A stretch of DNA of 64,000 nt. Origin: Lama guanicoe. Taxonomy: Eukaryota. The position numbers were made by a program, and so were the translations under genes. The stretch lies in contig MU053873.1 in assembly GCA_013239625.1 (NCBI GenBank), forward strand, positions 820,524 to 884,523, written 5' to 3'. Positions 1-64,000 of the stretch are shown in pieces. Under the pieces are notes generated by a model. The model searched no databases, had not been told where the DNA came from, and saw only the letters and a list, made by a program, of their open reading frames with translations. Each line of letters begins with the position of its first letter. Position 1 is the stretch's first letter.

Positions 1-3000
1 TGGGCAGAAGTGCAGAGTCACTTTGATGCCACAGCTACAGGGAGCGTTTGTGGCTCGGGTGTCAGGAGTGGTGTGGCCAGAGGTGCCATTAGTTTCTGAA
101 ATGGTGACTGACTCCCAGTAACGTTCCAAACAAAACAAAGAATAGGCTTTGCTTGATTTTCACTATCTTTAGTTTCCTGGAAATTTCAGGGCATGTTGAA
201 ACTATGCAGAAGATACTCAAGGGCTACAGGACAGTGGCTCATTGTGAAGACTGTTGTCCCCAAGACAGCATGTCCAGCATCCCTGACCCTGGCTGGCTAA
301 ATGCAGTGCCTTCCCCACACTGGGCTGCGTGAAGATGCCCCTCATTGCCCATTGGGCCACCCAGGGCAGCACCCCTTCTCCCCTAACGAGGGCTGATGGC
401 AGCCCTGAGAAGGAAAGAAGGAAGGGATTTTAAGGGATGGAGATAAGAGGCTGGACTGGAGGTAGGAAGGGCAGGATGTAGGGCTGGTGGGGAGGGGCTT
501 CTGGTTTGAGCAGTGGGCAAGAGGAGTGCTGTTTGCTGGGTGGGGCGGGGCAAAGGAAGGGAGGCTGAGTCCAGGGTGTGAGAGCACGCAGGCCTGGCAC
601 AAAAGATAGCACAGCGTAGGCTGTGTCCTCAGCATTGAGCAAGCTGCCTGATCCCCTCGCAAACCCTCGGGTCAGACCCCACATCTGCCTCTTCATTCCC
701 AACCAGAGTGAGCCTCCCTCTCTTCTGCGGTCCCCTCCCCAGAGCAGGACACAGCGGGGCTTCAGGAGCACAGTGACATCTCCCTCATGACTGGGGAGCT
801 GTGAGCCAGCACCTGCCCTGGCCTAGCCTCCCCGGGTGTGCCTGCTACCCCTGCAGTGGTAGTAGCCCAAGCCCCCGGGCAGGCCTCCTGGCAGGATCTG
901 GGCCTGAGGGGCACCCAGCAGATGGCGAGTCTAGTGCTTGCAGCCACAACTTCTGTGCCAGCGACTGCAAGGGCCAGGCACAGCCACCTTCCCACCAAGT
1001 TCTCCCAGCAGCTTATGGTGCTGTTGCAGTTAAGAAAACTGAGTGCTTTTGCCTAAGGTCACGTGGCTGGTAAGTGACAGAGTCTGGAACTGAATGTAGG
1101 ACTGTGGCACCAATGCCTCTGCCCCTGACCCTTACGTGATCACCTCTCAAAGTGTTTGAGAACCTCCATGAGCCTGCCTTAATGTCGTGGGTTGTCAGAA
1201 TCAGCTGGCCTTCTGCTTGTGTGTATTTTAACAGGTATATCCCTGCTTTGTCTTAGTGGAGGGCCAGATGAGTGTACTGACTGGAAGCGGTGAGGGGATC
1301 GCCAGGTTAGGAGTAATCAGGGCATGCTGCCTGGAGGAGGAGTCCTTGCAACATGGACAGGACTGTCTCCCGCTACTGTAGTTACAGGAGAGTTCTGGGA
1401 TGTGGGTGTCTCCAGAAGCAGTAGTTGTGTGGGCCACATTTTCCTCATGGTGCAGTGACTACCTCTGATCATTTGTTGCAAGAGTATTCCCCACCCACCT
1501 GTCATTCTCCATCCCCCTGGTGGAGGTTGGATGAGGCTCTCTGTATAAGAACTTGGAGTTCCTCAAGCATCTGGGCCAGCAGGTGCTGACAGTTCTAGAC
1601 TCTATAAACCTTCAGTGACTGAGAGAGTCAAGGTCCCCATCTTCAGCAGTCATGATGGTCACAGTGCCAGAAAGAGCCAGTTCTGCAAGAACCTGGGAAA
1701 GGAAGCCTGGTGGAGGGGCGGGGAGCAGGGACGTCACCGTGGGAGCCTGAGTGCTGTCTGTGTGCCAAGTCACGGCTCAGAACTAAGGCCATGAGATTCT
1801 GCCCTCATAGATTTGTCTGGGGGAAGCCAAGGATGATCAGGGTTACCAAGTGTGACGGGGTGAGGGTGGGGAAGTCCTTTCCCAGCAGAGGGAACAGTGT
1901 ATGAGAGGGGGCCAGAGGAGCTGGTTCACACTGAGCCTGGGGAGGGCAGGGCACCAGGCCAGGAGGCCATGGGCAGTGGAAGCTTTGCAGGATTGGGGGT
2001 GGGCGAGTTAAAGGCACCATGATCAGATTTGCGTTTTAAAAGATGGCTTTCGCTACTGTGGAAATTTGGGGCAGAAGAATTGGGCAGCTGCATGGGTAGC
2101 TGCCTTCTCACCTGGGTAGCTCTGATGGTGGCGCCTGTGGAGAGGGGAGAGCGGCGGATTTGGTGGCAGGTGGGAGGAGGTGGCGTTGACAGGACCAGGG
2201 CTATGTGATTGTGGTGTGGGGGTCCAGGTGGGCTGAAGACTGGTGCCCAGATGCTCTGGTTCCTGACATGGGCAACTTGAGAGACAGTGGCATGTTCACT
2301 GACAGGGGGCACCCTGGTGAAGCCGTTGGGGGCCTGAGAATTTTGACCAGAGAGGGCCTGCAAACCGTCCAGGTGAGAATGACAGCCTGAGAGGCATTTC
2401 GCATCCGCAGGATGATGCCCCGTGGGTGTCTCTTGTGGGCAGGGCTCTAACTCATGCTGTTCGCTCAGCAAACATTCCTGAATACCAGTCCCACACCAAG
2501 CTCTGAGCAGGGATCCAGGGACAGAAAAGCAGAGCCCTTCCCTCAAAGAGCTGTCTGGGCACAGAGGAGACCGTGTATCTGCCGAAACGTCGTTGAGGTG
2601 GGAGCCCAGGGAAGGAGCCTGGGGACGGGCTTCCCAGAGGAGGTGGCTCTTGGGCTGAGACTCAAATGACAAGGGCAGCAAAGCACACAGCAGAAGGCCT
2701 GCCAGGTGAGGGGTCCCCTTAGGTACTGTCCTCGGCCAGGCCAGTTTGTGCAGTTAAAAGGCCAGCCCTGCCTTCTGTGAGGAAGGACAGGCTGTGGCAG
2801 CCAGGGAGGCCTCAGGCTCTGGCTGAGGCCCAGGGTGCCGTTGGGCTGTCGACTCTCCTTGGCTCGTCAGGAGGCTGGCAGGGGCCCACTTGTCTCATCG
2901 CCTCCCTCCGCCCTACTTCTGAGTGTTCCTTTTTTGACCTCCGGAGACTCAGGTCAGCCCTCGGGCACGCCAGGCGCCTCCCTACCCAGCGCTGCTCCAG

Positions 3001-3214
3001 CCACACGGGGGTGGGGGCCCTGGGCGGGCCATGCAGAGTCCTCCCTCGCTTCCCGGGAGTCACACAGTCATCCCCTAATGGTAAAGGCAGATGTGGTCGA
3101 CCCGAGAGGCCCTTTTAGGTGGAAGAAGAAGGGGGCAGGGGAGGGACTCTCAGGTGGGCTGTCGAGTTTTGGGACATGATGAACACCACCCCTGTCCCAT
3201 TGTTTTCTCTGCAG

Positions 3215-6200
3215 GTCTGGCTCCCGGCTATGAAGGCCAAGGGGTTGGAGATCTCGGGCACCTTCACTCGCCAGGTGGGCTCCATCTCCATGGACCTACA
3301 GCTGACCAACAAAGCCTTGCAGGTCATGACCGACTTCGCCATCCAGTTCAACCGCAACAGGTGAGCTCCCCGAGGCTGCCTGTCTGGAGCCCACGCCAGT
3401 GAGAGCAGGCAGGGGCTGAGGGCTCCCGGGGCCCAGTACCTCTTTTCTCATGAAGAAGAATGTTCCTCGCAACCACATCTCAGGTCAAAATTCTCTAAAG
3501 CAGTGATACCCTCCGCACCCCCATGACCTCTTTATGTGGACAACAGAGTACCTTTATTTTTGCCTTCCCCCAGTGCCCAGAGGGGTATTTTACTGACAAA
3601 ATCCCCAGCTCCAGCTTAGGAGCCTGCCTTTAGTAAGCACCCCACATGCCAGGAGCTCAGAGCCTCCTCTGCAGGCCTGAGTGGCTCGCATCAGCTCCGA
3701 GAAGGCTGATGTGGAGCAGGCCCGCCTGCCAGCCTCCCCTACATGACAGGATTAAACCGTCAGGCAGGGCCCCTGGGAGTGGTGGCTGCTCCAGGCTCCC
3801 GGGGTCGTGGGGAAGGTCTCCTGCTTGGCACCCAGGGTCTTCGTGGACCAGGCCAGCTAGGTCAGGGCTCTGGGGAACCTAAGCAGCCTCTCCTGATGAT
3901 CCTTCTTCCTGAGCGGCTCTAGTGATGAGCAAACTGAGCCTCTAAGAAGTTGACTGAAGGGGCTGCTTCCTCAGGGAGAGCCTGTGGGCTAGTGGTTCCC
4001 GACCCTCTGTCAGACCCGGGAGGGTGGTGGCAGCTCTGCTACTTACCCTCAGGTGACCCTAGAAGCCACAAAACACTCCAGGCTCCAAGGGGTGGTCCTG
4101 ATTATCGCTCATAACAAACTTACTGTGTGTTGAAAACTGTCTGGGTACCAGGCCCTGTGCTGAGACCTTGACAACCCAGTGAGGTCGATGCTATTACCTC
4201 CCTTTTAGTAGGTGATGACACCTGGGCTCAGAGAGGGCAAATGCCTTGCCCAAGGTCACACAGTGGGCAGTGGTAGAGCTCCCAGGAAAGCCTGGGGCAC
4301 TGGGCCACCATGATGGCCTGGGGTTCCCCCACCCCCACAGCAGGTCATCTCCTGCTGTGTCCCAGGCAGGCCTGATCGCTGTCATGGACAGAGCACAGGC
4401 TGGGGTCAGGCAGCTCAAGTGCTGAATCTCAGCGGTGCCACTTACCCTGTAGAGTCTGGGCATAGGCCTGCCCCTCCCTGAGTCTCCATGTCCTGGATGG
4501 TGGGAGATTGTATACCTCCTGCTATTTTTATGATGATAGGAACTATTCTAATATCAAATGCCCAGCCTGGGCCCAGTGAACGCCCAGTTCATGGTCTCAG
4601 TCAATACTGTAGAGACTTAACCTTCCCAGAGCCTGTGGCTGGGGTGTCTCTCACCCACACCCTCTTGGGCAGTTTCCTGATGTGTCCACCTGCTGCTTTA
4701 CCGAGAACTAGGGCTTCCTGAATCTCTCTGTGGTCATCTTATGATCTGCTCTGGCCTAGTCAGTAAAACCGGCATCTCGCTTGGGACGGTCGGATCCCTC
4801 CTGGGAGGTGGGGGTTTGCTCCCAAGTCTTGAGTGGTCACTGAGCTTACAAGTTAGAAGAAGCTTATAGACCCCTGGTATTACGTGGAGCTCCTAGAGGG
4901 CAGGTCAGGGCTGGGCCGCACTAGCCTGAGCCACCCAGAGGACACAGAGGAGCAGAGATGGGCTTTAGGCCTGCAGCCAGCCCAGGGCTGACTTTCTGTC
5001 CATGTGGCCGCTGAGGGGTGGAGGGAGGGTTAGGAGCTTGTCCTCCTGGCCTGGGTCAAGGCCTAGGATGAGGCCAGCTTACTGGAGAGGCTTGCTGCCA
5101 GCTGCTGCCCAGGCTCCAGAGCCCACCTGTCCTGTGTCAGCATCTGCTCCCCTGCCGTCCCCACGGGGGCTTCTCTCTCCCCAGCTTTGGCCTGGCCCCC
5201 GCCGCCCCCCTCCAGGTCCATGCACCGCTCAGCCCCAACCAGACTGTGGAGATCTCCCTGCCTCTCAACACGGTGGGCTCGGTCATGAAGATGGAGCCTC
5301 TGAACAACCTGCAGGTGTGTTCCGGGCAAGACCAAGCACCACAGTCCTTAACGGTCTGCCCTGAGGAGGAGCCTTGGGGAGCAGTCTGGGGCCTGGCTGG
5401 GCTGGGCTGGGCTGTGGAGTCGCACTCTTGGACACAGACCTGGCAGGGGAGGCCAGGTTACGGGGGTGGAGGGTCGTGGCTACCAGGGAAGCTGCGTGAG
5501 GGAACTGGCTCCAGTGGGCTCACAGGGGACAGGTGCTTCCTGGGGCCTCACACGTGGTGCTGAGCATCAGGGGCTAACTGGGGACCCCCTTATTCCTAGG
5601 TGGCCGTAAAGAACAACATTGACGTCTTCTACTTCAGCACCTTGTACCCGCTGCACATCCTCTTTGTGGAGGACGGGAAGATGGGTGAGTCATGAGGGCG
5701 CCCTTGGGGTCCCTAGAATGGATGGATTGGTTTTGCCCCATGATGGAGTCCATAATCACTGGCTCCCCTGCAGAGCCTGGAGTGAGGGTCATACCCTCAC
5801 CGGGGCCCCCGGGGTCTTGTCTGGCCAGCTCTGCCCACCGGTGGCCATGCCATGTGGGAGCTGTCTCATCCTGGGTTCTGCTCTGCCCCTCAGCCTTGCC
5901 TGCAGCCTCTAGACAGTCATCTCACAGGCCCCTCCGAGGCAGGGAACCCAGGCCATGCCTCACACCTGATGCCCATCCTCTATGCCCCGGCTGGAACCCT
6001 TGAGAAGACACCCGACGCCCAGAGGGCTCACTCCTGCCCACATCATCTCTGTCCCCACAGAAGCCCTGTAAAGCAGACTGACTCATGAGCAGGCTGCCTG
6101 GGGCCAGAGCAGGAGGAGGGTGGATGTGGGTGGTGGTGGGGAGAGAGCTAAGGCTCAGAGGTGGGAAGCTGGGGTCTTTTGGGAACAGCACCGCTGGCCA

Positions 6201-8271
6201 CCCTCCTAGGGCTCAGGCTTTGCTCAGGGAAGCGGGAGGGACCATGGCAGAGCTAGTTCTGTCCTCAGCTGCAAGGTGACACCACCCCCGACCCACTTCT
6301 GCTGAGGGTTACCGAGCCGGGCCACAGGTTCATCGCGGTCACACCTTTACCCACTCCAGACCGGCAAATGTTCCTGGCCACGTGGAAGGACATTCCCAAC
6401 GAGAATGAAGCCCAGTTCCAGATCAGAGACTGCCCCCTGAATGCCGGTAGGACTCCCGAGCCTGCCCCCAGTCCACTCTGCCCCTCACCTGTACCCCAGG
6501 CCTCTCTCATCACTGACTGGGGGGCCTTCTGACCCGCAGAGGCTGTCAGCAGCAGGCTGCAGAGCAGCAACATCTTCACAGTTGCCAAGAGGAACGTGGA
6601 GGGCCAGGACATGCTCTACCAGTCCCTCAAGCTGACCAACGGCATCTGGGTGCTGGCGGAGCTGCGCGTCCAGCCCGGCAACCCCAGCTTCACGGTGAGG
6701 CCCCTACTCCTGACTGCCCACCCTGGGGCCTCTGCCTTCCTGTCCTGGGCAGCCTCTCCTGCCCCCTCCTTACCAGGCCAGGGGTTAGCTCTGAGGGGAA
6801 CACTCTAGCCCAGTTGGACTGGGGTCCTTTTGAGCCTAGTATGAATGCACACCAGAAATCTGATCTTAGAAAGCTTCCAGCACAATCCCATGAAGTTATC
6901 CAGATAAGACACCAAATTGAATCTCAGAACAGTGAGTTGGACTAGAAGATTCTGTAAAATTGGGCTCTGTGGGGTGACACAGTTGACCAGAGGCCTGCCT
7001 GACTGGGAAGTGGCCCTGCTGGGCCCCCGCGCCTCCCACTCCTCCCTGCCTGAGCGCCCTCCCTGGAGGACGCGGGTTCTGAGCAGCTTGTCTAACCCCG
7101 GTCAGGACGTGGCTTCTGCAGAGCATGTGCTTGTCCCTAAGGCCGTGCTGCTCTCCCAGGCCCAGAGAGCCCAGGCTTTGCTTCAGCCTGCACCTGAGCC
7201 AAGTCTTGGGCAGGCATGAGCCTCCGGACGCTGCTCCCCGGCCATGCTGGTGGCCAGGGTGCGCAGGCCCCGCGGTTGGGTGGGGCTGCGGCAGAGGCTC
7301 CAGTGGTGGTAATTTCCGTCTCCCTGTGTTTGGTTGCTGCATGTCCACCTTCCCTGCTGGTGCCCGTGATGCAGGACTTGGAGGTTAGCGGACTGCTTTT
7401 CTCTTCCTCTTCCCCTCCACCCTCCCTGGCCACACCTTGCACACCTGTCTCCTGGCCTGGCTCTCCTGGCCTTACCTCCCCCTGCTGCTCCCCAGAGCTG
7501 GGCAGACACGCACGCAGGCTGCAGGCCAGAGGACAAACTGCCCCTGCCGACCCCCTTGGTGGCCCCAGTTGAGGTGCTGGTGCCCGACTTCCCACACACA
7601 GTGCACAGAGGCCTCCAGAGGCCAGGGGCCCTGGCTTCTGGAGTGCCACGTGCCCTTCCCCCTTCTTGATCGCATCCCTTCTGCCAAAATTGCAGTGATT
7701 TTGGCACTTGTCTCTCCTGCCTGTGCTCTCTGGGCTCTTACTGCAGTTAGAGATGAGCCAAGTCTGATGTGCCTGCTTTCAGTGCAGGAAATCAGAAAGA
7801 ACCCCTGGCGCCCACACTGTCCCACCCCCGGGCCCCCGTACCTCCTCAGGGACCTCGCCCTCCCTGGGCCGTGGGGGCCCAGCAGCCTACAGGGTGGGGC
7901 TGGCACTGCCTGCAGCCTCCACTTGTGATTCACGCTGCTTGCTGGGTGCCGTGATGGCTGGCGGACAGCGGGTGTGTGGGCTGCGGGTATTTTTGGTCGG
8001 CGCCGGGCTGGCTGAGGTGGCCGCCCCCTCTCCTTTACTGCACATCTGCCCTAGCCGCGCGGCTGCCACCAGGCCACATGTGCGCACCACACTCTCCCAT
8101 CTGGTTTCTGCCTTCTCTTCCCTCCCTCAGTGTTCAGCCTCGGGGAGGAGCCCCGGGAATGAGCGCACCCTGTCCCCCCACCCACTCTCCCTGCAGCTGT
8201 CTCTGAAGTGTCGAGCACCAGAGGTGTCACAGCATGTGTACCAGGCCTACGAGACCATCCTCAAGAACTGA
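3215..8271 (+). CDS. AP1B1: AP-1 complex subunit beta-1, 3' part (appendage/ear domain); 5' exons lie upstream of the window
   Basis: Exons with AG/GT boundaries and consistent phase: 3215-3360 (VWLPAMKAKGLEISGTF...), 5185-5314, 5600-5684, 6360-6446, 6540-6694, microexon 7375-7383 (DLE), 8197-8271 (LSLKCRAPEVSQHVYQAYETILKN*). Peptides match the recalled beta-1 adaptin C-terminus. Confidence 0.97.
3881..3968 (+). ncRNA. SNORD125: C/D box snoRNA in an AP1B1 intron
   Basis: Terminal stem AAGCAGCCTCT (3881-3891) / AGGGGCTGCTT (3958-3968). C box TGATGA 3894-3899, D' CTGA 3909-3912, C' GTGATGA 3922-3928, D box CTGA 3954-3957. Guide CCTCTAAGAAGTTG is complementary to 18S rRNA CAACUUCUUAGAGG. Human SNORD125 is hosted in AP1B1. 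Confidence 0.93.
4120..4280 (-). mobile_element. MIR-like ancient SINE fragment
   Basis: Core-SINE-like motif GGCTCAGAGAGGG...TTGCCCAAGGTCACACAG. Boundaries approximate. Confidence 0.55.
7375..7383 (+). CDS. AP1B1: 9-nt alternative microexon of AP1B1 (Asp-Leu-Glu)
   Basis: tgcAG|GACTTGGAG|GTtagc, phase 0-0. It restores the recalled ...PS(C/F)T-DLE-LSLKC... sequence of the long isoform. Confidence 0.85.
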
Positions 8272-9079
8272 GGTCCCGTCCAGCATCCGCCCCCGCCTTC
8301 TGCCAGCCTTGTCCAGGAGCCCACTGGGAGGTGGCAGCACCTCCTTCTCCCGAGAGGGGCGGGGCAAGGCCCCTGGTCCTGACTGCAGACCCACCTGGGT
8401 CCTTGGGGTGGGGCAGCAGCCCTCCTAGAGTGAAACCTCAGTGTCCTCCTGTGCTTGGGACTCTCCTCTTTCCATTGCTGCTGACGTTGGGGGTCAGGTG
8501 AGGAGGGGACCAAAGTAGCCAGAGCCAGAGCTGCAGCAGGAGCTGGACAGGGAGACCCAGGTTCTTCTCTTGCTTTTGCCAGTGCCTGAGGATGAGCGTG
8601 CAGCCTGAGAAGCCCCCTGCAGCCTCTGTTGGGTTGGTGTTATAGGCCCCCCACCCCCACCCCTCTTGTGGGATGGGCCCTGGCAGGCTGTTGTGGTGTG
8701 AATGGAGGGTCCCCTTGGTCCTGGGAGAGCTGCTCTGACAGTGTCTGGGGCTCCTGGGGCCTGCCCCCCGCCACCCTCCCGAGCGCTGACCTGCACTTCC
8801 AGGCAGAAGCTCCCAGGGCTGTGCGCGGGCTCCGACTCCCCTGGCAGTTTCGTGCACACCCGCTCCCCATCTTGCCCGTGAGGATGGTCACTGCCTTGGA
8901 TACATTCCTCCGTGTCCCGTGGATTCCCAGAGCAGAGACAGGCCTGAGGGAGGAGCACGTGGGCAAGGGGCTGCTTCCTGTCTGGGGTTTCTCCTTAGCG
9001 TCTGCTACCCACCTCCGGGCCTCCCAAGTTGCAGTTGTGTCTGATGGAGCATTAGGTTTTCCTGTTATTGCTGTTTAAT

Positions 9080-9270
9080 AATAAAGAAAGATTCTGCTTT
9101 TGGCAATCACGGACACTTTTTTCCCCCTCCATCAAATGTCGGGATTAAAAACTGCCTCTAAGTGGTTGAGGATGGTTTTCTTGAGCCCTGCAGGAATGAT
9201 GTCTAATATATATAAATAGAGCTATATATTGTATGTTTACTCTTATTTTCAAAAAGAGAAAGTGAATAAA
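9080..9270 (+). terminator. AP1B1 tandem polyadenylation signals
   Basis: AATAAA at 9080-9085 and 9265-9270, about 0.8-1 kb after the stop codon in an AT-rich UTR end. Confidence 0.7.
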
Positions 9271-10912
9271 ATGATGACATCAAGCGTGTCCCTGGCCAAT
9301 GTGTCAGGTCCTGAGGCTCTTCTGGGCAGGATCCCGGGTCCCCTGGGGTCCAGGGTCAAGGACTTGAGCTGTGTCAGCCCTGCCCCAAGCACTGTTGACT
9401 TTCTGTCTCCTATCCTTGGAAAACTGACTGCCTAGGCCTGCTGCTCTCCCAGCGCCTCTCCCACCCTTGGTCTTAGCTCCACCCCAGCCGATACCTTGCC
9501 ATTTGATGCTGGGAGGGCAGATTTGGAGAACCTGGTTTTCCTCTACTCTGGGAGCAGTGGGGAGGGGCTCCGCTGGGGCAGCTGTGGGAGGGGGAGTAGC
9601 AGGCAGGCCCAGCACCAGGCTCGTCTGGGTGGGCTGTGCCCCAGCCTGCGTCTGTGGCTGCCAAGTGCGGGGACTAAGCTGGCGCCCACCCCCAGCCACC
9701 ACCGAGGATACCTCATGTGGCCACTGGCCTGGTTCCCTGGGGAGCAGGCAGACCTTGGGCATGGCTCCGTTGGCAGAGCTGCCCCACCAGATATACTGCC
9801 GCCTTCCCAGCTGCCAGGGCTGGAAGACAGGCATCAGCAGGGACACCTGGCCCTCCTGTCACCTCTGGTGTATCACCGTACTGCCCCGGAACCCCAGAGT
9901 CTAGAACCAACCAAGGCCCTTGACTGCACAACCCCTGAAAGTCCCCGGCTCAGAAGGCCCCATACACAGCTGGAGTGTCTTCAGCTGTGGATTCACCCTG
10001 GCCTGCCCTGTTGCCTGCCACCCCTGACCTGCTGGGGCCCAGCTCCCACCCAACCTTGTGAATGCACCACCAGGGCCACCCCGCTGCATGTCAGTTCAGC
10101 CCTCCAGGAATCTCACGGAACTTGCTGTCCCTACTCTGCCATTGCCGAGGGCCAGAGTTGAAGAGTAGGACAGCTGTCCTGGGGCGTGATAACAGTGACC
10201 TGAGGCCCAGGACCAAATTCCCAGGATGACAAAGAGGTGCTGATGAGAAAGGCTGGCCTAGTCGGACAGAGGCCCTTGGTCTATCATGGGACACCCTGGG
10301 TTCGTTGTACTTGGGCCTCAGGTAGTTGTGGGAGGGACCCTGTCGTGATTCCGCCCCACCACCACCCACACAGTGCCCGCACGAGGAGACCCAGCAGCGC
10401 CTTCACGCACTCAGGGAGCAGCTGAGGGTGACTGCCGTCTCACTCCCAAGAACCCCAGCCTGGGCCTGCCCTTGTCACTGCATCAGGAAAACAAGCCCCA
10501 GGCGCTGCCCCTGGGGCCCCAGCCTTTAGGAGAAGTGCCCCAGGGGACGTCCAGTCTGTGCCCTTCAGCTTCCCTGCCCCTCCCTCCCCCTAGTTACCCT
10601 CCTCATGTGCCTACCCTGTCTCACGTGCCTCCCTGGTCCTCAGTGCTCAGGCCTCCCAGTCTCAGCGCCCGATGCCTCTCTGGGCCTTGGCATCTTGCAG
10701 AAGATCCTCCAGGGTCCTGAGTCTTCCCAGCCAGTCGGGGAGTTCAACAACAGCAATCAGTTCCTGGGGAGGGTCCCCCAAACACGGGCCTGACAGGTTC
10801 CCTGTGTACCCAACACGTGCCAAGGCCTGCGGTGTGACCTCACTGTACGTTTTTTATCTTCAAGTAGTGGTTTGCTTTGTTTGGGGATTTTGTGGGTTTG
10901 GGGGGGTTTGAC

Positions 10913-11024
10913 GGGGGATAGAGGTAATTGGGCTTATTTATTTTTAGAAGAGGTACTGGGGATTGAACCCAGGACCTTGTGCGTGCTGAAGATGCGCTCT
11001 ACCACTTGAACTACACCCTCCCCC
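10913..11024 (-). mobile_element. tRNA-derived SINE (camelid Vic-1-like)
   Basis: Reverse complement of the same element found at 13602 and 52523 (GGGGAGGGTGTAGTTCAAGTGGTAGAG...GGTTCAATCCCCAGTACCTC), with Pol III A/B boxes and an A-rich tail. Confidence 0.8.
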
Positions 11025-11049
11025 TCCTTGTTTCTTTGGTTTTTTTTAA

Positions 11050-14000
11050 ATGGAGAGAGTGATTCTGGACCATGGTAAGATCAGTCACACAAAGGTTAAA
11101 AGCTCCCCCTTCCATACTTCCCCAGTTCTTAGCTTTCCTCCCTAGAGGCAAAGTTCTCTGTTACATTTTGGCTTTCTTCCAAAAATAATTCTGTGCATGT
11201 ATAAAGCAAATCCAGGGAGGTATTTACTAAATAAATAGCAGCACACCCTAGATGTTACCAGCACTTTGCTTTCCCTATCAGTAGAGCAGACCCACCTCGG
11301 GATCTCTTGTGCAGAAGGGCAGGTGTCTGCAGGTGGGTTTTCCAGCCGTTTCCATCTTCTGTGAGTCCAAGCAAAGGTGCAGCGAATACCTTCCTACAGA
11401 CATCCTTGCTCGTAGACACACATGAAACTGCAGGATTCAGCCCTGGAATTGCTGGACCAGAGGGTGGAAAGAAGCATTTTACATTTTAAAATTTTGTTCT
11501 TGTATTGAAAAGGTAATGCATTCACATGGTTCAAAATCCAAAAGGCAAAAAGAGATCGAAGTGAAATAATCCTCTCTCTCATTCCTCTCCCTAAAGGAAC
11601 CAGTGTTACCTTCCAAAGAAACTCAACAATGTCTAATATGGTCTTTTCCCTTTTTATACACAAAGGGTGGCATGGACCACGCCCCGATTGGCACTGTACT
11701 TTTATCTTGGAGACTTTTCCATGATTAATCCATTATCAAGAGCGTCCTTGTGCCTTTTTGTAACAACTGTGTGGTTTTCCGTCAAGTGGAGGCACCATAA
11801 TGAACCTGTCCCTTGCCGTGATGTCCAGAGTTGTGTCGGTGGTGGTGTTAGTACAAGTGATACTGCGGAGAACGTTCATTTTCATATGTTGATAAATTTC
11901 TCAGATGGAAATGGCTGGGTCGAAGGTAGGTGTGTTCCTCACTTGATAGCTACTGCTAAAAATTCTCTAGTTTACACCCCCAGCGGCCAGGAATGAAACG
12001 CCTGCTCCCCCGCACCCTCACACACTCAGCATGTTGATACGTGTTTAAGTGACAGGCAAAAAACAGTATCTGACTGTGTTTTAAACACACCTCCGTTCGC
12101 ATGTTACCGAGCCATTTGTCTGTCCTCTGGGAGCTGTCTCCATGGTTTCTGCCATCTTGCGAGATGGCTGTTGGTCCTTGGCTTTCTGGTTGGTCATTAT
12201 TTCTCCCGTTTTGTTACTGTTTTTACTTTTCCATGCTGAAATTGTGTTGTATAATTCTTTTCTCTCTTCTTTTCATCTCTTCTTTCTTTCCAGTACTTGG
12301 CTCGTCTTAGCTGTTGCATTTGGAGCCTGTTCCACGTGGGCTTCATGTTAGGGATGAGGTAGGGATCCAGCTTCCTCTCTTCCCAGATGGTTGGTTACCT
12401 TGTTGTCTCCAGACCATTTACTGAATAATTTATCTTTTCCCTACAGATCTGAAGTGTCATTGGTATCATATACTCAGTTTCCATACACAAATGAGTGCTT
12501 TTCTGGACTCTGTTCTGAACCAGAGAATTTGTGTATTCATTGGCCCCTGTGTTTTTTTTTTTTAAAGCATTGTACCTTTGTATTTTCTTAATTTATAGTG
12601 CCCTCTCTTTCACCCTTTGTATCCCATTTGAACTTTAGAACTAAATTTTTAAGTGATGGTGTTATTTTTATTTGGATCAAATCAAATGTTTATATTAACT
12701 GACAGAGAATTGACATCCTCATGGGGATGTCACTGATAATATTAATCTTTATACCCGAATATAGGAGTATATGTCTTTCCGTTGCTTTCTTTTTACATCT
12801 ATATATTTTAAATTTTCTTCATTTACAAGTGCTTGCATGAACATTTATTCTTACATAGATTTTTGAGTATTTTCTATTTCTTGGTTCCTTTTATAAGTGG
12901 GATCTTTTCCATTCTCTTCTACATATATATATATATGTTTATGTAAATATATATTTGCCAATATAAAACACACAAGTATAGGAATAACATATATTTACAA
13001 TATAAAATAAATAACGTAAATTATATAACATATAACTTGTAAACTAAACGCCAGACTTTATGCAGATTTGACTCGTTTTCCCACTCACGTCCTCGTTCTG
13101 TTCCCAGATCCCACGTTCCATGTGCTCGTCATTATCTCTTGAGCCTCCTCAGGTCTGTGACAGTTTCTCAGCTTTTCTTTATCCTTAACAATTCTGAGGG
13201 CTGGTCAGGTATTCTGTGGACTGTCCCTCAGTTTGGGTTTGTCTGATGTTTCTTATGGTGAGACTAGGGTTACAGGGTTTTAGGAAGGAGACCACAAAGG
13301 TGTCGGGGGACACGCTATCAACATGACTTATCACAGTCACATTAGCCTGGATCACTCGGCCAAGGTCGTTTCCAGCTTCCTCTGCCGTGAAGGGACTTCC
13401 TCCCCTTCCTCAACTCCATTTTTTGGAAGCAAGTCACCAAGTGCAGCCGACACCCATGGAGGAGTATGGAGGCAGGGAGCGGCTACATAAAATATTGGGA
13501 ATTCTTCTGTAAGGAAAATTTGTTTCTTCTGCATTTATTTATTAATTCAATCATTTGTATCAGCTTGGACTCATGGATATTTATTTTATAATTTGGGTTT
13601 TGGGGGAGGGTCATAGCTCAGTGGTAGAGTGCATGTTTAGCATGCACAAGGGCCTAGGTTCAATCCCAGTACCTCCACTAAAAAAAAAAAGACAATATAA
13701 TTTGGGTTTAAACCAAAAGTGCATTAATTATCTTGTTGCTTAAATTGCTCAAGCTGTGATGATTGGGACCTCTTTCAAGTTGGCTGTGTCCCTTTGACGT
13801 GGTTTCATCCTTTGGTTTCTTTTGAGATTTCCTTACTTTCCAATATCATGAGCTGCTGCAGGCTGACCTGTATCTGTCCTGCTCCAGGCCTCACATCAGC
13901 CATTTCTCCAGGGAGCCTGGTTGCTTTTTCAGTATCAGAAACCAAGATCTGGGTGCCAGGTGTGCTAGTTGCTCGTGAGGTGGCACTTCCAGTCCCTCTC

Positions 14001-14080
14001 AGTAAACAGAACCAGGAAATGGCTACATCCTGTGTGTGCACGTACACCTCCCTGATATTTTGTAAACTAGCGGCTATTTG
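11050..14080 (-). mobile_element. Degraded old LINE-1 fragments (L1M-type), interrupted by a SINE
   Basis: T-rich, AT-rich block inside a GC-rich region, with L1MC-type 3'-end-like text at about 13050-14040. Subfamily not verified; boundaries approximate. Confidence 0.5.
13602..13695 (+). mobile_element. tRNA-derived SINE (camelid Vic-1-like) with target-site duplication
   Basis: A box TAGCTCAGTGG, B box GGTTCAATCC, poly-A tail, and a perfect 14-bp TSD TATAATTTGGGTTT at 13587-13600 and 13696-13709. Confidence 0.88.
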
Positions 14081-17049
14081 CATATAAAATGAAATTATTT
14101 TGTATGTGTAAATTTAGTCCCCAGCCTTACTGAATTGTCTCGTTTTCCCCTTTGGATCATCTCGTGTCATCCCGCAACTGTGAAGTCAAGACCATTATTA
14201 CTCTGTTTAGAGAAGGAAACATGTTCAGAGAGTTTAAGTAACTTGTGCAGATGACACACCTCTGGGGAGGAGGTTTCAAACACAAGAAGTCTCACTCCCC
14301 AGGCTTGGAAGCTCCGCCCTACACTGCCTCCTTGTGTCCCGATAGCTGTAAGATCCCGCCACCTTCAGGGGGCGCACTGGCTACAATCAGTGGGTGGCAT
14401 TACGATGGCCACCAAGGACCCACCGTGCATGAGACATCTGAGTGGTAAGCCCCATTCAGGGCTCAGGGGGTGAGTTAAGCTGGGACAAGGGGTTAACAGG
14501 CAGGACAGACCATGATGAATGGTCGATGGACTGACCCAAATGACTGGGCCTGAGGAGTCCAGAGCAAGTACCCCTGGGAGCTGGACACAGTCCACAGTGC
14601 TCAACCCCAGGGAAGGGCTGGGATCAGGCAGGATGGGGAAGAGTTGTGGGGACAAAGGTCAGGTGGCAGGTGGACACCCAGCTGGCGCCGGGAGGCTGTG
14701 GGCAATGAATCGGGGGACACAGTTCCCCTCCCAGCCCTGTCCCTGCCCAGGCCCTCAGAGCTGCCTCTCAGCCACCCACTGTCTGTGGTGCAGTCCTCTA
14801 GGGCTCAGCCCTTCAGGGCTCAGCTGAAGCATGTCATCAGGCCCTTCCCAAGCGCCGCCTCAGCCAGGCTGTGCCTCCCCTGGGTCCCCTCAGCGCCCCA
14901 GGCCTGAACCAGCCCTGTGCTACCGTTTCCATCTGTCTGCACCTGGCTGAATGTCTGTCTCCCTCACAAGACATGGAGGGCAGACCATATGCCAAGGGCC
15001 AGCTCCCATGTGCTGAAGGAGCAGATGCCTGGATGCCTGGTGGATGCTCCCTGGAGCACTGGATGGGAGGGGCATGGGAGCAGTGGTGGCACAGATGGCA
15101 GCCCACTGCCTCTCGTTGGGGAAGAGGGTGGGGGCCGATGAGAGAAACTTCCAAATTCACATCGCAGGCCGACAGGCAGCCCAAATTCCCTGGTTTGCTA
15201 GTCTTCGGGAAGCCTGGCACCAGCCTGCCCACTCCTGTCACAGCTCAGCTCAGCCCCCTTGTAACTGGGGCTTCCTCAAAGTCCCTCCACACAGGACCTC
15301 CTCCTGAAGCCCTTTGGGCTCCTGGGCCCTGATGAAGTTGGGCTTCTCACAAAGTCAAGCTCAGTGGCCTAAGGTTCTGGGCTCTGGTCCCCATGCTGCC
15401 ACTTTCCTGCTGGATCATTTTGGGCAAATCATTGTGTCTGTCTGAGCCTCAATGAGCATGCAGCCATGATCAGGGCTTGGCATGTCACAGGTCTTTGATA
15501 AACTGGAATGACCTCTGGTGCCGCTGATGGGAGAGCTTCCTCGGGAACATGTCACCCCTGTGGAGTCCGCTTTGTGGCAGCGTTCAGACATACCCTGTCC
15601 AGAGTGTCCTCCATCATCCCAAGTCCACGCACTGGGGCCTGGAGGTGCCTCACACACAGCCCTGTTTGTGGTTCCCAGGGAAGCCCTGCCCAAGAAAGAG
15701 GGTGCTCTGTCTGAAAGTGAAATGAGGAAGGTTTCCAGAGAAAGGACCAGGGGATGCCCAGAGTTGGCTCCCACATGTGACGGCAAGAAGAGAGGGTGCT
15801 CCAGGCAGGGGTGGGCCCCACCTACAGCCCTAAGGATCCTGATGTCAGCCCCACACCCTGCTCAGTGCCAACAGGGAAAGGGGACCTAGTTTATTTACTC
15901 CCTGACTTGTTCCTCAAAGAACTTGAGGCAGCTCACAAAACCAAGAAGCCTGAAAAGAAGTCAGAGGGGAAACCGGGTGAAGGGAAAAATCACAGCAGGA
16001 AAGGAAGATAAAGCCAAGGGTCCCCACTCCCTGGGCCTGAAGACCTGGAACACCTGCCAGATGTAGCCACAACTCTTGACTCTGAACTCCCTGGTGGTTG
16101 AGGAGAAGAGTGAAAGCAGACCGAGGTCCCTGATCCAGTGTGCTCTGGGAAAATGCACTCTGGTTGCCATCACCTGCTCCCTGGAGGATGCGCCCCCTTC
16201 CCTACTTCAGAATCTTGCTCCTTCTCCCTCCTCCACTTACCCCAGCCTGGGGTGGGCATGTTGTCTGTGCTCATAAAATTCCAGGATCCCATGTATTCTA
16301 AAACATTCTCTATTAAGGCAGGGATTTTTTCTTTCTTTTTAAAATCCATCTCAGCATACTGGCAAGCAGTAAGATTGGGGATGTTTGTTGAAGAGACAGA
16401 GAAGTGAAATCCTTGGTCAGCGCAGAAACAGATGTCTGTGCATTTCGTCCAGTACCTGGGCATCTGGTGAGAGATGTGGGTGCACCCCACAGTGGGTAGG
16501 CAAGCAGAGGCAGAGGATGAGGCTGGTAAAGCCAGACTTCCCAAGCCCCGATGGGGAAGGAGCTTCCCTCCAGCTCCAGGGAGCAGGGCTCTGGCAATCT
16601 AGCATGCAGGCTGCAGGGTTTGAGGGAAGCTACAGGTGAACCCTCAGGCAGAAAACTTGGCCTTAGCAGTGCCGAAGGTGGTGTTGACCAATTTCTGATC
16701 TTTCAGCCTTGTTGGGGCAGGGATTTGGGGCTGAGCTGCTGTGACAGGGTACATCTTGGATTCAGCAGTCTATCCCAGCCCCCCTCCATGAAGCCATTTG
16801 ACACATTACTTAGTGCTGGCCATTTACCCCTGTGGGCAGGACAGAGGTGGAAGAACTCCTCAGAGGAAACCACAAGGCTGCATGTCAGGGGCCACCTGCT
16901 GCCCCTCAACCTTGCAGAGTCCCCTGTCCCGCCTCAGTTTTCTCCCGCCTCAGAGACACCAGGTTGAAGCTGTCGATGTAAGGATCATGTAGGTAATAGC
17001 TTAGTAAAGGGCCTGGCACGTACTAGGGTCTCAAGAAACGGTGTCTGCC

Positions 17050-18200
17050 TTTGATGGATGCGGAGTGGAGTCAGTGCAGTGCGGGCGACTCGCCCAAGGT
17101 CACACAGCTGGGCTGAATCCGACCCGCGCGGGCTGACTCCAGCGGGCCGGGTTTGTGAGGAGCCAGCTTGCAGGAGCGGTTTTGGAGGAGCGGACGGGGG
17201 CGTGGGCGGGAAGGGACTTCTATTTTGGAGCGGGTGACAGGAGCACAGAGTGCGAAGGGGGCTGGGTCCCTTCCTGCGATCCCTGCACCCCAGTCACCTT
17301 CCCGCGACCCTTCCCGGGAGGGGCGTCCTGGGCGGGTAGCGGGGAGGTGGGAGGGGCGGGCGGGCAGGCGGTTACCTCATCGCCGCCTCCAGGAGGCTCC
17401 GCTCGCTCCTCGCTCGCTCTCGCGGCCGACTGGGGCGGCGACTCCGGGCGCCGGAGAGAGAAGGACGGAGGGACGGAGACGCCGAGAGGCAGCGTCGCCC
17501 CCCGCGCCCCGCTCTGCCGCCGGACCCGCGCTGCGAGGAGGTCCGACCTCGGTGCCCGGAGCTGCCAGCGGCGCCTCCGGTCGCGTTACGGGGCGGAGGC
17601 CGTGTTTGAACGCAGCGCGCTGGGTTTGCTCTCTCCCGAGCTTGGCACCCGCTGGAGCTGCTCGTGCGTCTGCCGTCGGCCTGCTCGGCTGTCTGTCTGC
17701 CCGCCCACCGCCAGATCGGTCCTCCGTCCTGGCCTCTCGGGGCCCCAGGTGCTCCGAGGGGCGATGAAGAGCGCGGCGGGGCCGTGGAGCACGGGGCAGG
17801 GCGCGCGGGGTGCGCGGGGCGGCGCCGGCCCATGAGGCTTCCCAGCGCGGGGCGCAGCAGCGCGCGCGGGCCATGGGGGGCAGCCTGCGGGTGGCCGTGC
17901 TGGGCGCCCCCGGCGTGGGCAAGACAGCCATCATCCGCCAGTTCCTTTTCGGTGACTACCCCGAGCGCCACCGTCCCACGGACGGGCCGCGCCTCTACCG
18001 GCCCGCGGTGCTGCTCGACGGCGCTGTCTACGACCTGAGTATCCGCGACGGCGATGGTGCTGGCCCCGGTCAGAGCCCCGGGGGTCTAGAGGTAGCAGCT
18101 CGAGGGGTGGGCAGGGGCGTGTGACAGCATTTGGGTGCGGATGCTCGGCACACACGTGCGTGTCCGCGTGGACGGTCCCAGGGTGCCCGACTGTGCTCAT
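17050..18200. promoter_or_regulatory. CpG island / promoter and first exon of RASL10A
   Basis: Very high GC and CpG density with several GGGCGG boxes (about 17200-17370) upstream of the ATG at 17873. Confidence 0.85.
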
Positions 18201-19821
18201 GGATTGAAGGATGAATGTCTGTCCTGGTATTTGTATGTCTCACCCCTTCTGCCCGCCTGAAGTTGCCTTAAACCAGGCCCAAGACCCGGCGATTTTGCAA
18301 AGTGGCTTTTTTTTTTTTCCTTCTTAAATGCCTCTCTATTTGCCTGCCTCCGCTGGTGGGTGAGGATGAATGCCTGGGGGAGCATGGCCTTGCCTCCCTG
18401 AGCAGTAGTGGGAGAGGTTGAAGCCAGGCACAGGGATGTACTTTCTAGGCAGGGGGTCATTCTCTGCTCTTTCATTCCTGTGACCTGCAGCAAAGGTTCG
18501 TCCAGTAATTTGTGCAAAGTCCAGGACAGACTTTGAATACTTGGAGCCAATGTCTTCGAGAAGTGAAGAGGAAAGAGTAGGCAGGATTAAGAAGGGCTTC
18601 CTAGAGGGGGTGGTATTTGGGATAAACCTGGAAGGATGATTGAAGTTTTGATTAAGCAGCACAAACATTCCAGGTAGGAAGGCCTAACCATGTACAGCTG
18701 CCGCCAGTCAGTGGTCTCTGTGGGCTCGGGGAACACGGGCCCAAGGCTTTGTAATTAGGCTTAGAGGCAGTAGTTACCAGTGAAGTCTTCTGGGAAGGGG
18801 TGGGGCCTGACCCGAGATGAGCTGTGGGAAACTGAAGGAGAAGGAAGATGCTAGGGGTGAGGGGAGAGGAGACTCAAGAGTGAAGGAGGGCTGGTGGCTG
18901 ACCTGCTTCAGGCACGGTTTGGAAATTTATACCCCGGCGGCCATGAGGATAGTAGGGCCCAGGGAACTTGGGGGAGAGGAGGCACAGACAAGGATGAGGA
19001 CAGCCAAGGCCTGAGCATGAACTGTGGATTTAGCGTCAAAGGCCCTGCAGAAGGTCCAGGCGTCGGATAGTGGGAAGGGGGCTTAGGGAAACTCCCGCCT
19101 TCCGCCCCCAGGAGTGGCCAGACCCTAAGGATTGGAACTTGCAGGACACGGACGCCTTTGTGCTAGTCTATGACATCTGCAGCCCGGACAGCTTTGACTA
19201 CGTGAAGACGCTGCGGCAGCGCATCGCGGAGACCAGGTGCGGGGCGGTCGGAGCTGCGTATGGGGAGGGGAGCAGTGTTTGCTGGTCTGGTTGGGCCTTT
19301 GCTGGTCTGGTTGGGCCTTTGCCGGAGGCGAGTGGGTGGGTTCTTCCGCCATCCTGGGCCTGGTGTCAAGCCCTCCGAGCCAGACTTCTGTCCGTGGGAG
19401 GTCTCCAGTCTCGTGCGGTCTTTGGGCCAAGCGGGTATAGTGTTTACTGGGGATCTCTGGCCGCGGGAGGGGATGCTCCTGAGTGTATATACCCACGGAC
19501 AGAGGTTTTCTCCGGCCATGGCACAGCGACCCTGATTTCCATCTGGCTCGCAGGCCGGCAGGCGCACCCGAGGCGCCCATCCTCGTGGTGGGCAACAAGC
19601 GGGATCGGCAGCGGCTGCGCTTCGGCCCTCGGCGCACACTGGCCGCCCTGGTGCGCAGGGGCTGGCGCTGCGGCTACCTCGAGTGCTCCGCCAAGTACAA
19701 CTGGCACGTGCTGCGTCTCTTCCGTGAGCTGCTGCGCTGCGCTCTGGTGCGCGCACGCCCTGCGCACCCGGCTCTGCGCCTGCAGGGGGCGCTGCATCCA
19801 GCGCGCTGCAGCCTCATGTGA
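17873..19821 (+). CDS. RASL10A: Ras-like protein family member 10A (RRP22), 203 aa
   Basis: Exons 17873-18091, 19112-19236, 19554-19821 total 612 nt. P-loop GAPGVGKT, G4 GNKRD, G5 ECSAK, C-terminal CAAX CSLM. Confidence 0.97.
19278..19322. repeat. Perfect 20-bp tandem duplication (2.25 copies) in RASL10A intron 2
   Basis: TTTGCTGGTCTGGTTGGGCC x2 followed by TTTGC. Confidence 0.9.
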
Positions 19822-20174
19822 CTGAATTGGACGCCGCCGCCAATTGCGGGGGGAGCCTCCATTTGACTGGAACAACCGGGGACCCGGATTGGATGAGATC
19901 GCCCAACTTCTGTCGGGATTGGACAGGACAGACTCTCCTCCCTGATTGGCTGAGGAACGCTCCCACCCAGTCACCTGGGCGACAGACCTCTTTCTGAATT
20001 TCATTGGACACAGCCAGGCCCCAAGCCCCATTGGACAAGATTAGTCCTTCCTGGGATTTCATTGGGTCATGATCCGATTGGATGGAGGGGCTTGGCTATG
20101 AACGTGATTGGAAAGTCGCAGACTGCTCTTGGAGTTTCACTGGACGAACTGTTAAGTCACACCTCTCAGGAGGT

Positions 20175-20180
20175 AATAAA
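20175..20180 (+). terminator. RASL10A polyadenylation signal
   Basis: AATAAA about 355 nt after the stop codon. Confidence 0.75.
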
Positions 20181-20374
20181 AGGGTAAACAATTCAAGTGC
20201 ACCGGGCATTTCTGAGATGGGCAGGATAATCTTAAGCCTAGAGGTCAGAGCTGCCAGGCACTGGCCCCTGGCAGTTAACTCCAGAATCCCAACATGTAAT
20301 CAGGGTCCCCAAATGGGTGTGATGGCCTAATGGCTGAGTCCCCAAGAAGCAGACACAAGTAGCTGGAACAAAAC

Positions 20375-20380
20375 TTTACT
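20375..20380 (-). terminator. Probable GAS2L1 polyadenylation signal (variant AGTAAA)
   Basis: TTTACT on + reads AGTAAA on -, about 280 nt after the GAS2L1 stop. No canonical AATAAA was seen in this UTR. Confidence 0.5.
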
Positions 20381-20657
20381 GTCAGGCTCTGCAGGGCCAC
20401 AGGACCTCAGGAGAGGTCCTCACTGGGCTGGCCCAGCCTCTTCTAAGGCATTCAATAATATTAGTAATTAAATAGCAATGCTCATCCCCCAACCGGAATG
20501 TACAACAGGTCCCATTGTGCCATGTGGTCCCAAGGGGTCTGGTCCCATGAGGTCTGGTCCCCAAGAGGCAGGGGAGGGGGCTCCCTGATGCAGAGGGGTT
20601 AAGGCCACAAAGGAAAAGGAGAAGGAATGGAGGACTGGGGTCAGCTGGGCTGGTCCA

Positions 20658-23600
20658 TCACATCCAGGAATCTGGCTCCACCCTTGGGTTGACTGAGTGC
20701 AGGGCATGCCAGGACCCAGGCTCCGTGGGTCCAGATGGGCGGCGGGGGCCCCTGGGTGTGGGGATGCGTGAGGGTTTTCTGTCTGGCTGTGTGTCCATCC
20801 GGCCTCGTGCCCAGGTCCTTGGGGCCTCTGGACCGGCCAGGGGGCCCCCAGGTGCATCTGGTGGGCCCCCTGCACCAGGGCAGGGGCTGCCTTCATCGGA
20901 GGAACTGGACAGGGCTGGGCCTCGGGGCCCGGGCAGCCCGTTGGCCATCCTGCCAGAGTCCCCAGGTTGGCCACACTTGCTACCCAGGACGCTGAGGGAT
21001 GAAGAGGAGGAGCTGGAGGAACAGTAGGCTGAGTCAGGAGCTTGAGGGTCTGGGGCCCGAACCGGGTCAGGGGCTGGTCCAGAGGGGGTCCCGCCAGCAG
21101 CAGCCTCAAGGGCTCGGGCATTGGCCAGGAATTCCTCTTCCAGGCGCCGGAAGAGTTGCTGCTCCTGCTTTGGGTCAAGCTGCAAGGGGGTGCGGAAGAC
21201 ACTGGCCGGGGTGGTGCTCAACTCTGGACTGGGGCTGAGGGCCCGGGGAGGCCTGAGTGCTGCAGGGCTGTGGGCACGGGGAGTCTGGGGGCTGCTCCGG
21301 CCCGAACCCACACTGCCCCTGCCCCGTGGCACCCACGAGTGCTGCCCATCTCGGTCCCGACGCACCAGCAGCACAGCCTGCTCCTCGCGGCTCTGGCTCC
21401 GGGCCCGCCGGGCAGGGTTGGAGGCCAACAGCTGGCCTCCCCTGCCTCCTGGGGCCCCACGCGGCCGCCCCCGATCCAGCCGGTCTCGGGATTGGCTGCG
21501 TGGGGCAGGGGGCCGTCTCATCGAGGCCGGGGTGCCTGTGGTCACCCGCCGGCTAGGCCGCTCCCGCCGGGGGCCAGTGCCTGAGTCTTCACTGCGGGGG
21601 CCGAGGGGGCCGCCACTCTGGGCTGATGAGGCTGAGGAATCGCTGTCCCCGGAGTAGCGGCGGGAGCGGGGATTGGGGGGCAGCTGGTCCCGGGTCCTGG
21701 GCAGGGGAACAAGAGAGAGATGGGGAAATGCAGAGGCAACTGGCGCGCAGAAAGGGCAGGGAGAGGAACGAGCCTCCGCGTGTTTGGGGGGCAGGGGAGA
21801 CACCTGCGGTGCTGGTGGTGTGTGTGAGTGCCTGAGCCAAGGGCTTCCGTCCGTCCTGGGGACTTCCAGGGAGAAGTGAGAGACTCTGCCACGGCTTCCG
21901 GCAGCCAGGGCCACCCACCACCCCAAGCAGCGGAAGAAGCAAGGCTCTAAGCTCCCTCTCCCCAGGCCTCTGGTTTCCTGGGCAGGCCAGAGGGAAGCAG
22001 GGTTGGACTGGCCGCCACCCAGCCCCCAGGGCCCGCCCAGCTGTGTTGTTCGTTTGGTTGCGTTGCCCTGGAGACGGGAAGCCAGGCCCACCCCCACCCA
22101 CGGGAACTTTTCCCAGGGTGTGAGTCATTGGAGCACAGTCATCCAGGCCCTGGTGGGCAAACCCCGGTCCCCTCACCCCCGAGTCCTCCTGCCTCTTACC
22201 TGAGTGGGGTCTCGAGCCCCTCCTTTGAGCTGCGTAAGCTAATAGGTGTCACCTCGGGGCGGGAGCCCCGGCGCTCAGCCCCTGGAGCTGGGCTACCAGC
22301 TCGGGGACTGGGGGTAGGTGACACCCGCTGTGGGGAGAAGGTGCCAGCCCTCAGCTGGGGCGGGCGGTGGGCTGCAGGGACAGAGGACAGGCAACGTGTG
22401 AGGGCTGGAGCCACAGAGGTGCCCGCCCGCCCACCTGCCCCCACAGTGGGCACTGACCGGTGGAGGAGCAGCGGCAGGGGTCATGCTTGTCCAGGTAGTG
22501 CTCCAGCGTGTCCCAGCCACCGCCCACACGCACCATCACGTGGCTCCTAAGCACCTGTGGGAGCCCGGCGTGGGCAGGTCACGGCCTGACCCCCACCTCC
22601 CGGGCTGCCGCCTGTTCAGGTAGCCCCTCACTCTCACCCGCACAAAGATGAGCAGGCTGGAGTCTCCCACGCGGTACTTCCCCTCTGAGACTTTGATCAT
22701 GGGAAACTGGTCTGGGCAGGTGCAGTGGCCCAAGATCTCCCTCACCTGAGGCCAGAGAGGAGAGGCTGGTGGTCAGGGGTCAAGTCCATCCTGGGGCCTG
22801 ATGTCAGCAACTCCAGGGACAGGAGGAGGTTAAGTCCTTCTGGGAAACAGGGGCATGGACTGTGTTGCCCCAGACTTGAGTGCAGCCTCTGCACTTGGCC
22901 TTTCACCAGCTCTCCTTCCCCATTGGCTACCAGGGGTTAGAGAGCTAGCCAGGATAAGACAGAGGGGCTGTGGTCAGGCCAGGGACCCCAACAAGGCACA
23001 TCCTTTAAGTCCCTGTGCCCATCCTCACTCCCCCTTCACCCACTTCAGAGACATGAATGTTGAGGCCCACAAGAAGGCCAGGTTCAGGGAGGAGGCAGGT
23101 GACAGGCCACGAGCGCAGGGGACCCCCACCACAAGACGGGAGTGCCATAGACTCATGGGGCACATGCACACACCGACATGCACACCAGGCCCCTCGCCCG
23201 GCGAGCACACATCTGCCCACATGCTCCCCACCCGGGGAGCTGCCAGGATGGCTATGTGGGCGGCCCTGACCGCCTCCTCGCCCACAGCGGAGCCGCCTGA
23301 GAAAATGAGCAGGTGGAGCCTCGGATGACCCTGGCCCAGGATGAGGTGGGGTGGCAGCCTCTGCCCACAGCCATCCGGCTACCCACCTCCAGGACATGCA
23401 CAGCATGTCCTAACCTTCTGATAAGAAGGAAACTCTTGGCCCAGCTGTGGGGGTGTCAGGGACATCCAGGTCCCAGGAAGAGGAGGAGGGAGCTGAGGGC
23501 ATGGTCTGGCACCTCCTATGCTCAGAGTAGAACTAATCCTGCAGCTCCTAATAGGACTTCCACTCCCAGTAGCAGAAGCCAGGCTGGGCTTGGCTTCCCA

Positions 23601-24757
23601 GATAAGTGATGTGCAGCAGGGTCATGGGGAGTGGGAGTCCCTGGGAGCCTCCCTCAGCACTCACTCAGTGCCTACTGTGTGCCAGGTGCCTTACGCAGGA
23701 CCAAACCACATGGGCACCCATTCAACCTCAAGCTCAGTGATGAAGATGCAACTGTCTAGCAGCTGAGTGTAGGGAGGGCATACAGGAGGGGCTCAAATCA
23801 TGCAGCCCCCTGGATGAAGGTGCACCCAGCACTTATCTGGTGCATAGTTAGCACATGAAGGAAGCAGGAGATCATGCAGTGGAGCTGAGTTTTCTACCAG
23901 GCAGGGCCTCACCCAGCATCTCTCCCTCTCTGGGCCTGCTCATCTCCTTGGGGCCAGGTATATACACTTGGTGCTTAACACATGCACCCTTCCCATGGGG
24001 CAAGCTGTCCTGCAGATGCGCGGGTGGGCCCTGGGAGGTTGTGGGCACCAGCTCTGCGGTTTGGCCCCGAGCACACAATGCTGGGTACTCAAGCCGGGCA
24101 CCTGCCCTGAATCCGGGGACTCACCAACTCGTCGAGGTTGCGCAGGTCACTGGGTGTCATGCGGGGCCCCCGTGCAGGAGCCCCAGGGGTGGCAGAGGTC
24201 TCGGCGGTGTCCTCCCCAGCAGTGGGGGTGTTAGGGACCGGGGGTGCGGCACGGAGCTCCTGCTCAATCTCCTGTTCGAACTGCACGAGCCGAGGGGCCA
24301 GCAGGCCGAGGCGGGCTCCACGCCGCGCCACCTCCAGCAGACACAGCACCACGCTTTTCTCATTCTTTCGTAGCACTAGGTCCTCAGTCTCAAACATGAG
24401 CACTTCGGGCACACCCAGCTCCGCTCGGCACCAGCCGATGAAGGTGGCCACGTTGTCTCGGGCCATGAAGGAGCCAGGCACCACACTGTGTGCCTGGAAG
24501 GCCACCCCACGGGCCGGGCGGGCAGCGGCCATTGTGCGGGCGGCCTCGGTGACAGCGTTGGCATGCTGGCACAGGGTGGTGCCTGTGGCCAGCCCCGTCA
24601 GGAAGCCATCGCCACCATTGGGCAGACCCAGGCCGTACAAGGCGTTGAGCCACTCGGCCAGGTCCTCCTTCATGGCCTCCACGTAGGCCTCACTCGAGCG
24701 GAATGGCCGCACACTCTTGGCCGCCGAGCCCGCGATGCCCGCCACTGGGTCCGCCAT
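20658..24757 (-). CDS. GAS2L1: GAS2-like protein 1 (GAR22): CH domain, GAR domain and S/P-rich tail; 682 aa long form
   Basis: Exons 24757-24125, 22745-22638, 22554-22458, 22371-22200, 21696-20658 total 2049 nt. [19 protein letters not shown] start, GAR motif [24 protein letters not shown], SxIP motif SRIP near the C-terminus. Confidence 0.97.
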
Positions 24758-25399
24758 GCCCGGGCCAGCCGAGTCACTGTGGGCAGGGATGCTGGTCAGG
24801 ACTGCTGTGATGACCGAGCAAGCGCTCAGTACAGACTAAGCCGCAGAACACCCCAACCCATCAGTCATTTCAGACCAAATGCCTGGGTTTGAGCCCTGGC
24901 TATGATACACTTCTCGCCTCAGTTTTCCCATCTGTGAAGTGGGTACAACAACATTCCGTTTCTCAGAGGAACTAATGGATAATTTTTATAAATGATTTAG
25001 TGTCCTCAAGTGTTTGCTGTTTGGTTCTTCTGTGTGGGGCGGGGGTGTGGGGGCAGACTGGGGGACTTGGCTGAGTCCTCCGGCCAGGGCAGAGAGGCAC
25101 CCATCCTTACTGCCCTGAGTGACAGATGAAGAGCTGAGCCCTAGACAGATGAAGCCCACAGCCCTGGACTCACAGTAGGAACCCTGGTCGCGACCTAAGA
25201 GGGATTAGTTCCACTGCTCAGGGCTGGTGGATCCCACTTCCTCCGGAAAGAGCCTAGGTCCACCCTCAGCCCCCTTTCCCTAAGGATTGTGTCATAACAA
25301 CGACATAACGGCAGCAATAGTAAAGTAATCACAATGACTATAGTCAGCTTTGAGTGCGCAGTGATATTATCGCCGTTTCACAGATGAGGAAACTGAGGA

Positions 25400-26050
25400 G
25401 CAGAGCTTGCTCAAGGTCGCAGAGGAGTGGGTAGCGGAGCCCAGGCGGACCGGCACCTCATCGCTGATCCGGAGCGTTATTTGGCGGCCAGTTTCGCCTG
25501 GGCCAGGCCCCGCCTCCTCCGAGGAGCCTCCCTGGCGCCCCAGGCTGGTGAGTGTGGGCCGGAACTCAGAACAGCCTTTGCCAGCCTTGTGCCCTCTGGG
25601 CTTCAGCCCAGAGAGGGTGCGGGGCTGCCCAAGGTCACACAGCCCTGGGAACAGAGGCCGTGGCTGCCGCCACCAGGTCCCCATGAGTGTGCGGTGGGTA
25701 GGGGGTGTTGGGGGTCCCCGCGCTCACCTGGCTCATCCCGCGGCCTCGGGGAGCATCGCCCCGGCCGGGCCGGAGCCAGGCCGGGCTGCCGCAGGGAGGC
25801 GCCTCCCGAGTCACAGCCGATCCGGTCCCACCACCGCGTCCTCCGCGCCCGCCGTCTCCGCCCCGCCTCCCTGGAATTCGGATCCGGCCCGGAGGGGTAG
25901 GCGGGGCTGAGCGCTCTTAAAGGGGCCACGCTGTTCCCGGGCTGGCAGGGCGGGTTGGGGAGGGACTGGAGTCTCCTGATTAGGGGGCGGGCCTGGGACT
26001 GACTCAGCCCAGCCCTGGGCGGAGGCGGGACCAGAGTCCCCAGGCGACCC
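25400..26050 (-). promoter_or_regulatory. CpG island / promoter and non-coding first exon of GAS2L1
   Basis: CpG-rich. Minus-strand donor CCAG|GTGAGC at 25728/25727, TATA-like TTTAAGA at about 25915-25921, GC boxes at about 25900 and 25985. Confidence 0.75.
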
Positions 26051-28269
26051 TACCAGCCCAGACATCCCATCTCACCCATGCTAGTTCCCTGGGTCCCTTC
26101 CACCGTCCTTGGTCTCCTGGGAAGCAGTTTGGGTGTTTTTAGTTATACCCCTTCCCCAGATAATGGACTCCCTGGGTGAGCCCTGCGGCCTGTCTCCAAG
26201 ACAACTCAGGAAGCGATAGGGGCAGGGGCTGCAAAGTCACCTCCGGTGGAGTAGACCTCCTTAGGTCAGATAAATGAGGCGGGCTTCCTACCCCCAGGGC
26301 TGGCCTTGGGAGGGGAAGATGGCTCTGTTACCCCCACTCAGCGACTGGCTCCTCATCGAATGCGCTTTGTTAACCCTGACCTTAGGGGAACTTGTTTCTT
26401 AGATGAGGACACTGAGGCTCAGAACGGTAGGTGGGTAGCTAAGGCCCATGAGTCTGTTGCTGCAGCCCCAGCTGTGGTAGGGAAGGGCCAGTCCTGGACC
26501 ACCTCTGGCTGTCCAGGTTGGGCACAGAATAAAGGCAGAGGAGGATGGGCGGCAGCCTGGCTCTGGAGGGTTAAGAAGAGCTTGTTTCTTTTTAAACTGC
26601 AGAGGAGGGATCTGGCCCTGGCTGGGACCAGCAGGGAAATCCTGCCCCCAGCTGTGGCTGGGCGGGGCACCAGGCCTGGCTAGGTAGCGGCCTTGCTGGC
26701 CAGGCGGGCAGGGCTGCTTGAGGGGAAGCACCACCACCAAAGGTCAATGCTAAGAACTTTAATAAAGCCCCTACTGTGTGTCAGCCCTGCTATGCGCCCT
26801 TGACCTGAAGAAACCAATGGGTCACCTCTATGAGGGACACTTCTTATGCCCAAACTTGGGCTCAGTCAGAAGAGTAGCTGGTGGAGCCGAGATTTAAACA
26901 ATTACCCTCGTTTGAGGATCAGGGGCATTTGTTGAGGACCTACTGTGTGCCTGACCTCCTGGTGCCAGGCTGTTTATGTACATCATCTGGACTAAGTCCT
27001 CATGACCTTTCAAAAGATGGGCTCTCTCTCTGATACCCAGCTGGTGCAGATCCCACTCTACCTTTCCTCCAGCCCCTCCCCCGTGCAGAGCAAGGAAGGC
27101 CAGCAACTAAAAGTAGTAATAGTTGCGGAATAGTAAGAAATTTAATTCTCAAAATAATCCTATGTGAGAGGATTTTTTTGTGTGTTCTTTTACAATTTAG
27201 GGAAACTGAGGCCCAGAGAGGGCAAGGGATGTGCGTGGTTAGCAGCTGTGTGGGAATCTGACTCTTACTCATGTCTACCTAGACACAGGAGAGGTCAGAC
27301 TGAACCTAAGCCCTGCTGTTGGTCATTGGTTGAGACAGTTAAGCTCTCTAAGCCTCAGCTGGACCATCTGCAAAATGGGGCAACAGTGGTAGTTTCATTA
27401 TAGAATTGTGAAAATGTTATTACTTAGCCCAGTGCAGCCAGAGCTGTGTCCACTACTCCTCTGAGGAGGTGGTGATGGGGTGTGTGTGTTGGGGGGGACT
27501 TTTTCCTCTCCACCTCCATCACAGAGGCCCACTGCTCACCAGATACGTCAACATTCTGATTCTAGGACACGTGGCAGGTGTGGTGCCCACCAGTGTGGCC
27601 AGACCCACAGCCCAGGCCATGGAGGGCCTTGGTTTCAACTCCCTCTGTCGTATGGGGACCTCTCCTCTTCCTTGCAGGACCAAGGGGAGCACAGACACCA
27701 CTAGAGGGATGAGAGTTTTGGGCTATGGTTGTCCTGAGCCCAGACCCCAGAGGGCCACCTCTGAGTCCAGAAGGCTGTTGCTCGCCCGCAGGCTTGGGCC
27801 GGCCCTTGGACAGCGAGTGCATGGTTGGGTTTTGGGCCCCCGCTGCTGGGTGCTGGGGAGCAGCAGCCTACTGGCCTTGGTTGCAGCTGGAGCTTGGATG
27901 ATTCAAGCAAAGCTCTCACTGGCAGGCCCGAGCCCTGGCACCAGGCAACTCAGTCCTGGCTGGGTGCACCTGATGCTCTCCAGGCTAGACTGACCTGTGA
28001 GCACAGCCCAGGATGAGTGAGTCACCCGCAGGGGACTTCAGGCTGCTCCGTCCAGATGTGTGTCCAACCATGGCGACTGCTTCTGCCCTGGCTGTGGGGT
28101 GAGTGACCCCAAGCTTCCCTGAGCTGTCTCCTGTGTCCTCCATGAGGGAGAAGCAAGATCAGAAAGCCCAGGAAGGCCTGCTTTCCAACCAGCCATCACG
28201 CTTTGTCTCCCTGCTTGCCCTGCACCTGGCAACTCTGTCAGGAGGGGGCAGGATGGGGAAGCTTGAGAG

Positions 28270-28933
28270 TCAGTGGTTGGCCCCTGGGAGACCTGGTGTC
28301 TGGCCTTGTCGTTGCACTGTCCTTGGGCCACGATCCTTTCTTCGGAGCAGGTGAGCCAGTCCCTGCGGGCCTTTGTCCACACGTGGGGCAGAGATCAGTC
28401 TCCCACTGACCACGACCTTTGCCTGGGCCTGCGGGGTGTGGCCCTGGGGGACCATGAGTGTGAATGACCAGGAACACTTGAGGGGTTGGAGCACAGTGTG
28501 GAACCGGATTCCCAGCACTCCCACCCCATCCCTGGGCTTCTTTGAGACAGGGCTTGGAACCCATGCTGCCTGGGGGCATCTGAGGTGAGTCCAGACGTTT
28601 TTTGGCTGAGGAACTGGTCTGCCTGATATCAACACCTCCACCCTAGGCCCGGGCACCTGGGACCTAAACCCTTCTCTAGGCAGGGACGCGAGGCCGCTCT
28701 TGGGCGGCCTCAAGGTCCAGGCAGATGGGCAGTGCCTGTCGCACGTGGTGGTTGTCCCTGCAGTCCAGTGAGGGCTGCTTGTAGTTCCCTTGCAGTGGCT
28801 GCAGGCTGGGGAGGTAGCTGATCGGTACCCATTGCTGCTAGGTCCCCCAGCTTTTAGGCAACAAGATACTCTTGTGGAGGGGAAAGTAGGGGAGCGTCTC
28901 ATCTCAGGGGGCTGCCTTCAGCTCTCGCCCCAT
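28270..28933 (-). pseudogene. Candidate degraded coding sequence (unassigned, stop-interrupted)
   Basis: Kozak-context ATG (AGGATGG) at 28933 opens MGRELKAAP*DETLPYFPLHKSILLPKSWGT*QQWVPISYLPSLQPLQGNYKQ...; codons mostly end in G/C by eye. No homology search was run. Confidence 0.35.
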
Positions 28934-30333
28934 CCTCCCACGATGGCAAGATCTGCCTTCTCACCTGAGCAACAGGGGCATATGCTCCACCTACAGGAGT
29001 GGTTAGGAATTGGATGTGTTGAGGCAGTGCTTGGCTAGACACAGGGGCCCAGGGATGTTTTGGTTATTGACATTTTTGGTTATGTTTGGGCCTCAGGGCT
29101 GTGAACTCTGGCTCTGATGCCTGTCAAGGCTGAGGTGGGGGCATCCTTGGCCCCATGGCAGGACTGCAGGGAAGAGAGCAGAGCAGGGCAGCTCAGGTCA
29201 CAGGGGCCTGAGGGAGGCCTGCTCTCATGGGGACTCATGGGTCTTGGCCAGCGTGGTAGAAGCCCCTGGAGGGTTTCAAGAATGGCAGGGACTTAAGGTG
29301 TCAAAAATTCAGCCTCTGGGGTGGAAGGGCTAGAGGGGCCTAGGGAACCAGGGAGCCCAGCCAGTGTGGAGGTGGGTGGCGTGGTGTCTCTTGGGCTGTG
29401 CTGTATTTTGTAGCACGTGATGGTTTAGGTTGGGGTCTGAGAGAACGGGAGTCAAGACTCCAAGGTTCTGGACAAGGGGACAAGCACTTCATTTGCTGAG
29501 ATGGGGTGGAGGAAGGGGTAGGGCAGGATCCAGCCCAGCTTTAGGCCCACTGGACCCCCAGGAGGAGCTGGCACCTGGGAGGAAGGTGTGATGTCAGCAG
29601 CACAGTTGGCCGGAGGTCAGCCAGGCAGTGAGGGGGTCAGAGGAGCCCCAACACCAGCCTGGGCCCCCCCCCTTCATTTAAAGGTCAGGAAGAGGAGGGC
29701 AGCAGAAGCCAGAGAGCTCAGAAGGAACCATCACTGATCTGGTACGCGGAGGTCGTTACTGTTGCAGTAGAGGCAAAAGCCTGATTAGAAATGGGCTCTA
29801 GAAAGGGAGAGGAGGTGGACACAGAGGAACCTCTTTAAAGAGTTTCAAAATTCAGTGAACAGCCTAACTCCGTAACATCAAGGAAGCACCAATAACCTGA
29901 GTAGGAAGAAAATTATAAAAATGGCCCCCCATCTTTAGCCGTCAGTCACTGAGGCAGGCCTGCCTTGTTCTGCAGTGTGTGGAGCCTCACGTGCCCCCAA
30001 CCCCGCCGCTGCCGGGAGGGGCATTCACAAAGGGCCTTCGGAGGGCTCCCAGCCCGAGACCCCAGCACAGTGCTCCCGACAGCAGATCAGAGGCCTGGGC
30101 TACAACGTCCCCATGCTCTGAGACACGGCTCGGGGCGAACCCCCTTTCCGTGCCGGCGGCAGCACCGCGTCTAGCACTGCGCTGTCTGGTCCTGACGGCC
30201 CTGATTCCCCGCACACTCCCCACCACGGCGCCTGAGCCAGCAGCGACCTGGGTGGAGGGGGAGGCTCCGAGGAGACGAGCAGCGGCTGCGGAACAGAGGC
30301 TGAGAAGGATGACTGTTTATAAACATTTGGAAT

Positions 30334-30508
30334 TTTATTTAAAAAAAAAATCACAACCATGAACATTGTTACAGTTAGAGGCCCTCTTGGTTCTCCACAA
30401 TGATACTGAGCATGCTCACAAGGGGTTCCCATTGTTTAGTCTTAAACAACCATCTTTAAAAGGAAAAAAAAAAAAAACTCAGCACACTACCATTTAACTT
30501 GTTTTAAT
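30334..30508 (-). terminator. EWSR1 polyadenylation signals
   Basis: Minus-strand ATTAAA at 30503-30508 (proximal) and AATAAA at 30334-30339 (distal) in an AU-rich 3'UTR. Confidence 0.75.
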
Positions 30509-30659
30509 GTTTCTTCACAAATGGTGAAAAATACTAAAGTACAGACAAGGAATAATCATAATGTTGTGGCCAACATTATAAATATGGAATTATAAATTTA
30601 AAACATTTTCTGGTTTAAAAAATAAATCTGGTATCAATGCAGCTCTGTGGGGTCTGCGT

Positions 30660-33600
30660 CTAGTAGGGCCGGTCTCTGCGCTCCTGGCGGTGCTCTCCTC
30701 TGCAGGGCAGAAAGGAGAAGGGGTTAAGGTGTTAACCTGGGGAGAGGGAAGGAAGCCCTCTGGCAGCCCCGAGCCCAGCCTCCTGCCTCCTCTTCCCAGA
30801 GCTGGTCAGACCCGTTCACAGATAGGAAGGGGCCACATCCCACCTCCACAGCTGGTTTTCACCACCACGTACTTATCCATTTTTCCAGGTCCTCCACGCC
30901 CGCCTCTTCTTCCTCCCATTTGTTCCATCAAAGGTCCAGGGGGTCCCCCAGGGCCACCTCGTCTTCCTCCACCGAAGCCACCGCGGTCCATGCCCCGGCC
31001 ACCACGGAAGCCACCTCTGTCTCCACCACGGCCACCTCTGAACATTCCACCAGGACCACCACGGTCCATGAGGCCACCTCTTCCTCCCCGCATGCCACCA
31101 GGCCCACCTCTGCCACGGTCACCACCTAAGGTAAGGGGAAAAACAGGAGAGGACAATCAGCGCCAATATAAAATGGGTGATGCAGAGGCCCCCCCAGGAT
31201 CTGTGTCTTCTCTCAGAGCAGAAACAGGTCCTTGGCTCACCCCAGCACCTGGGTCACAATTTAGAACTGATGATGGAACTACAGCTGGCTCTCAAACAAC
31301 ACAGGTTTAAATGCGAGTCCACTTAAACTTTGATATTTTCTCACTAAATAGGAACTACAGCACTACACAATTGGCGGTTACAGAGGGGAGGGCTGACTAT
31401 TCTGACTGCACAGAGAGAGGGTCAGCACCCCAACCCCCATGTCAAACAGTGTGACTTAAAAAGACCGAGTCAGGGGTGCCCTTGCTAAAACTACCAACCT
31501 GGTTCTTGGCCACGGGCACCTGCAATTCACTTACTAAGCCCACCAAGTTAACGGAAGAGGCTTAATACCAAGAAGAGGAGGGTACCTACCCGGAGGTGGG
31601 AAAGGTGGTGGAAGGAAGCCTTCAGGCTTTGGGGCCTTACACTGGTTGCACTCTGTTCTCCAGGCGAAGTTCTGGTTTCCACACCCCCTGCACAGTTACA
31701 TCACAACAAAAATCACTTACTGAACTAAGAAAGTTGAATAAGCACAGGCACCACCTGAGCAGACAGCCTGCGCACCACCACCACCACCACCGGCACCTGG
31801 GTCAAACACCACTAAGGGCTCTGTCCACAGAAGGTGGCTTCCAAGCCACAGCCTCTGGCAGCAACACACCACAGGACCAGCATTTGTTCCAGTAAAATGT
31901 CTGGACCACCATGTACGTGTGGACCTGTGACCTCCTGAAGGCTCTGAAGCAGCTGGGGAAGGTCTGATTAGGCCACCTGCTCCGTAACAGAGCAATCATT
32001 ATGCTCCTCCAGACAAAAAGAATCCAGCAGGCCTCTCCAGGGAGGGAACGGGCTGAGATGCAGGCACCTTCATTAGTAGGCTATCGATCTGCCAGAAGTA
32101 CATACGGATTGGGGCACTGCCAGTCTCCAGCTCGGTGCTGGACGTTTCCTCCTCCAGATGGGTTCCCTCGAGAACCACGGGGCCCTCTTGGTGGGAAGCC
32201 TCCTCTGTCTCCTCCACGGCCTCCCATGCGACCCATGGGTCCCCCAGGACCTCCTGGGCCCCCTGGACCTGAAATAAAAGGACAAATCACCTCTTTACAA
32301 CACCAGATGTGCTACAGGATGTATGAATCAAAGGGACTCAGAAGAGATCACAGCCATTGCTGCCCCATCACTGGGCCCATTCCTCCCCCAGGCCCAAGGG
32401 CTCTGTCCTTAACTGCAATCAGCTCCACGACTTTATCATACAGACTGAGTGATCAAAGCAGAATGAATAAACAGCAGGCCCTGGGCTGACTCCCAGGCAG
32501 CATGGCTCCCGCCTCCCTGACCCCTCCTCTTGTTCTCTTCCTTTCACTCCCAACTTTGTTGTCAGCACTGATAGTCTACTACACACCTTTTCAGTATTTC
32601 TAACGGGCTTGCCTTCACTAGAAACAGAAATCAACTTTCTCAAAGGTAAGTGTACTAAAAGACCTCTTAAAGCAACAGAGGCAGCCCAGAGAAAGCGTCC
32701 AGTTATTACCTCCCCGGAGTGGTGGCGGCGGCATCCCTCTGCCCTCGCGGGGTGGCATTCCACCTCGCATGCTGTTCATTGGAGGCTTCTTACGAGCAAG
32801 AGAAACTTTAAGTTTGCTCCCTTGAAAATCTTTCCCTGGAACAAGGTAAGAGAACATTAATTACTCTCGACCTCCAATTCCTAGTCCCCTTGAGGGATCA
32901 GGCAGTAGACAATTCCTCTTTCACCAAGCCCGCCCAGTTATCAGACCCAATCGTTCCCACTCCATCAGTGTGCTCGCCCGTGATCTTCCCTCGGATTCTT
33001 ACTGGCAAGGCCAAGAAAGCCTTTCAAGCAGGGACAGCAGAGCACAAGGTGGCCAAGAGGGGAGGAGAGCCAGAACCCGACAGTTTCAAGTTGGTTTTGT
33101 GTGAAGTGAAATTCCAAGATCAATGTTAATGTAAATGCATATAAATTGCACTTACATGCACGTAGATACATGTAAATGTATACGGCTCAGATGGCTGTGG
33201 GGTTTTTGCACCTTCTGGTATCATTGCTTAGGAAAGCACTAACAACTTTAGCAAGGTGGATCTGAACAACCATGACTGAAAATAAGGGATCTCTTAATCC
33301 AGGGTTAGCAAAGAGGTCCTAATATGGCTGAGGGGAGCCAGGTGAGCAGCTTCCCAACAGGCATCCAGAGCAGACACAGGGTCTTCTTGCTCCTACGACT
33401 CTCGTTCCTCCTCCCTGCCACGCCCTATGGCCACACGGGGAGAACTATCTGTCCCTGGTCCCTAGAACCACTTCAGAGGACGACATTCTAAAAGCCAAAA
33501 TTAATACATTAGAGCAAGATCCTTTCTTTACCTACAAGTTGTCACATGCAACACTTGCCACCAGACCCGCCCCCCCGTGTGCCCCAGGGGAGGCAGAGCT

Positions 33601-36600
33601 GAGAAGGCCAAGAGCCCGCCCTTGTCGACCCAGCGTCCCTACCATCAAACCACTCCACGGCAGCCTTGGCGGTGGGAGGGTCTTCATAGGACACCGTAGC
33701 ATCACCTTTGGGCTTTCCTGTTTCCTTGTCCAAGTAGATGTGGATCATGGGTTGTCCGGTCCTCTTGTTCATCTAGGCGTAAAATAACAGAGTTAAGCTG
33801 TGACAAGAATATACTAGTTTTCAGGAAAAAATCCATGTGGAATTCAGCAAAGTCCTTGATACTGTCAAAAGCAGCAATTTTCCAGACACACAGAAGGATG
33901 TTAATTTATCTGAGTAGTGGAATTATGGGTGACTTATTTCCTAAATTGCTATGACAAATACGCACTTACATGACTTTTTCCTCTTAAGATGTGTTTTATC
34001 ATAAAGACCCAAACAGGCCCAAAGTCCCCAACTGTGTGAACAGTACAGGTCCCATTCCTTCCCCAGCCATCTTTTCCTGTCCTTACACCTGTCCCAACAC
34101 CCCGTGTGACACACTAACAGGCACCCAGTGAGCAGCCACCTCTCAGGACGCAGAAAGGCTTTGATGCCATCACATTAGACATGTCTCACAAAGTAAAAAC
34201 TACCCTTAAACCGTTAAGTACAACATACAGAATGTAGTGTGCTAGAAGGATTCTCGATTATTTCAAGTTCAGCACAGCCAGTATTTCTTCCAGAGATAGA
34301 ACGGATGACTAGTTTTTCAGCTCAACACCAGATCCAAGTGCCTTGAATTCAGTAGCCACATTTGTTTATGTATCTAGTGATACTTAACAGTATCTAATTC
34401 ATAGGGCTAAAAAAAGGTAACAGTTACTTATATACACAGGCCCATCCTAACACCTTGGTTTTCATAAAGGATACATGAACTGAAAGGAAATGCGGCAAAA
34501 CAGTGATGTGGATGATAGGATATGTATTTTTTAAATCTTTCATTTTACCAAATTTTGATAGTAAACATTACTTTAACTAGGAAAAAATCCCACATACTGA
34601 ATAAATAGCATAATATAAATCACAAGTAGAGAGAAAAATGTCCTTATATGATTTAAGTATTACCGAAATCAACTATTTCTATATACTGGATCAGAAAATG
34701 CTATTCAAAACAGATCACTAACTGAAAAGTAAATCTAAAAATAAAACTAATAAAGATCTGCAGAACTTTTAAGGAGATGGTCTTTGCCAAAGATCTAATA
34801 AATGGAGAAATATGATGTTAATGGTGGGGGAGGGAAGACTACTTAGTATTATACAGATGTCAATTTCTTATAGATTCAGTAAACATCCATTTGGGTTTTT
34901 TTTTTAAGGAACTTCATAAACTGGTTCTAAAACATATATATAGAAGAGCAAGGAGTAAACAGTAAAACATTCCTGAATAAAACAGAAGATTCTGCCTTAC
35001 TAGGTATCACGATTTAGCATAGACTAATTGGCAGTGCTATTAGCACAGGATCACACAAATTAACCAAAGGTATACCAGACAGCCAAGAAATAGATCCAGG
35101 TATGGATAGCACTTTCTATGTGATAGCATCACATACCACTGGAGAAAAGGTGATCTTTTAAAAGATGTTGCCAGACTAAAACGGTCTCGCAAATAGATAA
35201 AAAGACACAAACTAGTAAGGAAATGACTGATGAGTTCAACTACATTAAAATTAAGAACTCCTATTATTCAAAAGAAAATGAATAAAAAAGCCTCAAACTG
35301 GGAGACTTGCATTTGCAACAACAAGGATCAGCATTCAGACAGTACAGAGAATTACACTTAAATCAACAAATGACAAACCTCCCAACGAAAAGCGAGTATA
35401 AGACACAAACAGGCATTTCAAAGACAGCATGCCATCAGAGTATCATTATTAACAAGCAGGGAAAAGCAAATTAAAACACACTTCCACATTCTTCTACCAG
35501 ACTTGTGAAAGTTTAAAAAAAAAGTCAGGGGATGCCCAGGAGTGGTGAGGCTGTGGTGGGAGTACTGTCCAAGTACTGGCAGGACCAGCTGTTCTGCAAG
35601 GTTAAAAGCGTACACACCTTAAGAACGAGCAGTTCTACACCTGGGTACAATCAGGTCTCATTATTCATGGATTCAGTCATCTGCAAATTTGCCTACTGGT
35701 CAAAATTTATTTCTAACTCCAAAAACAACACTTGTGGCACTTTTAGTGGTTATCTGCGGACATGCACCGAGCATGAAAAACTGAAACTGCCTGACGCACA
35801 TGTTCCCAGCTGAGGAGGAACAAGGTGATGCTCTCCCCTTTCATTCTAGCTCTCTCCAGAAATGACCAGAGGATGCGACTAGGGGGACGGGGCAGTGTTC
35901 TTGACAGGTCCTGGCTCTGGGACTAGTTGGATGAATCTGAATACCAACTTAGGCAAGTCACACTTCTGACCCTTATGTTGTCTTTGTAAGATAAAGTGAA
36001 CAAGATCTGTCAGGATGAGCTGTTTCTACAGTTGATGATTATGGTCTACATGAGACGTATGTCTGTGCACATACTTCCCCTAGGAGCAGTGGTTCAGCAG
36101 TCACTAATTCAATGTTTGTAGTGACTTTACAGAACTTAACTGCCAAGACGAACAAGAATCAACCGTATACACACTAGAGAAGCTAGTGCACCAAGGACAT
36201 GTACAAGAATGTTCACTAGAGCATGGCTTCTATACTTAAAAGCTAGAAACAGTCCAACTGTGTACTAAGAAAATGTATGAGTAACTTGTGATATACTTCT
36301 AAATGAAACACAGGATGCCCAAACTTCTTCCTCCTTAACAGTTACTATCACTGAACACACACAACAATATTCCTTTTTACAGTATGCTCCCCGCTATATA
36401 TAAACTCCAAGGATCTGTTTGTTCCCAGTGTAATTCCAGAATAATGTTGCCTTACAGTATTTAATAAATGTTCTCCAAAATGATGTAAAACAAAGTATTA
36501 CTGAGGGTACAGCTATAAAGTGAAGAAAGGGAATGATAAAATTCAAGATGGGAGTGGGGAGAAAGGATAAAACTAGGAAGGGGAGAAATATACCACATAC

Positions 36601-39600
36601 TTCAAAGGTACTCATAAAGTTGTACCTCCTATTCTGGGATACAGAAACACAAGTGTTCATTATTTTAAAAACTATGTTATATTCTATATTTTACAAAAAA
36701 GTAGTATTCATGTAAGTGTTCTTACAAATTAACTGATAATTATAAAAATGACCCCAAGTTATCAAGTATGCTTAAACCATATCTAGCATTTCTTTTCCTA
36801 TTAAAAAATGGCTTTGGGGGGGGGCGTGTATTTTAATAAGCAAACCATATATGGACAGTCTAGGAGGAAAAGTCAAGCAACTTCAGAAACTCTCAAGTCT
36901 CTTTAAAATGCTCTGTGGCTGGAAGATCTGCCAGATGACATGGTTATGCTTTTACTTACCTTCACAACTCCACACTGCTTAAAGAAGTCTGCCAAGTCAT
37001 CTAGAGTCACACTGTCATTTAATCCTTGCACATAAATTGCACTGTTGTCACAGTCTTCATCTGGATCTACAGGTGGGCCTTTCAGAAAAGAGTACACAGG
37101 AGTTATTGCCATGTACCTATGGGGGCTTATTAACCAACTGGTCACTGCTGCCCACTGGTATTCACCACAAAGCTAAGAGAACTACCAACCATACTAAAAA
37201 GAATGCCATGGAACTTTTGGTTTACTTTGTTTTTGTTTAAGACTAATATGAGTAGTCACTCATGATAAAACAAGCCCCAGACTGCCCCTGACAGCAAAAA
37301 CATCACATCAATCTACCAGGCTGCTGAATTCCAATATGCACTTACTTCTGTGCTATTTGTTTATAAAGCACAATATAAAATTCAGGAATTCAAAATTACC
37401 TAAATCAAGATCTGGTCCTTCGTCCATGGGTCCTGCCAACCAGGAAAAGATCATATAAAATATTATTAGTGCACGTCTTGCAAGCTACAAACCTTACAAA
37501 CACACATAACTATCTACTACACCACCATTTGATGGGGCTTCTTAAATTCAAAATGACTCGCACTGCTAAAATGGAGCAGTGCCCCTTTAACATTTGTGAA
37601 AGATTTGCTAGGGTTTGCTTTTTCTTTGCTGGTTTGCTTTTAAACCATTAACCAAATACACTCTCAATGCTTATGTGCCAAATTAGTGTTAAATTTAAGT
37701 CAACTTTTTTCCTCCAAATAAACCAAATTTAAAAATGTATTCTCCCCCATATTACAAAAGCAGTTGCTCAATACTTCAAGTTACCCTTTGTTTTGTAACC
37801 ATAGGTTAACCTTATTACCCCTAAGACAATGCCGGCAGTACCCATTAGTCTCTTTTGTATAGATCATTTTTAAACCGCTTATGAAACTAATAAAAAATCA
37901 TAGTTTTCTAAAAACTGACTGTATTTTTTTTTTAAACACTATCCATGGTAATACTCAAAAACTTACCACCAGGCTTATTGAAGCCACCTCGCTCTCCAGC
38001 GCTGCTGGGGGGATAAACGAAGAAATGAAGGCCTTTCCCTTTAAAAGCCAGTACCGCTCTGAGCCTTGGGGGGGCTCGTGGGGAAGAAGGGCACTGGCTA
38101 AACACATCTCCAAACAATGCATCTCTCTCATCTTGTCACTATGCCTTTCTTCAGGGCAGCTTGCTCAAATTTCCTTTATATACAACCTTGTTTGTCTGAT
38201 TGTACACACCAGTGTGGTTGCTTCCTTTCATTTCGGGGGCTGGTATTAATAGTGCAATACTTGGCAAACTGGGGAAAAAATACATCCTGAACACCCGCCC
38301 CATCAGCTAAAACACAGGGAGAGTTGGTGTGGAGGAACAGCAAGCTGGGGCAACTGCTGTGATGAACCTTTCATGTTCATAAAGGTGCACCCTCAACCTC
38401 TCCCATGGGAGAGCCAAGTGAGGCCCTGGGCTTCCTAACAAGTAACAGTATAATAAAGCAGGAGACACCACAGTAAAGGCCTACAGCACACACCAGAGGA
38501 CGCATCCAGCCGATCTTCAGCATAAAGCCATACATTTCAGGGCACTAATGAGTTTAACAATCGCTGTGAAAGGAGAATTTACAACAAATACCAAGGCTCC
38601 ACGGACTGGGGGTGCAACTTTATAGACGTTATAAGTTGAGAACAATGAGGTGGCAGTATAAAATCACTGCCTTATGTATTTTAATGGGGGGAGAAACAGC
38701 AATTGGGACTTTTTTGGGTTTTTTCCTTTAAAATTAAGTAAAGGCAGCTCCTCAGTGGGAGGCCTTGAGCTTTTTCTAACCAGTATTGCACCTTTAATAC
38801 CTGAATATACAATTTCAAGCTGTTGCATGCAGCTTTGTTTCCTTTTTAAAAGTACACACCATAAAATGTTCTCTCTCTTTAAACACAAAAGTTTACACTT
38901 TAATGTTACACAATTCTAGAGTATTATACCTCCTCTGGTTCATTACCAAACAACAAGTATGCAGTTACCAAAGTTACAGAAGGATTCCATTTATACAATG
39001 AATACATTTTGTTAAAAATATTCTATGTATATTTTTCCTCTCCATATGGACACCGTGTCTAGTCCCACTTTTCATTATGCTGCCGGCTGAGTACTGAGTA
39101 CGGGTACTTTTTAAGTATTGAAGTGTATACAAGGCTCTCACTTTGTAACCTGTAGCATATAAATGCGACAAAGCATGTTAAAAAGTTTCCACGTTTAACA
39201 GCCAATGAAAATATCAAAATACTGAGGCAATGAAAAAGGGCATGTTAACAACATTGAGTGCCTTACCTGCAGAAGACACTGAAAACCATCACCACACCAC
39301 AATAAAAAAGAGGGGAGAGGGGAAGGCCCTTGTCCTGTCCCCAAAGGATCCAACCGACTGTTTCACAGTCTGTTGAAAAACCTATGGGGAAAGCCATGAT
39401 TTTTTCCTATGGCTTCAGGAGAAACTTCTCATCCAGAAAGAGGGAACCCCTCTGCTAGCAAAGACTAGCAAAATTAGTAGAATTATTACTTCTGGAGAAT
39501 TAAAATAAATAAACTTGAAATTGGTTTTGCAATAGAAAAATACTAAGAATTCTAGGTGATTGGAGACGTGATGATAGTAATTTCAAGTGTCTACATCTAT

Positions 39601-42600
39601 TTAAAACACCCACAAAGTGAAACCTTTATAATGGAATGACATTCTCCAAATCAGAAGATTAATTTTACTTTATACCAAATTATTCATAAATTTTTACACA
39701 TTGTAAAATAACTTTCTTCCAATAAAGATTTCACCGAAGACTTTTTAAGTTATGCAGAATATGAAAACAATACTTTAAACCAGTATTCAATAGTAAACAG
39801 ATTTGCTAATATAAAAATTAAAGATCAACTTTTTAATTTAATTTTGAAGTACATTTCTAAAAAAAAGAAATTCTATTCAGTTTTCCCTTGAACCAACAGT
39901 GGCACCAAGTCCAATTTATATTTGTATTAACATTCTGCATAACTTTATTAGATTATACAGGGACAGAACACACACAGAACTGAGCCTCCTGGATTATGTT
40001 AACCAATATTATACCTCACCTTCATCAAAGTATAGCCACTGGGGAGGGAAGAGGGTGGGAGGAGGGAGGGGAAGGGCAGGCACAGGTAGCAGGGTTTTGT
40101 TACTGATCTAAACAGTTTTCTAAACCAGATTGTGCCATCAATCAAAATGGTCAAACCGATTTAGACTTCTCAAAATCTCCAATGGGGAGAGGGATCCTAT
40201 AATTATATACATTACTGTGTAAAAAGCTATTGGATTTTTCTGTGTACCAGGTGCACCTCAGGTCATAGTTAAAGGGTTATGGGACCAAGATCTTCATCAT
40301 TATGTTCAACAGTTCCAAGTACAAACAGAAGTTGGGGACAAACATTGTGGAAAACAGCTGCATTCCTTTTCTGCAGTATATATACCAGGTATTTCAAGAC
40401 AATCATTCAGAGGCAATTAGTTAAAAACCTAGGTTTGTTAGAAGGGTTGTGTGTGTTCCATCCCAAGTCTATTACCCACAGAGGCTTCTGACCTCTGGAA
40501 ACCATGAAGGGAACTGAAAGCTCTAGTTTCAAAACCATTCTTTGTTCTCCCCAACCCAACCAAGTAGATTGGCAGGGAAAAAACCAAACTGCCACTACAT
40601 ATATATATATATATATATATGCCACCCAGATGACATTTCCATGTTTTGGAAGATGGCTTGGGCTCATCAGATTATCCATGGAAATGCAGAAATAAATTTC
40701 TTATATCTTTCAGTCCCTTCTTTCCATTGAAAATCCTATGGATGAAACAAAATTAGATAAAAGGAGAAAAGGTTTGCTCTTACCCCATTCCACCGCGTCC
40801 TCCTCCCCGCCCACCTCTGCTCATGCCTCCACGATCAAATCCCCCTCTTCCCCTGCCCCGGTTATCAGGGCCACTCATGCTCCGGTTCTCTCCTGGTCCG
40901 GAAAATCCTCCAGACTCCTGCCCATAAACACCCATGCTACTGGGGTGGTCCTGTCGGAATGAACCTGAGGAAAGAGTCACATCTGTAAGCCATGGATCAG
41001 CATTTACACCACTGCCTGTTGTACTTCCTCCTGGAATCACAGAACTCTCAACTGCAAGGCACTAATCAAGGCACCATCTTCTTTACACCTGATTAAGCAC
41101 CCCTAATCAGTAGGCTTCTTAAAGTTCAACAAGAACTGTTGGTTCATCGAGGCCGAAGTAACCTCATATAGTCAGAATAAATCACTCCCAAACAAAAAAA
41201 GGGACTCTGGCCAATAATTTACAGGGTTCTGTATCCTAAGATGTTTCCAAAAGCTGCTTCTTTAAACCACACTCAAGAAACAAAAAGAGCTGAGGTTTCT
41301 TGGGTGTTGCTAGGAGGTGGTCTCCATCAAGTAGCACTATTCGTCTCACTGTCGTAACGAGACATACCAATGGTTGGAATTTAATTAAAAGACAACAACA
41401 ATTCAGGGAGGGATTATATTGTGAAGTCAGCTTTGAGTTTTTGGTTACTGCTCCACATAAGTAACACTAAATATTCTATGAGGTTTTCTTTTTTTGGCTT
41501 TATGAATGTAAACAAAAACCAAAAAAAAATCAACCAAAAAAACCCCCCCAAAACAACCCCAAAACCCCACAGCATTTACATGACTATCAAAATTGCAGTA
41601 TTCTTCAGTAACTACTTGCTCTCTCTCTCTCTCAATGAGTTGGGGTGGGCAGGCCGCAAGGAATGCTGGCTTCACCTACTGCACGTGACCTCCCCAAAGA
41701 GAGCAGGGCTGGCAGTCTAAAACATTTCTCTGGTTATTTACAAACTCTTTTCTTGTAAGGCATACTAATAATGACTAAGTTGGAGAAAAGCCAGGATATT
41801 AGACCCTCAGATGCATCCTGGAGTTCAAAAGTATGCAACAGTAAAGAGCATTTCCCCATTTCAAAAACTCCAAACATCATCATTCTTATTTGGTTTTCTC
41901 TCTTAGCAACTCACTCTGCTGCCCGTAGCTGCTGCTCTGTTGGCTATATTGACTTGGTGCCTGGCTGTAGGATCCAGTCTGGGGGGGGTAACTAGTGGGC
42001 GGCTGCTGCCCATAGCTGCTTTGTTGACCATAGCTACTCTGCTGTCCATAGCTGCTCGGCTGCCCATAGGTGTTCTGCTGGGAGTAACTGCTCTGATCAT
42101 AACTAGTCGGCTGTGTAGAGGAATAGCTGAAAGAAAAAAAAAAAGAGCTTATTAGGAAGGAGTGGCTTATTTCTTCAAGTCCTGTAATATGAGACGTTCA
42201 TAGCATGTGACATAGAAACCCTTCAAAATGTAATTACTTTCTACCTATCAACGTATCATTGAATGTAAAATTAAGCAAATATCTTTGTTTTGAGAATAAA
42301 GCTCTGAATGAGAGGGAAGGGATATTATAAGGTTGTCTTCAATAATTCCCTTGAGTGATGACCATTTTTCTGGAAATACAAGGCCACTCAGCATGTGTCT
42401 GTGTGATCATTTGCCTCTTAAGGATAGAAGTCTAGGTTTCAAATTTCTTTGGTGTATACATAGTTTCAAACTTTCAGACATGGCTCATCAGCCATTAAGT
42501 CTGAGCATTAATAGAGAAAAGACAGACAAGGGAAGTCAGAATCAAGGTACTGTATGAAAGATTTGTATTAGATTGATACTCATCTTTACATATGTCATCC

Positions 42601-45600
42601 ACACAGCAGGGAAACTAACCAAAGGTACATTCTTATACAGATATAAAGCTTCAAAGAACTGGTACTAAACTCTGGATAAACCATGATAATGAAAAACAAA
42701 AAGACAATACAGTTTACAATTTTAAGTACAATTAAACTAAGCCTCTATCACTACCTCCTTCACCAGAGCTGTAAGGATCCAAAAGCCTCTCTCCATACCA
42801 AGGGTACCTATTCAATGCGCCAGGTTAGTGCTCTCGGCATAGCAGTGTGGGCGGGCCCTGTGGGAGGGCTGTACAAGCCCTGCCACTGCTGCTCCGAGGT
42901 GAACAGAGACACTTACCCAGCCAGCTGGATTTGCTCCTAAACCTGCTCATGTCTGCTGCACTTTAATGTATAAACCAATGAAATGAGTACAAAAGGGAAC
43001 TGCTAATTCTACCAAAACTAAGCAAACACTTTAGGACACAATTCAGAAAATTCATTTGAAAACTTGCATCAAATTAAATGTGATACAACTTGCAGTCCTT
43101 CCTCTACTTACTGGACAGCTGCTGGTGTGGTTAAAGAAGACAAAATGCAGAACAAGGAAACCCTTAGTCAAAAGGACAGAAAGGCCTGGGCCTAACCATT
43201 AAGAGACTGGTACATGAATGGACCTCTAAATTAAGTTGAATATAAAGTGATTAAGGTGAAGTTTCTTTCTTTCTCTTTTTAAGCAATACCCTGCACTTTA
43301 CCATCTCAACTGCATTGAAGGAGGTGGCTTCTATGGTTCTGTTAACCTGCTTTCATGCACTTCCGTTTCTCACATGAATAAACTGAAAGAACAAAGTTAA
43401 AAGAAAGAACCTAGAGTGGTAAAAATGTTTTTGTATTTAGAGAAGAGTTTCTGGCTGTCAGGCAATGCTACTGGAACCTAGGACTGAGGTTTTAATGTAC
43501 AGTATGTGGTCAGGCTTGTCACTGGAAGAGTCAGATAACATTATCTCACCTGAGGAAGCAGAAGCAAGCTGGTCAACAGCCTGAAAAAAAAATCTGTTTT
43601 GTTATTCTATTAGCTCACTGGAGGCCCTGAGCAGAAGAATGAGGAGACTGACCTGGTAGGAGGATAGGATGGCGGTGCACTGACTGGCTGCATGGGGTAG
43701 CTCCCAGGCACCTGGGGGTAGCTGTAGTTACTCTGTCCATATCCCAGGCTGGGCTGGTTGTAACCCCCTGTGCTAGATTGAGGTTGATTAGTCTCAGCGG
43801 GTTTGTTACCATCCTGCGGTCTAAAAGGAGAAATAAAAAAGTGAGACTTCTTTCTTCTCAACTACAAAACTCTTGGGTAAGAACTCTACAATCTAAGAGC
43901 AATAGGCAATGTTAGGATTGAGTTTGGACAGAAATGCAATTGTAAAGTGAACTACATCAAACCCAGTGTTGGTCTGTCTGCTGGAAGAGAACACTAAAGA
44001 CAGGGGAGAATCAATCACATTCACAGAAGAGACTGACACGTTCCATTCATTCCATATCAACACCTATAAAAGGCAGTTACAGTATTTTGTGCTGCCAATT
44101 TAAGAGACCTGAGAGGAGAGGTGGTTTGTGTGGGAAGAAAATGCTTTTTCTCAAAAAAGACTTAAAGACAAATAAGAAACTTTAATAATACAAATTTTAG
44201 ATTAGAGTAACATTTGCAAAAGTCCACGGCATTTTTAAGTTTGGACAAGCTGTGGGTTTATGTTTGTCATCTATGAAGAACAGAACTGAAAAAACATTTC
44301 CTAGCACAAACTGCCACAAATTAATCATGTCCCGAAGTCTCCATATGGAAACACCAGAGTAAGGCAGGGGCACACATGGGGACGGGGAGACAAACACACA
44401 CGAACTGGGAAATATCCTTGCTAAGTGACAAAAACCAATCTTAATCCCAAGGGAAAAAAACAAAGAGGTCTCTACTACCCCTCAGCCCTAACAGTTTATA
44501 ACAGCGCTGTAAAAAGTGAGCTTGAGCTATTTCAAGCCAAGCCCAAGAATCAGCAGGCAGACCAGAGAGGAAGTGGAAGTACTGGTTTCTCTGAGAGCTG
44601 AAATGGGTCACAAGCCCCCTCTTTCCAGTGGAAAACGGAGTAGCTGTCACTGATCACGAGATAAACTGCTGTTATAAAGTGTTAAGAACTGAAAAATTAA
44701 GAAAAAGAACCAAAAAGGATGATTTATTCAATTCAAAGACAAGTAAATACATAACCCCCACCCCTATGGCTTGGATATACTGTTGCAATAGGACTTCAAA
44801 CATTTGAGAACACTCTAGGTCAACTGAAATGGGGCCCTACAGGAATCAGTTAGTTTAACACTAACCACTGCACAGGCTGTCTAGAAGATGTAAACTATCG
44901 AGTAGCTCTGATTACTCACTGTGCATTTTAGAAGTAATCTCAGTGTTTGCCAGAGCTAATTTCTTACCTCTACAGCAGACAAAAAGTCTAGGTTACAAGT
45001 TGATCTCTTGTTTACTCCCTAAAAAGTCTTCTTTCAAACAGATTTCAATGTTCCTTCAAGACTGTATGCAGAAGCCACCTAAGTGCATTGCCTAAAGCAA
45101 AGACCTGAAATCTTCTGTTAAGTAGTAATTAATACTGTTTACCTGCTGATCAGTCATGGAGTATGAACTTAGTTTGCCCAAATATTCACCCCACAGCAGG
45201 GCCCCCAGTTAAGAATTTATACTTGCCTGTGGTATCAGATTACCAAGCCAATACATAATACAGAGATAATCATGTCAACTCCTTAAGCTGAGACACCAAT
45301 GTTTGACTTCCGGATATGGATATATCCCTTCCTGACAACTGGATCGTGCAACTATTTCTTGAAAACACGTGATGCTATGCACCTCCCACCCCCAACTGTG
45401 AACTACAGTGCTTTTCCCAGAGAAAGCTATTACCCATTTACAGGGTCAATAAAACCAAGGGAAAAGCATCACAGTACAATTATAACAGTTGTGAGGAAAC
45501 CACTCAATTTTCTTCCAGCTTTAGCAAAGTAAATACAATAGCCTCCTCTTACCGAAGAAAAGGCCACTCTTCTGAAACAAGACAACCCGCTCAGTGACAT

Positions 45601-48600
45601 TCCTCATTTTGGCCCCTGGATGGCACCATTTCTCTACTAAATGAAGAAGAATGTGTGGTGTGACTGTTAAGGACGGAAGAACAGTTGAGACCTAAGTATG
45701 TGAGTAAGCATTAAAAAAGAACCAAGTCACGAGTTCTCTAAGTGTACAGGGTCGCTCTCTTTCCTGAAAGCCTGATGCTGCTGCACCTCAGCATGAGGAG
45801 CAGGTGAGGGGGGCCTTACCTTGCAGGCGCGGTGGCTGCTGGCTGCTGCCCATAGGCTGGGTAAGCAGGCTGAGTGCCATACGCAGACTGAGCTGCATAG
45901 GAGGCCTGGGTGGTAGTGACCGTAGCAGTGGTGGTATCATAAGCACCAGTGCCGTACCCCTGGACAGGCTGACTGTACGCCTGCGGGGCAGTTGGAGTAG
46001 AATAACCTAGAACAAAGGAGAGCCATGTCAGATTTCTGGCTCCTCAGAGATCTGCCTACACGCTCATTAGCAGAACAATTTGTAAACCATGTACTTTCAA
46101 CCATCATGATACTTTTACCCCTTTAAATATTTCCCCTTCAGTAAAAGTAGCAACAAACCAATATTTAAAAGCCTAAGTTCTCTGAAAATACTTAGTTGTC
46201 AGCAAAGCACTGTCTTTCTCTCTCTTTTTAATTGAAGTATAGTCAGTTACAATACGTTAATTTCTGGTGTACAGCATGTTTCAGTCATACATATACACAC
46301 ATATATTGATTTTCATATTCTTTTTCATTACAGGTTACTATAAGATACTGAATACAGTTCCCTATAAAGCACTGTCTCTTTTGCTCTAAACCACACCTAA
46401 CAGGAGGAAAGAGAGTAGGCCATAGAAAAGTGCTGGTATAGAAAAAAGGGCTCCCTCTGCCTCCCTTGAAAGCATTCAATAGGAGACAAGTCTGCTTCTG
46501 CTAATTCTATATTGGTTTTGCTAACAGGCCTTCTTAAGTTTTTCAACTAAGTACTTAAGTACCCCAAAACTTCCCCAGGAGGAATCAAATGTCCCAGAAT
46601 GGGAGATAAAAGGCAGATGACACAGCATCTTAAAATAGCTATAAAATAAAGATCCAGGTACCAGTTTTAGCATTAAAACCTATCATATGGAATTATTTGC
46701 TTTCAGTCCCAAGCACCATGGGCAGTTTATGTTTAAGGAAACTGGAACTTGAAGAAAACATGTATTTAATTTTCAGTTAGAGATATTAATTGATTAAACA
46801 CTCTAAGAACTGCTAATTTTGTTTCAGGTAACAAACAACTAAGAAAATGCTTCTTATCAGCACTAGGATTTGAAATGGCACAAAAAGATATTATATATAC
46901 AAATTATACCTGCTTATGTATACATGACCAAGGTTATCCTATTTAACTTTTTTGATAAATTATTTTAAATTAAACTTAACACTCCCAAAATAAACCTTGA
47001 AAAGGTAAATGTTTTTCACATGATAAAACCATCTGAGATTCTAGGCTAGTCATCAAATTACCCACCCCCCATTTCTCTTATTTACCTACCACAAGCTAAT
47101 GGGTCTTTTTCCCTGCTCAACAATAAATAAAGGTGAATCCTGTAGTCCCCTTGCTATTTCTCTAACCAAGTGTTATAGATCTGCCCTCACAGTGTGCAGA
47201 AACCAAGCTAGGTTTCCTCTCTAGTTCCTGCCTCTGCCAAATCAGATGAAGTTCCCTTTCATCAGGAACTTGGGCTTGCAGTCCCAACTCCCTCAAACCT
47301 GCAGCTCCTAACTTGAGTCCCTTTGCTGTAAGAGGTGTTACAATCTTTCCTGATGTTTGGCTTTCCTCCCTCCTGGGCAATGAGCACAAGTAACCCATGC
47401 AATAAAAAATTATGTCTAGTTGTCAGCATTTATGTCCATCAAAGGAAAATCCAAATCATACTGAAGTAAAAAACTTTCAGTACTTAAAATAATCTTGAAT
47501 GACGATTGTTTATTTTAGTTAAGATTTAGGGTCTTAGTCTTAAACTTCAGTTAGAATAAGGTGTCTTTACTGTACACGTTACTAACCAAAAACAAGTATC
47601 AACTTCCCTCTGAACAATCTTTAAGTGTCACCTTTTGTAGCAGAGTATAATACTTTCTTCTCCATCCCAAATATTGTAGGGAAATTCTGAAATTAATTAT
47701 ATACAAAGACAGTAATCTCTCAGATCTGCTGGGTTGAAATGTATGTGAAAGCGTATTTCACAAAATGGGGAGCCACAAGCAAGGGAAATTTCTTAAGCTG
47801 GCATGCTGTTCATGTGAACTGTAAATTTAATTTAAAAGTTTGCAGAATCCTAATGTCAACCATATAAAGCACTCATTTATTTAAATTTAACTGGAATCTA
47901 TTTCCACCTACCCTTTTACTCCTACACAGATTTTTCCCCCTACGTGACAGGCCATCTATAAGATTTACAACAATTAAAAACCAACAAGAAACTGGTAAGG
48001 GCAATAATGCATGTCATAAAACTATCCAGCAACAGATCCTTATAATGCTGAAGATTACACTAACAGACACTAGGTTAATCAATAATCTTTTAATTAATCT
48101 GTAGTACCCACACTAACAGCCAAGCAATATGATTTAACAACAGTAAAAAAGACCAAAAGCAGAAATATAACACATCTATTATGCATTGACTACTTTAAGG
48201 AAAAATGAGTAAGAAATATCACACCAACCAAAATTTTTGTTCAACTTGAGCAGTAAAAACTAAAGTTTAGGATTCATATTTCAATTAATGAGTTGAGATT
48301 TCTATAGCCCCCTTCTCATGATCCTTAATTTAAAAACATTCTAGAAAAGTCTTTTTCATATATGTCTTCTAATAATTACCCAATGACTTTTATGTATCAA
48401 TGCAATGTGAGGTAAGGAAAAAAGTAATAAGTGTACTTGAACCTACTTACTACTGTTAGGGTCCTGAACTTGGTTTGGTTCAGCCTTAGTTAGCTCACCA
48501 GGTTTAATTTTAGTTCCTAGACTCCAAAAGTATATGGGAGAATTAGGGGAGGTATAAAAGGTCTTCCATAACTATAAAGTCTACACTAACATTCCTTATG

Positions 48601-51600
48601 AAGTGCAATCGCTTGTTCATCAGGGGTACTGGTTTCTGTACTAGAATGTCCTACACTTTTCATGCCCAGTCATGATGGGACTTTTTCAATCGATGACAAT
48701 GTGAACACACAGCTCTATAGAACCTAGGAGTGTTTCCGATAAATGACTTTATCATGTTCCCATAAAATGACCCAAAGACTCCAAAGGCTAGATCAAAACG
48801 GTATTATTTATTCTCAGACTCTGTTTTTAAAATAGGTTAAGGTGGTCAAAAAGATTCAAAACTTCCCGTTATGAATCAGTCATGGGGACGTAACATGCAG
48901 TTTGGTGACTATAGTTAACAATACTGTACTGTGTATCTGAAAATTGCAAAGAGAGTAGCTCTTAAAAGTTCTCATCAAAAGGATGTGTGGTGATTCATGT
49001 TAACTAGACTTATTGTGGTGATCATTTCACAATATACACAAATACTGAATCATTACATTATACACCTGAAACTAATGTTATACGTCAATTATATCTCATT
49101 AAAAATGCAATAGCTTAAATATGTAAAGTTCATCTCACAATTTCAAAACTCTGCACTAAAAATAAAAACTGCATTCAGTTCCAGCTTTTCCTATAGTTGC
49201 CAACTAACATCCACAGAAAGTGTAAACATTTTCCATCCTATTTAACAATATGCATTAACTAGATTAGGAAGTACCTCCCATCAAATCCAAGACATTGTCA
49301 TGCAGTGAGATAAATTACAGAAGGATTTCTCCCTACTAATGACTCTGAAAGACTATATATAACTTGGGGACTGAAGGTAGTTTGAAAAATAAGTTTTTAC
49401 ATTTTTAAGATTTTTGTATTAAATATTCTTATAATAATGATAGGAATGGGTGGTGGGGAGAATGTAGGGATCCTGAAATGTTACACAGCACTACACATAA
49501 AAAAGTTATTGTAAAATTTTCACACTCTACTCTCAACCCCAGTATTAGGATACAATTTATTCCAATTCTTAGAATTTTTTTTTTAGCTCCCTGGAATGGT
49601 GTTATATATATTTAAGACACATTATGGATTAAAATAATTAACACTTACACAGAAAATAAAATGTGTCTGGACTGGAAACCAACCAACAGACAAACATAAT
49701 ACATGCAGGGTGGCAATCTGTTCCTCTAAGTAAATCTAATCATGCAATCTACCCCTTAGGGAGTAGAAGGAAATCAGCTGGGGAGTAGTCATCTGAAATA
49801 CCTTTGGGAAGGTGAACAGCTATTATTAAGGCTTGACACAAAATAATGTAAAATAAAACAAAGTAAAACCTTTCCCAAAATCACATAAAGAAAAAGGACA
49901 TGGATCTGCAAATGGCACCTGAAGCAGCTTTCCCTTAGCGCCTTGTGTGTGATGTTAGAAAGTTTGCGGGTTAAACAAATGGAAACACCTAAGGGTTAAC
50001 ATTACAGGGTTAGACAAGATGGAAAGCATTTCCCATGCAAGAATGAGCAGGATAGTCAAACCTGTACTGGTCCCTTCTACTGTGGAAAGCACAAAACAAA
50101 AAGTAGAGGGCACACTATCAGATGAAGCAAACAGATGTGAAAATCAGTTTGATTTTTAAGCAGCTCAGTTTAAGAAGGCTCATTCTTACCCAGTATTAGC
50201 ATTAGTACAATCTTTTACATATGCTCCACTTTGTCCTGAGATTATTCAATACACTGTATAAAACAACTAAAAGGAAAAGTTCTTTTTTCCCTTGGAGTTT
50301 TTATCCCACCCACATTCTATTAAAAGATCCTTCAAGGAGACTATAAGGAAAAGGAAAAAAGCAAAACAAAAAAATCAAGCTCCTACTAAGAACAAAGGAT
50401 TCCCAGATGCCAAGGTATTGACCAGAATAAATACGCAAGAGCACAAGTAACAGGCTTCTTAGCAAACATCCCAGCTAATGTGACCCAATAGTCTCTCCAG
50501 TCTTACCAGTAGGAGGCTGTCCATAAGAAGTTGCATAGGCGGACTGCCCATAGGTCGCAGTGGTCTGAGCCTGGGTATAGCTAACATCAGTGGGCTGTCC
50601 ATAGGTTCCATAACTTTGCTGCCCATATGCCTGCTCAAAGAAAAAGGATTCAAGAACTTCACATATGAACCGTGTATTTTAGCAATAAAATGGACTGACT
50701 GACTTCTAAGTTCCTAAATTGGAAAACCAAAGTCAAAAATATGTTTTCTAACAAAAAGATTAAAAAACCCCAGGTGATTACAGTATCATGCATGCTTGTT
50801 TCCCCTTAACTAATCCACTCGTTTTCATGAACTACAAAAAAGGTCCTGAAATAACTAGGCAAATCTCAGTTTAATGATACAGGAGATACAAGATGCCCTC
50901 AGATGATAAGCAACGACAGGTGTATAATTGCCAGCACTTAAAGTGTAGCACAATTTTAGCAAATGGGAACAAATGCTAGGAAGATTAAATGAACAAAGAG
51001 AAAGAAAATGAAAACAGGGCTAAAATCTGTCAGACAATTCCGAAAGCTGGACTTTCAGATGAGACTAGGATTTAAAACCTATCACACCACTTCAAAGAAA
51101 ATGAACAAGAACAGTGCATGTCTCCTTAAGGTTAGCACATCAAAAATACTATCTTCTGAATGTGGACATCAGTAATACGTCAAATTGGCAAGGAATAAGC
51201 TGTTCTTCCAGATGTTAGCAAGATTAGATTCTAGATCTGAATGACCAATTATGTAAGATCCGCCAGGTATCACATTCTGCCTGGCCCAGAATGTTTCCAT
51301 GGCAGAGCTATCAGTCTCCATTTTATGCCATAAGTCATTTCAGAATTTCAGAATTTGAGGTGATCCTGAGAACACTAGGTGGCTAATTTCTAGTATCTGT
51401 TGGCCTAGGCTTTAAAACACAGACTCATGTACTAGAAAGAGCTCAGAAGCCCTCTAGTCAGGCAGCCATAAGAGGTGACCTATCACTTACTGTGCAACCA
51501 CTGGCAAATGGTGTAGTATCCATATACTGCAATTTTTTCACCTGCAAAATGTCATAGTATCACCTTCCTCTGCAGAACTGCTGTATGATTAAGTTAAATA

Positions 51601-54600
51601 AATTTAAACATAATAAAATAGGCAGAAGGAACAAGCATGGAGCAAGGCACCTAACTTGAGAAACAATACCAGAAAGGAAAGGAGAGCTAGTAACTCCCAG
51701 TTTGAGGACAGTTTCATTTACAATGACATCCCCTTTCAAAGTTTAAATGCCTGTGCATTTTATGATTACAAGCACATTATACTTTCTTATTACCTAGTTT
51801 TTGAAAAAGATCTGTGCTACCTACTGTTTTAATGGCTGACAAAAATATTTTACTTCGGGGTGCAGCCACATATAATTATCCTAAAGATTACCTGGGTGGT
51901 CTGTGCATATCCTTGAGTGGGCTGGGCGGTGTAAGCACTGTAGCTGTAAGAGAAATTAAATGCAAAAACTGAATAGAGAACATCCAGATTCCATTACTAA
52001 ATCCTCTACAACTAGACAAAACTCTGTACTCTATAAAAAAACAACCAATCATATCCAAAGTACTGTTGTAAAAGTCTGACTTACCCCTGCTGGGCTGCAG
52101 CCTGGCTGTAGGTACTATAATCTAGAGAAAACAAGGAGAGAAGAAAATAGGGTGAAGCCAGCATTTACAAGGAAAAAGGAGGGGAGGAATTCAGGTGGCA
52201 GGAAGATGAGTATTTTTAACCTGTATTGAGAGGATCTACAGGACAACACAGGTCCATTCAAATGAGTACCTCTTATCTCTCAACACCAAACCAAAAAATA
52301 AGTCTAGGCTAGTTAACCTCAGAAAATTTGAATATACTGCTAGCTAATGATATCAAGGTCAGCTGATTTGGCAAAGATACTTTGCATGTTCCCATAACCA
52401 CAAACCCCCCTTAACCACAGGCTGTCACTTCAAATACATGATCAACATCCTAAGACTAACAGAACAAGGTAAACCCAAGAAGATCTAAAGTTTTATCTTC
52501 ATATAAAAAGAAGGCATGTAGGTGGGGAGGGTATAGCTCAAGTGGTAGAGTGCATGCTTAGCATGCACCAGGTCCTAGGTTCAATCCCCAGTACCTCTTA
52601 TAAAAATAAATAAATAAACCTAATTACCTCCCCCTGCACCCTCCTCCAAAAGGGCATGTAACAATATTACAATGTTGAACATGAGAATGGTTACATTAGT
52701 AGCTACATCTCCTCAAAAACTTTTTTTTTAAATCACTCCCTCACTTGAACAAGTTAGACCAACCATAACTTCCTCAGGACTGCGAAATACAGGGCAGAAA
52801 ACAAGAGGGCAGTCATCTCAATCCAGTGCCCCAGAGGGTTTGCTGACTGTATCAGGGCTACATGTGTAGAATAACTAAAGAAACTAAAAGCATTATGAGT
52901 CCCAGCAAAGAAGAGTTCAGGCAGAATCATGCTAACTGGCAGAGGTGAAAGCATTTAATCTTTTGGGGAATAATCTGGTTTTAGAAGCATCTTTTAAAAA
53001 CTCAAGTGACTCCAACTAAAAAATAACCCCCCCCCACAATTTTTCTTCCCCATCTCCCCTCTTTCTGAATAAACCATTCTAAAATTTTCCTTTTTGTATG
53101 ACATTTACATGCACAGAAAGGGACTTATAACCCCCTCTAGTCTACGGAGGTGTCTACAAGAAGTAAAAACAGTAAGTTTTCATGGCACTACTAGATTAAC
53201 ATATATATTTTAAAGAAGTCAAAGTAATTATTTTTTAAAAACCCTGCCTAATTCTTTGCTCTCCACAAGAATTACACATCCTATTCTATGTTAGAAGACA
53301 ATACTGCCATTGAGGCTGACCAGGTCTTTCCAATCACAAAGCAGTCTCTCATCTGCAAGAACATCTGATAGCTCTTCACAGAGGGGTTTCAATCCCTACT
53401 CTATCCAAAGTCTGCCTCACAGGTCACCTGGCCTGGCCGGAGGGCATTTTGCTGAACCCATCACTTTAAGGTGGCTTTCACCTCTCCACACTTCACTCGA
53501 CCACTTTCCTTCCTCTGTATACCCTTAACTCAGAACCCTGAATCACCAATATTATCAAATCAACTGCCAAAGGTTATCCATAATGAACAAACTGATTTGT
53601 TCAACATAATCTTAGCTCTCTATGTGACAAAAAGTAAATGCAAATCACTTCTTCTCCGTGGTAGTCACAAAATAAACACACCAGTGAAGTATCAAAAATC
53701 AAGTATTCCAAATCGCTGACATGTTAAGTTCAAATGTTTGCAAGAGGATGTTGCTTTTTCACACAAGTGCAGTTATGTAAAATGTAAAACTGGCAAAGAT
53801 GATACGGAACAACGATCTCAGATCAGTGGGAAACCAGTTGATTTAGCCCCATACTGGTGGGCTAAAGGAGGTAGCAAAAGAGTTTCATGAGAACTTATGT
53901 TATCTATCTACAGCATACAAATATTACATGGCTTCAAAAATCTACAGCTATACATTGGTCAGATTATTTAGTAGTTACGCTGTTCTTTAATTTCTAAACG
54001 TGCAGCTGAAGACTACCCTAAAAAATCAGGTCAGGTTGAGGAGAGAGGGGGCTGTGATCTAGGGGGGCCTCCAGAGTGCTCACAATGTTCTATTTCTTGG
54101 TCTGACCAGTGGTTACTTGGGAGTCTGTTGTAATTTTTTGTTCAAGTGGCCAGAAACTTAAAGTACTTTTCTACATATGCTATACATGAGGAAGAAAGCC
54201 ATCTAGCATTATCCAAGGTGGTGGCTTTTAAAAGATACTTTAGGGCAGTCACAGTCCCAACTGTAGAGATTTAGAGCTCCAGACTACATCATGAGTTAGT
54301 CACTATGGGACAACTTCGTGGGAGCCAAAACGCTTTTCTGTAAGGTCAGAATCTAAGGGCTCAAAAAGCTCTTAAAAGGTCTAGCCTAACTCCTTCATTC
54401 TGAATGAAAGGAAACCAAAGTCCAGGTAAGTTACATGACTCCCCAAAGGTCCCCCAGCCAGGCCTAACTACTGTGTGCCTGCATAAACCACAACTGTAAT
54501 TCTAATATAGTATGTAGGTGGTTACCAGTAAACAGTCTGAGCAAAATAGATAAAAAAAAATTGGACTGTCCAGCCATACACAAATGTGAACACGTATTTA

Positions 54601-56169
54601 CTCCCCAAACTTTAACAGGAAGGGAGAAAAGCACTCCCGCCTTACAGAATTCAAACATGGCAGGGAAGAGATAGGTGGAAAAGGAAGGTGCAAAGAGCTC
54701 TAAGGAAACCACTTCCCACCAAGACACAGTCTTGGATCGTGGTACTCATCTAGGGGAACCCTTTCCCTAGCACTAATAGCCAGTATCTACCTGCCTGCTT
54801 CCTGACCACACAGTTGGGGAGAGTTCTTAAAACTGTCCTTCTGCTGGATTCTGGACCCGTTTCAAATGAAAACTGAAGGACCCAGAGCTTTCCCCGTCTT
54901 CCCTCTGGTCTTCTCCAACTGCTTCTAATGCCTGTAGTCTGGCTGCCTAAGAATACCCCCAGAAGCAAAAATGCCCCACCCTACCAATAACCGCAGGTTA
55001 GTGCAGGAACAGGCTGCAAACCGCAGGTCGTGTTTAGGCTACACTCTTAAAACACTCCGAGCAGCAAGGACCACCCCACACATCATATTCGAGTTCCCAC
55101 ACCCGGCTTTCTTTCAAAGTCCAGTACGCGGCTCCTTCCCCCCTCTTCTACCAGTCCACGAAATAAACAAGCCTCTCGGCTTAACCTAGGCGAATGAATA
55201 AACGTGCGAGACGATTACTTAAGCAAATTCATATGCCGATTGGGGCCTTTTGTTTCTCCTAAGTCAAAGAGGCCAAACATTTCTTTCGGTGGGGATTTCT
55301 GGCCTCACAATGCGGGCTGGCCTTATTATACAAGAGATCTCCCTCGGCGTTTACTGAAAAATGGCCCTGGGAAGCCACTTAATTGCTTTTTGGGTAAGGA
55401 AGGACAATTAATAATGGTAAAAATGAAGCCAGAAGAGTCAGCCGATTGGGTGGCTGTAAATGGGAGGAGGGGGGCACTCCGTCGAAAGCCCAATCGGGCA
55501 GAAGTTCGGCCTGGAGCTGGAACCCGCCGAGGGGGGTAACTCGGCGACCGGTCGCCCCAACCGACCCGGCATTAAGGATGACAGGGCTCCCGCTCATAGG
55601 TCGGCGCCCCTCGGCTCACAAATCCGAAAAGCCTTTTTTTGTTTATTTGCTTGTACCCCCAGGCTTGGGCTGACTCCTTGGAAATGGAAGTTTAGGTGGG
55701 GAGAGTCACATGGGCACTGGGCCTGCGGTTTTTAGAGCCGCCGCCGGCACCCCCTGCGCCGGTTTCGGGGTGCGGGGCTCGAGGCCTGGCCGAGCCCTCC
55801 CCCCAACCCCCACGCGAGGCCCCTGAGGCCGCAGGCCCCGCCCACGTGGCGGGCGGCCCAGAGCGCTCGGGGCCGGCCGGCCGCCACACAATGGAGGCCA
55901 AGGCAGACCCCGCGCGCCCCCGCCGCCTCAAGCCCCCCGCGCGCTGGGGGCGCCGGAAGGTTCCAGAACCGGCCTGCCCGGTGGGGGGAGGGGAGTGGAG
56001 TGGGACGCCGGCCGTCGAGCTCCTCGGGCCGCGGCGGGTACCGCACACCTTTCTCGGCAAGTCCACTCAGCCATCCCAGCCACCCACAGAGACGAGCAGC
56101 CCCCCACTTGGGAGTCTCGGCAGTCGCCAGCGCGACCGCAGTTCCACCACACTCACCCGTGGACGCCAT
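30660..56169 (-). CDS. EWSR1: RNA-binding protein EWS (FET family), 17 coding exons, 657 aa
   Basis: Exons 56169-56157, 52121-52085, 51943-51892, 50630-50507, 46006-45820, 43820-43653, 42126-41915, 40964-40784, 38004-37967, 37432-37400, 37078-36960, 33772-33643, 32835-32710, 32268-32106, 31687-31590, 31125-30873, 30699-30660 total 1974 nt. SYGQ-rich low-complexity domain, RGG boxes, RRM (AIYVQGL...KGDATVSY), RanBP2 zinc finger ([24 protein letters not shown]), PY-NLS RRDRPY. Confidence 0.98.
31281..31452. mobile_element. Short Tigger-type (TcMar) non-autonomous DNA transposon remnant in EWSR1 intron 15
   Basis: TA|CAGCTGGCTCTCAAACAACACAGGTTTAAATGCGAGTCCACTTA resembles recalled Tigger/MER8-type ends. 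Degenerate. Confidence 0.45.
34500..36720 (+). mobile_element. Degraded old LINE-1 (L1M-type) in EWSR1 intron 11
   Basis: Long A-rich tract with L1 ORF2/3'UTR-like wording and no intact ORF. Boundaries approximate. Confidence 0.5.
35648..36165. mobile_element. Tigger-family (MER47/Tigger5-like) DNA transposon nested in the L1
   Basis: Flanked by TA on both sides, with degenerate inverted ends (CAATCAGGTCTCATTATTC versus the reverse complement CGGTTGATTCTTGTTCGTC) and an internal TTCCCAGCTGAGG...AACAAGG motif. Family assignment is from memory. Confidence 0.55.
39059..39149 (-). CDS. EWSR1: EWSR1 alternative terminal exon in intron 8 (short 354-aa isoform)
   Basis: Acceptor TACAG| at 39150. 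Joined to exon 8 it reads [30 protein letters not shown]; exons 1-8 plus 91 nt give 354 aa. Minus-strand ATTAAA lies downstream at 38899-38904. Confidence 0.8.
40598..40620. repeat. (TA)n microsatellite
   Basis: About 11 AT units in EWSR1 intron 8. Confidence 0.9.
46226..46362 (-). mobile_element. LINE-1 3' end fragment
   Basis: TTTTTAATTGAAGTATAGTCAGTTACAAT...TTCATATTCTTTTTCATTACAGGTTACTATAAGATACTGAATACAGTTCCC, a typical antisense L1 3' end. Confidence 0.7.
48845..49105 (+). mobile_element. LINE-1 3' end fragment (L1MA-like)
   Basis: GGTGACTATAGTTAACAATACTGTA...TTGTGGTGATCATTTCACAATATACACAAAT...TACACCTGAAACTAAT...TCAATTATATCTCA, a typical L1 3'UTR. Confidence 0.75.
50062..50079 (-). CDS. 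EWSR1: 18-nt alternative microexon of EWSR1 between exons 4 and 5 (VEGTST)
   Basis: TTTTGTGCTTTCCACAG|TAGAAGGGACCAGTACAG|GTTTGA, phase 1-1. Matches the recalled brain-enriched EWS insert. Confidence 0.85.
52523..52652 (+). mobile_element. tRNA-derived SINE (camelid Vic-1-like) in EWSR1 intron 1
   Basis: GGGGAGGGTATAGCTCAAGTGGTAGAG...GGTTCAATCCCCAGTACCTC followed by (AAAT)n. TSD core GGCATGTA at 52513-52520 and 52653-52660. Confidence 0.85.
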
Positions 56170-56880
56170 TTTCTCTCCTTCCTTCTCGTTCTCTCAACGT
56201 CCGTCTCCCTCTCGCTTTCCCTCTAGGCGCCGCACTGCGCAGGCGCAAAATCCGCAACCTCGGGCGCTACCATCGGGCCAGGCTACAGGGGTGGGAGAAG
56301 GAGGGATGAATCACAGGTTTCTCGTCCTTCCCGCCCTGAAGTCTAGTCCTAATCCTCTCTAAAGAGCACCGGATGTGACGCGGAGCCAAAGTAGCACCGC
56401 AGGGGCGGGAGCGGCCGGTGAGCGGATCTCGGTATCAAGTCGGCGTGATTCTCCAGTCGACGCTAGGTTTTTCGGAATGGTTACGCCCGCTAGCTGTAGG
56501 GACCGTCTCTGAAGAGTCTGCCTTGGAGGGAAACGGAGGCCGGCGGGAGGGCTGGGGGAAGGGACCCGGGCCTAGAACAACTGCTGACTAATCGGCGGGC
56601 GGCGAAGGAGGGGGTGGCGCGACGACCGGTTGGCCGGGGTCACGCGCCCGAGTGCGAGCAGAATGGGCTCGGGGTGCTCGGGCCCCGGCGGGAAGCTAGA
56701 GTAGCGACTCCCAGCCGGGGCCCCCACCCGGCCTTCTAGGGGCTGAGGGCGCGCTCCGCAGTGAGTACCCCAGACACGTGGCCCGGGCCGGCAGGGGAGG
56801 GGGCCGAGGCTGGTGGGCTGGATGGGAGGCCCCGAACGTAGCGCCCGGCCCGAGAGTCCCGCAGTAACGGTCGAGGTTGA
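55450..56880. promoter_or_regulatory. CpG island / bidirectional promoter of EWSR1 and RHBDD3
   Basis: High CpG density. NRF1-type TGCGCAGGCGCA 56236-56247, ETS-CRE-like CCGGATGTGACG 56369-56380, YY1-type AAAATGGCG over the EWSR1 ATG, and a plus-strand donor GTGAGC at 56418 (likely RHBDD3 exon 1). Confidence 0.85.
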
Positions 56881-58675
56881 GAAGGCCCTTTAATCATCCC
56901 CCAATGCAACAGCCTTATTTTTACAGATGGGGAAACTGAGGCCCAAGGAATTTGGGTACTTTTCCTAAAGTCACAAAGCTGAGTCCCACCCACACCCTGG
57001 CACCCCCACTGTCTCCATCACCCAGAAGAATCTTTCCCGGCCTTGTTTTTCCATTCTATCCTCCCTGCTTCCTGATGAGGTAGGCAAAGCCTGATAGTGC
57101 ACAGTCCCATTTTATAGATGAAGAAACTGAGGCCTGGAGCATTCAAATTCCGGTTCTGTTTGTCCATGGGCATGTCCTTCACTCTTGCTAAAGTACCCAG
57201 GGGGGATGGTTGTGAGGATGCAGGAGGCGGCTTGCAGTTGGTGCCTTGGCTCCCTGGAGGGCTGGCACCTGCCTGACTTCTTGGACTCAACCAAGTCTCC
57301 CTAGGCAGATGCCCAGAACCAGCGAAGGGCAAGGCTCACCCAGATCCTTCAGCGGGACCTGAAACCAAGCTAGTGTCTTTCAGTGAACACATATAAAGCA
57401 CTAGCTATGTGCTAGGAGCGCTCTGCGGAACTTGGCCATGAGTAAGAGGAGAACCTCTCCTCCCGCCAGTTGAGACCATCTGCCTAGAGAAAAGCAGACC
57501 AAGCGGTGCTCATTAGATAAAGTAAGATCCATGATGCGGGGGGGGGGGCAGAGGAGGGGAAGGGGACATTTGAGCTGGGCTTCAAAGGGTGAATAGGAGT
57601 TTGTTATTAAAGAGAAGAAGGGAAAGATATTGCAGGCAGGAGTTTTCTATATTTTTCCTGCAGGAAACTGGCGGTTGGGTTTTCATACCAAGGCTGCCCT
57701 TGATAAGGGAGCAGATGAGGCAGACTTCTTGTCTTTGGGATTTTGCTTCTTGCTCTATGAAATCAGTTCAGTGGGAGTCCTGAGAGAGGGTGGAGTACAG
57801 GAGGGAGGGGATTCCAGCATGGCCTGGAGGACAGGTTGAATGTGAGGAGAACAGAGAAAAGAAAGCCTTTCCTTATGGGCAGGGAATTGGCACGTTTGAG
57901 AGCCAGAGCTTGAACCAGCTAGGCTGGAGCGGCTCCTTCCATGTTGAGGCCTCCCCTTGTTTGGGACAGCCGGGACAGCTGCAGTTTATCCAGCAGGAGC
58001 TGTGGGCTGGCCTGAGTCCATTCCTTTTTCTTATCCTACGAAGAATGGATTTTCTTAATCCCTAGTTTACAGATGAGGAACAAGAGGCTCCAAACTTGCC
58101 CAGGTATACCTGGCAGGAGGAAGCAGATACTAGAACCTTTCTGTGAGAAGGTGGGCCAGAGGGGCTGTGTTCAGGGCTCCAAGTCTCAGTCCAGTGTCAC
58201 TGTGTGCGCTGAGGGCGTGGACTCCTGCTGCCCCTCCTCCAGCCCTTCTGCTCCACCCCCTCCCTAATCTGCCTGCCCTTTGGCTGGCCTCGCCCCCTCG
58301 GTCAAGGGCAGCTGAGGCCGCCTGGAGCTCTAAGTCTGGGCTCAGTGGAGTGGAGGAGGACAGAAGGTGGCTGGTCTGCAGCTGGAGGTAAGAGGGAGGC
58401 ACAGGAAACCTGGAGATGGCCCTAAATTTGCCCTGGTGGGCTGCACCCCTCTTTTTGGGACTCCAGGGCCCTAGTTCAGCTTTCTATTCCCGGTGCTTCC
58501 CACTCCAGGCTCTTTTTCAGGGACCCTCAGGGCTCAGGGACTTTTGGCCTGGCCCCTTCCCAACCTCACACATAGGCAGTGGATAGTAAGATGGCTAAGC
58601 CATGGCTAGGCTCTGAGCTCCTCTGTGGCCAAATTGCTGGACCGGCCTCTCCAGCCTCCGTTTCTACTTCTGTAA

Positions 58676-61248
<2,573 letters not shown>

Positions 61249-61360
61249 CACAGGCAGGCCCTCAGGTGAGAAGAGGCCTGGCCTGTGGGCGGGAAGTCTG
61301 CTGAGAGTCACGGTGGGGTTCAGGAGCCGCCCCTCTGCACCCTACCCTGGTCCTGTTTGG

Positions 61361-61366
61361 AATAAA
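61361..61366 (+). terminator. RHBDD3 polyadenylation signal
   Basis: AATAAA 113 nt after the stop codon. Confidence 0.8.
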
Positions 61367-62463
61367 AACCAGTTCACCTTTCAACCTGGACCTCCTTGGG
61401 TGCAGCAGTTGTGTCTGAGTCTTCTGTGTTGGCATCAGGGGGATGAATGGGTGAGTGAATGAGCAGTGAAAGAGCAGTGATTGCGCAGAGCAGCTCCCTG
61501 ATGTCCAGAGACGCAGTGTTATTTACTGTGCAGCCTCTTCCTGTGGGAAGCTATGTCCTCCATCTCAGGGCCTTGTTGGGCTGGACCCTTGGCCAAAGAG
61601 CATTCTTCATTGCTGTGTCCCAGCTAATTTTGACCCATCCCCAGGTCTTGGCCTACACAGAGACCTTCCTCCAGGAAGCCTTCCCTGATTCCCCAGGAAT
61701 AGCATCTCTTCACTGCCCACAGCCCCTGGTGCCAGTTCAGTTGGTCTCCTCAGGCCTGGCCCAGGGCTGGCTCTGAGGTTCGAGGTGGCGCACTGCTGGG
61801 CCCCTTGGGCAGGAAGCAATGTAGGGGAAAGGATTCCTCAGCTTTTAAGAAGTAGCCTCTCTCTCATGGCCCGTCTCAGTCCTTGTCCCCTCCTAGGGAG
61901 GGGAGGTGCAGCAGAGCCCAGAGGACAGAGGGTGGGGCCTGGGTGTGAGGTGCTGATGGGCTTGAGGGAGGGGTAGGGCAGAGGGCTGGACTTTGAGGAG
62001 TGGTGCAGGGAGCTGCAGGTCCTGGAGCAACCTGGGTACTGGTCACCTGTGAGGGCTGTACCCCAGGCCACAGCCAGAGTGGAGGGGCTGTGGAGACCGA
62101 CCCTGCTATTCTGGCCCAGATGCCAGAAGCAGACTGGGAAACCTGAGGACCAGGCCAACAGACTCATTTCACAGGTGAGGAAACAGGCTTGGGGGTGGTG
62201 GCGGTGGGAGGGTGGCACCCCAGGGTCTGGTGGCTCCTTGCTCTCCTGGCCTCTCTGACGCTGTAGCCATGACTGGACACCTGGGGGCTGCTCACCGACC
62301 CTCACTCCCCAGCTGGCCCCTAGGAGCCCCGGCCTCAAAGCCCTGTTCTGCAGGTGGGTAGCGAAGGCCACTGAGAAGAGGGGAGAGGCTCCTGGCCCTG
62401 CCCAGCTGCCCCTATCTAAGCACACAGAGACCAGGCTGGGGGTAGGGAATCGGGCTGGGGGCC

Positions 62464-62469
62464 TTTATT
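62464..62469 (-). terminator. EMID1 polyadenylation signal
   Basis: TTTATT on + reads AATAAA on -, about 625 nt after the EMID1 stop. Confidence 0.7.
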
Positions 62470-63094
62470 GGCTGATATACATCTACCTCCTGGTGTCTGT
62501 CACAAGCATTTGTGGGAGCAGGTGGCCCTCCCCTCTCCATACACTCACTACCCGGCCATGGGAGGGGCTGAGGGTTCAGGGGTCAAAACTGAGACTAGGA
62601 GGTCTCAGTCAGATCAGGTAGCTTGACCTCAGAGAAAACAGCACCGGAAAACAAAGGGAGGAGAGGTACAGGCTCGCCCCCAGGCCTGGCTGGGGAGGAG
62701 GGGTGGCGACACTGCGCTCCATCACCCCTGCCTGTGCCTGAGGGAGTTCCGACTCCCTCAGCTGCTTGGGGCCTGGAAGGCCAGGCAGTAGATGAGACAG
62801 GAGCTGCCGGCTGCCACGCCCTCCCCGCAGGCCGGCCCTGCCCCTTCACAGAGGGAAATGGGCCCAGGGCCCTGAGCCTCGCCTCCCTCTCAGGCCCCAG
62901 TCCCGGCCCAGCCCCATGGGGCAGACGTGCACGGGGTGCCAGAACCAAGACCTGCCTACCCCAAAGGCCTAGGTGGCAGAAGGGACCCTGAGGATATTAA
63001 TAAATATGGACGCACGGACCCTGGAGGCAGCGGGCCACATCCAGGCTGGGCAGGGAAGCCTGGTCCGGCCATACTGGAGGGGCCGCCACCACCC

Positions 63095-63219
63095 TCAGTC
63101 TCTCTCGTTTCGGCTCCTGGGGGCCACGATCCGGTAGTTGGCTGCGTATCCTCCCCTCTTGCCCCGCAGGAGGCTGGGGGTGCCTGTGCCGGCAGGGCCT
63201 GCCCCCGACCCCTCTGGTT
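63095..63219 (-). CDS. EMID1: EMI domain-containing protein 1, last coding exon (rest of gene beyond the window)
   Basis: CCTTCCCTCCGGCAG| acceptor, then (E)PEGSGAGPAGTGTPSLLRGKRGGYAANYRIVAPRSRNERD*. Matches the recalled EMID1 C-terminus and synteny; not present in the supplied ORF track. Confidence 0.88.
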
Positions 63220-64000
63220 CTGCCGGAGGGAAGGAGAGAGGCCGGGTTAGTGAGATCTGTGTGCAGGGCCCGCCTCCCCTCGGCCCACGGTGGGTGGAGG
63301 GTGGGCTCTCTGCCCTGGCTTCTGGGAGGCAGAGCTGTGGGAAATACGGGGGTCTTCACAGCTGGTTAGTGCCCCTCCTCCCAGGAGTTATTAGCCCTTA
63401 ACCCAGCTAGCACACTCAGGGCCTCTGATTTTCTCTGTCAAGTGGGGATGAGCGAATCCACCATATTTCTGAAATGATGAGCACATGTGAATGTTCCATG
63501 AAAAGTATGGCTTTTTCTCGTTAACACATTTTGGGGTGGACATGTGCCCTGAATCATCGCCATTTCACATCTGGGTAAACTAAGGTCAGGCATCAGACCC
63601 TTCCTCTCTCCTCGGGTTAGGCCACCTGTAGTGGGGAAGGGTTTAGGAAGGTCAGGCTCTACCACTGACCTGGGTGGCTTTGGACCTCTGTCAGGGCCTC
63701 AGGTTCTCATCTCTAAAACCAGGGGGATGATTCCAAATACAATGAGGCCCTGGCCAGCTCCAATAATTACTGAAGTCAATTCCAACTTGGCTATGGTGAG
63801 ATATGACCTAACCTGCAAATAAGCTGGCCTCCAAGAGTGAAACTGAATAATTGGCATTCTTCCCATCTGGAAAACTACTCAGCCTTCAAAACCCAGAACA
63901 GGGCCTACCTTCTCCAGGAAGCCTTCTGTGACTTTTACCTCAGTCTCTCAAAGTTAAATGAGGTGTTAGGTCAGGAGGATGGACTTTTTCCAAGGGAGAG

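Follow-up and report, generated by a model that had tools for sequence, protein, structure and literature searches.

In a 64,000-nucleotide window of Lama guanicoe DNA (the whole stretch analyzed), a 600-base stretch that a first-pass annotation had put forward as a dead gene is probably ordinary GC-rich spacer in the gap separating the EWSR1 end from the GAS2L1 start, a reading to which we give a probability of about 0.55. The reading frames, stop codons, and sequence motifs to which the annotation pointed do exist, and all of them except a codon-phase bias occur at background frequency. Four of the five sequence arguments given for a gene are at chance level. The codon-phase bias, which concerns two adjacent minus-strand stretches (blocks A and B; Table 1), is real, borderline, and model-dependent; the outcome of the tests differs with model order, scan length, and the choice of segment.

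From their translations, we take the genes in the window to be AP1B1 (3′ end), RASL10A, GAS2L1, EWSR1, and RHBDD3, with EMID1 at the edge. This naming agrees with a CH domain found in a GAS2L1 exon (Pfam, E 2.5e-14) and with SNORD125 at 3876–3972. The distance from the EWSR1 poly(A) signal to GAS2L1 exon 1 is ~4.3 kb, and the candidate stretch lies within this gap. The spacer is ~60% GC and has a strong excess of TpG/CpA. A CpG-rich patch follows closely on the EWSR1 poly(A) signal and precedes block A by 1.1 kb. The interval 30338–25700 lacks AATAAA on the minus strand, where ATTAAA is present at 27146 and 26763 only. A stretch at ~27420–27330, near the blocks, is presumably MIR-like. In the accessible parts of the pig and human gene lists, the gene order is that of the window (PMC10034349; PMC13549434; PMC11728112), and the positional lists place zero genes between EWSR1 and GAS2L1 (PMC10034349; PMC13549434).

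Table 1. Features in and around the spacer between EWSR1 and GAS2L1 (positions in the 64,000-nucleotide window).
Feature	Position	Strand	Description
Block A	28679..28933	-	85-codon frame from ATG 28933, closed by TAG at 28678
Block B	28330..28548	-	73 codons, in a frame different from that of block A
Block C	27540..27700	-	161-nt exon-like stretch
215-codon stop-free frame	28273..28917	-	First ATG at 28902
Branch-point-like hexamer and AG acceptor-like site	28991..29007	-	AG ranked 7th among 229 in 3 kb
Strongest donor-like site of the interval	28959..28967	-	1st of 137, after 28965
CpG-rich patch	30051..30300	.	GC 0.69, 21 CpG, observed/expected 0.70
EWSR1 poly(A) signal AATAAA	30339		EWSR1 side of the gap
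GAS2L1 exon 1 donor	25728		GAS2L1 side of the gap

The letters of the proposed gene are as they had been described. The ATG at 28933 has a strong Kozak context (A at −3 and G at +4), the 85-codon translation quoted for it was reproduced, the stops are found at TGA 28906, TAG 28840, and TAG 28678, and the second, shifted frame is present at 28548–28330. What had been built on these letters is another matter. That each stop is one transition away from a sense codon had been taken as a sign of decay; this holds for three of the three stop codons, and the argument is empty because every stop codon has a sense neighbor one transition away. The stop count of block A is at chance level, with two internal stops in 85 codons vs. 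2.81 expected from the background, where 3.3% of triplets are stops; the two remaining minus-strand frames over block A have one and three. Nor is the strong-Kozak ATG evidence of a gene, given that the RnnATGG motif was counted 57 times over 27,930 bases of background (2.0 per kb). On the minus strand of 30250–27300, this motif is found 11 times. Block B is the terminal part of a 215-codon stop-free frame (28917–28273), which overlaps block A out of frame. Among 875 background frames, one is equally long and two reach 200 codons. The first half of the 215-codon frame is without phase bias of its own.

Splice sites were scored with approximate splice tables and were ranked among the 229 AGs and 137 donors of ~3 kb. 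The first-pass annotation had proposed a branch point and an acceptor upstream of the ATG. The hexamer (29007–29002) and the AG (28992–28991) exist, and the acceptor at 28990 ranks seventh. Block C had been described as a well-bounded exon-like block, and it does have an AG before 27700 and a GT after 27540, but equal pairs are common in the background, with 39 acceptor-donor pairs in 27.9 kb that score at least as high. The acceptor of block C (27700) is weak, ranking 25th of 229, and its donor (27540) is third of 137. The top-ranked donor (after 28965) is located between the proposed acceptor at 28990 and the ATG at 28933. Paired with a strong acceptor at 29163, it gives scores (7.0 and 6.5) similar to those of the window's true sites. 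If 29163–28965 were an exon-like unit, the ATG at 28933 would fall in an intron.

GC contents at codon positions 1, 2, and 3 are 0.64, 0.43, and 0.78 in block A and 0.67, 0.47, and 0.70 in block B. The G/C-biased third positions that had been reported are thus present in both blocks, but their excess over chance is borderline and fades in an order-2 model. In simulations, a segment as biased as block A arose in 4.3 kb with P 0.075 when the ends were fixed and 0.01 when the best segment was taken (400 simulations); in 17.6 kb, the corresponding values were 0.32 and 0.085 (200 simulations). Phase models of orders 0, 1, and 2 were trained on 11 true exon pieces from the window (~1,135 codons). 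The joint phase score of blocks A and B tops eight of eight real background regions in all three models (42.3 vs. 34.1, 53.4 vs. 51.4, and 57.4 vs. 54.9). Per 4.3-kb interval, the joint bias has P 0.020, 0.028, and 0.18 for orders 0, 1, and 2 (400 simulations), and the window-wide values are 0.07–0.08, 0.13–0.15, and 0.57–0.62 (150 simulations of 17 kb each). In a best-segment test, the region reaches 12–16 bits, under the simulated mean of 19.5–20.7.

The per-codon contrast at order 0 is 0.27 for block A and 0.25 for block B, and the 11 true exon pieces span −0.01 to 0.49. By codon log-odds, block A is within the top 1.0% of 4,668 segments of the sequence; its value of 0.045 bits per codon is near the bottom of the range of true exons (0.015–0.54). 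Unlike real exons, block A has no surplus of G at first codon positions (20 of 85 codons vs. 93/210 and 112/342 in GAS2L1 exons). Its third bases include 35 C vs. 7 T. Over 28933–28330, there are 18 CpG in 604 nt vs. a mean of 9.6, a count that 3.8% of background segments reach. Within 17.6 kb, GC3 peaks comparably at just one other place, which is in the gene body of GAS2L1 and is likely a real exon. Block C shows no phase bias above background. GC-biased gene conversion was set aside as a source of the bias, as it raises GC at all noncoding positions and yields no phase.

The first-pass annotation had named protein and profile searches as a check on the candidate, and no significant protein match was found in any search run. 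In Pfam, none of seven pieces matched, and the six frames of 27300–30200 gave no match at E 1 (0/6) and no reverse transcriptase, endonuclease, transposase, gag, or env; four further short pieces gave one sub-threshold match only (11.2 bits vs. a cut-off of 25), and a GAS2L1 control exon was positive. Word-index protein searches found no relative among 23 candidates for block A (150–2000 aa), 37 for block B (129–2000 aa), or 219 for the 215-codon frame (118–377 aa). For phmmer, block A with X at the stops was used as the query against 1.84 billion protein representatives. Four matches were returned and rejected; these are tandem-repeat proteins with summed weak matches, the best single stretch having 3.5–15.9 bits. 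There were no matches among PDB sequences or plasmids. Contigs scanned with block A or B were likewise without a match in metagenomes (0/238), viral sequences (0/15), and prokaryote genomes (0/177), and a pattern from the EWSR1 3′-UTR detected no host contigs in the contig collections. A viral locus that was one of 10 pattern matches (E 4e-4 among candidates only) was discarded because the frame involved has 41 codons and runs antisense to a phage ORF of 302 codons. Protein searches can miss orthologues that are distant or unannotated, and the vertebrate coverage of the collections was uncontrolled.

Searches at the nucleotide and structure levels covered other possible origins. In Rfam, the three matches to 27300–30300 are all far under the cut-off (12.8–22.2 bits vs. 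40–70). No second copy of the blocks was found in the 64 kb, where the best self-match (E 0.029) lies outside them, and there are no terminal repeats or long inverted repeats. Marks of a retrocopy are absent, with no A-run longer than six in 29000–27540 and no pair of direct repeats bracketing the blocks, and no parent protein of a retrocopy appeared in the protein or Pfam searches. In the ESM Atlas, the 215-codon frame had no usable match, and the best value for block B (0.85, to unnamed clusters) is at a level often reached by shuffled proteins. Single-sequence AlphaFold2 models, made without an alignment, were of low confidence (mean pLDDT 55.1 and 53.5), and Foldseek found no fold match for them at E 0.001, which is weak evidence either way. 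Among 24 listed sequencing runs, 14 contain 0.91–0.95 of the words of 27300–29300 (n = 216), and six have small word shares (0.05–0.09) that are no evidence of expression.

C22orf31, whose N-terminus block A had been said to resemble, is an uncharacterized gene between ZNRF3 and KREMEN1. A hand count against an unverified string for that N-terminus gives 8 identities in 16 residues. These drop to 7/16 if the residue supplied by assumption at the first stop is left uncounted. With BLOSUM62 values, the 16-residue match would amount to ~20 bits, and it would lie near both N-termini. Such a match would be trivial against a whole proteome and may be less so for two sequences five genes apart and matching near both N-termini. 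If the string is correct, the resemblance would be a further coincidence that the spacer reading has to accept. As to known families, no Pfam family was above the cut-off for any piece or frame, and HMMER filters drop short weak matches. In the accessible parts of the pig and human lists, C22orf31 is five genes away from the candidate (PMC10034349; PMC13549434). The accessible parts of five other sources contain only gene lists and a testis-tumor signature in which C22orf31 is included (PMC10613852; PMC10378754; PMC10298883; PMC9172153; bioRxiv 10.1101/2022.04.26.489536).

Unitary pseudogenes detected by whole-genome PhyloCSF, such as TMEM274P, PFN5P, and the crescent remnant, offer a published comparison (Mudge et al., 2019; PMC6886504). 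As far as the accessible parts of that work go, they and blocks A and B are alike in being unannotated and intergenic and in having premature stops and a coding-like composition, though in blocks A and B the stops are at chance level and the bias is borderline. However, every one of the published cases is backed either by an orthologue that is intact or by a codon signal across species, whereas no orthologue of blocks A and B was found in the collections searched. In the supplementary files that were accessible (PMC6886504), the locus is absent from the 44 unitary pseudogenes of Data S3, whose sole chr22 row is at 21.66 Mb; Data S6 has no PhyloCSF candidate starting at 29.29–29.31 Mb (presumed human coordinates) among the 2,130 rows listed, in which a positive control was found; and Data S1 has no row at the presumed coordinates, a result without a positive control. 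The names EWSR1, GAS2L1, and C22orf31 are absent from seven files of the same work. Literature searches listed no paper on any gene or pseudogene within the EWSR1-GAS2L1 interval. When the candidate is compared with chance frames in GC-rich mammalian intergenic DNA, its stop density, Kozak ATGs, splice pairs, and long frames match the window background, but the joint phase bias of blocks A and B is at the top, not in the middle, of the background distribution.

If the stretch is spacer, two neighboring segments of ~60% GC DNA would carry modest codon-like phase by chance. The bias may then represent the upper tail for trinucleotide-skewed mammalian DNA, in which six frames of ~17 kb were scanned and the ends chosen afterwards. 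Any RNA across the stretch would be EWSR1 run-on or an upstream GAS2L1 transcript, and no protein would be made. Several observations count against spacer, namely, the joint score of blocks A and B above all eight background regions, the per-codon contrast inside the range of true exons, the doubled CpG, the CpG-rich patch upstream, and the location in GAS2L1 of the sole comparable GC3 peak. It is possible, though doubtful, that blocks A and B are instead what is left of a coding exon from a gene that evolved fast and was lost (a unitary pseudogene), perhaps a local paralogue of C22orf31. Transcription would have started from the CpG-rich patch that follows EWSR1, the exon would have been entered via the acceptor at 28990 or at 28964, and the damage would consist of two nonsense mutations plus one or more frameshifts located between 28680 and 28550. 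Two adjacent phase-biased blocks on the same strand, ranking first against the eight background regions with P 0.02–0.03 per 4.3 kb at orders 0–1, point toward such a gene, as do the preference for C over T at the third bases of block A, the CpG content, and the upstream patch. We retain this explanation mainly for the proximity of C22orf31, five genes away, and for the N-terminal placing of the 8 identities in an unverified, hand-counted match of 16 residues. The phase signal, however, fades under the order-2 model, the minus strand offers ATTAAA in place of AATAAA, and no homologue was found in any collection searched; the locus is also missing from the 44 entries of Data S3, in the accessible files (PMC6886504). 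Had the gene died recently, close intact orthologues would be expected and phmmer should detect them. Had it died long ago, much of the GC3 bias would be retained, but, at general mammalian indel rates, frameshifts would probably have accumulated beyond the one or two that linking blocks A and B requires. Neither argument is tight. No homologue was found and four of the five arguments of the first-pass annotation are at chance level. The pseudogene is an unsupported reading that may still hold, since the searches could miss a short relic that evolved fast, as they could a fast-evolving gene left intact in marsupials or reptiles alone. In a more specific version, about which we are equally hesitant, the two blocks would be the fossil of a vertebrate gene so far undescribed, a local paralogue of C22orf31 once situated between EWSR1 and GAS2L1, lost in placentals or in this lineage and intact in marsupials or reptiles, where it would be unannotated or too diverged for detection.

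In mammalian spacers, coding-like traces stem most often from old elements, and coding remains of an ancient transposable element or endogenous retroelement would produce a phase bias without any host gene. The nearby, presumably MIR-like stretch is in line with this origin. We nevertheless consider it very unlikely, given that Pfam detected none of the five element-derived domains in the six frames, that neither a second copy nor terminal or long inverted repeats were found, and that a GC content of 60% combined with raised CpG sets the stretch apart from most decayed elements. The explanation that we rate lowest is a live unit, which may be a 210-residue frame from the ATG at 28902, a short peptide, or a spliced noncoding RNA with exons such as 29163–28965 and 27700–27540. 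The long stop-free frame and the 29163/28965 pair, which scores as the true sites do, are consistent with it, but no similar gene call was found among the 219 candidates, frames of at least 200 codons also occur in the background (2/875), the first half of the frame shows no phase bias, and the low-confidence models without a fold match weigh little either way.

If the stretch is spacer, it serves as a calibration case: in GC-rich mammalian DNA, stops one transition away from sense, an ATG in Kozak context, and a pair of splice-like sites do not amount to evidence for a dead gene. If the two blocks are instead the relic of a gene, a much-studied locus would have one more lost gene, and the uncharacterized C22orf31 would gain a relative and a conserved N-terminal motif. 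Two features of the interval, the 215-codon frame and the strongest donor (28959–28967), had both been overlooked in the first-pass annotation.

Within the gap between EWSR1 and GAS2L1, the top exon-like pair was found on the minus strand at 29163-28965, with an acceptor score of 7.0, a donor score of 6.5 (both from approximate splice tables), and a spacing of 199 nt. A Kozak ATG inside it, at 29156, opens a frame of only 10 codons. This pair may delimit a non-coding exon, which would belong to run-on RNA from EWSR1. Immediately past the EWSR1 poly(A) signal, a CpG-rich patch (30051-30300; GC 0.69, 21 CpG, observed/expected 0.70) could be part of the terminator region, or else act as an enhancer or as a promoter lying upstream. 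Beside block C, an exon-like stretch of the same gap, the sequence at about 27420-27330 appears MIR-like. Toward GAS2L1, a donor-like site at 26076 (minus strand), ~350 nt upstream of the exon-1 donor, possibly marks an alternative first exon of this gene.

Rfam matches to small RNAs are listed in the table; the two tRNA-like matches are likely the heads of tRNA-derived SINEs. Inside RASL10A, an exact tandem duplication at 19278-19322 (20-nt unit, 2.2 copies) apparently sits in an intron.

Small-RNA matches to Rfam
Feature	Position	Strand	Score (bits)	Remark
SNORD125	3876-3972	+	116.8	AP1B1 intron
tRNA-like match	13607-13677	+	29.3	barely at Rfam cut-off
tRNA-like match	52527-52599	+	33	barely at Rfam cut-off
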